NCBI GenBank assembly: GCA_963810095.1
Contig: CAWEMM010000006.1
Location: forward strand, 1,280,001-1,344,000
Direction of reading: 5' to 3'
DNA: 64,000 bases
Source of the DNA: an uncultured Chloroflexia bacterium
GTDB taxonomy: Bacteria; Chloroflexota; Anaerolineae; CG2-30-64-16
A program made the translations under genes and the position numbers. The notes under the pieces are model-generated. The model was not told where the DNA came from. It saw nothing but the letters and a program-made list of their open reading frames with translations, and made no database searches. Shown piece by piece: positions 1-64,000 of this stretch (position 1 is its first letter; each line of letters begins with the position of its first letter).

Positions 1-2483
1 CCCTGGCGATGGCGAACCACAGGAAGGTCATGCCCGGCGACGAGATGTACATGTCGGGCCGGGCGCTGTACCCCGTCACGATGAACCTCTATAACAAGCT
101 GGCGCACGAGTTCGACGGGGATCTGCGGGTCTCCTTCTCGGCCGGCGCGGATGCACTCAACGTCGCGACCATCCTCAAGTGCGGCGCGGCGCCTGTGACG
201 GCCTGCTCCGACCTCCTGAAGCCGGGCGGGTACGCCCGCTTCGGCCAGTGGCTCACCAACCTGCAGGCCGAGATGGACGCAGCCGGCGCGGGCAGCCTGG
301 CAGAGTTCTCCAGCAACAAGCTGATGAACCTGGAGGAAGCGGCGAACGCTTCGCTCGTCGAGCATCGCTACAAGAAAGAAGCCTTCCCTTACGGCCTGCC
401 CAAGATCAAGGACGACCTCAGCTTCTTCGACTGTGTCCAGGCGCCCTGCATCGCCCACTGCGCCGTGTGCCAGGACGTGCCGGAATATGCGTGGGCCATC
501 AGCCAGGGCAACTACGACCAGGCGCTCGAAGTGATCCTGGCCCGCAACCCGCTGCCCGCCGTCACCGGCTACGTCTGCAACCACCTGTGCCAGACGCGCT
601 GCACGCGCAATGACTACGAAGAGACGATCGCCATCCGCGCGCTCAAGCGCTTTGCCGAGGAACACGGCAAGGTGGCGCCCCTCGTGGCCAAGGCGGCCGT
701 GGGCAAGAAGGTGGCCGTCGTCGGCTCCGGGCCATCGGGTTTCTCGGCCGCGTTCTACCTCGCCCTCAACGGTCTCGACGTACACATGTACGAGGCGAAG
801 GACGTCATCGGCGGCATGATGCGGCTGGTGCCGGTCTTCCGCCTGCCGTGGGAGATCATCCAACGAGACGTGGACCGCATCCTCGACCTGGGCGTGACGC
901 TCGAGCTGGAGCACCTGGTGGATGTGGCGCCCGAGGCGCTGCTGGATGAGGGGACGGCCGGCGGGCCGTTCGACGCGGTGTACGTTGCCGCGGGCTTCCA
1001 GAAAGATACGCCGCTGAATATCCCGGGCGTCAAAGAAGCCAAGAAGGGCGTTTACGCCGCGCTGACCCTGCTCGACCGGGTGCGTCGCGGCGAGAAGCCC
1101 GACATCGGCAAGAAGGCCCTCGTCATCGGCGGCGGCGACACCGCCATGGACGCGGTCCGCACCTCGCACCGCCTCACCGGCAACCCGACGACCATCGTCT
1201 ACCGCCGCACCCGCGCCGAGATGCCGGCCAGCCCCGAGGAAATCGAAGGGGCGCTGGAAGAGGGCAACATCCTGGAAGAACTGGTCACGCCGGTGCGCGT
1301 CGTCCTTGGCTCGGCAGACGAAGTGACCGGGCTGGCCTGCGTGCGCAACAGACTGGGCGAGCCGGGGCCAGACGGCCGGCGCAAGCCCGTCGTGATTCCG
1401 GGCAGCGACTTCGTCATCCCCTGCGACTCGATCATGGTCGCGGTCGGCCAGATCCCCGAGCTCTCGTTCCTCGACGGCAGCGTCGTGACGCTGTGCAGCG
1501 ACGGCGGCATTGCCATCGAGGCCGGCACGGGTCGCACCGAAGCCCCCAACGTCTATGCGGGCGGCGACGTGGCGGAAGCGGGGCCCGAAAGCATCATCGC
1601 GGCCTGCGCCGACGGCCGCCGGGCTGCAGAAGCAATTTGCGCCCAGTTTGGCCTGCCGTTCTCCCAGCCGCCGGCCGCCATGCCCGAATTGTCCGAAACG
1701 GACATCCTGGCGAACAAGCAAATGCGCGTACAGAAGATTGCTCAGCAGAAGCCGCCCGCGCTGCCCATCGAGCTGCGCGAGAGCTTCGACCTGATCGAGC
1801 TGACCTTCACCGAGGAACAGGCCCAGGCCGAAGGCGCGCGCTGCCTCCAGTGCACCACCTACTGCGACAAGTGCGTCGAGGTCTGTCCCAATCGCGCCAA
1901 CATGACCTTCATGATGACGCCCGTCCACGCGATGATCCCCGTCCTCGAAGCCAAAGGCGGAAGCCTGGTCGTGGCAGGGCTCGAACCGTTCAACGTCGAC
2001 CAGAGCCGGCAGATCGTCAACATCAACGACTTCTGCAACGCGTGCGGCGACTGCACCACGTTCTGCATGCACAGCGGCCGCCCGTGGTATGACAAGCCTC
2101 GCCTCTTCCTAAATGAGGCCGACTTCCTGAACGTCGACCACAACGGCTACCGGATTGAGGGGAACACCATCCGGCACCGGGAAAATGGGACCGAGTCGCG
2201 GCTCACCCGCTCGAACGGCCACCTGGTCTACGACAACGACCAGGTGCGGGTCATCCTGGGCAAGGACTACTCGGTCCAGGGCATGGAGCTCAAGCAGCCC
2301 TTCGATTGGCCCGAAGGGCACAGACTGTCGCTCCGCGAGGCCGCTGCAATGGACGTCGTGCTCGAAGGCATCAGCGAAAGCCTGCCGCATTTGGTGATCG
2401 GGAATAGGTGCGTAGGGGCGAGGCATTTTGTTCGGCCGGCCAGGTCGGCCGAACAAAATGCCTCGCCCCTACGCGGGACATAA
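1..2483 (+). CDS. ygfK: Putative selenate reductase/YgfK-type Fe-S flavoprotein (5'-truncated by window edge)
   Basis: Motifs CSDLLKPGGY, C-x3-PC-x3-C, GYVCNHLCQTRCTR, GSGPSG and GGGDTAMD, RCLQC..CDKCVEVCPNRAN and CNACGDC; followed by ssnA. True stop may be TAG at 2405-2407 if one G is missing from the homopolymer. Confidence 0.85.
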   Translation, partial: LAMANHRKVMPGDEMYMSGRALYPVTMNLYNKLAHEFDGDLRVSFSAGADALNVATILKCGAAPVTACSDLLKPGGYARFGQWLTNLQAEMDAAGAGSLAEFSSNKLMNLEEAANASLVEHRYKKEAFPYGLPKIKDDLSFFDCVQAPCIAHCAVCQDVPEYAWAISQGNYDQALEVILARNPLPAVTGYVCNHLCQTRCTRNDYEETIAIRALKRFAEEHGKVAPLVAKAAVGKKVAVVGSGPSGFSAAFYLALNGLDVHMYEAKDVIGGMMRLVPVFRLPWEIIQRDVDRILDLGVTLELEHLVDVAPEALLDEGTAGGPFDAVYVAAGFQKDTPLNIPGVKEAKKGVYAALTLLDRVRRGEKPDIGKKALVIGGGDTAMDAVRTSHRLTGNPTTIVYRRTRAEMPASPEEIEGALEEGNILEELVTPVRVVLGSADEVTGLACVRNRLGEPGPDGRRKPVVIPGSDFVIPCDSIMVAVGQIPELSFLDGSVVTLCSDGGIAIEAGTGRTEAPNVYAGGDVAEAGPESIIAACADGRRAAEAICAQFGLPFSQPPAAMPELSETDILANKQMRVQKIAQQKPPALPIELRESFDLIELTFTEEQAQAEGARCLQCTTYCDKCVEVCPNRANMTFMMTPVHAMIPVLEAKGGSLVVAGLEPFNVDQSRQIVNINDFCNACGDCTTFCMHSGRPWYDKPRLFLNEADFLNVDHNGYRIEGNTIRHRENGTESRLTRSNGHLVYDNDQVRVILGKDYSVQGMELKQPFDWPEGHRLSLREAAAMDVVLEGISESLPHLVIGNRCVGARHFVRPARSAEQNASPLRGT
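2410..2474. repeat. GTAG-type REP-like palindrome, 29-bp perfect arms and 7-nt loop
   Basis: gcgtaggggcgaggcattttgttcggccg (2410-2438) is the exact reverse complement of 2446-2474. Confidence 0.85.
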
Positions 2484-2493
2484 GGAGAGACGC

Positions 2494-3830
2494 ATGAGCT
2501 TGTTAGTAACGAACGGACGCGTATTCACCCTCGGGGCGGCCAACGAGTTGATTCCCGACGGTGCGGTCTACATCGAGGGCGACACGATCGTCGAGGTCGG
2601 CCCGTCGGCCGAGCTGGCCGCCAAGCACCCGCAGGCCGAACGCCTGGACGTGGGCGGGAAAGTCGTGCTGCCCGGCATGCTATGCGGGCACACGCACTTC
2701 TACGGCGCGTTCTCGCGGCATGGCCATTCCCGGCGCGCCCGCGACGAACTTTGTCGAGATTCTCGAAAAGCTGTGGTGGAAGCTGGACCTGGCACTGCTG
2801 TGGGACGACGTCAAATACAGCGCCCTGATCTTCATGGTCGATGCCATCAAGCACGGCTGCACGACGATGATCGACCACCACGCCAGCCCCAACGCGATCG
2901 ACGGCAGCCTCGACATGGTCGCCGAGGCGGTGAAGGAAGCCGGCGTGCGTGCGAGCCTGTGCTATGAAGTGACAGACCGCAACGGCATGGACGGCGCCCG
3001 GGCCGGCATCGCGGAAAACGTGCGCTGGCTCAAGCGCTGCCGGGCTTCGCACGATCCGCAGTTGGCCGGCTCGTTTGGCCTCCACGCCGCGCTGCACCCT
3101 CTCGGACGAAACGCTGGAAGCCTCCCGGGTGGCGGCCGAGGGTCTGGGTACCGGGTTCCACATCCACGTCGCCGAAGATGCGGCGGATCAGACCGAGAGC
3201 CTGCGCAAATACAACCTGCGCGTGGTGGAACGGCTGCAGAAGTTCGGCATCCTCGGTTCGAAGTCGATCGCGGTGCACTGCGTCCACCTGGACGAGTTTG
3301 AGAAGGACATCCTGCGCGAGACCGGTACGCACGTGACCCACCAGCCGCGCTCGAACATGAACAATGCCGTCGGCCTCCCGGATGTGACGGGCATGCTCGC
3401 GCGGGGCATCCCCGTCGCGCTCGGCAACGACGGCTTCTCGATGTTCATGGTCGACGAGATGAAGGCGTGCTACCTGGCCCACAAGCTCAACACCCGTGAC
3501 CCGCGCACCATGCCGGGCGACGTGGTGCTCCAGATGCAGTACGCCAACAACGCAGACCTGGCTCAGGTCTTCTTCCCCAAGCCCGTCGGCGCGATCACGC
3601 CCGGCGCGTTCGCCGACCTGGTCGTCTGGGACTACCAGCCGCCCACGCCGCTCACGCCCGGCAACCTGCCCTGGCACATCCTCTTCGGCGTCGATGCCGC
3701 GGTCGTCACGCACACCATTGCCTCGGGCAAAGTGCTGATGAAGGACCGCCAGTTGACGACCCTGGACGAGGAAGCTATCATGGCGCGCGCGCGGGAACTG
3801 GCCGTACAGGTCTGGAAACGCGTCGGGTGA
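2494..3830 (+). CDS. ssnA: Putative aminohydrolase SsnA (amidohydrolase family), frameshifted near 2715 and 3090
   Basis: RBS taaggag; PGMLCGHTHFY, HHASP, GLHA, HIHVAE, HCVH, PRSNMNNAVG and LGNDG motifs spread over three frames; ygfK-ssnA synteny. Confidence 0.85.
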
Positions 3831-3832
3831 CT

Positions 3833-3923
3833 TAACCACAAAGACACGAAGACTCAAAGGTTCACGAAGACGAGGACCTAAGGAACTTTGTGAAGCTTCG
3901 TGTTCTTGGTGCCTTCGTGGTTA
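3833..3923. repeat. Dispersed palindromic repeat family B (AACCACAAAGACAC...GTGCCTTCGTGGTT)
   Basis: Imperfect inverted repeat; related copies at 4157, 22570, 45747 and 50533. Confidence 0.75.
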
Positions 3924-3951
3924 GCAGTCCGATCCTTGAAAGGAGGCTCGC

Positions 3952-4146
3952 ATGACAGACAAGGCCGTAGGCTCATTCTCGTGGGTGCGTGCCCTTCGCG
4001 AAGGGACGCTGACGCAGACGCAGCTGGAAGCCCTACAGGCGCTGGTCGACAACGACGAGGCCGATTCGCTGGAAGAGGCCGCACGATTGCTCGACATGCA
4101 GGTGCAGCACAACCCGGGCGGCGAGCCCGGGACGCGCGCGTATTAG
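3952..4146 (+). CDS. Small acidic hypothetical protein (64 aa)
   Basis: Strong RBS aaggagg just upstream of ATG; typical codon usage; co-oriented between ssnA and the XDH genes. Confidence 0.7.
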   Translation: MTDKAVGSFSWVRALREGTLTQTQLEALQALVDNDEADSLEEAARLLDMQVQHNPGGEPGTRAY

Positions 4147-4156
4147 AGAAGCAACT

Positions 4157-4224
4157 TAACACAAAGGCACAAAGACACGGGGGCATTCTGGCTAGTTCCG
4201 CCGTGTCTTTGTGTCTTTGTGTTA
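4157..4224. repeat. Dispersed palindromic repeat family B
   Basis: taacacaaaggcacaaagacacgg / ccgtgtctttgtgtctttgtgtta, 24-bp arms with one G-T pair. Confidence 0.85.
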
Positions 4225-4237
4225 GCGGGAGGTTTTC

Positions 4238-5709
4238 ATGTGGCGAAGCTATTATGCGCCGGGCACGGTGAGCGAGGCGCTCGACCTGCTGGCCCGGTAC
4301 GGCGGCCCGGATGGGAGTGCCTGCCGTGTCATCGCGGGCGGCACCGATCTCATTCTTGAACTGGAGCGGGGCATACGCCACCAGGAAGTGCTGGTGGACG
4401 TCTCGCGCGTGGCCGAGCTCGGGCAGATTATCTTCGAATCGGCCACGGGCCTGCTGACGCTGGGTGCGAACGTGACGCACAACCAGGTCGTCGCGAACGA
4501 CTACGCGGTGCAGCACGCTTTTCCCCTGGCGAAGGCCTGCTGGCTCGTCGGCGCGGCGCAGATCCGCAATCGTGGCACGGTGGCCGGCAATATCATCACT
4601 GCCAGCCCGGCCAACGACACGATTGCGCCGCTGTGGGCGATGGACGCCACGGTAACGCTGGCGAGCGCCGCACGCGGCGAGCGCAGCTTGCCGTTCAACG
4701 AGTTCTTTCTCGGCGTCAGGCGCACCGCAATGCAGCCCGACGAGCTGCTGCTGAGCATTACGGTGCCTACACTAAAGGCAAGCGAGCGCGGCACCTTCCT
4801 CAAGCTCGGGCTGCGCGAGGCGCAGGCCATCAGCCTGATCAACGTCGCGGCCGTGCTCGACTTCGCACCCGGCGGCATCGTCACCCGCGCACGGATTTCG
4901 CTTGGCGCCGTCGCCCCTACCATCGTGCGGGCGTCCGAGGCGGAGACCTTCCTGGCCGGAAAAGCGCTGACGGAAGACGTCGTCGAGCAGGCGGCCGAGC
5001 TGACCGCCGGGGCCGCCCGGCCCATCTCCGACATCCGGGCGGGCGCGGAGTACCGGCGCGATATGGTGCGCGTGTATGCCGCACGGGCGCTGCGCGAGCT
5101 GCGCGACGGCGCCGAACGTGCCGGCTGGCCGGCGAAGCCCGTGCTTCTGTGGGGAAGCTCGAACGGCGGCAGTAACGGACACAACGGCCGGCAACCCGCC
5201 ACGCCACCCGCCGAAGGCGCCGACGAGCGGTTCGCTTCATGCTTAACGGCCAGCCGGCCGAGCTGCGCAATGTGCATGGGAAGACCCTGCTCCGTGCGCT
5301 GCGCGAAGACCTGGGCCTGACGGGCACGAAGGAAGGCTGCGCGGAGGGCGAGTGCGGCGCATGTACGGTCTGGCTCGACGGCGTGGCGGTCATGAGCTGC
5401 CTGGTTCCCGCCGAGCGTGCCGCGGGCTGCAGCATCGTTACGGTCGAAGGCCTGGCCGGGCTGGAGGGTGGCGGCACCGAGGAAGGCAGCCTTCACCCGC
5501 TCCAGCAGGCATTCGTCGAGGCCGGGGCCGTCCAGTGCGGCTATTGCACGCCCGGCATCCTCATGTCGGCCGCTAACCTGATGGAAGAAGTGGCGCATCC
5601 GACGCTCGGACAGGTCAAAGAAGCGCTGACGGGCAACCTCTGCCGCTGCACGGGTTACTACAAAATCCTGCAGGCGGTGGAAAAGGCGGTGGCGGGAGGT
5701 GACGCATGA
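4238..5709 (+). CDS. Xanthine dehydrogenase-family FAD-binding subunit, probably fused to the [2Fe-2S] subunit (frameshift near 5235)
   Basis: [18 protein letters not shown] and ASPANDT (FAD), then [24 protein letters not shown] and NLCRCTGY (2x[2Fe-2S]); low-complexity linker with no stop between domains. Confidence 0.85.
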
Positions 5710-8065
5710 GCAGCAACAACGGACATGAGACCACTGCCGGCGCCGTCGGCGCGGGTCGAGCCGTAGGCTCGAACGCCACACGCATCGACGCGCCGGGCAA
5801 AGTCACCGGGCGCACCCTGTATCCGGGCGACATCAACCATCCCGACGCGCTCCACATGGCCACGCTGTTTGCGGGCCGGGTGCACGCCCGGGTCTTGAGC
5901 GTCGACACGGCGGCGGCAGAAGCTGCGCCCGGCGTCGTCGCCGTCTACACATCACAGGACGTGCCGGTCAACGAATACGGCCTGCAGCTCATGGACCAGC
6001 CGGTGCTGTGTGGGCCCGGCGGCGGGAAGGCGGGGAGCGCCAAACCGGGCGCCGACGTCGTCCGCTTCGTCGGCGACCAGGTCGCGCTGGTCGTGGCCGA
6101 GACGGAGGCCCAGGCACGCGCCGCGTGCAAGCTGATCCAGGTCGAGTGGGAAGACCTGCCGATCGTCCTGGACCCGGAAGAGGCGATGCAGCCCGGCGCA
6201 CCCCAGCTCCACCCGCACAGCCAGGACAACATCTGCTACCACTATCGCATTCGCAAGGGTGACGTGGACGCGGCCTTTGCCGAGGCCCTGGCCGAAGGCG
6301 GTGTCATCGTCGAGGGCGTCTACCAGACGCCCGTGCAGGAGCACGCTTACCTCCAGCCCGAGGCGGGCGTGGCGCGTCTCGACGACGCAGGGCGCATTAC
6401 GGTCGAGGTGGCCGGGCAGTGGACCCACGTGGACCAGGAGCAGATCGCCCACGCCCTCGGCCTGCCCGACGACCAGGTCAGGGTGATCTACCCGGCCATC
6501 GGCGGCGCGTTCGGCGGCCGCGAGGACATGTCCGTGCAGATCACGCTGGCGCTCTGCGTCTGGAAGCTTGCGCAGCGGGGCATCCGGCGGCCGGTCAAGA
6601 CCATCTGGACCCGTGAAGAGTCGATGTTTGGCCACGGCAAGCGCCATCGCATGAAGCTCTATGCGAAATGGGCGCGCCAAGCGTGACGGCACGCTCGTCG
6701 CAGCCGAGGTCAAGGCCATCGCGGACGGCGGCGCGTACATGTACACCAGCAACAAGGTGCTGGGCAACACCACGCTGACCTGCACGGGCCCGTACGAAAT
6801 CCCGCACGTGGCCGTCGACACCTACGCGGTCTACACGAACCACGTGCCCGGCGCCGCGTTCCGCGGTTTTGGCGGCCCCCAGGGTCACTTCGAGGCCGAG
6901 GGCCAGATGGACAAGCTGGCCGAAGCCCTGGGCATGGACCCGGTCGAGCTGCGCCTGAAGAACATCCTGACCGAAGACAAGCTGCTCACGGTGGGCACGC
7001 CCATCCCCGGCGGCGTCGGCCTGACCGCCTCGTCACCGCAGCCGCGGCGGCTGCGGGCTGGCAGCAGGACGAGTCGGGCCGCTGGCACAGGCCGACCAAG
7101 AATGGCACGCAGATGAACTGTGAGACTGATCCACAGGAACTCTCCGAAGTCACGTGGCAGTCCAATCAGTAATCGCGTCCTACCGTTCACGTCGCGCGGC
7201 ATCGGGTTCGCGGCGGGGTTCAAGAACGTCGGGTTCTCCTTCGGCTACCAGGAGAACAGCTACGCCAGGGTCGAGGTGCGCGGGGCTGCGGAGATGGTCG
7301 AAGCCACCGTGTTCTTTGCCGGCGCGGACTGCGGGCAGGGGAACCACACGATCATCTCCCAGGCCGCCGCCGAGGTGCTCGGCATCCCGCGTCGCCCGGG
7401 TGCGGGTGGTCGCATCGGACACCGCGCAAATGGGCAACGCGGGCAGCGCGTCGGCCTCCCGCCTCACCTACATGAGCGCGAACGCCGTGAAAGGCGCGGC
7501 CGAGAAGGCGCTGGCCGCCTGGCAGAACGAAGACCGCCCCGCCATCGGCGAATACGTCTACCTGGCGCCCAAGACCACGCCGCTCGACCACGACACCGGC
7601 TACGGCAAGCCCAACTTCGCGTACGGCTACACGGCGCAGGCCGTGCAGGTGGCGGTGGACACGGAGACCGGGCCAGGTGCGGATCGAGAAGTTCATCTGT
7701 GCGGACGACGTGGGCAAGGCCATCAACCCGCAGCAGGTCGTCGGGCAGATCGAGGGCGCGGTGGTGCAGGCGCTCGGCTACACGCTGCTCGAGGACTGGA
7801 AGACCCGCGACGGCCGGGTGCTCACCGACAGGCTGAGCACCTACCTCATCCCCACCGTGCTCGACGTGCCCGACCAACTCGAGTCGATCATCGTCGAGGT
7901 GCCCGACCCGAACGGCCCGTGGGGCGCGCGCGGCATGGGCGAGGTGCCCTACCTGCCCGTCGCCGCCGCCGTCGCTGCCGCGGTGTACGACGCCGTGGGC
8001 GTGCGTTTTGACGAGTTCCCGCTGACGCCGGAACGGGTGTGGCGGGGCTGCGCGGCAAGAAGTAA
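5706..8065 (+). CDS. Xanthine dehydrogenase-family molybdopterin-binding subunit (several frameshifts)
   Basis: [50 protein letters not shown] and GARGMGE; ATGA overlap with the upstream gene; probable stop TAA at 8063-8065. Confidence 0.9.
7102..7181. repeat. Degenerate family A repeat lying inside the Mo-subunit CDS
   Basis: ggcacgcagatgaactgtgagactgatcc...cagtccaatcagtaatcgcgtcc aligns by eye with intergenic copies at 21899 and 37181. Confidence 0.6.
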
Positions 8066-8212
8066 CACGAGGGCCAACAGGCCTTTTGCGAACGGTCACC
8101 CGTCTGCGGATCCCGGCAGATCAGCGTTGAAGAACCTTCGCGGGAGCACTCGCTACCTCGAAGGTTCTTTTTCGTATCAGGGGTGTAGACTCCAACAGTT
8201 CAAGAGGGCGCG

Positions 8213-9003
8213 ATGTATTTCGTCGAAACCGGGCCGTCCAACGCGCCGACGATGGTTCTTCTTCACGGCGGCGGCATGGGCGGCTGGTCCTGGCAGCCCG
8301 AAATCGACCGCCTGTCCGACTATCATTTGCTCGTCCCCGACATGCCCGGCCAGGGCAAAAGCTTGACGAAGGGTCCGTTCGAGTTCGGAGGCGGCGCAAA
8401 GATTGCCGATATGATCCGGAGCCACGCGCACGGCGGGAAGGCCACATCGCCGGCCTGTCGCTAGGCGCGCAGACGCTGATCCATCTGCTGGCGGTGGCGC
8501 CCGAAGTGGTCACCAAGCGCGTTCGCCACCGGGCACGCTGGCGCGCAAGCTGCCGGGCGGCAGCCTCGTTCGCCCGACGCTCGCGCTCTATGATCCGTTC
8601 AAGAACATGCCCATTCATGGTGCGCGCGAACATGCGGAGCTTCGGCGTGCCGAAGGAGTACTACGATATAGTTCGCCGCCGACACCCGGGCGGCAACCGT
8701 GGATTCGCTCACCGCGATTTTCCGCGCAAACATGGCCTTCGGGATACCTGCGCGGCCTCGGGGCGATGACTACGCCCGTCCTGCTGACCGTCGGCGAAAA
8801 GGAATACGGGATGATGAAGGGATCGGCAAGGGAGCTGGCGACGGGCTCCCCACGGCGAGGCGTATGTCGTGAAGGGCGTGGGACACAACTGGCCCCTCGC
8901 TCATCCAGACCTGTACACGCGGACCCTGCGCGCGTGGATGGCGGGCGCGCCCCTGCCCGCCGGAGTCAAAGCCGCTGTAGCGCAGGCGAACCGACCGGCA
9001 TGA
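8213..9003 (+). CDS. Alpha/beta-fold hydrolase (multiple frameshifts)
   Basis: LHGGG oxyanion motif, PDMPGQGKS, GLSLGA nucleophile elbow (8452-8469), VGEKE and GHNW across frames. Confidence 0.75.
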
Positions 9004-9004
9004 A

Positions 9005-9033
9005 GAACCAGGTTTCGTCAAAAACCTGGTTTC
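9005..9033. repeat. Family C short palindrome (AACCAGGTTT...AAACCTGGTT), terminator-like
   Basis: 10-bp inverted repeat followed by a T-run; related copies at 16643, 25430, 36437, 37104 and 57123. Confidence 0.65.
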
Positions 9034-9080
9034 TTTTTGGCTCCGAGGGTGATAGACTAAGCCTCGGCAAGGAGGGTGCG

Positions 9081-9889
9081 ATGCCAGAGATAACGACGGG
9101 CATCGACGAATACGGCGCGGCCGCGGACTACTACGACTACGTCCCGGCGTACGCCGAGCGGTCGGACGTGGCGTTCTTCGTCGACATGGCGCGAGACAGC
9201 GGTGGGCCCGTGCTCGAGCTCGGCTGCGGAACGGGCCGGGTGCTGCTCCCGACCGCGCGGGCCGGCATCGCCATCACGGGGCTGGACCTCTCGCCGGGCA
9301 TGCTCCGCATCCTGCGCGGGCGCCTCGCGGCAGAGCCGCCGGACGTACAAGCGCGCGTCCGGCTGGTCGAGGGGGACATGCGAAGCTTCGACCTCGGCCA
9401 GACAGTTCGCCCTGGTCACCCTCCCCTTCCGGCCGTTCCAGCACCTGATCACCGTCGAGGAGGAGCTGGCGTGCCTCGCCGCCATCCGGCGCCATCTCTT
9501 GCCCGAGCGGGCGGCTGGTGCTCGACCTCTTCAACCCGTCGATGACCGCGCTGACAGACGACACACGCTTTGAAGAGCAGGAACCGGAGCCGGAAGCGAC
9601 GCTGCCCGACGGGCGGCGCTTCTACCGCACCTGGCGCACCGTGGAGCGGGACTATCTGACGCAGGTGCAGCAGGTGGAGATGTATTACTACGTCACCCAC
9701 CCGGACGGCCGGCAGGAGCGCGGGGTCCATGCGTTCCCTATGCGCTACCTCTTCCGTTTTGAGGCGGAACACCTGCTGGCCCGCGCCGGCTTCGAGGTGG
9801 AGCACCTGTACGCCGACTACGACAGAAACCCATACGGCTCGAAATATCCCGGCGAGCTGATCTTTGTCGCAAAGAAAAGCGATGGCTGA
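9081..9889 (+). CDS. Class I SAM-dependent methyltransferase (frameshifted)
   Basis: RBS aaggagg; VLELGCGTGR, GLDLSPGML and GDMRSF. Confidence 0.85.
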
Positions 9890-11590
9890 TCTCGCATTCA
9901 CCTCCCGCCGCTCGCCGGTTTACGGGCGTCGCGGCATGGTGGCCACATCGCAGCCGCTCGCCGTCGCGGCCGGGTTGGAGGTGCTGGCCGCGGGCGGCAA
10001 TGCTGCCGACGCGGCGGTCGCGACCGCGGCCGCACTCAACGTCACGGAGCCTACCTCCACCGGCATCGGCGGCGACTGCTTCGCGCTCTACTATGACGGG
10101 CAGACAGGGCAGGTGTCGGCGCTGAACGGGTCGGGCCGCGCGCCGGCCGCGCTGTCGTTGGAACGGTTGCGGCGCGAGGGCTTTGACCGCGAGCTGCCCC
10201 CGTACCATGCGCACACGGTCACGGTGCCGGGCGCGTGTGCCGGCTGGTGCGACCTTGTCGAGCGACACGGGCGGCTCGGGCTGCCCCGAATCCTCGGGCC
10301 TGCCATTCGACTGGCCGAAGAGGGATACCCGGTTGCAGCCTGTCACTGCCTACTTCTGGGAGCGGGGGGTCGAGCGCCAGCTGCGGCCCCTGCTGCAACA
10401 GGGCGCGCTCGGCGCCCTGGCGCTGACCCTGGATGGGCGGGCCCCCAGGGCCGGTGAGATCTTCCGCAACCCAGACCTCGCCCGGACGCTGCAAATCGTT
10501 GCGGAGGGTGGGAAGCAGGCTTTCTACGAGGGCGATATCGCCCGCGACATTGCCCGGACCGTGCAGGCGTGGGGCGGCGTCCTGAGCGAAGCCGACCTGG
10601 CGCATCACCTGTCGGCCAGCGGCCCCGGTTCGTGGGACCAGCCCATCAGCACGACCTACCGCGGTATCCGGCTGTGGGAGTGCCCGCCGAACGGGCAGGG
10701 CCTGGCCGCGCTGCTCGCGCTCAACCTGCTCGAAGCGTTCGACCTCGCCGACCTCGACCCGCTCGGCGCCGAGCGCCTGCATCTGGAGATCGAGGCGATG
10801 CGGCTGGCCTTCGCAGACACCCGGTGGTTCGTGGCCGATCCGGCCGTCCACCCGGCGCCCCTCGATGCGCTGCTGTCCAAGGAGTACGCGGCCGAGCGGC
10901 GCAAGCTCATCGATCCACTGCGCGCAACCGTCGATCCGCAGCGCGGGACGCCCACCGCCGGCTCGGATACGGTGTATCTGACCGTGGTGGACGGGGAGGG
11001 CAACGCGTGCTCGTTCATCAACAGCAACTACATGGGGTTTGGGACGGGCATCGTGCCCGCACGGAAGGGGCTTTACGCTGCAGAACCGGGGCCACAACTT
11101 CTCGCTTGACCCCCGGCATCCGAATGCCCTGGCCCCACGAAAACGGCCCTACCACACGATCATCCCCGCAATGGCTACACGCTCCGACGGCGCCCCCGGT
11201 GGAGCTGAGACCCTGTATGCCAGCTTTGGCGTCATGGGTGGGTTCATGCAGCCCCAGGGCCACCTGCAGGTTCTCTCCGCCCTGGTAGACGACACGCCGG
11301 CCGGCCTCGCGCCCGATCCGCAAGCCGCGCTCGACCGGCCCCGCTTCTGCCTGATGGTGCCGGGGGAGCACGGCGCCGGCCGCGTCGCGCTGGAGGGCCC
11401 GCCGCCCGAGGGTGGCATCCCGGCCGAAACGCTCCTCAAGCTGCAGGCGATGGGCCACCCGGTTGACGTCGTGACCGGATACGGGCGCGCGCTCTTCGGC
11501 CGGGGCCAGATCATCCTGCGCGATCCCCAGTCCGGCGTCCTGACCGGCGGCAGCGATCCCCGCGCCGACGGCTGCGCGATGAGCTTGTAG
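9882..11590 (+). CDS. ggt: Gamma-glutamyltransferase family (Ntn hydrolase) protein, frameshifted
   Basis: GGNAADAAVA, EPTSTGIGGD, PPNGQG, nucleophile DTVYLTVVD..NSNYMGFG, KRPYHTIIP, GVMGGFMQPQG and SDPRADG. Confidence 0.85.
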
Positions 11591-11594
11591 ACGC

Positions 11595-13066
11595 ATGGCG
11601 AACAAGGCCCGGCCGCGCGACCTGCCCGCGCTGCCCATCCCCGCCGCCTTTTTCGAGCGCATGCAGTCACTGCTGGGCGACGAGTTCCCCGCGTTCCGCC
11701 GCGAGCTTCGATGCGCCGGCGATCCAGGGCCTGCGTGCCAACACGCTCAAGATCGACCCGGCCGATTTGAGGGCGCGCCTGCCTTTCCATCTCGAGCCGG
11801 TCCCGTGGTCGCGTGAGACCTTCGTACTTGGCGACGACGCGGGACAGGGCGAAACCGGCCGGCCGGGGAAACACCCGTATCACGCGGCGGGCCTGTACTA
11901 CCTGCAGGACCCGTCGGCCACCGCGCCCGTCGAACTGCTCGACCCGCAGCCGGGCGAGACGATCCTTGACCTGGCCGCGGCGCCCGGTGGCAAATCCACC
12001 CACATCGCGGCGCGCCTCGGCGATCAGGGCCTGTTAGTGGCGAACGAGGTGATCCACAAGCGGGCCTGGGAACTGGCGGGCAACCTGGAGCGCTGGGGGG
12101 CCACCAATGTGGCCATCACGACCGAAACGCCGGAACGGCTTACCGGCCGCTGGCGCGACGGCGAGGATGGGGGCGGGCGCTTCGACGCGGTGCTCGTCGA
12201 CGCGCCCTGCTCGGGCGAAGGCATGTTCCGCAAGGGCGACGCGGCGCGCAGGGAGTGGTCGCCGGCCCTGGTCCAGGGGTGCGCGGCCCGGCAGGACGGC
12301 ATCCTGGAGCAAGCCGCGGCGCTGGTGAGGCCGGGGGGCCGGTTGGTCTACGCCACTTGCACCTTCGCGCCTGAGGAGGACGAAGGCACGATCGCCCGGT
12401 TCCTCCATGGGCATCCTGAGTTCTCGCTGGTGGAACCGCCCAGGCGGCTTGGTTTTGACCGGGGGCGCCCCGAGTGGCTACCTGCCGCGCTGCAGCGGCC
12501 GGACCTGGTTCGCTGCGTTCGTCTCTGGCCCCATCACGTTGCGGGCGAAGGGCACTTCGCCGCGCTGCTGAAGAAAGACGGGGAAGAGGGGCAATCCGCC
12601 TGCCCACCCACCCGGCCCGCGACGCCGCTGCCCAGGAACGCCGAGGCGGCTTACGCGGCGTTCGTCGCCGAGACGTTGCTGGAGGCCCCCACGCGAGGCC
12701 CCCTGGCCCTGAGCGGCGCGTACCTCTATGCGGTCCCGCCGGGCCTGCCCGACCTGTCCGGCCTGCGCTACCTGCACGGGGGCTGGTGGCTCGGGGAGAT
12801 CAAGACGGCGCGCTTCGAGAGCGACCGCTTCGAGCCCAGCCATGCGCTGGCGTTAGGGATAGCCCCGCGCACCGTGCGGCGGGTCGTCAGACTATGCCGC
12901 CGGCAACCCGGAACTCCTGGCCTACCTGCGCGGCGAAACGGCCGGTTCGGCAGGCGAAGATGGCTGGACCTTGGTGACGGTGGATGGCTTCGCCGTAGGC
13001 TGGGCCAAGCGGGTCGCCGGGCGGCTGAAGAGTCACTATCCGAAAGGGCTGCGCGTGGTGGGGTAG
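11595..13066 (+). CDS. rsmF: RsmB/NOP family rRNA m5C methyltransferase, RsmF type (frameshifted)
   Basis: YLQDPSA, LDLAAAPGGKS, DAPCSGEGMFRK, YATCTF and C-terminal KSHYPKGLR. Confidence 0.8.
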
Positions 13067-13114
13067 GGGTGGCGCGACGCCGCTTCCCTGCTGCAAGGCT
13101 GGGTGAGGTGCAGA

Positions 13115-14487
13115 TTGCGGATTGCTGATGCGTTGAGAATTCGGCCCGGCGACGTCGTCACGCTGGTCGGCGGCGGCGGCAAGACGACCGTGATGTTCCG
13201 CCTGGCCGAGGAACTGACCGCGGCGGGGCTGACGGTGATCTCGACCATGACGACGAAGATCTTCGTCGGGCAGATGGAGCGCGCGCCGGCGAGCGTCCTG
13301 CTGCGCGAGGACGGGGGCGTTGGGGCCGAGCTCCCTGCGCTGCTGGCCGCTCGCCGCCACGTGCTTGTCGGCGGGCGCATCGGCGCGGACCGCGAGAAGG
13401 TCGAGGGCGTGCCCCCGGGGGTCGTCGACCGGCTCGCCGCTTCGCGGGCTCGCCGGCGTGATCATCGTCGAAGCCGACGGCTCGCGGCGCTTGCCCTTCA
13501 AAGCGCCGGCAGAGCACGAGCCCGTCGTGCCGAGCAGCACGACCGTCCTCGTGCCCCTGGTCGGGCTCGACGTGCTCGGTCAACCGCTCGACGCAGATCA
13601 TGTCCACCGGCCCGAGTTAGTCGCCGCGCTGGCCGGCGCCCCGCTCGATCGCCCGCTGACGCCTGAAACCGTCGCCCGGGTGCTGGGCCACGAACAGGGC
13701 GGCGCGAAGGGCCTGCCCCCCGGCGCCCGGCTCGTGCCCCTGCTCAACAAGGCGGACCTGGGGTTGGCCGGCGGCCCCGACCTGGCCCGCCGCCTCTTGC
13801 GCACCGGGCTACCAGACGAAGTCGTCCTTGCGGCAGCAGAAACGGGCGAGCCGGCCCGCGCTGTCTGGGGCAGGGTGGCTGCAGTCGTCCTGGCAGCGGG
13901 CGAGGGCCGGCGCTTTGGCGCGTTGAAGCAGGTGCTTCCCTGGCACGGCGTCCCGCTCGTAGCCCACGTCGCAGCGCAGGCGCAAGCCTGCCCGGAGATC
14001 ACCGACGTCCTGGTGACCACGGGCGCCCAGGCACACCTCGTCGATCAGGCACTGGCCTCGGGCGGGGAAGCGATGGCGGGGATTCCGAGAATACTCGTGG
14101 GGGATTGGCCCGAGGGCCAGAGTCGCAGCGTGCAGGCCGGCCTGGCGGCATGCCCAGGCTCGGGCGGGCGGCAAGTTGTCGGCGGCGCTGTTCCTGCTGG
14201 CCGACCAACCGGGGATTACCCCGCGGCTTCTCTCCGCGCTGGTTCAGCGCCACCGGGAGACGCTCGCCCCGATCGTCGCCCCCCGCTTTCAGGGCCGGCG
14301 CGGCAACCCGGTCCTCTTCGACCGCCGCACCTTCCCAGAGTTCGAGCAGTTGACCGGCGACGCCGGTGCGCGTTCGATCATTCGCAGGTACGAGGCCGAA
14401 ATTGCCTGGGTCGACTGGCCCACCGGCGAAATCCTGCGCGATATCGACACGCCGGACGACTACGCCGCAGCACAACGGAATGAGTAA
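13115..14487 (+). CDS. yqeC: Selenium cofactor protein YqeC fused to MocA-like molybdenum cofactor cytidylyltransferase (frameshifted)
   Basis: VGGGGKTT, TMTTKI and VEADGSRRLPFKAPAEHEP (YqeC), then VLAAGEGRRFG..K, LADQP, GNPVLF and DIDTPDDY (NTP transferase). The domain junction lies within one ORF (13320-14483). Confidence 0.85.
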
Positions 14488-15252
14488 GCAATCTTTCGCG
14501 CACGTCTACGACGTGCTGTACGCGGGCCGAGCCCGGGCCTCGCGGCGCAAGTCGCCTTCATCCGCAAGACGCTCGGCCCGCCGCCGCGCCCGCTGCTCGA
14601 CCTGGGCTGCGGCACGGGCGCGCACCTTGCGCCGCTCGCCGGCGAGGGCTACTCCGTCGCCGGCATCGACGTCGACCCGCTCATGCTCCGGAAGGCCCGG
14701 GCCAAGCTGCCCGCCGCCCGGTTAGCGCTGGCCGACCTGCGCCGGCTGCCTTTCGCCGGGGCCTTTGGCGGCGCGCTGTGCCTGGAATCGCCGCTGGCGT
14801 ACCTGCTCGACGACGGCGCCCTGGACGCCGCGCTCAAGGGGATCCGCCGGGTGTTGGAGCGCGATGCCCGCCTCCTGATCGACGTTTACGACTACTTGGG
14901 CACATTCGGCGCCGGCGGACTGGCCCCGCAAGCGGCTCGGTTCGAGTCAGACGGGATGCAGCTGCTGGTACGCGAGTCGCATGGCTATGAGAAGCGGGCG
15001 CGGCTATGGACGATGCGCCAGCAGTTCGAGGTGGAGGAAGCCGGCGAGCGATTCGGGTTCGAGGTAGTCCACCGCCTGCGCATGCGGACGCTGGACGAGT
15101 ACGCGGCGGCACTGGAGGCAGCCGGGTTTGTCGTGCTTGAGGCTCTGCCGGCCTACCCCCATGCGCCCGCCGGACTAGACGAGCGGCGCCTGATCCTCGT
15201 GGGGCGCTGCAAGGCGGCGCAGCCCGATCAAGGCCAGGACGGCGGCGCCTAA
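14480..15252 (+). CDS. Class I SAM-dependent methyltransferase (frameshift near 14530)
   Basis: LLDLGCGTG, GIDVDPLML and ADLRRLPF; ATG overlaps the yqeC-mocA end. Confidence 0.75.
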
Positions 15253-15927
15253 CCCCAGCACCTGTTCGAGCCGCAGCCCCCCGAGCACCGCGGCGGCCAC
15301 TTCAGGTGCGCGGAACGCCCCGACCAGCCACGTGACCAGCCCCCAACCCAGCAGCCCGATCAGCGCGGGCACACCTCGGCGGCTCCCCGCCCGGATCACG
15401 CTCAGCACGAACAACGCCACGGCGAGCAGCCCTAGTGCCTCGTAGATCTGCACCGGGTGGCGGCGCACGCCCCACAGGTCGACCGACCAGGGCAGGGCCG
15501 CAGGTGCACCGGGGTTGCGGCCGGCCAACAGCGCGCCAAAAGCTGCGATCGCCAGCCCCACCAACAGGCCGGGTGCAAACGCATCGAGGACGGCCCCGAG
15601 CGGCAGCCGGCGGCGGTAGATATACCAGCCCGCAACCGCTGCTGCTGCGATCACCCCCGGCCACAGCAGAAACGCGGTCGTGTTGAAGCCGAAGATCTCC
15701 AGCGGCTGAGCGCGGTACGCGGGCCAGAACGCAATGACGTGGGCGAATCGGGCAGCCAACACCCCCGCAACCAGCCCGTAGAGCCCTGCATTGTAGATGT
15801 CGTCGTCCTCGATGCCGACCCAACGTGCCGCGCGCGCGCTGACCGCCAGCGCAGCCCACCCCGCAAGGACGAGGGTCAACGCGTATGTCTGGATGGCGAG
15901 TGGACCGATCTGAAGCACCGGCAGCAT
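15175..15927 (-). CDS. Prolipoprotein diacylglyceryl transferase-like membrane protein (divergent)
   Basis: MLPVLQIGPLAIQTY N-terminus, LAARFAHV, LDAFAP and RHPVQIYE; multiple TM segments. Confidence 0.7.
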   Translation of the reverse strand: MLPVLQIGPLAIQTYALTLVLAGWAALAVSARAARWVGIEDDDIYNAGLYGLVAGVLAARFAHVIAFWPAYRAQPLEIFGFNTTAFLLWPGVIAAAAVAGWYIYRRRLPLGAVLDAFAPGLLVGLAIAAFGALLAGRNPGAPAALPWSVDLWGVRRHPVQIYEALGLLAVALFVLSVIRAGSRRGVPALIGLLGWGLVTWLVGAFRAPEVAAAVLGGLRLEQVLGLGAAVLALIGLRRLAAPHEDQAPLV

Positions 15928-16056
15928 ACTAAGTTCCCGTCTCTGACGCACGGCAAATCCGCGTCGAAAACAACAATTGGACCTCGGGGGTATTTACCCT
16001 CGGCGACGCTGAGGCGGCCTCCGAGGGCTCACCCATAGATGCTAAGCTGGTTACGG

Positions 16057-16594
16057 CTAGGGGTACACCTTGCGCAGGTGCTGCGCCAGCGTGGCCTCCG
16101 TTCAGCGCGCCGATCTGCATCTCGCGTATCACGCCGTCCCGGTCGATAAAGAAAGTGGTCGGCAGGCTGCGGACGCTGTATGCGCGGCTCACGTCCATCT
16201 TCTCGTCCAGCGGAATCGGGAATGTGAGGCCCATCTGCTCCGCAAAGGTCTTGACCTCGGCGGGCGTCTCCCCCTGGTTCAGGCCGACGAACGCCACCTG
16301 TCCCGCCAGCCGTTCGCTTCCGGCTTGCAGCTCGGGCAGCTCGGCCCGGCACGGGGGACACCATGTCGCCCAGAAGTTGAGGACCACGGGCGTGCCGCGC
16401 AGCGCCGACAGCTTGAACGACTTGCCGCTCGTGTCGGTGACCGTGAAGTCTGGCGCCGGGTGCCCGACGGCAGGCGCGGGCGGCAATGCGCCCCCCGCTG
16501 CGGCCGCGCCCGAGGGCAGCCGGTTCACCCAAATCCAGGCCCCGCCGGCCAGGAAGACGATCAGGATCAGGACATTCCAGCGCGTTCGTGTCAC
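16057..16594 (-). CDS. TlpA/ResA-family thiol-disulfide oxidoreductase (frameshift near 16100)
   Basis: N-terminal TM anchor, APDF, VLNFWATWCPPCRAELP and SLPTTFFID. Confidence 0.9.
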
Positions 16595-16642
16595 TCTATA
16601 TCACTCCGTGGCTGTTAGAGTGCGCGCCGCGCCAGGACGTTA

Positions 16643-16690
16643 CAGAAACCGGCCCCGAGCAGCCCGACGAGCAAGATACCGGGTTTTCTG
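16643..16690. repeat. Family C palindrome
   Basis: cagaaaccgg...ccgggttttctg between the GT9 gene and tlpA. Confidence 0.5.
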
Positions 16691-16699
16691 GTTCGAGTG

Positions 16700-17786
16700 C
16701 TATTTCCCCTCCGCGCCGAGCAGCTCCAACGCCGACGCGATGACCTCCTCCGGCCGCACCTTGTCGACGAACGACTCACGGTGCTCGCAGGGATCGTAGA
16801 TGGTGTTCCGGCCGCACAGCGGGCAATCGAGCCGCCAGGACAGGTGGGGCCGGTGGCGGCTGCGCATCAGCGACCCCGCATTGATCAGGTTGCCGGCCCA
16901 ATAGATGCCCACCGCCGGCGCACCCACCGCGCCCGCTATGTGCAGCGGGCCCGAGTCGTTCGAGACGACTACCTTGCACCGGGACAGCAGGGCGGCCAGC
17001 CCGCCGACCGACAGCCTCCCGCTCAGGTCGACGGCAGGCGCGCGGATCTTCGCGGCAACCGTTCTCGTGATCGGTTCCTCGTTGCCGGCGCCGGTCAGGA
17101 CGACGCGCGCACCCGCGGCGGCCAGCGCGTCGCCGACCACCGCGAAGTTCTCGGGCGCCCATTGCCGCCACGGATCTCCCACGCCCGGGTGCATGGCCGC
17201 CAGGGTCTCGCTCGTTTCGGGCAACACCCCGTAGCTCTCGACGAAATCCGCCTCGGTGAGCGCCAGCCGCGGCTCGAGGCCGACCGGGACCGCACCGACC
17301 AACCCGGCGACCTCCAACAGGCGGGCGATTTCGTGCTGCCAGTAGATGTAGGGCAGCGTGAAGTCGAGGCGCGGGGCATCCGGGGTCGCGGAACCCGCCG
17401 TCAGCCGCGCCCCGAGTTGGAGCAAGAAACGGGTTCGTATTCCGGCCGCCCCCGTGCATTTGCAGGGCCAGGTCGAACCGCTCGCGACACATCGCCTCGA
17501 AGAACGCGCCCAGCACGGCCGGCGAATCCTCCTGGTCCGGGTCTTCCCGATCCTCTCGCACGCCCCGCTTGCGGGGCACGACCACGACCCGGTCTACCGG
17601 GCCGGGCCGCCCGGTCAGAAATCGCTGGTGCCAGGGCTGCCCCAACAGCACGATCTCGGCATGCGGGTACGCTGCCCGCAGCGCTTCGAGCGCGGGCAGT
17701 GCAAAGATGAAGTCGCCGATGGCGTTGGCGCGCAGCACGGCGATCTTGCCGATGTCCTCCAGAGGCTGCCGTCCGTTTCCGTTCAT
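16700..17786 (-). CDS. Glycosyltransferase family 9 (heptosyltransferase-like), frameshift near 17425
   Basis: LRANAIGDFIFALPAL, HPG..RQW and SNDSGPLHIAGAVGAP. Confidence 0.9.
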
Positions 17787-17844
17787 ACGCTCGTCCCCAG
17801 CACGCAGGACCCGGGGGTGAGCTCTCTACGTGCTTGCGATTCAG

Positions 17845-18195
17845 TTACTCCTCGGCCGGTTCTCCCGGCGTCGGCACGGGCGGCTCGTTGCCGATGCTGC
17901 CAAACCCGGTGTCGCCGTAACCGCCCGTCACGCCCGGGTCAGTGTCGCTGCCCAGCCCGCCGGTCTCCGCCCGCTCGGTCGGGGCCCTGCCCGCCGCCAT
18001 GCGTGCGGCGTTGCCTAACACTTCCCACACGTACTCCGGGGCCAGCCGCCGGTCGTTTGCGATCTCGTAGACGGGCTTCCCGTCCAGCGCATCGCGCACG
18101 ATGTCGCCCTGGTCGCCCGGCAGCGTCTCGGCCAGGCCGGGCAGCTGCTCCAGCTGATCCACGAGTCGTTTCAGTTGTTCGTCGCTTGATGGCAT
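17845..18195 (-). CDS. Small hypothetical protein (116 aa): HTH-like N-terminus and Gly/Thr/Asp-rich tail
   Basis: Fills the gap between the GT2 and GT9 genes; purine-rich RBS; intact frame. Confidence 0.75.
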   Translation of the reverse strand: MPSSDEQLKRLVDQLEQLPGLAETLPGDQGDIVRDALDGKPVYEIANDRRLAPEYVWEVLGNAARMAAGRAPTERAETGGLGSDTDPGVTGGYGDTGFGSIGNEPPVPTPGEPAEE

Positions 18196-18226
18196 CTCTT
18201 CCCCCCAACCTCTGATCCACTGCACC

Positions 18227-19069
18227 CTACAGTCCCAAGACCTTCGGCGCATCGACCTGGCGGTCGGTCACCGTGGTCGGAAGCTCCATGTGATACGCGC
18301 CCGAAGGCACCACCCCGCAGCCCCCGTATTTCGCCATGAGCCGCATCTGGACAAGCACGTCCTCGCCCGCGTGCTCGGCCGGCAGTTGCTTCCAAAACGA
18401 GTAGCCGCCCACTTCCCGCAGCTTCGCCGTGTCGTACAGCGCACACGCGCCCACCCACGCCACCTTGTACTTGCGCGGGTGGTCCGGGTCGATTCCCAGG
18501 CGCTGCTGGATGTGGTACATGTTCGCCGCGTTGTGCAGCCGCCAGCGCTCCCAACCGTGCCCCTCGGGGACGATGGTTTCGGGGCGCACCGGCCCCTCCC
18601 AAAACTCGATCGCCTGCTCGTGCGGACGGACATCGTCGACAAAGCTCAGCCCGATGACGGCGCTGCCGACAAACCCGATGCCCTCCTCCCGGATGGCCGC
18701 TAACAGGTTGCGGATCAGCCACGGCTCGAGGATCAGGTCGTCGTCGAGAAACAGCGCGTACGGCGCGGTGACCTGGTCGAGCAGGAACTGCCGCTGCTCG
18801 GCCATGCCACGCCGCGGCAGGTGTTTGACCACTCGCACCTCGTTGCCATGTGCCTCCAACACCCGCACGGCCGCCCGCACCTCGCCCACATCGGCCGCGT
18901 CCAGCTCCTCGGTCTGGTCCGAGACAATGACGCGAAAATCGGTAAACGTCTGGCCGCACAGGCTGGTCAGCGTGATGGCCAGGGCCGGCGCCCGGTTGAA
19001 CGTCGGAATCAGGACATCGACCGTCCGCCGCCTGGACTCGGACCCCTCCGCATTTACTGCCGCGGTCAT
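18227..19069 (-). CDS. Glycosyltransferase family 2
   Basis: VDVLIPTFNR, VIVSDQ, FLDDD and GEDV; ATGA overlap with the upstream GT9. Confidence 0.9.
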   Translation of the reverse strand: MTAAVNAEGSESRRRTVDVLIPTFNRAPALAITLTSLCGQTFTDFRVIVSDQTEELDAADVGEVRAAVRVLEAHGNEVRVVKHLPRRGMAEQRQFLLDQVTAPYALFLDDDLILEPWLIRNLLAAIREEGIGFVGSAVIGLSFVDDVRPHEQAIEFWEGPVRPETIVPEGHGWERWRLHNAANMYHIQQRLGIDPDHPRKYKVAWVGACALYDTAKLREVGGYSFWKQLPAEHAGEDVLVQMRLMAKYGGCGVVPSGAYHMELPTTVTDRQVDAPKVLGL

Positions 19070-20315
19070 CGTGCCTCCAGCCCTTGCTCGGCGGCCACCG
19101 TCGCTCCTGTCGCAGCCGGGGCAGCCGCTTCCCCCAGCGTAGGGCTCCCGTCCTCGCGGCGGTCGATCTCCGTGCCCCGGGCCGCGTGCAGAAACGGGAG
19201 CGCGGCCTCGACAATGCGGTCCGGCGCCACCAACCGCAAACAGTTGTTGTGCACCAGCGGACACGTGCTCTTGTAGCAAAACTTGCACGGCACGTCGTGG
19301 AACAAGACCTTGCTTGGGGTCAGCCACGGCGTGTGCTGTGGGTTCGTCAAGGCATAGAGCACGACCACCGGCGTCCCCAGCCCTGCGGCCATGTGCACGG
19401 GCCCCGTGTTGTTCGAGATCAGCAGCGGGGCAAGCTGTAACAGGGCCGCCATCTCTTCGATGTCGAGCAGGCCCGCCAGGTCGACCACCCGGGCCTGAGG
19501 CGACGCGCCTTCCGCCTCGAGCAGCGCCCGGAGATGCTCGACCAGCTCGATCTCGTCCCGCGACCCGGTCAGTACCACCTGCGCGCCCGCCTCGTGCATC
19601 AGCCGGCGAACCGCGACGGCGAACTGCTCGGGCAGATAGCGCCGGGAAGCCGCGGTCGCGCCGGGATGGAGCACCAGCCAGGGCTTGCCGAAGTCCAGCC
19701 CCGCGGCCCTGAGCAGGCCCACCACTTTTTCCGACGCAGCCGCGGGAGGATGAACCGAGATGTGCTCGTCCGCAGGCCGCGCGCCCACGGTCGCCACCAG
19801 GTCAAGCTGCCGCCGCACCTCGTGTCGAAGATCCTGCTCGGGCTCGACGTCCTTCACCCAGTTCGTCAGCAGTTGATACGGGTTTTCGCGGCAGTGCGCC
19901 AGGCGCAGCGGAATCTCGGCGAGGTAAACAGGAACGCGGCCGGCAGTGGGTTCTGGCTGAAGACCGTGAAGATGACGGCCGCGTCGAAGCTGCGGCGGCG
20001 CAGCTGCTCGGCCATGGCATACTCTGCCAGCGGCCCGACGCCCCCGGCGCTGCTGTGCTTCATCCACGGCGCCTCGTAGACGATGACCTCGTCGATCTCG
20101 GGCGCCAGCCGGGCCGCCGCCGCGCCCCGGACGGCGACGTCAACAGCGTGATGCGCCGGCCGGGCGCCCCGACGCTCGGGGTGCTTCCTTAAGCGCCCGG
20201 ATCGCGGGCGTGGTCATCAGGACGTCGCCGAGGCTGTCCAGGCGGACACACAACACATTCCGGGCCTCATCCCAGCCCGGGGGCGCCCGGCGCCGGCAGT
20301 GCTGAGGCTTCCCAT
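19066..20315 (-). CDS. Glycosyltransferase family 9 (WaaF-like), frameshifted
   Basis: Read by hand from 20315: VLCVRLDSLGDVLMTTPAIRAL; later HPGATAASRRY, SNNTGPVHMAAGLGTP and PCKFCYKSTCP. Confidence 0.85.
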
Positions 20316-20328
20316 CGTCACACCCTCG

Positions 20329-21875
20329 CTAGCCGTCAACGGAAGCCGCCTCGCCCTGTTTCGCGCGGATTTCGGGCGTCAGCTCGATCGGGAACGAGTA
20401 GGACTCCTGGGTTCGTGCATCGTGGAGGATGCGGCTGATCATCCCGGTCGTCGAACGGTTCTCGATATACGGCAGAATCTGCACCGAGCCGCCGTACGCC
20501 TCGACCACCGCTGCCTCGGGCAGCGTCTCCGGGTGTAGTCGCCGCCCTTGACGAAGATGTCGGGTTGCAGGATTTCCAGCAGCCCGGCCGGCGTCTGCTC
20601 GTCGAACGAGATCAGGAAGTCGACGCTGCTCAGGCCGGCCAGCACCTGCAGCCGGTCCTCCAGCCCGTTGATCGGTCGGGTCGGACCCTTAAGCCGCTGG
20701 ACGCTTTCGTCCGTGTTCACCGCCACCACCAGCACGTCGCCCAGGGCCTTGGCCTGGTTGAGATACGTGATGTGGCCGCGGTGCAGGATGTCGAAGCACC
20801 CGTTGGTAAACACGACCCGGCGGCACCCGGTCCGCTCCTGCGCCAGCCGTTCGGCCAGCCGGTGTGCGTCGGCGTAGTATTTGTCGCCGCCCAGGAAGAA
20901 CGACTTTAGCTCGTCGACCGTGCAGGTGGTGGTGCCGGGCTTGGAGACCACGATACGGGCAGCGGCCTGTGCAATCTCCGCCGCATCCTCGGTCCCTGCG
21001 CCGGCCAGCAGCGACAGCGCGAGCGCGCTCACGAACGTATCGCCCGCGCCGGCCGCCTTCGAGTCCGGCTGCGCATCCGAGTAGGTGCGGTACGGCGCGT
21101 TGCCCCGTTCACACACCAGCGCGCCCTCGGTGTCCAGCGTAATCGCCGCAATCTGCGCGCCCGTCATTTCGAGCATCCGGTCGGCGTGCGGTGCGATCTG
21201 TTCGGCCCGCGCACACGCGCCTTCCAGCTTGGGCAGGCCCAGCAGCTTGACCGCTTCGCCGTAGTTCGGCTTGACCGCGGTCACGCCGAGCGCCTGGTAG
21301 CGCGTCAGGTTCCTGGCGTCCACCGTCATGATCTTCGGATACCACGCCTGGAGGTCTTCCAACGCTTCCAGCACCCGCGGCGTCAGCACGCCATAACCGT
21401 AGTCCGAGACGATCACCCCGTCCACGTCCGGGAAGAGCTGTCCCAGCCGCTCGATGAGGGTCGCCTCGCTCTCCGCATTGATCGGGCCCGTGTCGCCCTG
21501 GTCGAAGCGCACGAGCATCTGCCCCCCCGCCGACACCCGCCGCTTGGCCAGGGTGCGCCGGCCGTGTTCGACCACCACGTGCTGGGTGTCGACCCCACGC
21601 GCCTCGAGCACGCTGTGCAGCAGGTGTCCGTCCTCGTCGTCGCCCGCGACGGAAAGGAATGTGACCCGGCCGCCCAGGGTTGCCACGTTCACGGCCGTGT
21701 TAGCCGCGCCGCCGCCCGCGTCCTTGCGGTCGGTCACCGTCACCACCGGCACCGGCGCCTCGCGTGACAGCCGGTCCGTATAGCCGTCCAGATAACTATC
21801 CAACATCGCCTCGCCGATCACCAGTACGTGCAAATTGGCGAACCGATGCGTCAGGTCCAGTATCCCCGCATTCAT
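20329..21875 (-). CDS. hldE: Bifunctional heptose-7-phosphate kinase / heptose-1-phosphate nucleotidyltransferase (frameshift near 20535)
   Basis: GEAMLDSY, SREAPVPV, GGAANTA, SDYGYG and AAGAGDT (PfkB); FTNGCFDILHRGH, KGPTRP, KGGDY and RSTT (nucleotidyltransferase). Confidence 0.9.
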
Positions 21876-21898
21876 ACTATCTTCCTTTTGAACCCGAA

Positions 21899-21991
21899 AT
21901 GGAACGCAGATTGAACTGATGCAACTGATGAACCGGATCCTTGCTTTTTGGATCAGGCGCACCCGCCCGGTCAGTCAAATCAGCGTCCCAT
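21899..21991. repeat. Dispersed palindromic repeat family A (GGAACGCAGATTGAACTGAT...ATCAGCGTCC)
   Basis: Imperfect inverted repeat; homologous to 37181, 55633, 52507 (half) and 7102. Confidence 0.75.
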
Positions 21992-21996
21992 CTCGC

Positions 21997-22665
21997 TCAC
22001 ACCTTCACGCCCTCTACGAGCAAAATCCGTTCGGCAGCGGCCCCCAGGTCGGGGGCGACGAAATCCGGCCGCCGCTCCGCGCTCAGCTCCCACTCCGTCT
22101 CATTGCCGTTGTCCAGCAGAATCGTCCGGCAGCCTGCCCGGCGGCCGGCCTCGACATCATTCAGGATGTCCCCGATCAGCCACGACCGCTGCAGGTCGAC
22201 GCCGTGCTCGCGGGCCGCTGCCAGAATCATCCCCGGCGCCGGCTTGCGACAAGCACATGCAATGGCGTACTCGGGAACGCTGCCCTCGGGATGGTGCGGG
22301 CAGGTGTAGAAGCCATCCAGCCGCACATCCCACTCTGCCAGCAGCGCATCCAGCCGCTCGGCTACGCGGGCCAGCGCCGCCTCAGGGAACAGCCCCCGCG
22401 CGACGCCCGACTGGTTCGACACGACGATCAGCTTGAAGCCGGCATCCCGCAGGCTGCGCAGCGCCTCGCCTGCGCCGGGCGTCAGCCGGATCAGCGCAGG
22501 GTCGACGTTGAACGGCACATCCTCGATCAGCGTCCCGTCCTTGTCGAGAAACACCGCGGGTGCACGTTCAACACAAGGACACAAAGACGCGAGGACTTTC
22601 CGAGTATTCTCTGCGGTGCCCTGGGCCATGGTGCCTTTGTGCCTTTGTGTTATTTGCTCGCTCAC
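21997..22665 (-). CDS. gmhB: D-glycero-D-manno-heptose-1,7-bisphosphate phosphatase (HAD-IIIA)
   Basis: FLDKDGTL, SNQSGVARG, CPHHPEG, CACRKPAPGM and IGD...DVEAG; GTGA overlap with the SDR stop. Confidence 0.9.
   Translation of the reverse strand: MSEQITQRHKGTMAQGTAENTRKVLASLCPCVERAPAVFLDKDGTLIEDVPFNVDPALIRLTPGAGEALRSLRDAGFKLIVVSNQSGVARGLFPEAALARVAERLDALLAEWDVRLDGFYTCPHHPEGSVPEYAIACACRKPAPGMILAAAREHGVDLQRSWLIGDILNDVEAGRRAGCRTILLDNGNETEWELSAERRPDFVAPDLGAAAERILLVEGVKV
22570..22651. repeat. Family B repeat inside the gmhB 5' coding region
   Basis: aacacaaggacacaaagac...gtgcctttgtgcctttgtgtt, the same arms as 4157-4224. Confidence 0.8.
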
Positions 22666-23387
22666 GGCCAGCTGGTCTCCCGCATGGGGAGAACCATGAT
22701 CTCGGAGATCACGGTCTCTTCGGGCTGCGTGAGCACGAAGCGCACCGTCGCGGCTACGTTCTTCGGATCCTGCAGGTTGTTCACGTCAATGTCGGGGAAG
22801 CGGTCGAGCAGGAACGCCGTCTTCATGCCCCCTGCGATCACTGCGGTCACCTTGATGTTCGCCGGGCGGCCTTCGGCATGGAGCGCATAGGACAGCCCCA
22901 GCAGGCCCCACTTGCTCGCATGGTAGACCGAGGCGTTAGGCCACGCCCGCTTGGCTGCGGTCGACACGATGTTGACCATCTGGCCGCGGCCCTGCTGCTT
23001 GAAATGCGGGAAACCGTACTTGGCCATCAGGAACGGGCCGCGCAGGTTCACGTCCATGACCAGGTCCCAGTCCTTCGTTTCCAGTTCGTCCACGGGCAGC
23101 GTAACGTCGGTGCCCGCGTTGTTCACGATCACGTCCAGCTTGCCGTGCTTCTCGACGATCTGCGCCAGCGCGGCCTTCACGCTGCCCTCGTCGGTCACGT
23201 CCAGCCGCACGGCCTCGGCTTGTTGTCCCTGGCCGCAAAGGTCATCAACGACCTTCTGCGCCAACTCCGTGCGGATATCGCCCACGATCACGGTCGCGCC
23301 CGCCTCGGCCAGCACCCGGCTAATCTGTTCACCCAGCCCGCGCCCGCCGCCCGTCACCACGACGACCTTACCCTGAATCCCTTCCAT
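22662..23387 (-). CDS. Classical short-chain dehydrogenase/reductase
   Basis: TGGGRGLG, NNAG and YHASK. Confidence 0.9.
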   Translation of the reverse strand: MEGIQGKVVVVTGGGRGLGEQISRVLAEAGATVIVGDIRTELAQKVVDDLCGQGQQAEAVRLDVTDEGSVKAALAQIVEKHGKLDVIVNNAGTDVTLPVDELETKDWDLVMDVNLRGPFLMAKYGFPHFKQQGRGQMVNIVSTAAKRAWPNASVYHASKWGLLGLSYALHAEGRPANIKVTAVIAGGMKTAFLLDRFPDIDVNNLQDPKNVAATVRFVLTQPEETVISEIMVLPMRETSWP

Positions 23388-23457
23388 CTCTTCCTCCCAC
23401 CATCTGCTCTTCTACGTAGCGGCACACAGCGTTGCTCGTGCGCCGCCACGTAGAACA

Positions 23458-25393
23458 CTAAACCTTTGAAAATACGTCCCAGGTCAACGGCACGCCCGCG
23501 GCCGGCAGGGCCATCATACGCTCGTCGATCAACTCGCAGATGAGATGCAGCGCCACAATGTGCACTTCCTGGATGCGCGGGGTGTTCGAGCTTGGCGCAA
23601 CGATCGAGATGTCGCTCAACTCGAGCAGCTCCCCGCCGTTGCCGCCCGTCAGGCTGATACACGTCAGCCCCTGCCGCCGCGCCGCGTCGAATGCTTCGAT
23701 GACATTCCGCGAGCGCCCGCTCGTGCTGATACCGATCAGGACGTCGCCCGGCCGGCCCAGCGCCTGCACCTGCCGCGCAAACACCTTCTCGAACGACACG
23801 TCATTGCCCCACGCCGTGACCACGGCGCTGTCAGCAGTCAGTGAAATGGCAGGCAGGCCCGGACGGTCGTGGTATTTGAAGCGCCCGACGAGCTCGCCCA
23901 CCAGATGCTGCGCATCCGCCGCGCTGCCGCCGTTCCCGCACACCAGCACCTTGCCCCCCGACTCGAACGCATTCGTGATGGCCTGTGCGGCTTCCACGAC
24001 GGTGTTCCGCAGCAGCTTGCCCGCCTGCAGCATCACCTCGCTCGCGGTCGCAAACGCCTCGTCGACGAGCGCATAGTGGTCGACCTCGTGTTGCAGGCCC
24101 GGCTGGCGCGAACCGTCGGCCCAGCGGCTGGACCACTGCTCGCTCAGCACCTGCTCGTACATCGCGGCCATGGCGCCGGCCACCCGCTGCCACGTGAACA
24201 GGTCGTTGGCCCGGCGGATCGCCTGCTGGCGCAAGACCGTCATCACCTTCGGGTGACGGAACATGAACGCGAGGCGCTCGGCCACCGCATCCGCATCCCG
24301 AGGCGGCACCAGGTAGCCCGACTCGCCGTCGCGCACCGAGAACTTGATCCCGCCCACGTTCGCGCCGATCACCGGGCGTGCCGGAAGCCATCGCCTCCAG
24401 CGGCGTAATTCCGAACGGCTCGTACCACGGCGTGCTGATGAACACATCCGCCGCAGCGTAGTAGTAGCGCAGCTCTTCCCGGCGCCGGGCGCCGGTGAAA
24501 ATGACGCGGTCGGCCACGCCCTCGCTCTCCGCGATCGCCATGAGCCGGCCTATCTCCGGCGTCACCTTCGGATCGGGGTCGCGCGACTCGCCGCCGACGA
24601 TGATCAGCTTCGCCCGGACGCCGTGCTCACGGACCAGCTTCGCAAAGCCCAGCAGCGCCGTGTCCACGCCCTTGCGCGGCACCATGCGGCCCAACTGCAG
24701 GACCACCCGCTCGTCCTTGGCCAGCTTCAAGCCCAGCTTTCGCCGCGCCCGGACCTTGTCCATCGGCCAGAACTCCGTGGGGTCAAACCCCGCCGGGACG
24801 ATCGTCAGCCGCTCGACGTCCGCGTCGTACAGCCGGATCAGGTCTTCCTCGTCCTGCGGGCACTCTGCCACGACCTGGTCGGCCTCATGCACGATCCGGT
24901 CTTCGATGCGGAACCGCTGGTCAGAGAAGCCATCGGCCTCACCCTGGTGCAGCCGCCGCACCTTGCCCAGCGCGTGGAAGGTGATCACGAAGGGGATGCC
25001 CGTCGCGCGCTTGATGTCCGCGGCCACCAGGCCCGACATGAAGAAGTGTGCGTGAATCAGGTCGTAGACGTGCGTCACGCCGCGGTCTTCTTGCCGGCGG
25101 AAGAACTGCAGCATCCATTCGCGGAATTCGTCCATCAGCGGCAGCATGTCTTCCTTGCGAACGAAGCTGGCCGGCCCCGCCTCCACGTGGATGATCCGCA
25201 CCCGGTCGATCCAGTTCACGATCTCCGGCAGGTCGCGGCGGTCGCGGCGGGTGAAGACGTCCACCTCGTAGCCCAACGCGGCCAGGTGCTTCGCCAACTG
25301 CGCCACGTATACGTTCTGCCCGCCCCCGTCGGTGCCGCCCAGGTTCCCCAAAGGCGAGGCATGCTCGCTGATAAATGCGATCCTTCGCGTCAT
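23458..25393 (-). CDS. gmhA: GT4 (MshA-like) glycosyltransferase fused to phosphoheptose isomerase GmhA (frameshift near 24375)
   Basis: SEHASPL..GGQNVYV, GRMVPRKG and YEPFGITPLEAMA (GT4); CGNGGSAADAQH, STSGRS and RIQEVH (GmhA). The GT C-terminus and GmhA share one frame. Confidence 0.85.
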
Positions 25394-26484
25394 CGCTGAT
25401 ACTCCTTATATGCCGCGGGAGTGCTCGGGGAACCGGGTTTCGTCGAGAAAGCCGGTTCTTTTGCCCCTGCAGCCCCGGTGGCAACCCCGGCCCATGTCCG
25501 CCGGCCGGCCACAAACTCGAACGCGCTGCTCCAATCGCGCACGAATCGCTCGATGCCGAAACGCTCGCGCGCGATGTGCCGCGCTCCCTTGCTCAATTCG
25601 GCCGCCTCGCTCGGATCGTCGAGGAGCCGCTGCATGTGGTCTACCAGTGTGTCCACATTTGTGTCCACATAACCATTAATGCCGTTTCTCACGGCAGTCA
25701 CCATCTCGGTCGTCGCCAGCCCGATGATGGGCATTCCCAGCATCATGGCCTCGCACACCGCAAGCCCCAGGCTGGTGTAGCGGATCGGGTTGAAGAAGAA
25801 GCGATAGCGCGTCTCCATCTTCCACAGGTCCTGGAGCGGAATGGCCCCCAGCCCGCCGAGTTCGGCCGACTCCATGCCCGCCAGGTCCAGCGGAATCTGC
25901 TCGCGCACGTTCTCGAACACGTCCAGCCCCAGCCGGCGGCCGCGTTTCTTCAGCCCGTTGACCACCACCATGCCGCGCTCGAGCTCGCCGGTCCACCGCA
26001 GGTTGTCTGGAACGATCACGCCGTGGTCGATGACGATCGTCGGCGTGCGTCCTCCCGAGGGGAGGGTGTTGTCCCACATCAGGTTGTTGAAATGGGTCAC
26101 ATGGACGAGCAGCACGTTCGGGTCGTCGACGATGTGGCGGGTGTTGGTGGGCGCATCCTGGGGCGCATGCCGCGGCGGGTCGTGCTCCAGGTAAATCCGG
26201 GGCAGGTCGCGCTGTTCGTCCGAGAGGATCTCATACTGGTCCACCTCGTAGTTCTTGCGCGACTGGAAGAGGATCACGTCGAACTTCTGGTTCCTGACTT
26301 CCTCGGCAGGCACATCGAACATATTATCCGGCCAGGCGAAATCCCCGGCCCGGCCGCCATACCCCTCAGGTCGAGGCGCCCCGGCGGGCTGTCCTGGCTT
26401 TACGGGCAGATAGAACTCGTGCTGGCGGTTCTGCACCAGGTAGTACAGGTAGCTGCCGTGCACGTGCCACGTTAAAATCTTCAT
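25390..26484 (-). CDS. GT-B fold (GT4-like) glycosyltransferase
   Basis: WHVHGSYL N-terminus, SLGLAVCEAMMLGMP, NGINGYV and FGIERF..W. Confidence 0.8.
   Translation of the reverse strand: MKILTWHVHGSYLYYLVQNRQHEFYLPVKPGQPAGAPRPEGYGGRAGDFAWPDNMFDVPAEEVRNQKFDVILFQSRKNYEVDQYEILSDEQRDLPRIYLEHDPPRHAPQDAPTNTRHIVDDPNVLLVHVTHFNNLMWDNTLPSGGRTPTIVIDHGVIVPDNLRWTGELERGMVVVNGLKKRGRRLGLDVFENVREQIPLDLAGMESAELGGLGAIPLQDLWKMETRYRFFFNPIRYTSLGLAVCEAMMLGMPIIGLATTEMVTAVRNGINGYVDTNVDTLVDHMQRLLDDPSEAAELSKGARHIARERFGIERFVRDWSSAFEFVAGRRTWAGVATGAAGAKEPAFSTKPGSPSTPAAYKEYQR
25430..25458. repeat. Family C palindrome inside the glycosyltransferase C-terminal coding sequence
   Basis: gaaccgggtttcgtcgagaaagccggttc closely matches the intergenic copy at 9005; encodes EPAFSTKPGS. 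Confidence 0.6.
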
Positions 26485-26587
26485 CCATCACTCCTCACAC
26501 ATCCGATACAACACACTTGCCAACTCAACCGCAGGCGCTCCTCACCGAGCACCGGTCATTTCGTTTCGCTTCGCCCAACGCACATCG

Positions 26588-27737
26588 CTAAGTGGCGATC
26601 AGTGCCTCCCCGCGCATGGACCGCCCGCCGGGCCCGGCCCGCTCGAGCAGATCGAGTGCTGCGGCCACCACGCTGGCCGGCTCGAAATCCAGGCACTCCA
26701 TGTTATACGGACACTGAAACTGGAAGCACGGCGAGCACGCCGTCTCGCGGCGCAGCAGGGTGGCGGGCGCCGAGCGCGGGCGCCACTGGCTCTCCCACTC
26801 GGTGCCCGAGTACATGATCACCATCGGCCGGCCCAGCGCGTCGGCCATGTGCAGCGGTCCCGAGTTATTCGCGATGACCAGGGCGGCCCGGTCGATCACG
26901 GCCGCCAGTTCGGGCACGCCCGTGCGGCCCGCCAGCGAGACGAGCCGGCGCGCGCCCCCGGCGCTCAGCATCGGCGCGACCAGGTCCGCCTCGCGCTCGC
27001 TGCCCAGCAGCACCACGGTGAGCGGTTGGCCCGTGGCCGGGTGCCCGAGGCCCGCCAGGCTATGGGCAACCGCCCCGTACCGCGCCGGGTCATACCGCCG
27101 CGACGCCGCGCTGGCCCCGGGCGCCAGCGCCACGAACGCGTCGCCCGGCAGTCACCCCCACCGAAGCCAACAGGGCGCCGGCTCTCGCCTGCGCGTCGTG
27201 CGGGATGCGCACCTCGAGATCCGCGCCGGCCGGCTCAAAGCCCGCGCTCGCCAGCAGGTGCAGGTTGCGGTCCACCTGGTGCGCGTCGTCGGGCAGCGGC
27301 CGCACCCACTGGGTCACCACCCCGCCCGCAAACTCCTTGGATTGCGCGATGCGGAGCGGCACGCCCGCCAGGTAACAGGCGTACGCCGGCGGATAGGGTG
27401 ACTGGGTGAAGCTCGTGAAGATGATGGCGGCATCGAACCCGCCCGTGCGGATTTCGTCCACCAGCGCCAGTTCCCTCTCGGGATGCAAGCCCCAGGCGCC
27501 CGAAATGTCCTGCCAGAGCACCCGTTGCACCATGAGGTCATCCACCCACGGCAGGAGCGACGCGGCCTGGCTTCCGCCGGGGGTCGCCATGAGCGTGATG
27601 GATGCGCGGGGCAAGTTCGCCCGGATGGTCCGCAGGGCAGGGCCCAGCATGATCACGTCGCCGATGTTGTCCAGACGAACGACCAGGATTCGGCGGGCAT
27701 CCCGCCAGGCGGCCTCAAGGATGGGACGTGAGGACAC
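26588..27737 (-). CDS. Glycosyltransferase family 9, frameshift near 27150
   Basis: [39 protein letters not shown] and [10 protein letters not shown]. Confidence 0.9.
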
Positions 27738-28845
27738 GGGCTGCCGCCTCCACCTTCTGCACGCCGGGCGCGCTCGCCGCCGTCTTTCGCCTTGCCCCGC
27801 CGCCCTGCTTGGGTCGGCGCTCGATCAACGCGTAGGCCTCGCGCAAGATCGCATCCGGCCCGATCTCTTCCGCTGACGCGTGTTCGGCAGGCGCGCCAGC
27901 ACCCGACGACCCGGTGCAGCTCCCGGTCGAGCGGCGCCCAGCGCCGGGGATCCGAGGCGATAAAGACGATCACGCTTGGCACGCCCAGGGCCGCGGCCAG
28001 GTGCGAGACGCCGGTGTCGTTGCTGACCAGCAGGCTCGCACGGCTTAGACAGTGCAGCCATCGCGCCCAGGTTGGTCCGGCCGGCCAGGTTCACGCGCCC
28101 GGTAGCGCATGCGGCGTGCCACTTCCGCGGCGACCGGCGCCTCGTCAGGCGTGCCCGTGAGGACGACCGCGTACCCGTCGCGCGCCAGGTAGTCGGCCAC
28201 GGCGGCAAAGCCCTCGGGCGACCAGCGCCGAGCCGGCTCGGATGCGCCGGGGTGCAGCGCCACAAACGGGCGGTCGATCACCTCGCCCAGTTCCGGCACG
28301 GCCCGCATCGCCGCCCGGTCTGCGTCGAGCAGCGGGAACTCCAACTCCTCGCCCTGATCCGGCACGCCGAGATGCGCCAGCAAGCGCAGCCAGCGCCGCA
28401 CCTCGTGGTCCGACTCGTCGAGCGGCAGGAAACGGGCGGTGTCTGGGCAGTAGGCGCCAACGCCGTTGGCGGCGCGGGCAAAGTACCCCGCATTCGCCCG
28501 GGCCCCCAGCATGACGGTAAAGGGGTTCATCAGCGAACCGTTGCCGTGCATCTGGATCGCCAGGTCGAACCCCCGCGCTTGCGCATCGGCGAAAAAGCCC
28601 GGCAGGCGCGCCACGTCGACCGTCTCTTCGGGAATGCCGGGAAAACCGGGAAACGGCAGGATTTCGTCCACGTAGTGGCTGAAGCGCGATACGAGGGGCT
28701 GTGAGGCCGCCAGGGCCAGAAGGGTGATCTGGGACTGGGGTAAGTGCGCACGCAGCGCGCGCAAGGCGGGAACGACGCAGAGGAAATCGCCCAGTCCCTT
28801 CAACGCGCGCACGACTACAACTCGATCCAACTCCAACCCACTCAT
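27715..28845 (-). CDS. Glycosyltransferase family 9 (frameshifted, 3' end approximate)
   Basis: [27 protein letters not shown] and [14 protein letters not shown]. Confidence 0.85.
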
Positions 28846-28923
28846 GTCTCACCCGTCAATACAAGATTCCGAGAAGGTCCAGGTCAACTCTTGTTCACGC
28901 AACTACCCTTCTCGTAGTGCTAT

Positions 28924-29026
28924 TTGTGCACTCTGACGAATGGTACAATTAAAATACTGGGAATTCATTAGGCGAGTGCACAAGTTGCATGATCGGCGCG
29001 AGTGCGCCGCTTGTGCAATTGCACAG
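28924..29026. promoter_or_regulatory. Three candidate CdaR/PucR-family operators (TTGTGC-N4/5-GCACAA-like)
   Basis: ttgtgcactctgacgaa (28924), ttaggcgagtgcacaa (28968) and ttgtgcaattgcacag (29011; contains a perfect 14-bp palindrome) in an AT-rich intergenic region. Confidence 0.6.
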
Positions 29027-29042
29027 GGACGGGGAAGCTATC

Positions 29043-30278
29043 CTACAAAGTTGATTCGGAATTAAGGGAGCGAATAAGGAGCGCCAGCCGGATTTGGACC
29101 GCGTCGTCGAAACGGCGGGGATCGAGGCCGGTCAGCGCGGCGATCTTGTCGAGCCGGTAGCTGAGCGTGTTACGGTGAATCGCCAGGTCGCTTGCTGTGG
29201 CCGAGGGTGAGCAGTTGGCGGCGAAGAAGGTGGAAAGCGTGTGCAGCAGCTCGGGCTCGTGGTCCAGCGGACCGAGCAGGTACTGCGCCAGCTCATGCTT
29301 CGTGCGATCGTCCGAGATGCCGACGAAACCGGCCACGCCCATCTCGTCGAGGCAGTGCACCCGGTTATGTCCGCGGATGCGCCGGCCCAGGGTCAGCGCA
29401 GCCCGCGCGTCCCGGTAGGAGTGCCCCAGGCCGCGCAGGCCCGGGTGATAGCGGCCGATCGCAATGCTGACCGAGCCGCCCGTGTCGTTCCGCAGCCGCG
29501 CCAGCAGCGCATTTGCCGCCCGCTTCAGCGCCGCCAGGTTGGCCCACGACCCGTTGATGTCGTCGCCGGCGCCTTCGCCCGACACCCAGGGGGTCAGGTT
29601 CTTCGTGTTGGTGGCCTTGAGCACCGCCACTGTCCCTTCGCCGATGTACGCACAGATCGTCTCGTTGGACAGGTGGAAGAAACTGACGATGCTGCTGATG
29701 ATAAACTGCGCCTGCCGCTGCACCCGCGCCGCCTGCATCCCGCCCGAGTCGCCCTGTGGGTTGCCGGAGCCGCCGTTTCGTCCGTTCCCGTTGCCAAACA
29801 GGTAGTCGGACGCGTCGATCAGCACCACCGCCCGCGGCGGCGTGAGATCCATGCCCAGGAAGCGGGCCTGGGTCAGGATTTGCTCCTCGTCCTGGATGCG
29901 ACCGTGCAGCAGGTCGAAGATCAGCTTGTTCTTGACTTCGTGCTGGTTCGGCAGCCGGTCGATGACGGCCATCTCGTTGATAATCATCTCGACCAACGCC
30001 TGCGCGACCCTCGGCGAAACCGGCTCGACGTCCTCGGACTGGCCGACAACTACTTCGCCCGACTGGTCGCCCACCTTGAACGGCACCCGGAGGTACGCGC
30101 CCATGGCCTCGCCACTCAACTGCCCGGCCACCGCACGCGGCAAATCGGGCCCGCTCGTCGCCACGGTCCCGCCGCTCTCACTCATCACAAAAACCGGCGC
30201 ACGCAGAAGCTCCGAGACCTTTTCGGTCACAGATTCTGCCATGCGCCGGAACTGTCCGTCCACGTGCGTCCCTGCCAT
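29043..30278 (-). CDS. CdaR/PucR-family transcriptional regulator
   Basis: C-terminal LLHTLSTFF..S.TA..LAIHRNTLSYRLDKI..LTG HTH; GGDEF-like central domain; N-terminal sensor-like region. Confidence 0.9.
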   Translation of the reverse strand: MAGTHVDGQFRRMAESVTEKVSELLRAPVFVMSESGGTVATSGPDLPRAVAGQLSGEAMGAYLRVPFKVGDQSGEVVVGQSEDVEPVSPRVAQALVEMIINEMAVIDRLPNQHEVKNKLIFDLLHGRIQDEEQILTQARFLGMDLTPPRAVVLIDASDYLFGNGNGRNGGSGNPQGDSGGMQAARVQRQAQFIISSIVSFFHLSNETICAYIGEGTVAVLKATNTKNLTPWVSGEGAGDDINGSWANLAALKRAANALLARLRNDTGGSVSIAIGRYHPGLRGLGHSYRDARAALTLGRRIRGHNRVHCLDEMGVAGFVGISDDRTKHELAQYLLGPLDHEPELLHTLSTFFAANCSPSATASDLAIHRNTLSYRLDKIAALTGLDPRRFDDAVQIRLALLIRSLNSESTL

Positions 30279-30428
30279 CTCGATACGACCTCAACCCACT
30301 GCCAATACACTTCACTTCCCGACTCTAAGGGTAGCCGCAAGAACAACCCACGTGCAGGTATCCCTCTTACAAAGACAGTTGCAGCTGGACGTTGGGCATA
30401 CAATCGCCGCGAGCGCCGGGCAGCCGCC

Positions 30429-33110
30429 TTACAACAACTCCACCGGATCGACGTCGATGCGCCAGCCGCGCCCGACACTTACCCGGCGAATCAGCGCCGC
30501 GGGGTCGGCCGACCGCACCACTACCTGCCACCGGTACTCGCCGCGCTGCCGGGCGAAGAAACACGGCGCGGGACCGATCAGGTCGACGTCGGTCAGGCCC
30601 TGCGCGGCGATCTCCCCGCGCAGGGCGTCGGCGGCCGCCTGGGCTTCGGCCTGCGCCTTCGCCCGCTGGGTATGATAGAACACCACCCGGGCCAGCCGGC
30701 GCAGCGGCGGGTACATCTGCTGGCGGCGAAAGCCCATCTCCTCGCGGTAGAAACCCTCGTAATCGTGATTGCTCGCCGCGACCACCGCGTAGTGATCGGG
30801 ATGGTAGGTCTGGACCACCACCTCGCCGCCCAGCGCACTGCGGCCCGCCCGGCCCGCCACCTGCGTCAGCAGCTGAAACGTCCGCTCGCTCGCCCGGAAA
30901 TCCGGCAGAAAGAGCCCGATGTCGGCTGCCACGACGCCGACGAGGGTCACCAGCGGCAGATCTAGCCCCTTGGCGATCATCTGCGTCCCGATCAGGATAT
31001 CGGCCTGATGCGCGACGAACTTGGCGAGGATCGCATCGTGGCTGCCCTTCGCACCCGTCACGTCCCGGTCCCAACGTAACGTCCGTGCCTTGGGGAACTC
31101 CAGCCTGACCGCCTCCTCGACCCGCTCCGTGCCTGCGCCGAAATAGCGAATGCGGTTGCTCCCGCATTTCGGGCAGAGCGCGGGAATCGGGTAGCGCCGG
31201 TTGCACTGGTGACACACCAGGTTCTCGTTAGCGGCGCTGGGCTGACTGGGGTCGCCGTGGTACGTGAGCGGCGCCGCGCACTTCGCGCAGACCGCGACAT
31301 AACCACAGTCGCGGCAGAGCACGCAGGTGGCCGAGCCGCGGCGGTTAAGGTAGAGCATCGCCTGCTGTCCCGCGTCCAGCACCTGCCGCAGGCCCTCCGA
31401 CAGCCGCCGGCTGAACATGCTCCGGTTTCCCACGCGCAACTCCTGGCGCATGTCCGTGACATGGACGATGGGCAGCTCGGACTTGATGCGCTGGGGCAAG
31501 GAGAGCAGGGTGATCTCATCCCCGCGCTTGGCCGCGTAATATGTCTCGAGGCTTGGCGTCGCGCTGCCCAGGATCACGGTGGCGGCGCACAGCCGGCCGA
31601 CCGCCATCGCGACCGCCCGAGCGTGGTAGCGCGGGGTCCGCTCCTGCTTGTACGAGGGCTCGTGCTCCTCGTCCACCACGACGACGCCGAGCTTGCCGTA
31701 GGGCAGGAAGAGCGCCGAACGCGACCCGACGACGACCTGCGCCGCACCGTGACTCGTGCGGACCCTGCGCCAGACGTCGAAACGCTCGCCTTCGCCCAAC
31801 TCGCTGTGCCACACCGTGACCTTGCCGGGAAAACGGGCCGCGAAGCGCCGGATCGTCTGGGGGGTCAGCGCGATTTCGGGCACGAGCACGACGGCCTGCT
31901 TGCCCTCGGCCAGGGCCCGCTCGATGGCGCGCAGGTAGATCTCGGTCTTACCGGAGCCGGTGACGCCATGGAGCAAGAACGGGCCGGCGGCCTCCTGCAT
32001 GGCCTGCCACACCCGCAGCTGGTCCGCCGTGAGCACGGGCGGAGTATCCATCTGGAAGTCACGCCCGGCCAGCGGATCGCGCCACACCATCTCCTCGGCG
32101 ATGCTGATCAGTCCCGCGGCTTCGAGGTCGCGCAACGTGTTCAGCGTCGCGTCCGTTTCGGCGTAGATCCTGCCGATCCAGACCGGCTCGCCCAGCGCCA
32201 GCAGGAGCTCGAGCACGGCCCGGTGCTTCCGCGTCCCGCGCAGCTCTTCCAGGGTCGCAGCCAACGCGTCGGGTGCCAGCGTCAGTTCCACGGTCGCGGG
32301 GTCAGCGCCACCGCTCCCCGGCCTTAACGTGACCCAACCCCGCTCGGCCAGCGTCTTGACCGTTGCGCGCTCGCACGGCGCGCCTGCCAGCAGCTCGGCC
32401 AGCGGCGCGGCCCGGCCCGCCGGCTGCCTGCCCAGCCAGCCGAGCGCGCTCGCCTGTTTCGACGCCCGCCCAAGCGTGAGCAGGGCCGGGCCGACCTCGT
32501 CCGGCTCGACCAGCAGTCGCACCTGGCGGTCGGTCTTCGGCCGGGGGGGCGGCGAGGGGAACTCCGCTTCCCGCGTCACGAGCCTCATCTCAATCAGCGG
32601 CTCGAGGTCGTCGCGCTGGGTCACCCGCTTGACGTCCTCCGTCAGCTCGCTCCAGTCGCCCGGTTTCTGGCCGATCCGGGCCAGCAAGGCAAGCTGCTTC
32701 TCGGTCAGCCCGCCCGGCGCGGGCGCCGCGGTGCGAACGAATACCGTCCGCCCGCGCTGCGACAGCCCGGCCGGCAGCATCAGGCGCAGTGATTCAATCA
32801 GGGGCGCGAGGGTTTGTTCGCTGATCCAGTACGCGAGGCTTAGTTGCGCGGGCGTGAGCACGGGCTGGGACCAGACGAGCGAGATCAGCTCCCGCGTCTG
32901 GAAATCGGGCGCGGCGTCGTGCACCCGCAGCACGATCCCCTGCACCCGCCGGCTGCGGAAGGGAATCCACGCGAGGTGACCGGGCGCGAGGCGGCCGGCC
33001 AGCGAGGGGGGCACTCCGTAGGTGAAGGTCTGGCTCGCCGCGTCCTCGCCGCCCACCATGGGGCCAGCGACCCCCACAGGGGTGTTAACGCAGACGTCGG
33101 CGTAAAGCAT
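30429..33110 (-). CDS. priA: Primosomal protein N' (replication restart helicase)
   Basis: GVTGSGKTE, LVPEIALTPQ, DEEHE, SATPS, four CxxC pairs, GTQMIAKGLD and QVAGRAGR. Confidence 0.97.
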   Translation of the reverse strand: MLYADVCVNTPVGVAGPMVGGEDAASQTFTYGVPPSLAGRLAPGHLAWIPFRSRRVQGIVLRVHDAAPDFQTRELISLVWSQPVLTPAQLSLAYWISEQTLAPLIESLRLMLPAGLSQRGRTVFVRTAAPAPGGLTEKQLALLARIGQKPGDWSELTEDVKRVTQRDDLEPLIEMRLVTREAEFPSPPPRPKTDRQVRLLVEPDEVGPALLTLGRASKQASALGWLGRQPAGRAAPLAELLAGAPCERATVKTLAERGWVTLRPGSGGADPATVELTLAPDALAATLEELRGTRKHRAVLELLLALGEPVWIGRIYAETDATLNTLRDLEAAGLISIAEEMVWRDPLAGRDFQMDTPPVLTADQLRVWQAMQEAAGPFLLHGVTGSGKTEIYLRAIERALAEGKQAVVLVPEIALTPQTIRRFAARFPGKVTVWHSELGEGERFDVWRRVRTSHGAAQVVVGSRSALFLPYGKLGVVVVDEEHEPSYKQERTPRYHARAVAMAVGRLCAATVILGSATPSLETYYAAKRGDEITLLSLPQRIKSELPIVHVTDMRQELRVGNRSMFSRRLSEGLRQVLDAGQQAMLYLNRRGSATCVLCRDCGYVAVCAKCAAPLTYHGDPSQPSAANENLVCHQCNRRYPIPALCPKCGSNRIRYFGAGTERVEEAVRLEFPKARTLRWDRDVTGAKGSHDAILAKFVAHQADILIGTQMIAKGLDLPLVTLVGVVAADIGLFLPDFRASERTFQLLTQVAGRAGRSALGGEVVVQTYHPDHYAVVAASNHDYEGFYREEMGFRRQQMYPPLRRLARVVFYHTQRAKAQAEAQAAADALRGEIAAQGLTDVDLIGPAPCFFARQRGEYRWQVVVRSADPAALIRRVSVGRGWRIDVDPVELL

Positions 33111-33161
33111 GGCAGAATCCCGGTCCCCGATGAGACGTCAAGGCGAAGCCTCTTAATCGGT

Positions 33162-34022
33162 TCAAGCGCCGTAAACCGCGGCGGCCATGTACCCGACGGT
33201 GTAACTCCCGGGGCGCTTGTCCCCGGTTACCTCGCCAGAGTTGGTGTACTGCAGAACATGCACGCCCTGGCCGCCCAGCCGCTGGCAGGTCTCCATGATC
33301 GCCAGCAGGCCGACCGCGCCGCACGCCTGCACCGCCTCGGTCCGCAAGGCAGCGCGCAGCCCGTCCACGTCAAAGGTGGATACCAGTTCGACCAGCCGCC
33401 TGTCCGTCACGACCACGTCCGCATAGTTCTCCATGTGGCTCAGGTCGGTGCTGCAAACCAGCAGCGTCTGCTCGTCGACCAACTCGGCCAGGGCCTGCGC
33501 CAAGAGAGTGATCCGCTGCGTCGCCTGCCTGCTTCCGATGTGTTCGCCGAGCATGACCGGCACAAGCGTGAAGGAGCCGAGCGCCACCTGCAGGAACGGC
33601 AGCTCGATCTCGAGCGAGTGCTCCTGGTCGCCCTGCACCCGCGTCAGGGGGATGCGCTGGCCCAGTTTGCCGACGAATTCCTCGTCCAGCGCCACAACGC
33701 CGAGCGGCGTGCTGTAGCCCCCCTCCGACGGGACCATGTAGGGGCCGGCCGGGCTGCCCGAGATCGGGCGGTGCAGCGGCCCCAGCAGAACTACCCGCCT
33801 GTATTCCGCGCCCTGCACCTGAGCGAACGCGCGGGCTGCCGTCGGGCCGGAATATGCATAACCCGCGTGGGGCGCGACGAGCCCGAGAACACGTCCGGGC
33901 AAGGGTGCTTTTGGGGCTGCGGCAAAGTATTGCTCGATGTCGCGGCGCAGTGTCGTGGGGTTTCCGGGATACCACCGGCCCGCAATGGCCGACGGCCGAA
34001 TCGCTGGCATTGACTCCGCCAT
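33162..34022 (-). CDS. amrB: AmmeMemoRadiSam system protein B (MEMO1 family)
   Basis: AGRWYP, PHAGYAYSG, GPLH, EHSLEIELPFLQ, STDLSH, ACG and VGY. Confidence 0.9.
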   Translation of the reverse strand: MAESMPAIRPSAIAGRWYPGNPTTLRRDIEQYFAAAPKAPLPGRVLGLVAPHAGYAYSGPTAARAFAQVQGAEYRRVVLLGPLHRPISGSPAGPYMVPSEGGYSTPLGVVALDEEFVGKLGQRIPLTRVQGDQEHSLEIELPFLQVALGSFTLVPVMLGEHIGSRQATQRITLLAQALAELVDEQTLLVCSTDLSHMENYADVVVTDRRLVELVSTFDVDGLRAALRTEAVQACGAVGLLAIMETCQRLGGQGVHVLQYTNSGEVTGDKRPGSYTVGYMAAAVYGA

Positions 34023-34053
34023 ATATCCCCCTGAGCCCGAACACTCCCGGGCT

Positions 34054-34839
34054 TTACCCGGCCCAGCGCTGGGTGCCGGCCACGGTCAAGATCAGCAGAA
34101 TGAGCAGCGCCGCCGCCAGTGCGAGCCAACGTTGACGGTTCGTGCGGCTGTCGACAACACGCGGCGTGGGACCGGGTCCGTCATACGACCAGGCAACCCC
34201 GTACTGGGGAGCAAGAACGAGCCCCATCAAGAAGCCGGCTACCAGGCCGCCAAGGTGCGCGATGTAGTTGATGTTGGGGATGGTGAAGCCAAGCACCAGG
34301 TTGATCACCAGCAGGATCGCGACGTTCTTCAGCCGCTGCTGGCCAAATGCGCCGAAGAGTTGCCGGTTGCGCAAGAAAAAGGCCGCTTCGGCGCCGATCA
34401 GGCCGAAGATGGCGCCCGACGCGCCCACCGACGGTTCCGCTCCGCCCAGCACGTACCATGCCACGCTGCCGGCCAGGCCAGAAACGAGATAGACCACGGT
34501 GAACCAGAGCGAACCGTAGAGGCCCTCGATGTCGCGTCCCAACACGAACAGCGCATAGCAGTTGAAGGCCAGGTGGCTCAAGCTGGCGTGCAGGAGGGTC
34601 GCGGTGAACAGCTGCCAGTACCACCCGGCCGCGACGGCCTCGTTCCATTGCGCGCCGAACATGAAGACCAGGCGCTGCCCCGTGAGCTGGGTGATAATGA
34701 GGTCCGCGACGAAGACGGCCAGGACAACGCCCAACAGCACATAGGTCACGCGCGGCCGGGCAATGGGCACTGCCAGGCCAGAGGACCGCCCGGCAGGCGC
34801 CGCCATATCGTCTTCCGGGCCGGGCTGGTTCGCGTTCAT
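34054..34839 (-). CDS. Rhomboid intramembrane serine protease
   Basis: WQLF, HLAFN, VGASGAIFG and AHLGGLVAG. Confidence 0.95.
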   Translation of the reverse strand: MNANQPGPEDDMAAPAGRSSGLAVPIARPRVTYVLLGVVLAVFVADLIITQLTGQRLVFMFGAQWNEAVAAGWYWQLFTATLLHASLSHLAFNCYALFVLGRDIEGLYGSLWFTVVYLVSGLAGSVAWYVLGGAEPSVGASGAIFGLIGAEAAFFLRNRQLFGAFGQQRLKNVAILLVINLVLGFTIPNINYIAHLGGLVAGFLMGLVLAPQYGVAWSYDGPGPTPRVVDSRTNRQRWLALAAALLILLILTVAGTQRWAG

Positions 34840-35519
34840 AGCGCCACCGGCTGCCAGTCAATGCGGCTCTTCTCGGCCTGCACAATCGCGATGACCCGGT
34901 CGACGGTTTCGTCCAACGCACACTCCCGATTGATGATGCGATACCGGAACTCGTGCGCCCTGCGGAGCTCGTTGCGGGCGGTCTCGATGCGCCGCTCGAG
35001 CTGCGACGGATCTTCCGTCTTGCGCCGGCGCAACCGTTCGATGAGCGCTTCCTCGGATTCGGCGGTCAGAAAGATCGTGACGGCTTCTGGCACCAGCTCC
35101 CGAATGGTCGCCGCGCCCTGGACGTCGATGCGCAGCATCACATCCTGGCCGCTAGCCAGTGCCGCCCGAATGCCTGCCTTTGGAATGCCCTTGTACTGCC
35201 CGTACACGAGCGCATGCTCCAACAGCTCGCCGCGCTCGATCAGGTCGTTAAACGTCGTTTCGGAGACGAAGTGATAGTCGACGCCGTCTACCTCGCCGGC
35301 CCGCCGGGGGCGAGTGGTCGCGGTCACCACGAAGAAACACGTATAGCCGCGCTCCTTCATGCGCTCGATCGTCGCGTCCTTCCCCACGCCCGACGGCCCC
35401 GATATCACGACGAGCAGGGGGCGCTGCGCATAGAGCGAGCTGTACCACGTGCGTGAAACGTCTTCGAGGCTGACTTGGCTTGCCTCTGTCCGGTGATCCG
35501 AATACGTCGGTTCACTCAT
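34836..35519 (-). CDS. gmk: Guanylate kinase
   Basis: SGPSGVGKD, TTRPRRAGEVDGVDYHF and DVQGA. Confidence 0.95.
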   Translation of the reverse strand: MSEPTYSDHRTEASQVSLEDVSRTWYSSLYAQRPLLVVISGPSGVGKDATIERMKERGYTCFFVVTATTRPRRAGEVDGVDYHFVSETTFNDLIERGELLEHALVYGQYKGIPKAGIRAALASGQDVMLRIDVQGAATIRELVPEAVTIFLTAESEEALIERLRRRKTEDPSQLERRIETARNELRRAHEFRYRIINRECALDETVDRVIAIVQAEKSRIDWQPVAL

Positions 35520-35623
35520 GCCTTTCGGTCCCTCATGCTATAATCGGATGATAGCTTTTCCGGAGCGCTCGGGGCGCGCAATGCCGCGCCGAGCATTCTA
35601 GAGCCAGACACTGCGAGGACGCA

Positions 35624-36028
35624 ATGCCGATTTACGAGTACACCTGCCAAGATTGCCAGCGCCGGGTCAGCCTCCTTTGGCGCTCATTTGCCGACGCCGA
35701 AGGCCGGGCGCCGGTCTGCCCGCGCTGCGGCGGCGCCAACCTCACCCGCCTGATCTCGCGCGTCGCCGTCGTCCGCTCCGAAGGGGGCCGGCTCGACGAC
35801 CTGGCCGACGGCAGCGCCGACGGCGACCTGTCGGGCCTCGACGAAAACGACCCGAAGTCGCTGGCCCGATTCATGCGCAAAATGGCCGACGAGACCGGCG
35901 AGGATCTGGGCCCTGAATTCGAGGAAGTGGTCGGCCGGCTCGAAGCCGGCGAAGATCCGGAAAGCATCGAAGACTCGATGCCGGACCTCGGCTCGACGCC
36001 CTCGAGCGACGACTTCGGCGTGATGTAA
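35624..36028 (+). CDS. FmdB-family zinc-ribbon protein
   Basis: MPIYEYTCQDC...CPRCGG and an acidic C-terminus. Confidence 0.85.
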   Translation: MPIYEYTCQDCQRRVSLLWRSFADAEGRAPVCPRCGGANLTRLISRVAVVRSEGGRLDDLADGSADGDLSGLDENDPKSLARFMRKMADETGEDLGPEFEEVVGRLEAGEDPESIEDSMPDLGSTPSSDDFGVM

Positions 36029-36064
36029 GGGCTTGTGCGCGAGGGGGCTGAGCCCACTCACCTA

Positions 36065-36391
36065 TTAAAGTTGCACGAACTGCTCGACGTTGAGCACGAA
36101 AAGCACCGCGCCGCCTACGCTGACCTCGATCGGTTCCGCCATTTCCAAACCCGGTCCCTCCAGCGTCGGGAGGGGGGATACCCACTGGGTGCGCCTGCGG
36201 CAGACCTGGCGGACGATATCGGCCGCCTGGGTCAGCTTCTGGTCGTCGGTGCCCAGGAAGAGCGTCGTGTTGCCTTCGCGCAGGAAGCCCCCCGTCGTGC
36301 TAATGACCGTGGCCCGGAACCCTGCTTTCGTTAGCCGGTCCAGCACGTCGCGAGAATCATCGCTGCTGACGATCGCTATGATGAGCTTCAT
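36065..36391 (-). CDS. darA: Cyclic-di-AMP receptor, PII-like (DarA/PstA/YaaQ)
   Basis: MKLIIAIV..D, STTGGFLREGNTT and VGGAVLFV; conserved position downstream of tmk. Confidence 0.9.
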   Translation of the reverse strand: MKLIIAIVSSDDSRDVLDRLTKAGFRATVISTTGGFLREGNTTLFLGTDDQKLTQAADIVRQVCRRRTQWVSPLPTLEGPGLEMAEPIEVSVGGAVLFVLNVEQFVQL

Positions 36392-36436
36392 GGGTGGCAT
36401 CCTCCTTACGTGTCGGGCAATAGCAAGTGACAACTA

Positions 36437-36467
36437 AGAAACCGGGTTTTTCGAAAACCGCAGTTCT
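36437..36467. repeat. Family C palindrome
   Basis: agaaaccgggtttttcgaaaaccgcagttct at the tmk 3' end. Confidence 0.55.
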
Positions 36468-37086
36468 AGCCGGCAAGTAACCCCTGGACGCGCATGCGAA
36501 TCGCCTGCTGCACCTTCACCACCGGCTGCGTCGCATCCACGACCAACCAACGCTCACCCGCCTCACTCGCCAGCGCCAGATACCCCGCCCGCACCCGCTC
36601 GTGAAATTCCCGCTCTTCGCGCTCCATTCGATTCCACTCGACCGCAGCGCCGCCCCGCTTGCGTAGCAAGCCCTCTGCGACGGGCAGATCCAGGCAAATG
36701 GTCAGGTCAGGCATCAAGCCGCCCGTCGCAAATGCCGTGATCATGCGCAGCGACGCAAGATCGAGTCCCCGGCCGTAGCCCTGGTAAGCAAAAGTGGAGT
36801 CGGCAAAACGGTCGGACAGCACCACGCCCCCCCGCTCGAGGTGGGGCCGGATCACCTCGCCCACCAACTGCGCGCGTGCCGCCGAGAATAACAGGATCTC
36901 GGCCTCCGGCCGCATCTCGGTGTGCTCCGGCTCCAGGAGCACCGCGCGAATCGCATTGCCGATGCGGGTGCCCCCCGGCTCGCGCGTGGTGAGCACGTCG
37001 CAGCCACGCTCCACCAGCCATTCTGCCAGCAGGCGGATTTGCGTGGTCTTGCCCCCACCCTCGGGCCCCTCGAACGTTACGAACAC
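36466..37086 (-). CDS. tmk: Thymidylate kinase
   Basis: FEGPEGGGKTTQ, TREPGG and DRFADSTFAYQG. Confidence 0.97.
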   Translation of the reverse strand: MFVTFEGPEGGGKTTQIRLLAEWLVERGCDVLTTREPGGTRIGNAIRAVLLEPEHTEMRPEAEILLFSAARAQLVGEVIRPHLERGGVVLSDRFADSTFAYQGYGRGLDLASLRMITAFATGGLMPDLTICLDLPVAEGLLRKRGGAAVEWNRMEREEREFHERVRAGYLALASEAGERWLVVDATQPVVKVQQAIRMRVQGLLAG

Positions 37087-37103
37087 TGCCGCCCCTGCCT
37101 GTC

Positions 37104-37135
37104 GAGAAACGTGGTTTCGAAAGAAACCGGGCCTC
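37104..37135. repeat. Family C palindrome
   Basis: gagaaacgtggtttcgaaagaaaccgggcctc upstream of tmk. Confidence 0.5.
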
Positions 37136-37180
37136 CCACGGCGTCTTCAAAGCCCGAAACGGATCGCAAACGAGCGATGG

Positions 37181-37273
37181 AATGGGACACTGATTCAACT
37201 GATTGAACTGATCTGCACTGTCCTTCGGGCAAATCGTGATAATCAGTCCGATGCGTTCAATCAGCGTCCCATT
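37181..37273. repeat. Dispersed palindromic repeat family A
   Basis: aatgggacactgattcaactgattgaactg...cagtccgatgcgttcaatcagcgtcccatt. Confidence 0.8.
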
Positions 37274-37284
37274 TTCAGATCAGT

Positions 37285-38958
37285 TTAGCTCTGGAAAATC
37301 CGCACACGACGCCGGGGCTCCGAGCCGTAGCTGTGCGAAACCAGGTTCGCCGAGCGCGCCATTTCGTGCTGCATGCGCCTGATCTCGGGACCCGCCGGCG
37401 GCAGCTCCTCGGAACCCGAACCGCCGAGCACCCGGCGGATAGCTTCCTGGGTTTCCGAGACGGCCTTCTCCATCGGGTCTTCCAACTGCACTGGCACGCC
37501 GAAGATGTCGCCCAGGATCGACTCCATCTGGTTAATCGTGTTCGAGCGCAGAACGTAGACCGGGACGCGCCGCCGCTCCGCTTCGGTAATCGGCTGCGGG
37601 TGCTTCCGGTAGTAGTTCTTCAACGTCACCACTGCATTGGCGTGTTCGAGGTCGTCGACCACGCTGACGGGCACGCCCAGATTCTGCGACGCCTGGATCA
37701 GCCGGCCCCGGCCAACGCCGTACGGGTAAACCCGCAGCGTGTTGTGCTGCTGCCGTGAAGTTACGGCTGCGGGCGCGGCACTTTCAAAGTCGCTCGTGTC
37801 ACGGAAGCCGTTCGTCTGCACGCCGCGGGCTGCCCCGCGGCCCGCGCATCCCGTCGCCGCCGCCGGCCCACTCCGTGTGTTTCTCGAAGGGCAGGCGTCC
37901 CATGGCGCCGCCATCCGAGCCCGCCCTGGCGGCCGCCCCGCGGCTCGATTGTCGGAACGGGCGCCTTCTCGATATGCAGCTGCCCCCCATCGTCGACGAA
38001 ACGAATCTCGGGCTGGGGTGTGCGGCCTCGCAAGAGCGCGTCGACCGCGGCCGCGACGCTGTGATGCACCGCCATCCGCTGGCGGTCCTGCAGCTCGATC
38101 AGCACGTCAAAGGTGGGGGGCGCCCGGCGCTCCAGAACGGCCTTCTGCGTGCCGCGGCGCCGCGCCTCTTCGTCGCTCAGCGTAACGCTCTCGATCCCAC
38201 CCACCAGGTCCGACAGGGTGGGGTTGATCAGCAGGTTTTCGAGGCTGTTGCCATGGGCCGTGCCGACCAGTTGCACACCACGCTCGGCGATCGTACGGGC
38301 CGCCGCAGCTTCCTGCTCGCGCCCGATTTCGTCGATCACGATGACCTGCGGCATGTGGTTTTCGACCGCCTCGATCATCACCTCGTGCTGCAGCGCCGGA
38401 TCGGCCACCTGCATGCGCCGGGCGCGCCCGATGGCGGGATGCGGGATGTCGCCGTCGCCGCCGATCTCGTTCGACGTGTCGACGACCACAACCCGGCGCT
38501 TCTCGCTCAGGATGCGCGCGGCCTCGCGCAAGAGCGTGGTCTTGCCCACGCCCGGCCGGCCCAGCAGCAGGATGCTCTGGCCCGACTTCACGATATCTTC
38601 GACAATATCGATCACGCCGTACACGGCGCGGCCGACCCGGCACGTCAGGCCGATGACATTCCCCTGCCGGTTACGGATCGCCGAAATCCGGTGCAGGGTG
38701 CGTTCGATGCCTGCCCGGTTGTCGCCGGTGAACTCGCTGATACGCGAGATCACGTAATCCAGGTCTTCCTGGCTGATTTCCCGTTCGCTGAGGGCGAGCT
38801 CGTGATCGACGAAACGCGGCCTCGGGCACACGTCCGAGGTCCATGATGATCTCGAGCAGGTCGTCGCCTTGATTGGCTGCGCGCAGGGCTCTTTCAATCT
38901 GCGGAGGCAGCACATGCAGCAGCGCATCGAGGTCGTCGGTAATCTTTCTCTGTTCCAT
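37285..38958 (-). CDS. Ycf45/SpoIIIAA-like AAA ATPase with C-terminal R3H domain (frameshifted)
   Basis: [46 protein letters not shown] and [19 protein letters not shown]. Confidence 0.85.
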
Positions 38959-38979
38959 ACTTCTCTCAGAATCCTCGGG

Positions 38980-40127
38980 CTACGGCGTACGACGCCGCGG
39001 CCGGCCACTCAACGGCCCAACCACCGGCAGCCGGTGGTGCGGAGATGCCGTGGAGTGCACGCCCATCTCACGCGCCAGCTCGCGCACTGCGGTTGGGACA
39101 GGCTCGGCGACACGGACAACAGCTGTCGTGTGCTTCACAAACCGGGCCCGTTCCATGAGCGGCGCAAAGCCAAAACTGACTAACCCGCCGCTCAAATTCA
39201 AGTCGTAATCCCGCACCGTCACGTAGACTGGGCTCTGCCGGCCGTTCTGGAACGGCGCCGGCTTATCCAGGCTGCGCAAACCCTGCTCGATAAGCAAACG
39301 AACTTCCCGGGCGGAAAGTTCACCCGCGCCCAGCACCCGCAGCCAATGCCCGGCCCGCCCGCGGTGCACCTGGACCGCGCCGCGCACCTCGCCGGCCGGC
39401 TCGAGCACCCACCCCTGCCAATCGTCCGGCTCCCACCAGGAGAGCAGGGGCGACCCGGGGTCGGGGCCGGCCGCGCCGCCCGACAACGCCCCCTCGGCCT
39501 GCTGCACCAGCCGGGGCGTGCTCCGGCTGTACAGCCGCTGCAGCGCCCAGCTATCGCGGGATGCTGCGACCGGATCCCGTAACTGCGTATCTCCTGGCCC
39601 GATGGTCCCGCTTTGGGCACGGTAGCCAGCCGGTAGATCGTCTCGCGCGTATATAGACAGAAACCAGCCTGCTTGAGGCTGGTTTGTTCGTAACAACCTT
39701 CGGGCGTACTCGCGTAGATGCGCTGCAGGCCGTGCGTAGACGCGGCCAACGAACAGTGCGCCAGCAGCCGGCTCCAGACTCCCTCGGCAGACCGGACCAC
39801 GCCCGGCGCCTCCCGGGCCGTGCCATCACCGCCTTCGAGGTAGGCGTCTGACATGACCGCAGGAGCAACATGCAGCAAGTCAGCCTCAGGGCGGCTCGCG
39901 CGCTTCAACAGCTGAGCAAACCCCTGCAAGTGCTCGCCTTGCCGTGGCATGGCCTCATCCAGCACGAACGTAGCAACGCCAACGCCGGCCCAGGGCCACG
40001 GCGCGGTCAGCGCCGTCCACAAAGGCTCGTGCGGGTGCGTCAACATGTGCTCGACGGCCAGGGTCATCCCGCAGCGCTGCAGGCGGCGCACCAGCCAGAT
40101 GTCGTTCAAACCGAACGGACGGATCAC
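38980..40127 (-). CDS. Conserved hypothetical protein, possibly degenerate GNAT-like (frameshift near 39560)
   Basis: Two overlapping long ORFs in the operon direction; LKQAGF and LVSFGFAP segments resemble GNAT C-terminal motifs. Confidence 0.55.
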
Positions 40128-40257
40128 GAAAAGCTATCTCTCCCTACACGACCGCCCAACTTCGCGCGATACGATCACCATCCCCAGAGCCATTCTACCA
40201 CAACGGGTAGTCCTGACAAGTGATCTCAGACTCAGATTGCGGGGCCGCGGTCTTGGA

Positions 40258-40288
40258 GAAACAAAACCCCCGGCGCTGGGCCGGGGGT
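40258..40288 (-). terminator. Intrinsic terminator of csp
   Basis: Minus strand acccccggc-loop-gccgggggt followed by tttgtttc. Confidence 0.75.
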
Positions 40289-40326
40289 CAAGTGGGGCGC
40301 TGGTGAACTCGCGCCCGAGGGGCGAC

Positions 40327-40533
40327 TTACGCAGGCGTCACTGAGACGGCCTGGGGACCCTTCGGCGTATCTTCGACGATAAACCGAACCCGTTCGCCGG
40401 CGTCGAGGTTGCGGAAACCCTCGCCCAGGATGTTGGAATAATGAACGAAGACGTCCTTATCGCCACCATCCGGCGAGATGAAACCGTAGCCCTTGCTCCG
40501 GCTGAACCACTTGACAACACCCGTGCTCTCCAT
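40327..40533 (-). CDS. cspA: Cold-shock protein
   Basis: GVVKWF..KGYGFI, DVFVHYS and KGPQA; RBS aaggagg. Confidence 0.95.
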
Positions 40534-40713
40534 TAGAAAGTGCCTCCTTGGAGTAAAAGAAAACTTGTGGCCGTGACCCGCCTCCTTGCGATCCGGCAGG
40601 GGAGCGCCTCTGTGCCCATTTAAGCAAAAGCCACCGGGGCAGACGTACGCACCGGTGACTGGTGACCATCCTACTCCCTGACAGACTGCCGGAAAACCCT
40701 CACGGCTGGGACA

Positions 40714-40742
40714 ATCCTACCACTCGTAACCCCAGAAGTCAA
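40714..40742 (-). promoter_or_regulatory. Sigma70-type promoter for csp
   Basis: TTGACT-N17-TAGGAT on the minus strand. Confidence 0.6.
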
Positions 40743-40797
40743 ATCAGAATGCGCAATATATTATGCAAAGCGTAGAGTCTTGATAAGTAAGTGACAC

Positions 40798-40834
40798 AAA
40801 AAACGGGCGACCGCCAGCCCGGCTGATCGCCCGT
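40798..40834 (-). terminator. Intrinsic terminator after the LON-domain gene
   Basis: acgggcgatc...ggtcgcccgt followed by a T-run on the minus strand. Confidence 0.7.
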
Positions 40835-40853
40835 GCAGCACCTGCAACTGATG

Positions 40854-41543
40854 TCAGTTCGGCAGTAGCGTGCCGCTGAAGCCGAATTGCGCGCCCTCTG
40901 GCCACTCCTTGCTGCCCGTCATCCAGGTCAGCAGCGCATTCTCGCGGTTCAGCAGCGCCATCTCCCGTCGCAGCATCTGTGTAACAGACGCCGAGCCGAG
41001 CAGTTCCTGCTTCTCCTTATTGTCGATCTGCATGGTCACGGCCGCCAAATATCCGATTTGTTCTGCGCCCGTGGGGATCTCCTCGATCTGAATCTGCAGC
41101 CCAGCCGCCTCGGCGATCAACTCCACGTAACGCTCCACCCGGTCGCGAACGACCTGCGCCCGCGCCAGCACCTGCTCCGGATCGTCCGGGTCGGCCATGG
41201 GCAGCGTCAGCACCTGGCCGCGCAAATAGGGTTGGTCGCGCAGCAGCCGTCGGATGCGGAACCGCTCGACCCCCACCGTCACGATGTTCATCGTGCCGTT
41301 GCCCAGATGCGTGCTCTCGATGATACGCGCGACCGTGCCGACGGTATACGGCTCGGCCTCGTCGCCCGCTTCCTGCCCGCGCTTGATGAGGACCACGCCA
41401 AACGGCAAGTCCTGCGCCAGGCAGTGCCGGATCATCAGGCGGTAGCGCTCTTCGAAAATATGCAGGGGCAGCACCTGCCCGGGAAACAGCACGGTATTGA
41501 GCGGGAAGAGCGGCATCTCGACCGCTTCGATCATCTCGTCCAT
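40854..41543 (-). CDS. Lon N-terminal (substrate-binding) domain protein
   Basis: PLFPLNTVLFPG..LPLHIFEERYRLM; no ATPase or protease domain. Confidence 0.9.
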   Translation of the reverse strand: MDEMIEAVEMPLFPLNTVLFPGQVLPLHIFEERYRLMIRHCLAQDLPFGVVLIKRGQEAGDEAEPYTVGTVARIIESTHLGNGTMNIVTVGVERFRIRRLLRDQPYLRGQVLTLPMADPDDPEQVLARAQVVRDRVERYVELIAEAAGLQIQIEEIPTGAEQIGYLAAVTMQIDNKEKQELLGSASVTQMLRREMALLNRENALLTWMTGSKEWPEGAQFGFSGTLLPN

Positions 41544-41622
41544 GGTTTTCGTCCTCGTGCAAAGGAACGGGCGGACCCATAAAACGGTTCCAAATCAGCC
41601 GCCCATCGAGGCCACTATATAA

Positions 41623-41662
41623 CAAAAACGGGAAGCAGCCCAACACGCGCTGCTCCCCGTTG
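41623..41662 (-). terminator. Intrinsic terminator after the CRP gene
   Basis: aacggggagcagc...gctgcttcccgtt followed by a T-run on the minus strand. Confidence 0.7.
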
Positions 41663-41684
41663 CGACATCTGAGTTGGTAGGGCC

Positions 41685-42350
41685 CTAGTCCAGGGCGCCG
41701 GCCGCCAGCCGGAGGCCGGGCAAGTCACGGAGCTCGATCTTGCGATACCCGAGCTCGACCAGCCCTTCATCTTTAAAGCTGCGCAGAATGGCGCTGATGG
41801 TTTCGCGATAGGTACCCAGCATATCGGCCAGGGCCTGGTGGCTGGTGCCGCGAATCGCCTTCCCCCCGTTGGCCAGCTCGAGCAGCAGGCCGGCCAGTCG
41901 CTCCGGCAGCCGCTTGTAGGCCACTTCTTCCATGCGATTCTCGACCTGCGCCAACCGCTGGCCGACCGTCTGCAACAGCCCCCAGCTCAGCACGGGGTAG
42001 CGCAGCGCCAGCGTCTGCGCCTGGGGCTGGGGCACGGCCCACAGGATACAATCGGTCAGGGCCACGGCACGCACGCACGGATCGACCGCGCCGAGTAGTG
42101 CACCCTCGCCGAACATCGATCCGGGACCGAGGGTCGCGATCGCCAGCCGGCGGCCGTTGGGTCCCTCGCGGATCAACTGTACCCGACCCTTCATCAAAGT
42201 GTAAAGGTTCTTTCCCAATTGCTCGGGATCTGCGACGTGCTGTCCCGCACGAAACGACTGCGCGCTGATTGCTTGCTTGAACTCTGGGTCGTCCTCACGA
42301 AGCTCGATCAGTATCTCCGGCAATGACCTCTGCTTCCCACGATGAACCAT
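41685..42350 (-). CDS. CRP/FNR-family transcriptional regulator
   Basis: LGPGSMFGE cNMP-fold; SHQALADMLGTYRETIS HTH; RBS ggaaggaagg. Confidence 0.92.
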   Translation of the reverse strand: MVHRGKQRSLPEILIELREDDPEFKQAISAQSFRAGQHVADPEQLGKNLYTLMKGRVQLIREGPNGRRLAIATLGPGSMFGEGALLGAVDPCVRAVALTDCILWAVPQPQAQTLALRYPVLSWGLLQTVGQRLAQVENRMEEVAYKRLPERLAGLLLELANGGKAIRGTSHQALADMLGTYRETISAILRSFKDEGLVELGYRKIELRDLPGLRLAAGALD

Positions 42351-42412
42351 GTGTAACCTTCCTTCCTTCCTCTGCCTACAACTCAATACGTTTACCCATA
42401 CAACTGTAAGAA

Positions 42413-42452
42413 ACTATACTACAGAAGATCGCCCACGTCAACGGTTTGTCGA
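42413..42452 (-). promoter_or_regulatory. Sigma70 promoter of the CRP gene with a CarH-like 11-bp repeat over -35
   Basis: TCGACA-AACCG-TTGACG-N17-TATAGT on the minus strand. Confidence 0.7.
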
Positions 42453-42474
42453 ACTCTTAATGTAACCTTAAGCC

Positions 42475-43486
42475 TTACCCGCCATAATCCTCTCGTTCGC
42501 GGCGGATGCGGAGGATCTGGCTGCCTTCTGCAGTGGGGGCCCCGGATATCAACGCCACGATGTGGTTAACGCCGCTGCGGGCATTTTCGCCCAGGAATAT
42601 GCCCGGCACCTGGGTTCGCAGCTCGGGCTGGACGTTGAAGATCCGCCCGCCAAAGGCAAATAGCGGCCTCGGAGCCGGCATGGCCTGAACCGCCCGGGCC
42701 ATGTCCACCAGTCCCGGGAGCGTGTTAGCAGTCGTGGCAGCCATCACGATCATGGCTGGCCGCAAGCGCTCCATCTCTTCGACAAACTGTTCCACCGGGA
42801 CGTTTTGGCCCAAGTAGATCGTGTTAACATTACGGCGGCGCAGCATCAAATGGATCAGCAACAGCCCTAATTCGTGCCAATCCCCCGGTCCGCAGCCCAG
42901 CACGACGAGCGGTCCGCTGTGCGCCTGGGGCGCTGCGTTAATGATCGCGTCCAGCTTGCGCCGAAGATAGTTGCTGGCAAAGTGCTCCGCGGCGGTCGTC
43001 ATCCGGCCTTCGTGCCACAGGTCTCCCACCTGCATCATCGCCGGGGTCAGAACCTGCTCGGCCGTGCTCTCGAGCCCGTAAATTGCAAACGCTTCCTCCA
43101 GCGCTTGGTCCGCAGCCGCTTCATCGTACCGGATTAGCGCGTCGAGCAGGTGCTCCCGCGCCTCCCGGGGTCCGCCGGACTCGCTGCTGCGCCGCTCGCT
43201 CGGACCGCTGTCTGCGGGCCGCCGGTGGGCGAACAGGTTGATCGCCTGGCTGATGCTCATGCCCTCGTCGACACGAGCCCGCAACCACCGCAAGGTAGCG
43301 ATGTCGCTGGCCGAATACAGGCGATATCCACTGTCGGTGCGGCCCGGCGACGAGCGCGCCATAACGCCGCTCCCAAGCGCGGAGCGTGGCTGCAGAGATC
43401 CCGGTCGCCTCGACGACTGCCTTCATGTTGTAGATTGGTTCGTTATCCATCTCGTGATACGGCTCAAGTGCTGAAGATTGGCCCAT
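42475..43486 (-). CDS. carH: CarH/LitR-type MerR regulator with cobalamin-binding domain, copy 1 (frameshift near 43355)
   Basis: [18 protein letters not shown]-x9-EH ([12 protein letters not shown]), DWHELG, YLGQNVP and FGG. Confidence 0.85.
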
Positions 43487-43529
43487 TTTTGCCACCACCC
43501 CCCAAGGACGACCGATTTTGCTAACTCGC

Positions 43530-43585
43530 TTTACAATGTATTTACACTATAGCAGACATTATAAAGTTTGTCAATAGTTTGTTTA
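43530..43585 (-). promoter_or_regulatory. Sigma70 promoter of carH copy 1 with CarH-like 11-bp repeats
   Basis: TAAACA-AACTA-TTGACA-N17-TATAGT with extended TG on the minus strand; also TTTACA-ATGTA-TTTACA on the plus strand at 43530-43546. Confidence 0.75.
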
Positions 43586-43623
43586 ATCTATAGACAGAAG
43601 ACAACTGGGGGCCGAGCGAACAA

Positions 43624-43660
43624 CAAGGGGCCGTGATTCCGGTGGAATCACGGCCCCTTG
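43624..43660 (-). terminator. Perfect 17-bp hairpin after carH copy 2
   Basis: caaggggccgtgattcc-ggt-ggaatcacggccccttg. Confidence 0.75.
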
Positions 43661-43690
43661 GCCCGCTCATGGGGCTTGCCCTGATGATTC

Positions 43691-44654
43691 TCAGTTGAGT
43701 CCGTTCACCAGGTCACGTGCAGTAAAGGCAATCTCGGCGCCTTCGAAGCGTTCGGCCAGCTCGGGGTGTGCGGTGAAGGCCCGGCCGCCGAATACCAGGT
43801 GCGGCTTGGGCTCGGGCAAGTCGCGGACGAGCCCGATAAACCTCTTCCAGCGCGTCCACGCTTTCGCGGGTCGCCGCCGACAGGCACAACATGTCCGGCT
43901 TCAGCTTGCGCACTTCGCGGCAGCAGGTGCTCGGCCGGCACATTTTGACCCAGGTAAATGACGCGCCAGCCGTGGCGCCGCAGGCTCAACGAAACGAGGA
44001 GGATGCCCACGTCATGCCATTCATGCGGACCCGATCCTGTGATGGCGAGCGGGCCCGTGAGCGGCTGTGGGTAGGCATGGAAGAGCGCAGTCAGCCGGCG
44101 CCGCAGGAATGCGGTGGCGAAGTGTTCCTGCACGATGCTGGCCTCGCCGCGGTGCCAGCGGTCGCCAATTTCGACCAGCGTCGGGGTGATGATCTCCTCC
44201 GCGACCACGTCGACGGGGTAGAGCGCAAAGGCTTCGCCCAGCACCGCTTCGGCATGCGGCTCCTGAAACAGGATCAGCGTTTCCACCAGCTCTTCGACGA
44301 TCGTCTCCGTGCCGCGCACGTTCTCGGACGGCCCGACCTGCTGCGCCGCACGCTCGAAGTCCAGCTCGGGCTCTTCTCCGGCACGGTGGCGGATCTCCAG
44401 CAGGGCCACGGCCCGGCTGATCGACACGCCCGCATCGACCTGGTTCTTGAGCCAGCGCAAGCGTGGCGATGTCGCGCTCGGAGTAGAGGCGGTAGCCGCC
44501 ATCGCTGCGCCCGGGCGAAAGCACGCCATACCGTCGCTCCCAGCGCGCGCAGCGTTGCGGGCGCGATTCCGGTTTCCTGCACGACTGTCTTGATCGTGTA
44601 GACCGGGGTATCGTCGTACCCGTTCAAGCGAGGTTCTTCAGCCATAGCGCTCAT
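43691..44654 (-). CDS. carH: CarH/LitR-type MerR regulator with cobalamin-binding domain, copy 2 (several frameshifts)
   Basis: YTIKTVVQETGIAPATLRA, GGYRLYSERDI, W-x9-EH (WHRGEASIVQEH), EWHDVG and YLGQNVP. Confidence 0.8.
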
Positions 44655-44689
44655 CCAATCACATAACCCGCGCCCTCTGCCCGAGAGGG

Positions 44690-45473
44690 CTAGGCGAGGG
44701 TGGCTGACTCCAACCCGGCAACGATCTGTTCTGCAGCGGCCACGAGCGTCGGCGCACCGTCAAACACGGCCAGCCCGTGCTGGTCCGCCGCCAGCGCCTC
44801 GGCCGTGAAAGGCAGCGCGCCCAGCAAGGGCACGCCTCCCGAGTGGCTCCGCACGAACTCCTCGTCCTGAACGCTGCGCACCTTGTTCGCGACCAGGAAG
44901 ATGCGCGGCACCCCAATCTCGGACGCGAGGTAGCGGATCTGCTCGGCCGTGCCCAGGCTGCGCAGACCCGGCTCGACCACGATCACGAACGCGTCGACCG
45001 AGCCGGCGGTGCCCCGCCCGAGGTGCTCGATGCCGGCCTCCATGTCCAGGATCAGCGTCTGGTCCTTCTGGAGGAGCAAGTGCGTCACGAGCGCCTTCAA
45101 CAGCGCATTCTCAGGGCACAGGCAGCCCGCACCGCCGGTGCGAACGGTGCCCAAACGCAGCAGCCGCACACCCCGGTGGGTGATGCTCAAGTTCTCCGGG
45201 ATATCGTCGACCTTCGGATTGAGCTTGAACCAGCCGCCCACGGTGCCCGGCTGCGCGCCGGTCCGCTCATAGATCAGGTCGTCCATTTCGGCGATCGGCT
45301 TGAGCCCGGCGTCCATTTCGGCAGACAGCCCGAAGGCGAGGCCCAGGTTCCCAGCCGGGTCGGCGTCGATGGCGATGACGTTCTGACCAGTTGCGCGTGT
45401 ACACGTATGAAAGCAGCGCAGTGAGCGTGGTCTTGCCCACGCCCCCCTTGCCCGTGACTGCAATCTTTGGCAT
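44690..45473 (-). CDS. cooC: CooC/AcsF-type nickel-insertion ATPase (frameshifts near 45400)
   Basis: MPKIAVTGKGGVGKTT, IDADP, GAGCLCPE and DMEAGIEHLGRGT. Confidence 0.85.
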
Positions 45474-45671
45474 GTTAGTTTCCTATTCCATAGATAATAA
45501 AGGTGAGTTGCTGCAAAACCGCCGTATTGTACAACGCGCGTCCAATGTTGCCAATTTACAGGGCCGAAAAGCTCGCGCTTATATGAACAAAGATAGCACA
45601 GGCCCGCGACTTCAACAGGCAGCGATCATACATTCGCGCCGCCGCTGCCGGGCCAGCCGGGAAGCGCTAGG

Positions 45672-45709
45672 AGAACATATCTTATACAAACACTGGACAT
45701 CCTCTTACA
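45672..45709. promoter_or_regulatory. Candidate CarH operator (11-bp-phased nnnACA repeats)
   Basis: AGAACA(45672)-TATACA(45683)-TGGACA(45694)-CTTACA(45704). Confidence 0.5.
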
Positions 45710-45746
45710 GATGCGCTGCTCGCCTGCCTGCTTAATGTCTGTGGCG

Positions 45747-45862
45747 GCGCGAAGACGCGAAGCACGGTGAAGACGCGACGAACGAAGGCCACAGCCGAGG
45801 GGCGCGCCCTTCGCACAGTCCGCGCTTCGTGATCTTCGTCCACCTTCACGCCTTCGCGTTCC
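45747..45862. repeat. Family B-related palindrome (CGCGAAGACGCGAAG...CTTCACGCCTTCGCG)
   Basis: Imperfect inverted repeat built from 8-nt ACGCGAAG-like units. Confidence 0.55.
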
Positions 45863-46033
45863 AAACGTCTCGAACCGCGTGCCGCGGCCGGCTTGCTCTG
45901 GGGGCGGTAGAACGAGTAGAATCACTGTGGCGCTCGTTCACGCTCGACCTCGCCGTAGGACTGCAGGCAGAGGCAGGGCGAGTGTGATGGGCCCGCCCCG
46001 GCTTCGCCTGCGCTTGACTCAAGGAAGGTTCAT

Positions 46034-48861
46034 TTGACTACGATCCTGCCCACCGCCCCGACCGCACCTGTCACGCCTGCCGAGGACGACTGGCACTTTC
46101 AGAGCGCGGCCGAGACTGCCGCCAGGCTGCAGACCGACCCGGCCGCGGGCTTGAGCGCCGCCGAGGCGGCCGCACGCCTTGCACGCTACGGGCCGAACGA
46201 GCTGATCGAGCGCGGCGGCAAGCGGCCCTGGCAGATCCTGCTGGCGCAGTTCACCAGCAAGCTCGTGCTCATCCTCATCGTCGCCGCCGTGGTCTCGGCC
46301 GTCGTCGGCGACTTCAAGGATGCCATCGCCATCCTCGCCATCGTCGATCCTGAACGCCGTGCTCGGCTTCGTCCAGGAGTACCGGGCCGAACAGGCCATG
46401 GCCGCGCTTCGAAAACTGGCCGTGCCGAACGTGCGCGTGCGCCGCGTCGGCCAGGTCATGGATATCTCCGCGCGCGACCTCGTGCCCGGCGACATCGTGC
46501 TGGTCGAGGCAGGCAACCTGCTCCCGGCCGATGGCCGCCTCGTCGAAGCGGCCAACTTGCGCATCCAGGAAGCGATGCTGACCGGCGAGTCAGAGCCCGT
46601 CGAGAAGATCACGGCAGCGCTGCCCGCTTCGTCGGCTGCGGCCGCGCTGGGCGACCGGCGCAACATGGCCTTCATGGGCACCACCGTCACGTACGGCCGC
46701 GGGGCCCTCGCGATGACCTCGACCGGCATGGGCACCGAGCTGGGCCACGTCGCCGAAATGCTGCAGGAAGTGGACGGCGGCCAGACGCCGCTGCAACGCC
46801 GCCTCGACCAGCTCGGCCGCGCGCTGGCGATTGCCGCGGGCGCGATGGTCGTCATCGTGTTCGGCATGGGCCTGCTCATCGGCGAGGACTGGCGGCTGAT
46901 GCTCATGACCGCGATCAGCATGGCCGTCGCCGTCGTGCCCGAGGGGCTGCCCGCGGTGGTCACGATCGCACTGGCGCTCGGCGCGCAGCGCATGCTCAAG
47001 CGCCAGGCGCTCATCCGCAAGCTGCCTGCGGTCGAGACGCTTGGCTCGGTGACCGTCATCTGCTCGGACAAGACCGGCACGCTGACCGAGAACCGGATGA
47101 CCGTCACCATCCTCGACCTGGCCGGCCACCGGCTCGACCTCACCGAGGAGATCCGCCATCGCGAGCCGGTCGTCGTGACCGCCGACCCGAGCGCCGACAT
47201 CGTGCGCACGCCAGCCTTCGCTCGCGCTGCTGCTGATGGGCGGCGCGCTGGCAACGACGCCGCGCTCCAGCCCGTCCGGCCAGCGAGGGCCAGTTCCACG
47301 CCGTCGGCGACCCGACCGAAGGCGCGATGGTCGTCGCCGCGGCCCGTTTCGGCCTGTGGAAAGACCGGCTGAAGCCGCCTACCCCCGCGTCGCCGAGCTG
47401 CCCTTCGACTCGGACCGCAAGCGCATGACGACGGTGCACCGGTGACCGATTGCGACGCATGGATCGGCGACTGTGCGACCTCGGCGACAGCAGCCACGTC
47501 GTGTTCGCCAAGGGCGCCGTCGACAGCCTGCTGGAGGTTGCGACCGGCGTGTGGGATGACGGGCGCAACGCGGCCGCTCGACGCGGCGTGGCGGGAACGC
47601 GTCGCCGCTGCCAACGAGGAACTGGCGAGCAAGGGCATGCGCGTGCTCGGCGTCGCTTTCCGACCCGGCGAACCCGGCGACCTGACGCGGCGAAGACGCT
47701 TCGCCCGACCTCGAGCGCAACCTGACCCTCGTCGGCCTGGTCGGCATGATCGATCCGCCGCGTGCCGAGGTCAAGGAGGCGGTGCGTCACGTGCCGGGCG
47801 GCCGGCATCCGGCCCGTGATGATCACGGGCGACCATCCGCTGACCGCCCGGCAGATCGCGCACGAGCTCGGCATCAGCGCGAACGGGCGGATCCTGACCG
47901 GGCAGGAACTGGCGCCGCATGTCCGTGCAGGACCTGGAAGGCGTGGTCGAGGACGTCTCGGTCTACGCCCGGGTGTCGCCCGAGCACAAGCTGAACATCG
48001 TGCAGGCGCTGCAGAACCGCGGCCACGTCGTCGCGATGACCGGCGACGGCGTCAACGACGCGCCGGCGCTCAAGCGGGCCGACATCGGCGTCGCGATGGG
48101 CATCACCGGCACGGACGTCTCGAAAGAAGCGTCCGAGATGGTGCTGCTGAACGACAACTTCACGACCATCGTCGCGGCGGTCGAAGAAGGCCGCGCCATC
48201 TACGACAACATCCGCAAGTTCATCCGCTTCTCGCTGGCGGGCAACCTGGGCAAGGTGTTCGTGGTGCTGGCCGGGCCGCTGCTGGGCATGCCGCTGCCGT
48301 TCGCGCCCTTCCAAATCCTGTGGATGAACCTCGTGACCGACGGCGTGCTCGGCCTGGGCATGAGCGTGGAGCCGGCCGAGCGCGGCGCCATGAAACGCCC
48401 GCCGCATCCGCCCGCCGAAGGCGTCTTCGCCCGGGGCCTGGGCCTGCAGATCACCTGGATGGGCCTCCTGATCGGCCTGGTCACGCTGGGCGTCGGCTTC
48501 TGGGCCTGGAGCACCGGGCAGGCCGCCTGGCAGACGATGATCCTCACCACCGTGATCTTCGCGCAGGTCGTGCAGGCCCACGTGGGCCGTTCGAGCCAGC
48601 GAATCGGTCTTCCGGATGAATCCGCTCTCGAACAGGCCGCTGCTGCTGGCCAGCCTGGCGATCGTCGCGCTGCAGCTCGTCGTCGTGATCTACGTCGAGC
48701 CACTGCACAGGCTCTTCGAGACCGTGCCGCTGACCGCGCAGCAGCTGGGCGTGACGGTCCTGGCGTCGCTGGTCATCCTCGTCGCCGGCGAGATCGAAAA
48801 GGCTCATTCGGCGGCGCGGCCGGTCGGGTTGAAGGAGGAAGAAGATGGAACAGACGCTTGA
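46034..48861 (+). CDS. P-type IIA (Ca2+-type) cation-transporting ATPase (multiple frameshifts)
   Basis: [59 protein letters not shown] and [10 protein letters not shown]. Confidence 0.9.
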
Positions 48862-49373
48862 ACGTCAGCAAGCCCCGGACGAGCAGTGACCGTCGACATG
48901 CGCACCCGGCGCAACCCCATGCACCAGGTGCTGGAAAGCGGGCGCTACCTCATCCTGATCGGCGTCCTCGTCAGCCTGGTCGCTTCGGCCGCCGCCTTCG
49001 TCTGGGGCGCGTACAAGACCGTGCTGCTCGTGGTGAAGATGGTCGCGGACCTCAAGGCCAAGGCCGTCGCGAACCGGCTTGATCGCGCTGATGGACAAGT
49101 TCCTGATCGCCGCCGGGCCTCTACATCTTTGCCGTCGGCATGTACGAGCTATTCATCGGCGACCTCGATGCTGCCGCCCTGGTTGGTGATGCACAACCTA
49201 CACCAGATCAAGAGGCCGCCTGAGCAGCATCGTGATCCTGCTGCTCGCGATGGTGTTTCTCGAGCATGTCATCGAGTGGCGGGACGCGCAGGCAGTGCTG
49301 CAGACGGGAATCGGCATTTGCCGTCATGATCGCAGCCCTGATCGGATTCAATCTGTTCGGCGAAAAGGATTGA
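48845..49373 (+). CDS. YqhA/UPF0114-family membrane protein (frameshifted)
   Basis: RBS gaaggagg; RYLILIGV, MDKFLIA, GMYELFIG and PWL..H.L..IK across frames. Confidence 0.7.
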
Positions 49374-49391
49374 TCCGGCCGGGCCGCCGCA

Positions 49392-50501
49392 TCAATCGTC
49401 GCGCACACCCTCTTCCACGTAACGCACCAGCTCGCTCACGCTCAGGTTTGTAATGCCCAGCTTGTCGAGCGTGCGGCCCGCGTCGCCAGTAGTCGGTGCG
49501 GTGCACGATGCAAGCCAGCCCGATGATCGCATCCATCCCGCGCACAGAGACCCCGTAACGCTGTCCCAACGCCGCAATCGGCACCAGGCTCATCGGGACG
49601 TCCTCGAAGATATAGCGATGGTTGAGCGTGGGTGGCGCCTGGATGCCGTAGTACCCCGGCTGGTTGTGGATCGCTTCGTTCAGGTTTTCCCCCGTCGCGT
49701 CGTACGCCATCTGCAGCCACTCCAGCGCAGTCTGGGCCCGGATGCCCAGCGCGGCCGCCACCGTGACGCGCTCGCGGTCGAGCACATCCAACACGTGTGA
49801 AACCGAAGGCGTGACCCCGTCGATGTAGAACTGAAAGTTGCCGTGCGTCGCCTCGATCCAGCCCGCGTTCAGCAGGGTCAGGGCCGGGTGGAAAATCGCG
49901 CCCATGTTGTCGAGGCTGGTCTTCAGCACGTTGCCCCCGTCGATGAACTGCGGATATGCCGGGCACAGGAGGTCGATGACCTGCCCGTGCGTTTCGCCGG
50001 CAAGGCGGCCAGGGGCACCGCCTCCTTGATGCGGAAGATGCGTGCCTGCGCCGGCCCGTCCGAACGGCTGGCATAGATGAACGTGCCTGCCTCGGCGATC
50101 GTCACGTCGGCCCGGCACCCCTGGTCGCGGAGCACCTTGGCGAACTCGATCGCGCCGCACGTGCGGCCCGGGTTGAGAATCAGCGTCTGGCCGTCCCGCA
50201 GGTGGGGGGCACAGCCGGCGGCCACCTCCCGGTGCGCGGACGAAGGCGTCACCACCATGATCACCTCGGCGCGTGACAGGGCTTCGCCGTAGTTCGAGGT
50301 AATGCCGGCAAGCCGGCCGAAGCCGGATGGACCCCCGTCCCCACATTCGAGGTCCAGCCCTCCGCGCTTGATGATCGGCGCGACCCGTTCCGGCGTGCGG
50401 TTGAACAGCATGGTGGGGAATCCCATCAGTGAGAGATGCGCCGCCATGGCCTTGCCGCCATGCCCGGCGCCGATCACCGTGTAACGCGTTTGTGTCTGCA
50501 T
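49392..50501 (-). CDS. NAD/NADP-dependent octopine/nopaline (opine) dehydrogenase family protein (frameshifts near 50000 and 49480)
   Basis: IGAGHGG Rossmann motif, LNPGRTCGA, DNMGAIFHP, FYIDGVTP, DRER and HRYIFEDVP. Confidence 0.9.
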
Positions 50502-50532
50502 CTATCTGTCCTCCTACCCGGAGACATCGCCG

Positions 50533-50601
50533 ACCACAGAGACGCCAGGACACGGGGTGGGTGGAGGCGTCTCAATCCGGGCGTCATTGTGTCTTTGTGT
50601 T
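50533..50601. repeat. Family B repeat between the B12 enzyme and opine dehydrogenase genes
   Basis: accacagagacgccaggac...gtcattgtgtctttgtgtt. Confidence 0.6.
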
Positions 50602-50613
50602 GGAATCCATCGG

Positions 50614-52251
50614 TTAAGCAAGCGCTGACGCCGCCAGCCGTTCGCGTTCGCCAATCGACCGGCCGCTGGCCGGATCGACCGCAACGCACACGCCTCGGCC
50701 GTCGATACGCGTCGCCGTGGCGCCGCGGGCGAACGGGTTGTTTTTGAGCTGCGGCGCATCGAGGATGCCCGCCGTGACCGCCCCACTGAGCGTCGCCGGG
50801 TCGGTCAGTGGGTCTGTCACGTCCGGACCTGCCAGCCCACGGATCGCTTGGAGCAGCACCTCCGCTTCGGCGATCAGCTCGGCCTTGCGCTCCTGCACCC
50901 GCGGGTCTCGGGTCATGTCGGGCGCACCGCGCACGGCATTCTCAATAGCCCTGCGGGCAACCCGGCAAGCAGCAATGACGTCCTCGGCGGTAGCCGCATG
51001 GTGCGCCTCGGTGTGGCCCACCACGTGCACGACGTGGGGCTTGAGGGCCATTTGCAGGTAAGTGGCTGCGGCCAGGTGGCCGCGGGCCGCCTCGGGGTCC
51101 AGCGGGTGGCTCAGCAGGCCAAGCCGCACCTGTCGCCACACCCGAAACTCCGGGCCTAACGCCTCCACCATCTCGAGACAGGCCAACATCTTCGCCAGGT
51201 CCATCGCATCCGAAAGGCCGGGCGGGCTGTTGAACATGAGCTGTGCGATGTAATCGCGCACGCCGGCGGCCCGTGCGTTATAGGCCGACAGATACGCGCT
51301 CGCCACGAAAGTGACGTCGGAGGCATCGCGCATGCCCCAGTGGTGCGGCTCGTTGAGTTCCACCGGCAGCCCGCGCTCGCCGTACCAGCGCATGACGGCC
51401 TGGTGCTCGCGGATGGAACCCTCCAGGTCCCACGGCCCGCGGCCGTCCATCCGGTTGAACCAGAAGAGCGGAATGGCGCACCACACGTTGTTAATCGTGT
51501 CGAGATACATTTCGGCCAGGGGGATGAAATCGTCCGTGCCCGAGTACGTGCGCATGAGCGGATAATTGCCGCACCGGCTGGCCTCGAAGAGCGCCCGGTA
51601 GTCCTCGGGCGAACGCACCGGCACCCCGCCGGCGCCCCGCCGCCGCGGGTCCTGGCGCTCGGGGTGAAAGAAGTTCTCCTGCGCATCCTGGTCGACGCCG
51701 AGGGAGATCACGTCGAGCACGCGGGCCGCGGCGATCTGCGACACGCCGTCCAGCGTCGCCTCGAGCGTGGGGAGCCCGAAATGGTGTCGCAGCAGCGGAT
51801 ATGGCGCCTTGAACGCAATGCGTTCGACCAGGGTTTGGGGCGGCACGACCGGCGCCCCGTCGACCCGGCTGCCGCGCAGGTACGCCAGCACGTCCTCGGG
51901 GCTCTCCCAGCCGTCGAACACCGCGTCGAAGAAGGGCGCAAAGCGCCGGGCGGCTGCGCCCACGGGGGGGGTCCCCCCGAAGGCGAAGCGAACGCCGGCC
52001 AACCGCAGGTCGTCGGCCGCTTCCGCAAACTCGGCCAGCAAGCGCTCGCCGGTTTCCGCCGTCAGACGATAGGAAACCCCCACAAGCTCGGCGTCGTGTT
52101 GGCGCGCGGCCGCGAGGACGGCTTCGATGGGTGTGGCCGGGCCGAGGAAGAGAGTTTGCCACCCGGCCTGTTCGGCCAGCCGGAGAAAGTTCGACACGCC
52201 GGCGACGTGGACGCACTCGCCCAGCGCAGCGGCAACGACGAGGTGTTGCAT
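50614..52251 (-). CDS. Cobalamin-binding enzyme (N-terminal B12 domain plus a large uncharacterised catalytic domain), 545 aa
   Basis: ECVHVAG (DxHxxG variant), FLG, VGVSYRL and FGG; no CxxxCxxC radical-SAM motif; intact frame. Confidence 0.85.
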   Translation of the reverse strand: MQHLVVAAALGECVHVAGVSNFLRLAEQAGWQTLFLGPATPIEAVLAAARQHDAELVGVSYRLTAETGERLLAEFAEAADDLRLAGVRFAFGGTPPVGAAARRFAPFFDAVFDGWESPEDVLAYLRGSRVDGAPVVPPQTLVERIAFKAPYPLLRHHFGLPTLEATLDGVSQIAAARVLDVISLGVDQDAQENFFHPERQDPRRRGAGGVPVRSPEDYRALFEASRCGNYPLMRTYSGTDDFIPLAEMYLDTINNVWCAIPLFWFNRMDGRGPWDLEGSIREHQAVMRWYGERGLPVELNEPHHWGMRDASDVTFVASAYLSAYNARAAGVRDYIAQLMFNSPPGLSDAMDLAKMLACLEMVEALGPEFRVWRQVRLGLLSHPLDPEAARGHLAAATYLQMALKPHVVHVVGHTEAHHAATAEDVIAACRVARRAIENAVRGAPDMTRDPRVQERKAELIAEAEVLLQAIRGLAGPDVTDPLTDPATLSGAVTAGILDAPQLKNNPFARGATATRIDGRGVCVAVDPASGRSIGERERLAASALA

Positions 52252-52386
52252 TGGAAACCCCCCTGGCGGACGGGAAAAGAAACCCGGCTGCCGGCCTTGG
52301 GGGCTGCGGACGGACAACCGGGACGACTTGCTATATTCGAGCAGCGCGGCTGCCTAAGGGCAAGCCCACTCATTCTGTAGGGTCGC

Positions 52387-52494
52387 ATCCTTCGACTGCG
52401 GCACGCCAGCTGCGCTGGTGCCTCCGCTCAGGATGCCTGCGCTTTAGCATCCTGAGCGGAGGGCGGTCCGCAGGACCGACCGCAGTCGAAGGAT
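52387..52494. repeat. Family E REP-like inverted pair (TCCTTCGACTGCGG..CTCCGCTCAGGATGC / GCATCCTGAGCGGAG..CCGCAGTCGAAGGA)
   Basis: Two 15-bp perfect arm pairs, each unit with its own internal hairpin. Confidence 0.8.
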
Positions 52495-52506
52495 AACAAT
52501 CCTGAC

Positions 52507-52540
52507 AATCAGTTCGATCCGTTCAATCAGTGTCCCATTT
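52507..52540. repeat. Right half of a family A repeat
   Basis: aatcagttcgatccgttcaatcagtgtcccattt matches the right arm at 37241-37273. Confidence 0.65.
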
Positions 52541-52544
52541 CAGG

Positions 52545-53240
52545 TCAGATGCGCTCGAATCGTGCGGCTTCGAGCACGAACACGGTCGCGCCATACATCG
52601 GCATGCCCGACTCGACCGGGTTCGCCTGCGCCCGCTGCCGCACGTTGGCGTCGATGATGCGGAGAACGTCGTCCACCTGCGGCTGCTCCACGCCGACCAA
52701 CAGGGTGACGTTGCCGCGGCGGAAGAAGCCGCCCGCCGTGTTCATGCGGGTCACGCGGTAGCCTGCCGCGATCAATCCTCGTGTGACGGGCTCGGCATCG
52801 TCGGCCGCGACGATGCTGACAACCATGTGCATTGGAACTCCTCCTGCGAGCGGCGCTGTGAAGGCCGGGGAATCCGCCCGATTGGCGTAGGGTTCGCCGC
52901 GCCCGAGTCGCTCGAATTGCGAAACAGGGATCATGAAGACCGTCGCGCCGCCAACGATGACTTCGAGAGGATAGGCCGGCGTCGACATCGAGAGGTGCGC
53001 AGGCTCTGCCGTCGAAGGAACGGGGTTGATGTAGCGTTTGCGCGTGTGGCACGTCTTGCGCACCACCTCCAGCACCCGCTCGACCTCGTCCTCCTGGACG
53101 CCGACCAGGCAGGTCACATTTCCGCGCGAAAGAAAGCCGCCCACCGTGTTAAGCCTGGTGACACGTACGCCGGCATTGTTGAGACGCCTCGTTAGGATAT
53201 CCGCGTCCTCGTTTTGGATGATGAGGAACATCAAATACAT
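52545..53240 (-). CDS. Tandem two-domain cyclic-di-AMP receptor (DarA/PstA-like x2), 231 aa
   Basis: Two copies of TRxNTxGGFxxRGNVTxLVGV and GATVF joined by a ~24-aa linker. Confidence 0.9.
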   Translation of the reverse strand: MYLMFLIIQNEDADILTRRLNNAGVRVTRLNTVGGFLSRGNVTCLVGVQEDEVERVLEVVRKTCHTRKRYINPVPSTAEPAHLSMSTPAYPLEVIVGGATVFMIPVSQFERLGRGEPYANRADSPAFTAPLAGGVPMHMVVSIVAADDAEPVTRGLIAAGYRVTRMNTAGGFFRRGNVTLLVGVEQPQVDDVLRIIDANVRQRAQANPVESGMPMYGATVFVLEAARFERI

Positions 53241-53396
53241 GACGGTCTCCGAGGCAGGGGAAGTGCTTACTCTTGTACCCGCAACCGGGTCCTTTGTCAA
53301 GTGTGTCGAGACACGGCGGCTTAAGAAAGAGGACATGGGCTGCGTCATTGCGCGGGGCGCAGGCGTGTGCTATTCATAACAAACGTGAGAGGACCA

Positions 53397-54224
53397 ATGC
53401 AGTTACTCAATTCCGTCGATTACATTTTTTCGGGTGGGTTGGCCGCGGACGCACCGCACGACCTGGCGGTGGCCGCCGTCCTTGCCGGTCGGGCCGCCGG
53501 TCGGGTGTACGCCGACGACCCGGACGCGCCACGCCTCGCGCTCGTGTCGCCGCATTGGGGGCGGCTCTATGTGCTGGGCCGGGCGAATGCGCAGGCGGCA
53601 TCGGCACTGGCGGCGCTCGTGCAAGAGCAGATCACGCCGGCGGCCCGGGCCGCCGGCGCATCGGTCTTCACCCTGGCCTGCCCTCCCGACTGGGAGCCCT
53701 ACCTGTCGGAAGCGCTGCAGAGCACCCGTGCCGTGCCGGCCGACCGCCAGTATTATCGTTGGGCCGGCGAAGCCTATCCTCGCTTCGAGCCGCCCGACGG
53801 CTTCACCCTGCTGCGCGTCGACGAAGGGCTGCTGGCCCGCCCCGAAATCCGCGACCTGCAGCTCCTGGCGGAGGAGATGGCCTCCGAACGGACATCCGTC
53901 GACGACTTCCTGGCGCGCAGCTTCGGCGTTGCTGCCCTTTGGCAGGACCGGCTGGCCGGCTGGTGCCTGTCCGAGTACAACACCGAGACCCGGTGCGAGG
54001 TGGGCATCGCGACGCTGGAGCCGTTCCAGCGTCGCGGCCTGGCGTCCGCGCTGGGCTGCGCCTTCCTTGACATGGCACGGGCCCAGGCCATGTCGGAGGT
54101 GGGCTGGCACTGCTGGAAGCGCAACGTCCCCTCTGCCGCCAGCGCGCTGAAGATCGGCCTGGCCCACGTGGCAGACTATCCGGTTAGGTTCGGCTGGTAT
54201 AATGAGAGCGATGCGCCCCGCTAG
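53397..54224 (+). CDS. GNAT-family N-acetyltransferase
   Basis: EVGIATLEPFQRRGLA and NVPSAASALKIG. Confidence 0.85.
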   Translation: MQLLNSVDYIFSGGLAADAPHDLAVAAVLAGRAAGRVYADDPDAPRLALVSPHWGRLYVLGRANAQAASALAALVQEQITPAARAAGASVFTLACPPDWEPYLSEALQSTRAVPADRQYYRWAGEAYPRFEPPDGFTLLRVDEGLLARPEIRDLQLLAEEMASERTSVDDFLARSFGVAALWQDRLAGWCLSEYNTETRCEVGIATLEPFQRRGLASALGCAFLDMARAQAMSEVGWHCWKRNVPSAASALKIGLAHVADYPVRFGWYNESDAPR

Positions 54225-54279
54225 TTGCTGGGGCGGGCACGACCGTCATTTGCACAGGACACTCGAAGAGGAGTAACCG

Positions 54280-55597
54280 ATGAAAACCGCCTCACGTCGC
54301 CGCTGGTCAGTCGTCGCCATCTTCTTTGTTTTCATGCTGCTGCACCAGTCTGACAAGCTCCTGATCGGCACCCTGACGCCGAACATCATGGCCACCTTCG
54401 GGATCACCATGACCGCAATGGGCGCGGTCTCGACCGGCGCGCTGATCGTTGGCGCCATCTTTTATCCCTTGTGGGGCTACCTTTATGACCGCTACGGCCG
54501 GGCCAAGCTCCTCGCGCTGGCCTCCTTCCTGTGGGGCGCGACAACCTGGCTGAATGCGCTGGCCCCGACCTTCCGCACGTTCCTGGTGACCCGCGCCAGC
54601 ACGGGCATCGACGATTCGAGCTACCCCGGCATCTACAGCCTCGTAGCCGACTACTTCCCCCCGCGCATGCGCGGCAAGGTCTACGGCATTCTCCAGCTCA
54701 CCATGCCGCTCGGATTCCTCTCCGGCATGCTGTTGGCCCTCGCCCTGCGCGATACCATCGGCTGGCGCGGCGTCTTCTTTATCACCGGCTCGCTGGGCGT
54801 GCTGCTCGCCATCGTCATCTTCTTCGGAGTCAAGGAGGCGCCCCGCGGCGCAAGCGAGCCCGAGCTCGCAGGCGTCGAGGGCGCGCAGACCTACCATTTC
54901 AACTGGCAAACCGCCCGCGGTCTCTTTGCCAAGCCGACGCTGCGCCTGCTCTTCGCCCAGGGCTTCTTCGGCGTCTTCCCCTGGAACGTCATCACGTTCT
55001 GGTTCTTCACCTACCTGGAGAAGGAGCGGGGCTATACGGGCACGTCCCTGTTCATCACCATGGGGTTGGCCGTCATCGTCCTGGCCGCCGGCTATCCCAT
55101 CGGCGGTGCGCTGGGCGACGCGCTTTCCGCCGCGACCCCGCGGCCGGGCCGTCGTCGCCACGATCGGCGTCCTCCTTGGCGCCGTGCTCATGTTCATTAC
55201 TATGTCGGTGCCGACGGCAAATCAGGGCCTGTTCCTGGTCATGCTGGCGCTGACCGCGCTGTTCATCCCGTTTGCCTCGCCAAACGTCACCTCGACCGTG
55301 TATGACGTGACCCTCCCCGAGGTGCGCAGCACGGCCCTCTCGATCCAGTACTTCATCGAGTCGGCCGGCGCGGCCCTTGCGCCGCTGATTGCCGGCTACA
55401 TCGCCGACCGGTCGTCGCTGCACGACGCCATCCTATGGATCTGCGTGTCGACGTGGCTGGTCTGCGCCGTGTGCTACGCCTTCGTCGCGCGCTTCGTGCG
55501 CGGGGATATCGCGGTGCTGCACGGCCAGCTGCAAGCCCGCGCCAGCGAGCAACGGGCGGCCCAGCAAGCCGGCGCGGAGCCCGCGGTTTTGCTCTAG
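54280..55597 (+). CDS. MFS transporter (frameshift near 55125)
   Basis: GYLYDRYGR motif A, ADYFPPRMRG and PEVRSTA; about 12 TM segments. Confidence 0.9.
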
Positions 55598-55632
55598 AGC
55601 CTCGGCCCCGCGCTGCTGGGCAACGCGGGACG

Positions 55633-55732
55633 AAACAGGACACTGATTGAACGGATTCGACTGATTCTCATGATCCTTTTTTCCTAAGGGCATTCCAGAT
55701 CAGTTTCAACCAGTTGCATCAGTGTCCCGTTT
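55633..55732. repeat. Dispersed palindromic repeat family A
   Basis: aaacaggacactgattgaacggattcgactgat...atcagtttcaaccagttgcatcagtgtcccgttt. Confidence 0.8.
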
Positions 55733-55765
55733 CAAGTCAGATACTTATTCGGATCGGAGCAGTTT

Positions 55766-56278
55766 GTGAAAGAAACGATCGTCCTGGTCATGCACGGAGT
55801 GCCGCCGCGCGACTTCCCGCCGCGGGAGATCGCCGAACTGATGGGGTTGCAGAACCGGCTGGAGCACGGCGCCGTGCCACCCCACGAGCGGCCGGCCGCA
55901 CAGGCCCGCTTCGAGGAGCTCGACGCAAAGGTACGGGGCTGGCCCAGACACGCCGAAAACGACACCTTCTACATGGCTTCACAGGAATTGGCCGCGGAGC
56001 TGGGGGCCGCGACAGGCCGCGAGGTCATCCTGGCCTTCAACGAGTTCTGCGCGCCCGCCGTGCCGGCCGCGCTGGATGCTGCGGCGGCAGGCGGGGCCGA
56101 GCGCGTCGTCGTGATCACGCCCATGCTCACCCCCGGCGGCGAGCACTCGGAGGTCGAGATTCCGGCCCAGGTGGACGAGGCACACGTCCGCCACCAGGGC
56201 GTCGAGTTCGCCTACGCCTGGCCCTATGCCATGGCCGACGTCGCGGCCTTCCTGGCCCGCCGGATCGAGCAGCTGTAA
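55766..56278 (+). CDS. cbiX: CbiX/SirB-type small tetrapyrrole chelatase
   Basis: LVMHG, AFNEFCAP and PMLTPGGEHSEVEIP. Confidence 0.75.
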   Translation: MKETIVLVMHGVPPRDFPPREIAELMGLQNRLEHGAVPPHERPAAQARFEELDAKVRGWPRHAENDTFYMASQELAAELGAATGREVILAFNEFCAPAVPAALDAAAAGGAERVVVITPMLTPGGEHSEVEIPAQVDEAHVRHQGVEFAYAWPYAMADVAAFLARRIEQL

Positions 56279-56468
56279 CCCCTCCGACACAGGCGCCGGG
56301 TTGCTGCCGCCAGCCAAGCTGACGCACGGGACCCCGGCGTCGCCCCGCCGGTCCCTCTCCTGTTTGTGGTTGGCCCGGCGTTTGCTTCGGCGCGAAACCT
56401 CCCCGCCGCTTCTCCGTATAGTATCCAAGAAGGAAACAGCGATCGCCGCAAGGCGGGGAGGACTATCC

Positions 56469-56729
56469 ATGGACGAGCAAAAGGTTACCACCGAAGAAAT
56501 TCGGGTGCAGGGCGAGCAGATCGTCGCCAAGATTCAGGAACTGATGCGGCAGGGCAACGTCCGCCGGATCACCGTCAAGAACGAGGCAGGGGCCACCCTC
56601 TTCGACCTCCCGCTGACGCTCGGCGTCGTCGGCGCGCTGCTCCTGCCCCAGTTGGCTGCAGTGGGCCTGGTCGTGATGCTGCTGGGCCGCGGCCGCCTCG
56701 TGGTGGAAAAGATCGGCGAGGAGATCTAG
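56469..56729 (+). CDS. DUF4342-like protein
   Basis: IQELMRQGNVRRITVK..DLPLTLG; RBS ggagg. Confidence 0.75.
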   Translation: MDEQKVTTEEIRVQGEQIVAKIQELMRQGNVRRITVKNEAGATLFDLPLTLGVVGALLLPQLAAVGLVVMLLGRGRLVVEKIGEEI

Positions 56730-56730
56730 C

Positions 56731-57108
56731 ATGAACTCACTGACCCACGACCAGATGCGGCAGCACGCACAGATCGTTGCCTGGCTCAACATCGCCGGCG
56801 CCGTCATCATGCTGCTGATCGCAGCCTTTCTCATGATCCTGCTGCCGAGCATCGGCGCGATGTCTGGCGACCGCGACGCGCTCGGCATCCTGGCCATCGT
56901 CGGCGTCAGCGTCGGCGGCTTCATGATCGTGTTGGCCCTGCCCGGACTGCTGGCGGGCATCGGCCTGCTGCGCCGCCGGAATTGGGGCCGCATCCTGGCG
57001 ATCGTCGTCAGCTTCCTGAACTTACTCAACTTCCCGATCGGCACCGTCATCGGCGCCTACTCGCTGTGGGTGCTGTTCCAGGACACCGCGGCCGGGTACT
57101 TCGACTAA
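56731..57108 (+). CDS. Small hydrophobic membrane protein
   Basis: Three to four TM segments; GLLRRRNWGRI and FPIGTVIGAYSLWVL. Confidence 0.75.
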   Translation: MNSLTHDQMRQHAQIVAWLNIAGAVIMLLIAAFLMILLPSIGAMSGDRDALGILAIVGVSVGGFMIVLALPGLLAGIGLLRRRNWGRILAIVVSFLNLLNFPIGTVIGAYSLWVLFQDTAAGYFD

Positions 57109-57122
57109 GTCCCGTGGCCGGT

Positions 57123-57186
57123 GAGACCCGGTTTCCGCACTTTCAGCGCCCTGCTCTTCCAGCGCGCCGAGGCGAAACCGGGTCTC
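57123..57186. repeat. Family C palindrome / possible terminator
   Basis: gagacccggtttc ... gaaaccgggtctc, 13-bp perfect arms. Confidence 0.65.
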
Positions 57187-57246
57187 TTGTTTGCGCCCCC
57201 GTCATGGAGTAGCGCAAAGCTCCATCGTCCTCTATAATCATTCGTA

Positions 57247-58296
57247 ATGACACGTGAAGACATCGTCAAGCTCACCAGTTTGAGCGCCTGCGCAGGCTGA
57301 GCGTCCAAGCTGCCGCCTGAGCAGCTGGCGCAGGTCCTGCGCTCGCTCGAAAACCAGTTTCCGGCCGAGCAGCATCCCAATCTGCTGGTCGGCCTTGGCG
57401 CGCCCGACGATGCCGCGGTCTACCGGCTGAATGACGAGCAGGCCCTGATTCAGACCGTCGACTTCTTCACCCCCATCGTCGACACGCCCTACGAATACGG
57501 CGCCATCGCGGCCGCCAACGCGCTCAGCGACGTCTATGCGATGGGCGGCCAGGTCCTCTTTGCGCTGAACATCGCCGCGTTCCCGCCCAATCTCCCCGCC
57601 GAGCTTCTGGCCGAAATCCTGCGCGGGGGCGCCGATGTGGTCCGCTCGGTCGGCGCGGCCATCGCCGGCGGGCACACGATCCAAGACAAGGAACCCAAAT
57701 ACGGGCTGGTGGTGACCGGGCTGGTCCGCCCGGATCGCATCCTGACGAAGGGCGGCGCTCGGCCCGGCGACTTGCTTCTCCTGACGAAGCGACTCGGCAC
57801 GGGTGTGATTACGACCGCAGTTAAGCGCGACCTGGCCGCGCCCGAACACCTGGCCGCGGCCGTGCAGAGCATGATGCGGCTCAACAAAGTTGCCTCGGAA
57901 GCCTGCCAGGCCGGCGGGGTCAAATCCGCCACCGATATCACCGGGTTTGGGTTGCTCGGCCACGCGCTCGAAATGGCCGAGGCGTCGGGCGTTCGCTTCC
58001 GCATCCGGTTTGACGAGCTGCCCTGGCTGCCCGGCGCGCCGGGCTATGCCGAAGGCTGGGTCTTTGCGGGGGGCGCATTCAATAACCGCACGTATTACGG
58101 CCCGGCGGTCAGCTATGCGCGCCCGCTTGAGGAGTGGCAGCAGCTGCTGCTGCACGACCCGCAGACTTCCGGCGGGCTGTTGGCGGCTGTTCCCGCCGTG
58201 GGCCTGGCAGACTTCCTGGATTACTGCCGGGAACACGGGCAGGAGGCGTTTGTGATTGGCGAAGTGGTTGAGGGAGAAGGGATCGAGATCGTGTGA
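57247..58296 (+). CDS. selD: Selenophosphate synthetase, selenocysteine-containing (UGA at 57298-57300)
   Basis: MTREDIVKLTSLSACAG-U-ASK, DDAAVY, QTVDFFTP, ANALSDVYAMGG, GGHT, TDITGFGLLGH and DPQTSGGLL; in frame with ORF 57541-58296. Confidence 0.93.
57319..57348 (+). promoter_or_regulatory. Bacterial SECIS element
   Basis: gagc..gcgcag-gtc-ctgcgc..gctc hairpin; loop about 33 nt after the UGA; resembles the GCAGGUCUGC apex of the E. coli fdhF SECIS. Confidence 0.7.
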
Positions 58297-59210
58297 GCCG
58301 TTTTTCGCGGTACATTTCGATCTTCCTGGTGGCCCTGCTCGGGGGAGCCGTGGGCGCGCTCGGGGTTTGGTTCGTGATCGGCCGCGCCGAGCCCCGCCAA
58401 ACCGCACGGGCCGAGATCGTCAACCTGCTCCCGACCGCTGCCCCAACGTCCACCCGTCTGCTGGACACGCCAACCCCGCTCCCGATCGTCACCCGGGGGT
58501 TCCCCACGCCGACCGAAACGCCGCGGCCCACCACGACGCCCCTCCCCACGCCTACGCCGCTGCCCTCGCTCGCCGAAATCTTCGCCAAGGTCAACCCGTC
58601 GATCGTGACCGTGGTCAACGCCCGAGCCGTGCCCGGCATCAACAATTCGACGTCTGAGGAACTGGTCTGGGGTTCGGGCGTCATCATCGATTCCCGCGGC
58701 TACGTCCTCACGAACGAGCACGTGGCGGGCGCGGCCCAAGAGCTGCTCGTGACCATGTCCGATGGGCGGACGGCACCTGCGCGCTATGTGGCCGGCGACG
58801 GGCTGGCCGACCTCGCACTCATCAAGATCGAGCGCGATTTCCGGTTTCAGAAGCTGCCCTGGGGTGACTCGCGGCGCCTTCAGATCGCCGACCCGGTGGC
58901 CGTGGTCGGCAGCCCGCTGGGCAACCTGCGCAACAGCGTGACGACCGGGGTCATCAGCGGCCTGGACCGTACGGTGTACGTGGAATCGACCAGTGCGGTG
59001 TCCGGCCTGATCCAGACGGATGCGGCCATTAACCGAGGCAATTCGGGCGGCGCGCTGGTCGACGATCGCGGCCGCCTGATCGGGATCGTGACGCTCATTA
59101 TTCGCGAGACGACGATCAACGAGGACCCGCTCGTGCAGGGCATCGGGTTCGCCATCCCTTCGAACGACGCCCGCGCCCTGGCCGACGAGTGGTTGACAGA
59201 AGACAACTAG
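58293..59210 (+). CDS. HtrA-like trypsin serine protease without PDZ domain; TM anchor and Pro/Thr-rich linker
   Basis: GSGVII, LTNEHV, DLALIK and QTDAAINRGNSGG. Confidence 0.9.
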   Translation: MSRFSRYISIFLVALLGGAVGALGVWFVIGRAEPRQTARAEIVNLLPTAAPTSTRLLDTPTPLPIVTRGFPTPTETPRPTTTPLPTPTPLPSLAEIFAKVNPSIVTVVNARAVPGINNSTSEELVWGSGVIIDSRGYVLTNEHVAGAAQELLVTMSDGRTAPARYVAGDGLADLALIKIERDFRFQKLPWGDSRRLQIADPVAVVGSPLGNLRNSVTTGVISGLDRTVYVESTSAVSGLIQTDAAINRGNSGGALVDDRGRLIGIVTLIIRETTINEDPLVQGIGFAIPSNDARALADEWLTEDN

Positions 59211-59240
59211 CGAATAGGCCGGCTTGGTCGGGGTGGCGCC

Positions 59241-60671
59241 TCATGCTCCCCTGGGCCGCACGAAGAGCGTGGTGATCGCGGACAACACGAACATCACCCC
59301 GAACATCCCCATGAGCAGCACGTAGCCCGAGTGGTCGGCGATCGTTCCGCCGATATACGCCCCGATGGCACCGGCCCCGGCCCCGGCCAGGTTCTGCAGG
59401 CCCAGAAACTCCCCCGCGCGCTCCCGGGGGATGATGTCGGTGCCCAGCGCCCACGAAGCGACGTTGAACAGCGCGTAAGCCAGGCCGATCACGCCCGCGG
59501 CCACGTAGAGCAGCGGCAGGCTGCTGGCAAACACCATCAGCGCGACGCCGGCTGCCCCAATCAGGCTGCCCAGCGCGGTCAACAGCCGGCGGTCGAAACG
59601 GTCCGACAGCCAGCCGGCGCCCAGGCCGAAGAGGATGACGAAGCCCCCCAGGATCATCGGCAGCAGCCCCGCCAGCTCGACGGCCGCGTTCGCTCCGAGA
59701 TTGAGCTTCTCCTGGATGAAGTAAAGCAGGAAGACCGCGATGTTGTTGATGGCCACCAGCGCCGCGAGCCGCGAGATGATCCACCAGGTGAAGGCGCGGC
59801 TCTCGCGCACCGACTTGTCCAGGTGCACGGCCAGGCTGGCGAAGATGCCTACCACAACGGCCACGAACATCGCCAGCACGCCAATTAGGCCGAAGGTGAA
59901 GCGTGAAGCATTGCCGAGCAGCGCCACCAGCCACTTCACCACCTGGCCGAGCCCCAGGATGACCAGGACGAAGACCGCGGTCATCAGCAGGAGGCTGGCG
60001 AACGGGCGCCAGTCGAGCGCGCTAACACCGGTTTGCGGCCGCCGCTCACGAACGAGCATCGTCAGCCCGGCACAGGCGGCCATGACTGCGCAGGTGACCG
60101 CGATGGCCGCCGTCAGGTTCCCCTTGGCCACCATTGGCGCCACGACGAGCCCCACCACGGCCAGCGGCAGCGGGATTTCGAGCAGCATCTTGACGCCCGA
60201 GGTGATGCCGCGCTTCGCCTGGGGCACAACATCCGGAATCAGCCCCTGCGTGCCCGCCTGTGACATGTTATTGAAAACCATGGACAGCATGTACGCGCCG
60301 AAGAGGAAGGTGTAGCCCGTCATCCCCTGCAGCCCGGCGATCCGGGCGATGGCCAGGATCACGACGATCTCGACGAGCGTGCCGGCGAGGATGAACGGCC
60401 GCCGGCGCCCCCACCTGAGCCGGGAATGATCGCTGAGCAGGCCGAACATCGCTTGCGCCAGCAGCGCAAGCATCAGGCCCCACAGCCGGATCGTGCCGAA
60501 GTACGACCCCTTCTGGGCCTCGCCCACGAATCCCTGTACCAACAGCGGCACCAGCAGGCCGGCCAGCACCTGCGAGCGCAAGGTCAGGGAGAACCAGTTG
60601 ATGTTGATAGTGAGGTGGTCGTACCAGCGCACGTTCCGTGAAGCGGCGTTTGCTTCCAATGCGACGGCCAT
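59241..60671 (-). CDS. MFS transporter (sugar/GPH-like)
   Basis: GLLSDHSRLRWGRRRPFI, LIPDVVP and GWLSDRFDRR. Confidence 0.9.
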   Translation of the reverse strand: MAVALEANAASRNVRWYDHLTININWFSLTLRSQVLAGLLVPLLVQGFVGEAQKGSYFGTIRLWGLMLALLAQAMFGLLSDHSRLRWGRRRPFILAGTLVEIVVILAIARIAGLQGMTGYTFLFGAYMLSMVFNNMSQAGTQGLIPDVVPQAKRGITSGVKMLLEIPLPLAVVGLVVAPMVAKGNLTAAIAVTCAVMAACAGLTMLVRERRPQTGVSALDWRPFASLLLMTAVFVLVILGLGQVVKWLVALLGNASRFTFGLIGVLAMFVAVVVGIFASLAVHLDKSVRESRAFTWWIISRLAALVAINNIAVFLLYFIQEKLNLGANAAVELAGLLPMILGGFVILFGLGAGWLSDRFDRRLLTALGSLIGAAGVALMVFASSLPLLYVAAGVIGLAYALFNVASWALGTDIIPRERAGEFLGLQNLAGAGAGAIGAYIGGTIADHSGYVLLMGMFGVMFVLSAITTLFVRPRGA

Positions 60672-60690
60672 CGGCTCGCCCCTTTCTGCG

Positions 60691-63211
60691 TTAACGGACC
60701 GGCGATGGCCGGCCCAGCCCCGCGCCGTCCCAGATCCTGTGCGCAGGCGTTGCGATGGAATGGTCTTCGTTAAGCACGAGGTACGGATAGGCAAAGGCTT
60801 CTGCTGCGTGCTGCAGCGCGTCCGGCGGCGCGTCGCCCTGGTACGGCGCGATGAGGAGGCTGAACTCCTGCACCCGCCCGTTGTACGAGGGCGCGTAAGA
60901 CTTGATGTGGTCAGACGCGGAGAAGGTGGTGGCCAACAAGTTCCCGAGCCCGGTGTCCGCAGTCGCGTACCGGTACTGCTTGCCCCAGTAGGTGCCAAAA
61001 GGATTCAGCCGGACGCGCAGCACACCCCCCTGCCGCCGGGTGCGCAGCGGGCAGAAGGCCATCCCACTGGCCGCATCCGCGCTTTGCGCCACCAGCAGGC
61101 CCCGCTCGCCGTCGGAAACGGCCACCCAGGCGTGCGTGATCTGGTTATTCGCGCTGTCCAACTCGTCATTCTCTGAGAAGCGGCCGTAATCCAGGCCGAA
61201 GTTGCTGACGTGGTCGCAGTAGTTGTGTTTCCACACCCGCAGCGCGCCGGCCGAGGGCCGCCCCGAGGGCCGGCGCAATCTCGCACGGCCAGACCTCCTG
61301 CCAGTTGCCGTCCCAGGCTTGCTGCAGTCGCTCGGCCTTCCCCCGGTCGTAGTCCCGGTCGGGCGTGCGGGGATAGACAACGCGCGTCGAAACGTAGATA
61401 AACGGCAGGTCTTGCGCCAGCAGGATTTCACGCTCGAATTCGGCCGTCAGGCCGCCCGGCAGGGCAACCGCGCCTTTCAGCCGCTTCACCCCCACCACGC
61501 CCAACGCCAACGACGCCGTCAGGGTCCAGCGTTCAACCTCGCACTGCTTGTTCCCGTAGGTCAGACCGCTGCGCAGAAAACGGCCCAGCCCCAATTCTGC
61601 CCCGCCAAACGTGATGCCGGCCACCTGCCCCTGTTCGTCGAAACGGACCTGCAGCGCATCATTTTGCAGGAAGCCGCTCCGCACGACGACCGGCACGGCC
61701 GGGTCGGCACTCGCCTCGCCGGGAACCAGCCTATAATCCTTGCGCTCGTTCGGCTCGAAGCGCTCCACAAACAACAGCTCGCGCCGCTCGCCGGTTGTCA
61801 ACACGGCCGAGGCCACCTCCGCTCCGTCGCCGCTCTGGACGAGGGGCCGCTCGGGCGCCGCGCCTCCCAGCGGCAGGCGTACGAGCCCGCGTGAAGGGTG
61901 CGCCCGGTAGGTGACCAGTCCGGTGGAATCCCCGCGCGCATAATCGACCAGGCTGAAGGAAGGGCGATCTTGTGCGCCGGCCGCGTTGTCCAGGCTTGCC
62001 GCGGCCAGCTCGAAAGCCCGGGCCGCCGCATCGACCGCGCACTGCACCAGGTCTCGGCCGATCCCCTCGCGCGTCACGTTCATGACGGGCGCAGCCATCC
62101 CGAAGTGCGTGGTCGACAGGATCTTCAGCCGTGCTTCGAACGATTCGTCGAGCAGCGCCTGCACCGCGGGGGGCGGATCGCCGTCAAGCAGCCGGTGCGT
62201 TTGAAGCTCCAGGATGCGGGCACGTTCGAGCCCGGTCCACAGCCGGTGGTTCGACCACTTCTCGGCCCAGCTCGAGTGCCCGTCGAAGCTCCCGTCCGCG
62301 GTGTCCTGGCCGATCACGATGCTGCCTACCGGCCCGTGCGCGTCAAGATACTCGCCGGGGGTTGCGAACCTTACATAATCCAGGTCCGCGACGTTCTCCA
62401 CCAGCCCCCGCAGCCCGCTTGCGGTCGAGAAGCGCCCCTTGAGCAAGGGCACGTCGAAACCCACCCAGAACTCGTCGTCCGCGTCCATGTCGATCAGCAA
62501 GAGGGCGTCCTGGGGCTTGTGCAGGCCCAGCTGCTGGCGCCGCATCTGCTTCACCCAGCGGCGGAGCGTCAGGTGATCGGCCAGGTCTCCGGTGTTGTAG
62601 CAAGGCAGCAGGGTCATGGTTTCGGCGATGCCGGGGTAGGTCAGCGTGAGCGGATTGTAGCGCTCGACAAACGTCAGGGGCCGCACGAAGTTGCTGAACC
62701 CGTTGAAGGGGAGGGCCGAGTAGTAGAGGCTGATCGTGTCGATGCCGCACGCAGGGTACAGCTTGAGGTGGATCGGGGTGTAAAGCATCTCCTGCGGCCT
62801 GACGACCGGCCGGAACCCCCCGCCGAACAGGTCGGCCAGCCCCGAGCCCTGCGAGTTGGTCACGCCCCGCCGGATCGCCGCCTCGAATTCCCTGGCCGTG
62901 TGTGCGTCGATCAGCCCGTTGTTATAGGACATCAGGTGCATTTCGTCGCCCGCGCCGCTCACCCGCCGCTGCAGCCCCCTGATGAGATCGGGGCAGTGGA
63001 CCGGCATGATGGTTTCCAGCGAGAAGAAATTCTCGAAGTCCCACGTCGCCCGCACAGGCACGCCCTCCGCGTTCAGCGCGTCGAGCGTCTGGATCAGGTG
63101 ACGGATGATGCGGATGTCCTTGCCGAAGCCGAGTTCGTCGGGGGTGTCGCCCCGGTAGGAATGATAGAAGCTGCCGTGGAAACGGAAGGCGAGGTAGATG
63201 TGAGGGGTCAA
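60691..63211 (-). CDS. Large glycoside hydrolase/deacetylase-fold protein, GH38/GH57-like (frameshifts near 61250)
   Basis: N-terminal FRFHGSFYHS, RPQEM, DMDADDEFW and STTHFG, followed by beta-rich domains; family assignment from resemblance only. Confidence 0.55.
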
Positions 63212-63345
63212 CGCGTTTGCCTTTCGCCTGGGCTGGAGCGGCAAGGTTCCCTTGCCCTGCAGCCCGCTGAGTTAGTTCCACCCCGCGAGCTAGTTATTCT
63301 CGCACATCGCACTCCATCTCAATCAGACCCAATCCCCACCCACGC

Positions 63346-64000
63346 TCAATCCCCACCCACTTCAAACTCAAAACGCCGCTTAAAACGACGCAGCACCCGC
63401 AAAATCGGAGCGCCGAACAGCAGGATCAGCGCCGCATTCCCAATCGCACGCGCGGCATCCCACCAGGCGGACGTGACCAGGTAGAACACGGCGTAGTTGC
63501 GCAGTACCTGCGCCGGCCCCATTCCCGGCGCATATGCACCGCCGGCCGCCTGGCTGGCGTCGCCCTGAACGAAGGGCCAGAACCAGATATTCATGATGGC
63601 GCCGAAGATCAGGCCCAAGACGGCCCCCCAGGCGGCTAGCATCACCGGCTCCCGACGCCGGTGATTCGGGAACTGCGGGAGAAATGCCGACAGCATCCCC
63701 ATCCAGCCGGTCGCAAACATCTGGTAGGGCAGCCACGGACCGATCCCGCCGCCGATCAGTGCCGACACCAGCAGCGAGAGTGATCCCAGAAGAAAACCAA
63801 AGGTAGGACCATAAGCATACCCTGTAAGAATCGGAAGTACAAAGATCGCGTTGAAGCCTGCAGGGCCCGGGACAGCTCGGAGCACGGCGTTCACTGCCAC
63901 CAGCACGCCCAGCACCGCGACCAGCTTGCTGGTCATCTGCCGGCCCGTGAGGTTGGCAAATACGGCGCTGAGGCACAGGCCGAGCAGCATGACGGTGAGC
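63346..64000 (-). CDS. ECF transporter S component (CbrT-like), 5'-truncated by window edge
   Basis: LVAVNAVLR, ILTGYAYGPTFGFLLG, GGIGPWLPYQM and WDAARAIGN. Confidence 0.8.
   Translation of the reverse strand, partial: LTVMLLGLCLSAVFANLTGRQMTSKLVAVLGVLVAVNAVLRAVPGPAGFNAIFVLPILTGYAYGPTFGFLLGSLSLLVSALIGGGIGPWLPYQMFATGWMGMLSAFLPQFPNHRRREPVMLAAWGAVLGLIFGAIMNIWFWPFVQGDASQAAGGAYAPGMGPAQVLRNYAVFYLVTSAWWDAARAIGNAALILLFGAPILRVLRRFKRRFEFEVGGD

Follow-up and report, generated by a model that had tools for sequence, protein, structure and literature searches.

The window analysed here is a stretch of 64,000 nucleotides of DNA from an uncultured Chloroflexia bacterium. On its minus strand, a gene for a single-chain cobalamin enzyme is followed by a gene for an opine dehydrogenase (Table 1). 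The cobalamin protein comprises 545 amino acids counted from the ATG, and every motif named for it in the initial annotation (ECVHVAG, SYRL, GG, RHHFG, RTYSGT, ELNEPHHWGMR, and HVVGHTEAHH) was found in the translation. The N-terminal base-off/His-on B12 domain proposed there was confirmed by a Pfam match of PF02310 to residues 5–112 (38.8 bits; cut-off 32.1) and by the conservation of His15 and Gly18 in 147/147 family members and of Gly93 in 139/147. As the annotation had noted for the radical-SAM motif, CxxxCxxC was not found in the 545-residue protein; with the cluster motif absent, a B12 radical SAM enzyme was ruled out. The label "orphan" did not hold, as more than 7000 homologues exist, and the enzyme is uncharacterised yet not an orphan. 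GNAT, MFS, and CbiX genes are indeed present nearby, but they do not form a conserved unit with the pair and did not recur in the related loci scanned. A promoter and terminator scan of positions 49000–52700 gave nothing above shuffled sequences, and a tblastn comparison with plasmids yielded no match. A 136-nt hairpin lies upstream of the operon, but copies of it are dispersed in large number across the genome, and it was ruled out as a regulatory RNA for this reason.

Table 1. Features of the mutase–dehydrogenase locus (window coordinates)
Feature	Position	Strand	Basis
Single-chain cobalamin enzyme gene, B12 domain plus glutamate-mutase-E-like barrel	50614–52251	minus	ORF, translation, PF02310, AF2 fold
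B12-binding Rossmann domain, residues ~1–130	51862–52251	minus	C13-x-H15-x-x-G18, S60-Y-R-L63, G93; PF02310
TIM-barrel domain of AdoCbl-isomerase type, residues 134–541, nearest glutamate mutase E	50629–51852	minus	Structure matches
112-nt spacer between B12 gene and dehydrogenase gene	50502–50613	minus	ORF coordinates
Opine dehydrogenase gene, CENDH type, three reading frames in assembly	49392–50501	minus	PF02317, NAD-binding folds
Frameshift site 1, one base missing from window in G/C run	49982–49986	minus	Short-read contigs
Frameshift site 2, one surplus base in G/C run	49475–49477	minus	Short-read contigs
Upstream gene with two CdAMP_rec domains (context only)	52545–53348	minus	PF06153, E 8.4e-50, two stretches
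GNAT gene	53367–54224
MFS gene	54280–55305
CbiX gene	55982–56224

In the assembly, the dehydrogenase gene is interrupted by frame shifts near 49982/49983 and 49475–49477. Contigs assembled from independent short reads differed from the window at both sites: those of runs X1 and X4 carried an extra G behind 49982, and those of run X2 had one base fewer at 49475 or 49477. Because both changes bring the frame back, the two 1-nt indels splitting the gene are assembly errors. Breaks of the same kind were seen in a P-type ATPase gene (46034–49082) and in a paralogous B12 gene on contig 8; completeness of the assembly is 88.5%. Among the sequencing runs listed as sharing window sequence there was no RNA run, and none of them kept more than 0.21 of the sampled words.

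The assignment of the downstream gene as an opine dehydrogenase was upheld. PF02317 (Octopine_DH) matched the window dehydrogenase with an E-value of 2.3e-47 (161.2 bits; cut-off 30), and its N-terminal part matched NAD-binding folds in Pfam. Among 130 sequences, the glycines of the GxGxxG motif were kept in 124 (Gly11), 129 (Gly13), and 130 (Gly16). The nearest characterised relative is N-(1-D-carboxyethyl)-L-norvaline dehydrogenase (CENDH) of Arthrobacter sp. 1C (1bg6), to which the likeness is of full length; an intact paralogue of the window dehydrogenase aligned with it end to end at an E-value of 1.1e-77. His204, Arg295, and Asp300, conserved in 130/130, 130/130, and 129/130 sequences, aligned with the catalytic residues His202, Arg292, and Asp297 of CENDH. 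For CENDH, no paper was found that gives it a B12 enzyme as partner. Opine dehydrogenases also serve in other small-molecule pathways: in staphylopine and pseudopaline formation (CntL/CntM), such an enzyme ends a pathway that starts from an amino acid and uses pyruvate or 2-oxoglutarate. The likeness to these systems ends there, as subfamily and partner enzymes differ, and a nicotianamine-synthase-like gene was not seen among the recurrent neighbours of the pair that were scanned.

The initial annotation had tied its proposal to the co-occurrence of both genes across genomes, and this expectation was not refuted. A dehydrogenase gene was present in 76/80 genome loci and in 73/80 distant metagenome loci, and the two were adjacent in 23 of the 24 carrier genomes found in a sample of 400 other Chloroflexota genomes. 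Three amply flanked loci (L019, L052, and L137) were devoid of the dehydrogenase. The genome of the window itself harbors a second, paralogous mutase–dehydrogenase pair. Two gene orders exist (96/148 and 52/148 loci), with at least three changes of order on the tree, and in both the genes are closely spaced or overlapping; spacers in related loci mostly measure 30 nt or less or are replaced by 4-nt or 1-nt overlaps. Distance matrices of mutase and dehydrogenase were correlated with an r of 0.918, a value equalled by 0/999 permutations, and five clades were congruent between the two trees. The linkage of the two genes is thus far beyond chance, and the dehydrogenase is a near-obligate, co-inherited partner of the mutase. 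Sequences of the mutase family come from Chloroflexota, including Roseiflexus; Bacillota, Bacteroidota, and one Asgard archaeon are indicated only by single named records or automatic labels. A full-text literature search retrieved no paper on the combination of mutase and opine dehydrogenase, in agreement with the earlier statement that no characterised pathway with it was known. The enzyme pair is real and previously undescribed, and it adds a new variant to the AdoCbl isomerase family. Its persistence in widely separated microbes suggests a two-step amino-acid pathway not described so far.

The structure of the 545-residue protein was modelled with AF2 (pLDDT 92.2). A comparison with mutases and methyltransferase barrels had been proposed in the annotation. 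The barrel was closest to glutamate mutase E (1cb7_B; Z 33.5, rmsd 3.2, 378 residues aligned, 17% identity by VIA-align; Foldseek E-value 4.5e-15), followed by lysine 5,6-aminomutase (Z 28.6–30.9), ornithine aminomutase (27.4–27.9), and methylmalonyl-CoA mutase (22.9), and no methyltransferase catalytic barrel was among the matches listed. The B12 domain resembled GlmS (1i9c_A, TM 0.75) and corrinoid proteins (Z about 16). A corrinoid methyltransferase was ruled out: the listed matches contained no methyltransferase barrel, and corrinoid-binding proteins matched the B12 domain only. Sequence methods reached less far. A sequence-profile search of the PDB returned B12 domains only and did not reach GlmE, and PF06368 did not match the window protein at an E-value of 0.01 or better, nor at its gathering score in Pfam. 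Relatives scored 15.3–27.5 bits with this profile (cut-off 26.6), and many close homologues bear a precomputed PF06368 match. By hhalign, the window family aligned with a GlmE homologue (502 bits to 6h9e_B) at a probability of 82–84%. Proteins of about 1220 residues from Chloroflexota MAGs, named "glutamate mutase L", contain both domains in unchanged order, joined to MutL, and share 36–39% identity with most of the 545-residue protein. The window family is without their reactivase domain; at an E-value of 1e-100 or better, a threshold that is probably too strict, the MutL-fused form was seen in 0/301 sampled genomes. Other sister proteins are fused to an ATP-grasp ligase or to a peptidase M15 domain. 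The GlmE fold, the profile alignment with the GlmE homologue, and the MutL-fused sister proteins support the single-chain mutase-like enzyme suggested at the outset.

In glutamate mutase of Clostridium cochlearium (GlmS/GlmE; 1cb7, 1ccw, 1i9c, 6h9e), the same His-ligand B12 Rossmann domain and TIM barrel are found, but they reside on two subunits instead of one chain, and the window enzyme does not show the arrangement of separate S and E subunits with MutL. Its partner is likewise another one, an opine dehydrogenase in place of methylaspartase. The B12 signature also differs: residue 13 is Cys in 143/147 and Asp in 4/147 family members, so that the signature reads C-x-H-x-x-G and not D-x-H-x-x-G; a distant clade of about 620 residues retains the Asp. 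In the barrel, Arg155, His157, Gln191, Arg234, Tyr236, Asp269, Arg271, Glu298, Arg308, Arg376, His409, and Glu415 are invariant among 147 sequences. GlmE Glu171 and Glu330, the active-site acid and the contact to the adenosine ribose, correspond to Asp269 and Glu415, each present in 147/147 sequences, at the alignment probability of 82–84%. At this same probability only, GlmE Arg66, Arg100, and Arg149 fall on the invariant His157, Gln191, and Tyr236, with Arg155 and Arg234 preceding two of these columns by two residues. In GlmE, these three arginines bind the carboxylates of glutamate. Because this claw is not kept, the substrate of the window mutase is probably not glutamate itself.

These findings bear on whether the protein could simply be a genuine glutamate mutase whose subunits are fused, converting glutamate to 3-methylaspartate, with the opine dehydrogenase replacing methylaspartase as the next step. 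GlmE as the best structural match, the conserved counterparts of Glu171 and Glu330, and a relative (P0130) that passes PF06368 with 27.5 against 26.6 bits speak for it. So does the lack of a convincing methylaspartase in the 25 carrier genomes: the MAAL_C search found weak partial matches only, the best with 32 bits over 92/249 positions, and the same was seen in 11/14 control genomes. The replacement of the carboxylate arginines by invariant residues of other kinds, the identity of only 17% to GlmE, and a nearly equal score for lysine aminomutase render this explanation unlikely.

The structural likeness to lysine 5,6- and ornithine 4,5-aminomutase (Z 27–31) raises the question of whether the protein is itself an aminomutase and relocates an amino group, with the dehydrogenase oxidising the new amine. 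A mutase followed by an NAD(P) dehydrogenase is the logic of lysine and ornithine fermentation, and many carriers are anaerobes, going by record titles. Lysine and ornithine aminomutases, however, need PLP, which is anchored by a Lys of the B12 domain. No such Lys is conserved in the window family, in which the highest Lys frequency within residues 1–130 was 0.71, at residue 3. As GlmE is also ahead by 2.6 Z units, we regard an aminomutase as very unlikely.

A regulatory role was considered as well, with the B12 domain serving as a sensor or regulatory module (light sensing of the CarH kind would be an example) and the barrel not acting as a radical enzyme. The exchange of the signature Asp for Cys fits such a role, as do the absence of a MutL reactivase from the window genome (best match 18.9 bits; cut-off 27) and the CarH/LitR-like B12 regulator genes located 6–9 kb away in the window. 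The whole barrel, however, matches AdoCbl isomerases only, the Glu taken to contact adenosine is invariant, MutL is fused to sister proteins, and the CarH-like genes do not recur beside the pair, making a sensor highly improbable. A PduO-type adenosyltransferase is encoded in the window genome. Together with the fold, Glu415, and the MutL fusions in relatives, it indirectly supports a use of adenosylcobalamin by the mutase.

An asparagine-synthetase-like (AsnB-like) protein is a recurrent third member of the unit. Its gene was found in 12/80 genome loci, 22/80 metagenome loci, and 9/25 carriers. The protein is without the glutaminase cysteine, and its synthetase domain is close to that of AsnB; as AsnB acts on aspartate, this closeness is a further point in favor of glutamate mutase activity. 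Ddl-like genes were also among the recurrent neighbours. CitMHS carriers and LacI regulators occurred in 11/80 loci each, and RpiR regulators near some loci, a setting that fits a catabolic role no less than a biosynthetic one. The pair could thus be catabolic, the dehydrogenase splitting an imported opine-like secondary-amine dicarboxylate and the mutase isomerising the unusual amino acid set free. CENDH comes from a bacterium grown on such compounds, and its standing as nearest characterised relative favors this explanation together with the carriers and regulators just mentioned. The recurrent partners, on the other hand, form amides (AsnB-like, Ddl-like, and the ATP-grasp fusion), and no transporter was conserved across the loci. 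The c-di-AMP riboswitch, which was found at several related loci, is placed upstream of transporters and cell-wall enzymes, and not of catabolic operons, in a review passage, and this too argues against catabolism. We therefore consider a catabolic pair improbable.

The riboswitch (RF00379) precedes 4/80 related loci and is the sole copy in each of the four genomes concerned. It was not found in the 25 carrier genomes of the phylum sample. Rfam searches of the window at gathering score returned nothing, so that no RF00379 was detected there, and a covariance model (R1) matched only the four loci used to build it. CdAMP_rec homologues adjoin the pair in 5/160 related loci, and the paralogous locus sits within a cation-transport island. 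The link to c-di-AMP is a minority feature among the loci. In one distant clade, the pair is flanked by dnaE and histidine genes, and no transporter lies close by. A physiological tie of the pair, in Chloroflexota, to salt and osmotic homeostasis under c-di-AMP control is conceivable on these grounds, and we put it forward tentatively.

Taken together, the two genes probably form an operon whose products act in sequence on one small amino-acid-derived molecule. One polypeptide would do the work of both glutamate mutase subunits, its B12 domain holding adenosylcobalamin through His15 and its barrel, placed atop the cofactor, subjecting an amino-(di)carboxylate to a radical 1,2-rearrangement. 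The NAD(P)H-dependent opine dehydrogenase would link a 2-oxo acid, for instance pyruvate, to the amino group of the compound, resulting in an N-carboxyalkyl amino acid; in the alternative direction, it would split such a compound. In many lineages, the AsnB-like enzyme may afterwards amidate or close a carboxylate. In this scheme we infer both the substrate class, which would not be plain glutamate given the remodelled arginine claw of the mutase, and the order of the two steps.

A bolder version, to which we assign little likelihood, has the mutase acting on the opine or its imine and not on the free amino acid. The role that PLP has in the aminomutases would then fall to the C=N or carboxyethyl group derived from pyruvate, allowing a B12-driven shift without PLP; an N-(1-carboxyethyl) amino acid, for instance, would become its N-(2-carboxyethyl) counterpart. 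The AsnB-like partner, which has no glutaminase cysteine, might amidate or cyclise the product in the manner of beta-lactam synthetase, which cyclises carboxyethyl-arginine, and the system might be turned on when c-di-AMP falls. If true, both the type of B12 reaction and the class of stress-induced small molecules would be new.

To our knowledge, the adenosylcobalamin isomerase reactions described so far number only about a dozen and additions to them are rare, the physiological roles of bacterial opine dehydrogenases are little characterised, and osmoadaptation in Chloroflexota has been little studied. The pair is directly testable in vitro because it is small and self-contained. The mutase family is large and widespread, with an invariant active site unlike that of glutamate mutase. 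Its reaction, once defined, would extend B12 chemistry and place bacterial opine dehydrogenases in a pathway, and the pair might reveal a c-di-AMP-controlled metabolite in Chloroflexota.

Residues 5-112 of the 545-aa protein were assigned to the B12-binding domain (38.8 bits; cut-off 32.1), the sole Pfam domain found. Every motif quoted in the initial annotation was recovered in the translation, and the radical-SAM cysteine motif was absent, as had been stated there. The gene for a CENDH-type opine dehydrogenase begins 112 nt downstream on the same strand. In the assembly, this gene is spread over three reading frames, with one frame shift near 49982 and another near 49475-49477, each within a short run of G/C. 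Short-read contigs of other public sequencing runs with few differences to this stretch were compared. Contigs of runs X1 and X4 carried one extra G behind 49982, and those of run X2 had one base fewer, at 49475 or 49477. Since each change mends the frame, we deduced that the natural dehydrogenase gene is unbroken. The pair occurs a second time on contig 8 of the same genome (locus L175), where the paralogous B12 gene is broken likewise into three frames; the completeness score of the genome was only 88.5%. A P-type cation ATPase gene (46034-49082, plus strand) is also split across at least two frames, probably by further assembly indels.

Features of the window at and around the B12 protein/dehydrogenase pair
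Feature	Position	Strand	Basis or remark
Crp-family regulator	41685-42386	-	side observation
MerR + B12-binding protein, like CarH/LitR	42475-43362	-	side observation
Second B12-binding protein (B12-binding_2 + B12-binding)	43705-44529	-	side observation
P-type ATPase, N-terminal domain (ORF)	46034-47236	+	domain match
P-type ATPase, hydrolase + C-terminal domains (ORF)	47919-49082	+	domain match
CENDH-type opine dehydrogenase	49392-50501	-	PF02317, E 2.3e-47
545-aa B12 protein	50614-52251	-	ORF and translation
Nested hairpin, 136 nt	52375-52510		between c-di-AMP receptor gene and operon; -89.6 kcal/mol, z -9.9
Two tandem CdAMP_rec (DarA/PstA-like) domains, one 267-aa ORF	52545-53348	-	upstream of pair

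The dehydrogenase was found in 76 of 80 loci from Chloroflexota genomes and lay directly downstream of the mutase gene on the same strand in 74. Two of the four loci lacking it end at a contig edge, leaving L019 and L052 as true absences. No other gene was common to more than 17 of these loci. Within the phylum sample, 24 of the 400 other genomes carried the B12 gene, adjoined in 23 by an orthologous dehydrogenase (63-80% identity); in the exception, G362, the B12 gene is broken. A further 44 genomes contained distant dehydrogenase paralogues only (41% identity or less). Adjacency extended to 73 of 80 metagenome loci found via distant family members (43-61% identity to the window protein); in six of the remaining seven, the sequence breaks off no more than 109 bases from the gene, and L137 is a true absence. 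Over 148 loci the mutase gene came first in 96 and the dehydrogenase gene in 52, and the two were mostly separated by no more than 30 nt or overlapped by 4 or 1 nt; the mutase tree calls for three or more changes of gene order. The distance matrices of the two proteins were correlated (r 0.918, matched by none of 999 permutations), and each of five clades defined on the mutase tree reappeared on that of the dehydrogenase; three rows with long branches were assigned to no clade. These results give a consistent picture, though kinship of the sequences inflates such statistics. In the Chloroflexota clade of the mutase tree (L007-L086), taxonomy was not followed, rows from Roseiflexus, Chloroflexia, and Thermoflexia being scattered among Anaerolineaceae. 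Together with carriage in just 25 of 401 sampled genomes at an identity of still 65-80%, this suggests transfer of the mutase gene within the phylum. No paper on the pair was found in a literature coverage that excluded most subscription journals.

The B12 protein belongs to a large family of at least 7265 proteins at E 0.001 or better (8000 candidates scored), forming 849 clusters at 50% identity. Its nearest homologues stem from Chloroflexota metagenome-assembled genomes (73-87% identity), and the family spans domains of life, as its recorded members include proteins of a Promethearchaeota (Asgard) genome and of Rikenellaceae (clusters of P0132 and P0174). The Promethearchaeota member carries the wrong label "methionine synthase". 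In the AlphaFold model (pLDDT 92.2, alignment of 34 sequences), the closest fold to the predicted barrel, residues 134-541, is glutamate mutase subunit E (Z 33.5, rmsd 3.2 Å over 378 residues; Foldseek E 4.5e-15), followed by lysine 5,6-aminomutase (Z 28.6-30.9), ornithine 4,5-aminomutase (Z 27.4-27.9), and methylmalonyl-CoA mutase (Z up to 22.9). The predicted N-terminal domain resembles glutamate mutase S (TM 0.75). Sequence support for kinship with GlmE was weaker than structural support. Pfam gave no PF06368 match in the window protein; some relatives gave one, scoring up to 27.5 bits (cut-off 26.6), and a precomputed match is recorded for many. Comparison of the family by hhalign with a true GlmE homologue from another Chloroflexota genome (502 bits to PDB 6h9e_B) yielded a probability of 82-84%. 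A Chloroflexota protein scoring 502 bits to glutamate mutase E (L169:1495-2934, minus strand) has Leu at the R149 and E171 positions; it, too, may be something other than a glutamate mutase.

Residues were mapped through this hhalign alignment, with GlmE positions verified. GlmE E171 aligned with D269, and E330, the adenosine-ribose contact, with E415. The three arginines of GlmE that clasp glutamate aligned with H157, Q191, and Y236. All five residues were invariant in 147 full-length family sequences, as were R155, R234, R271, E298, R308, R376, and H409. The pattern resembles that of a single, precisely defined active site, kin to that of glutamate mutase yet distinct. The cobalamin signature C-x-H-x-x-G starts with Cys in 143 of the 147 sequences and with Asp in the other 4; a distant clade of ~620 aa retains the canonical Asp. 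Sister proteins of ~1220 aa combine the same two domains with the mutase reactivase MutL, and others have an added ATP-grasp ligase or peptidase M15 domain. The genome of the window encodes a PduO-type adenosyltransferase; neither MutL nor canonical MutE was detected in it above the cut-off.

The intact dehydrogenase paralogue on contig 8 matched Arthrobacter CENDH (1bg6) over its full length (E 1.1e-77), with the catalytic residues H202, R292, and D297 aligned. His and Arg were conserved in 130 of 130 dehydrogenase sequences and Asp in 129.

An asparagine-synthetase-like gene (~448 aa) recurs near the pair in three arrangements: it occurred in 12 of the 80 genome and 22 of the 80 metagenome loci and in 9 of 25 carriers (adjacent in six), and also at the contig-8 locus. 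Its synthetase domain is similar to AsnB (E 5e-94, below the cut-off). The N terminus is shortened and starts with M-S in place of M-C, so glutamine hydrolysis is unlikely judging from these features. The partners at two very distant loci, L175 (9049-10395, minus strand) and L134 (6034-7380, plus strand), both start M-S-x-I-x-G, lack the M-C-G start of glutamine-hydrolysing asparagine synthetases, and miss ~50-60 residues of the N-terminal domain. Ddl-like ATP-grasp genes were present in four genome and four metagenome loci.

A c-di-AMP riboswitch (RF00379, ~100 bits) was detected in the operon leader of four Anaerolineae loci, the sole one in each genome, and homologues of the c-di-AMP receptor gene of the window lie beside the pair in five related loci. 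At the contig-8 locus (L175:1-19901), the mutase, AsnB-like, and dehydrogenase genes are located amid cation-transport genes, with Mrp subunits, CBS, Na+/H+ and Na+/Ca2+ exchangers, CitMHS, SBF, and an RpiR regulator as neighbours. RF00379 was found in none of the 25 carriers of the phylum sample, and in a distant clade (L124, L131, L141, L154, and relatives) the pair, led by the dehydrogenase gene, is flanked by dnaE on one side and on the other by a histidine operon (HisS/HisZ-like, hisG, hisB, hisF, hisIE), all on one strand; both observations argue against a c-di-AMP/ion link as a general rule. The 136-nt hairpin belongs to a palindromic repeat dispersed through the genome, where dozens of matches (identity up to 92%) occur on nine or more contigs. 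Taken together, the genes at 41685-44529 (minus strand) resemble a regulatory cluster that responds to light or B12.

The best-supported reading is that the predicted AdoCbl-type isomerase and the opine dehydrogenase would catalyze successive steps on one amino-acid-derived di- or tricarboxylate, frequently followed by an amide-forming step. In Chloroflexota, the pair may have a salt and osmotic role.
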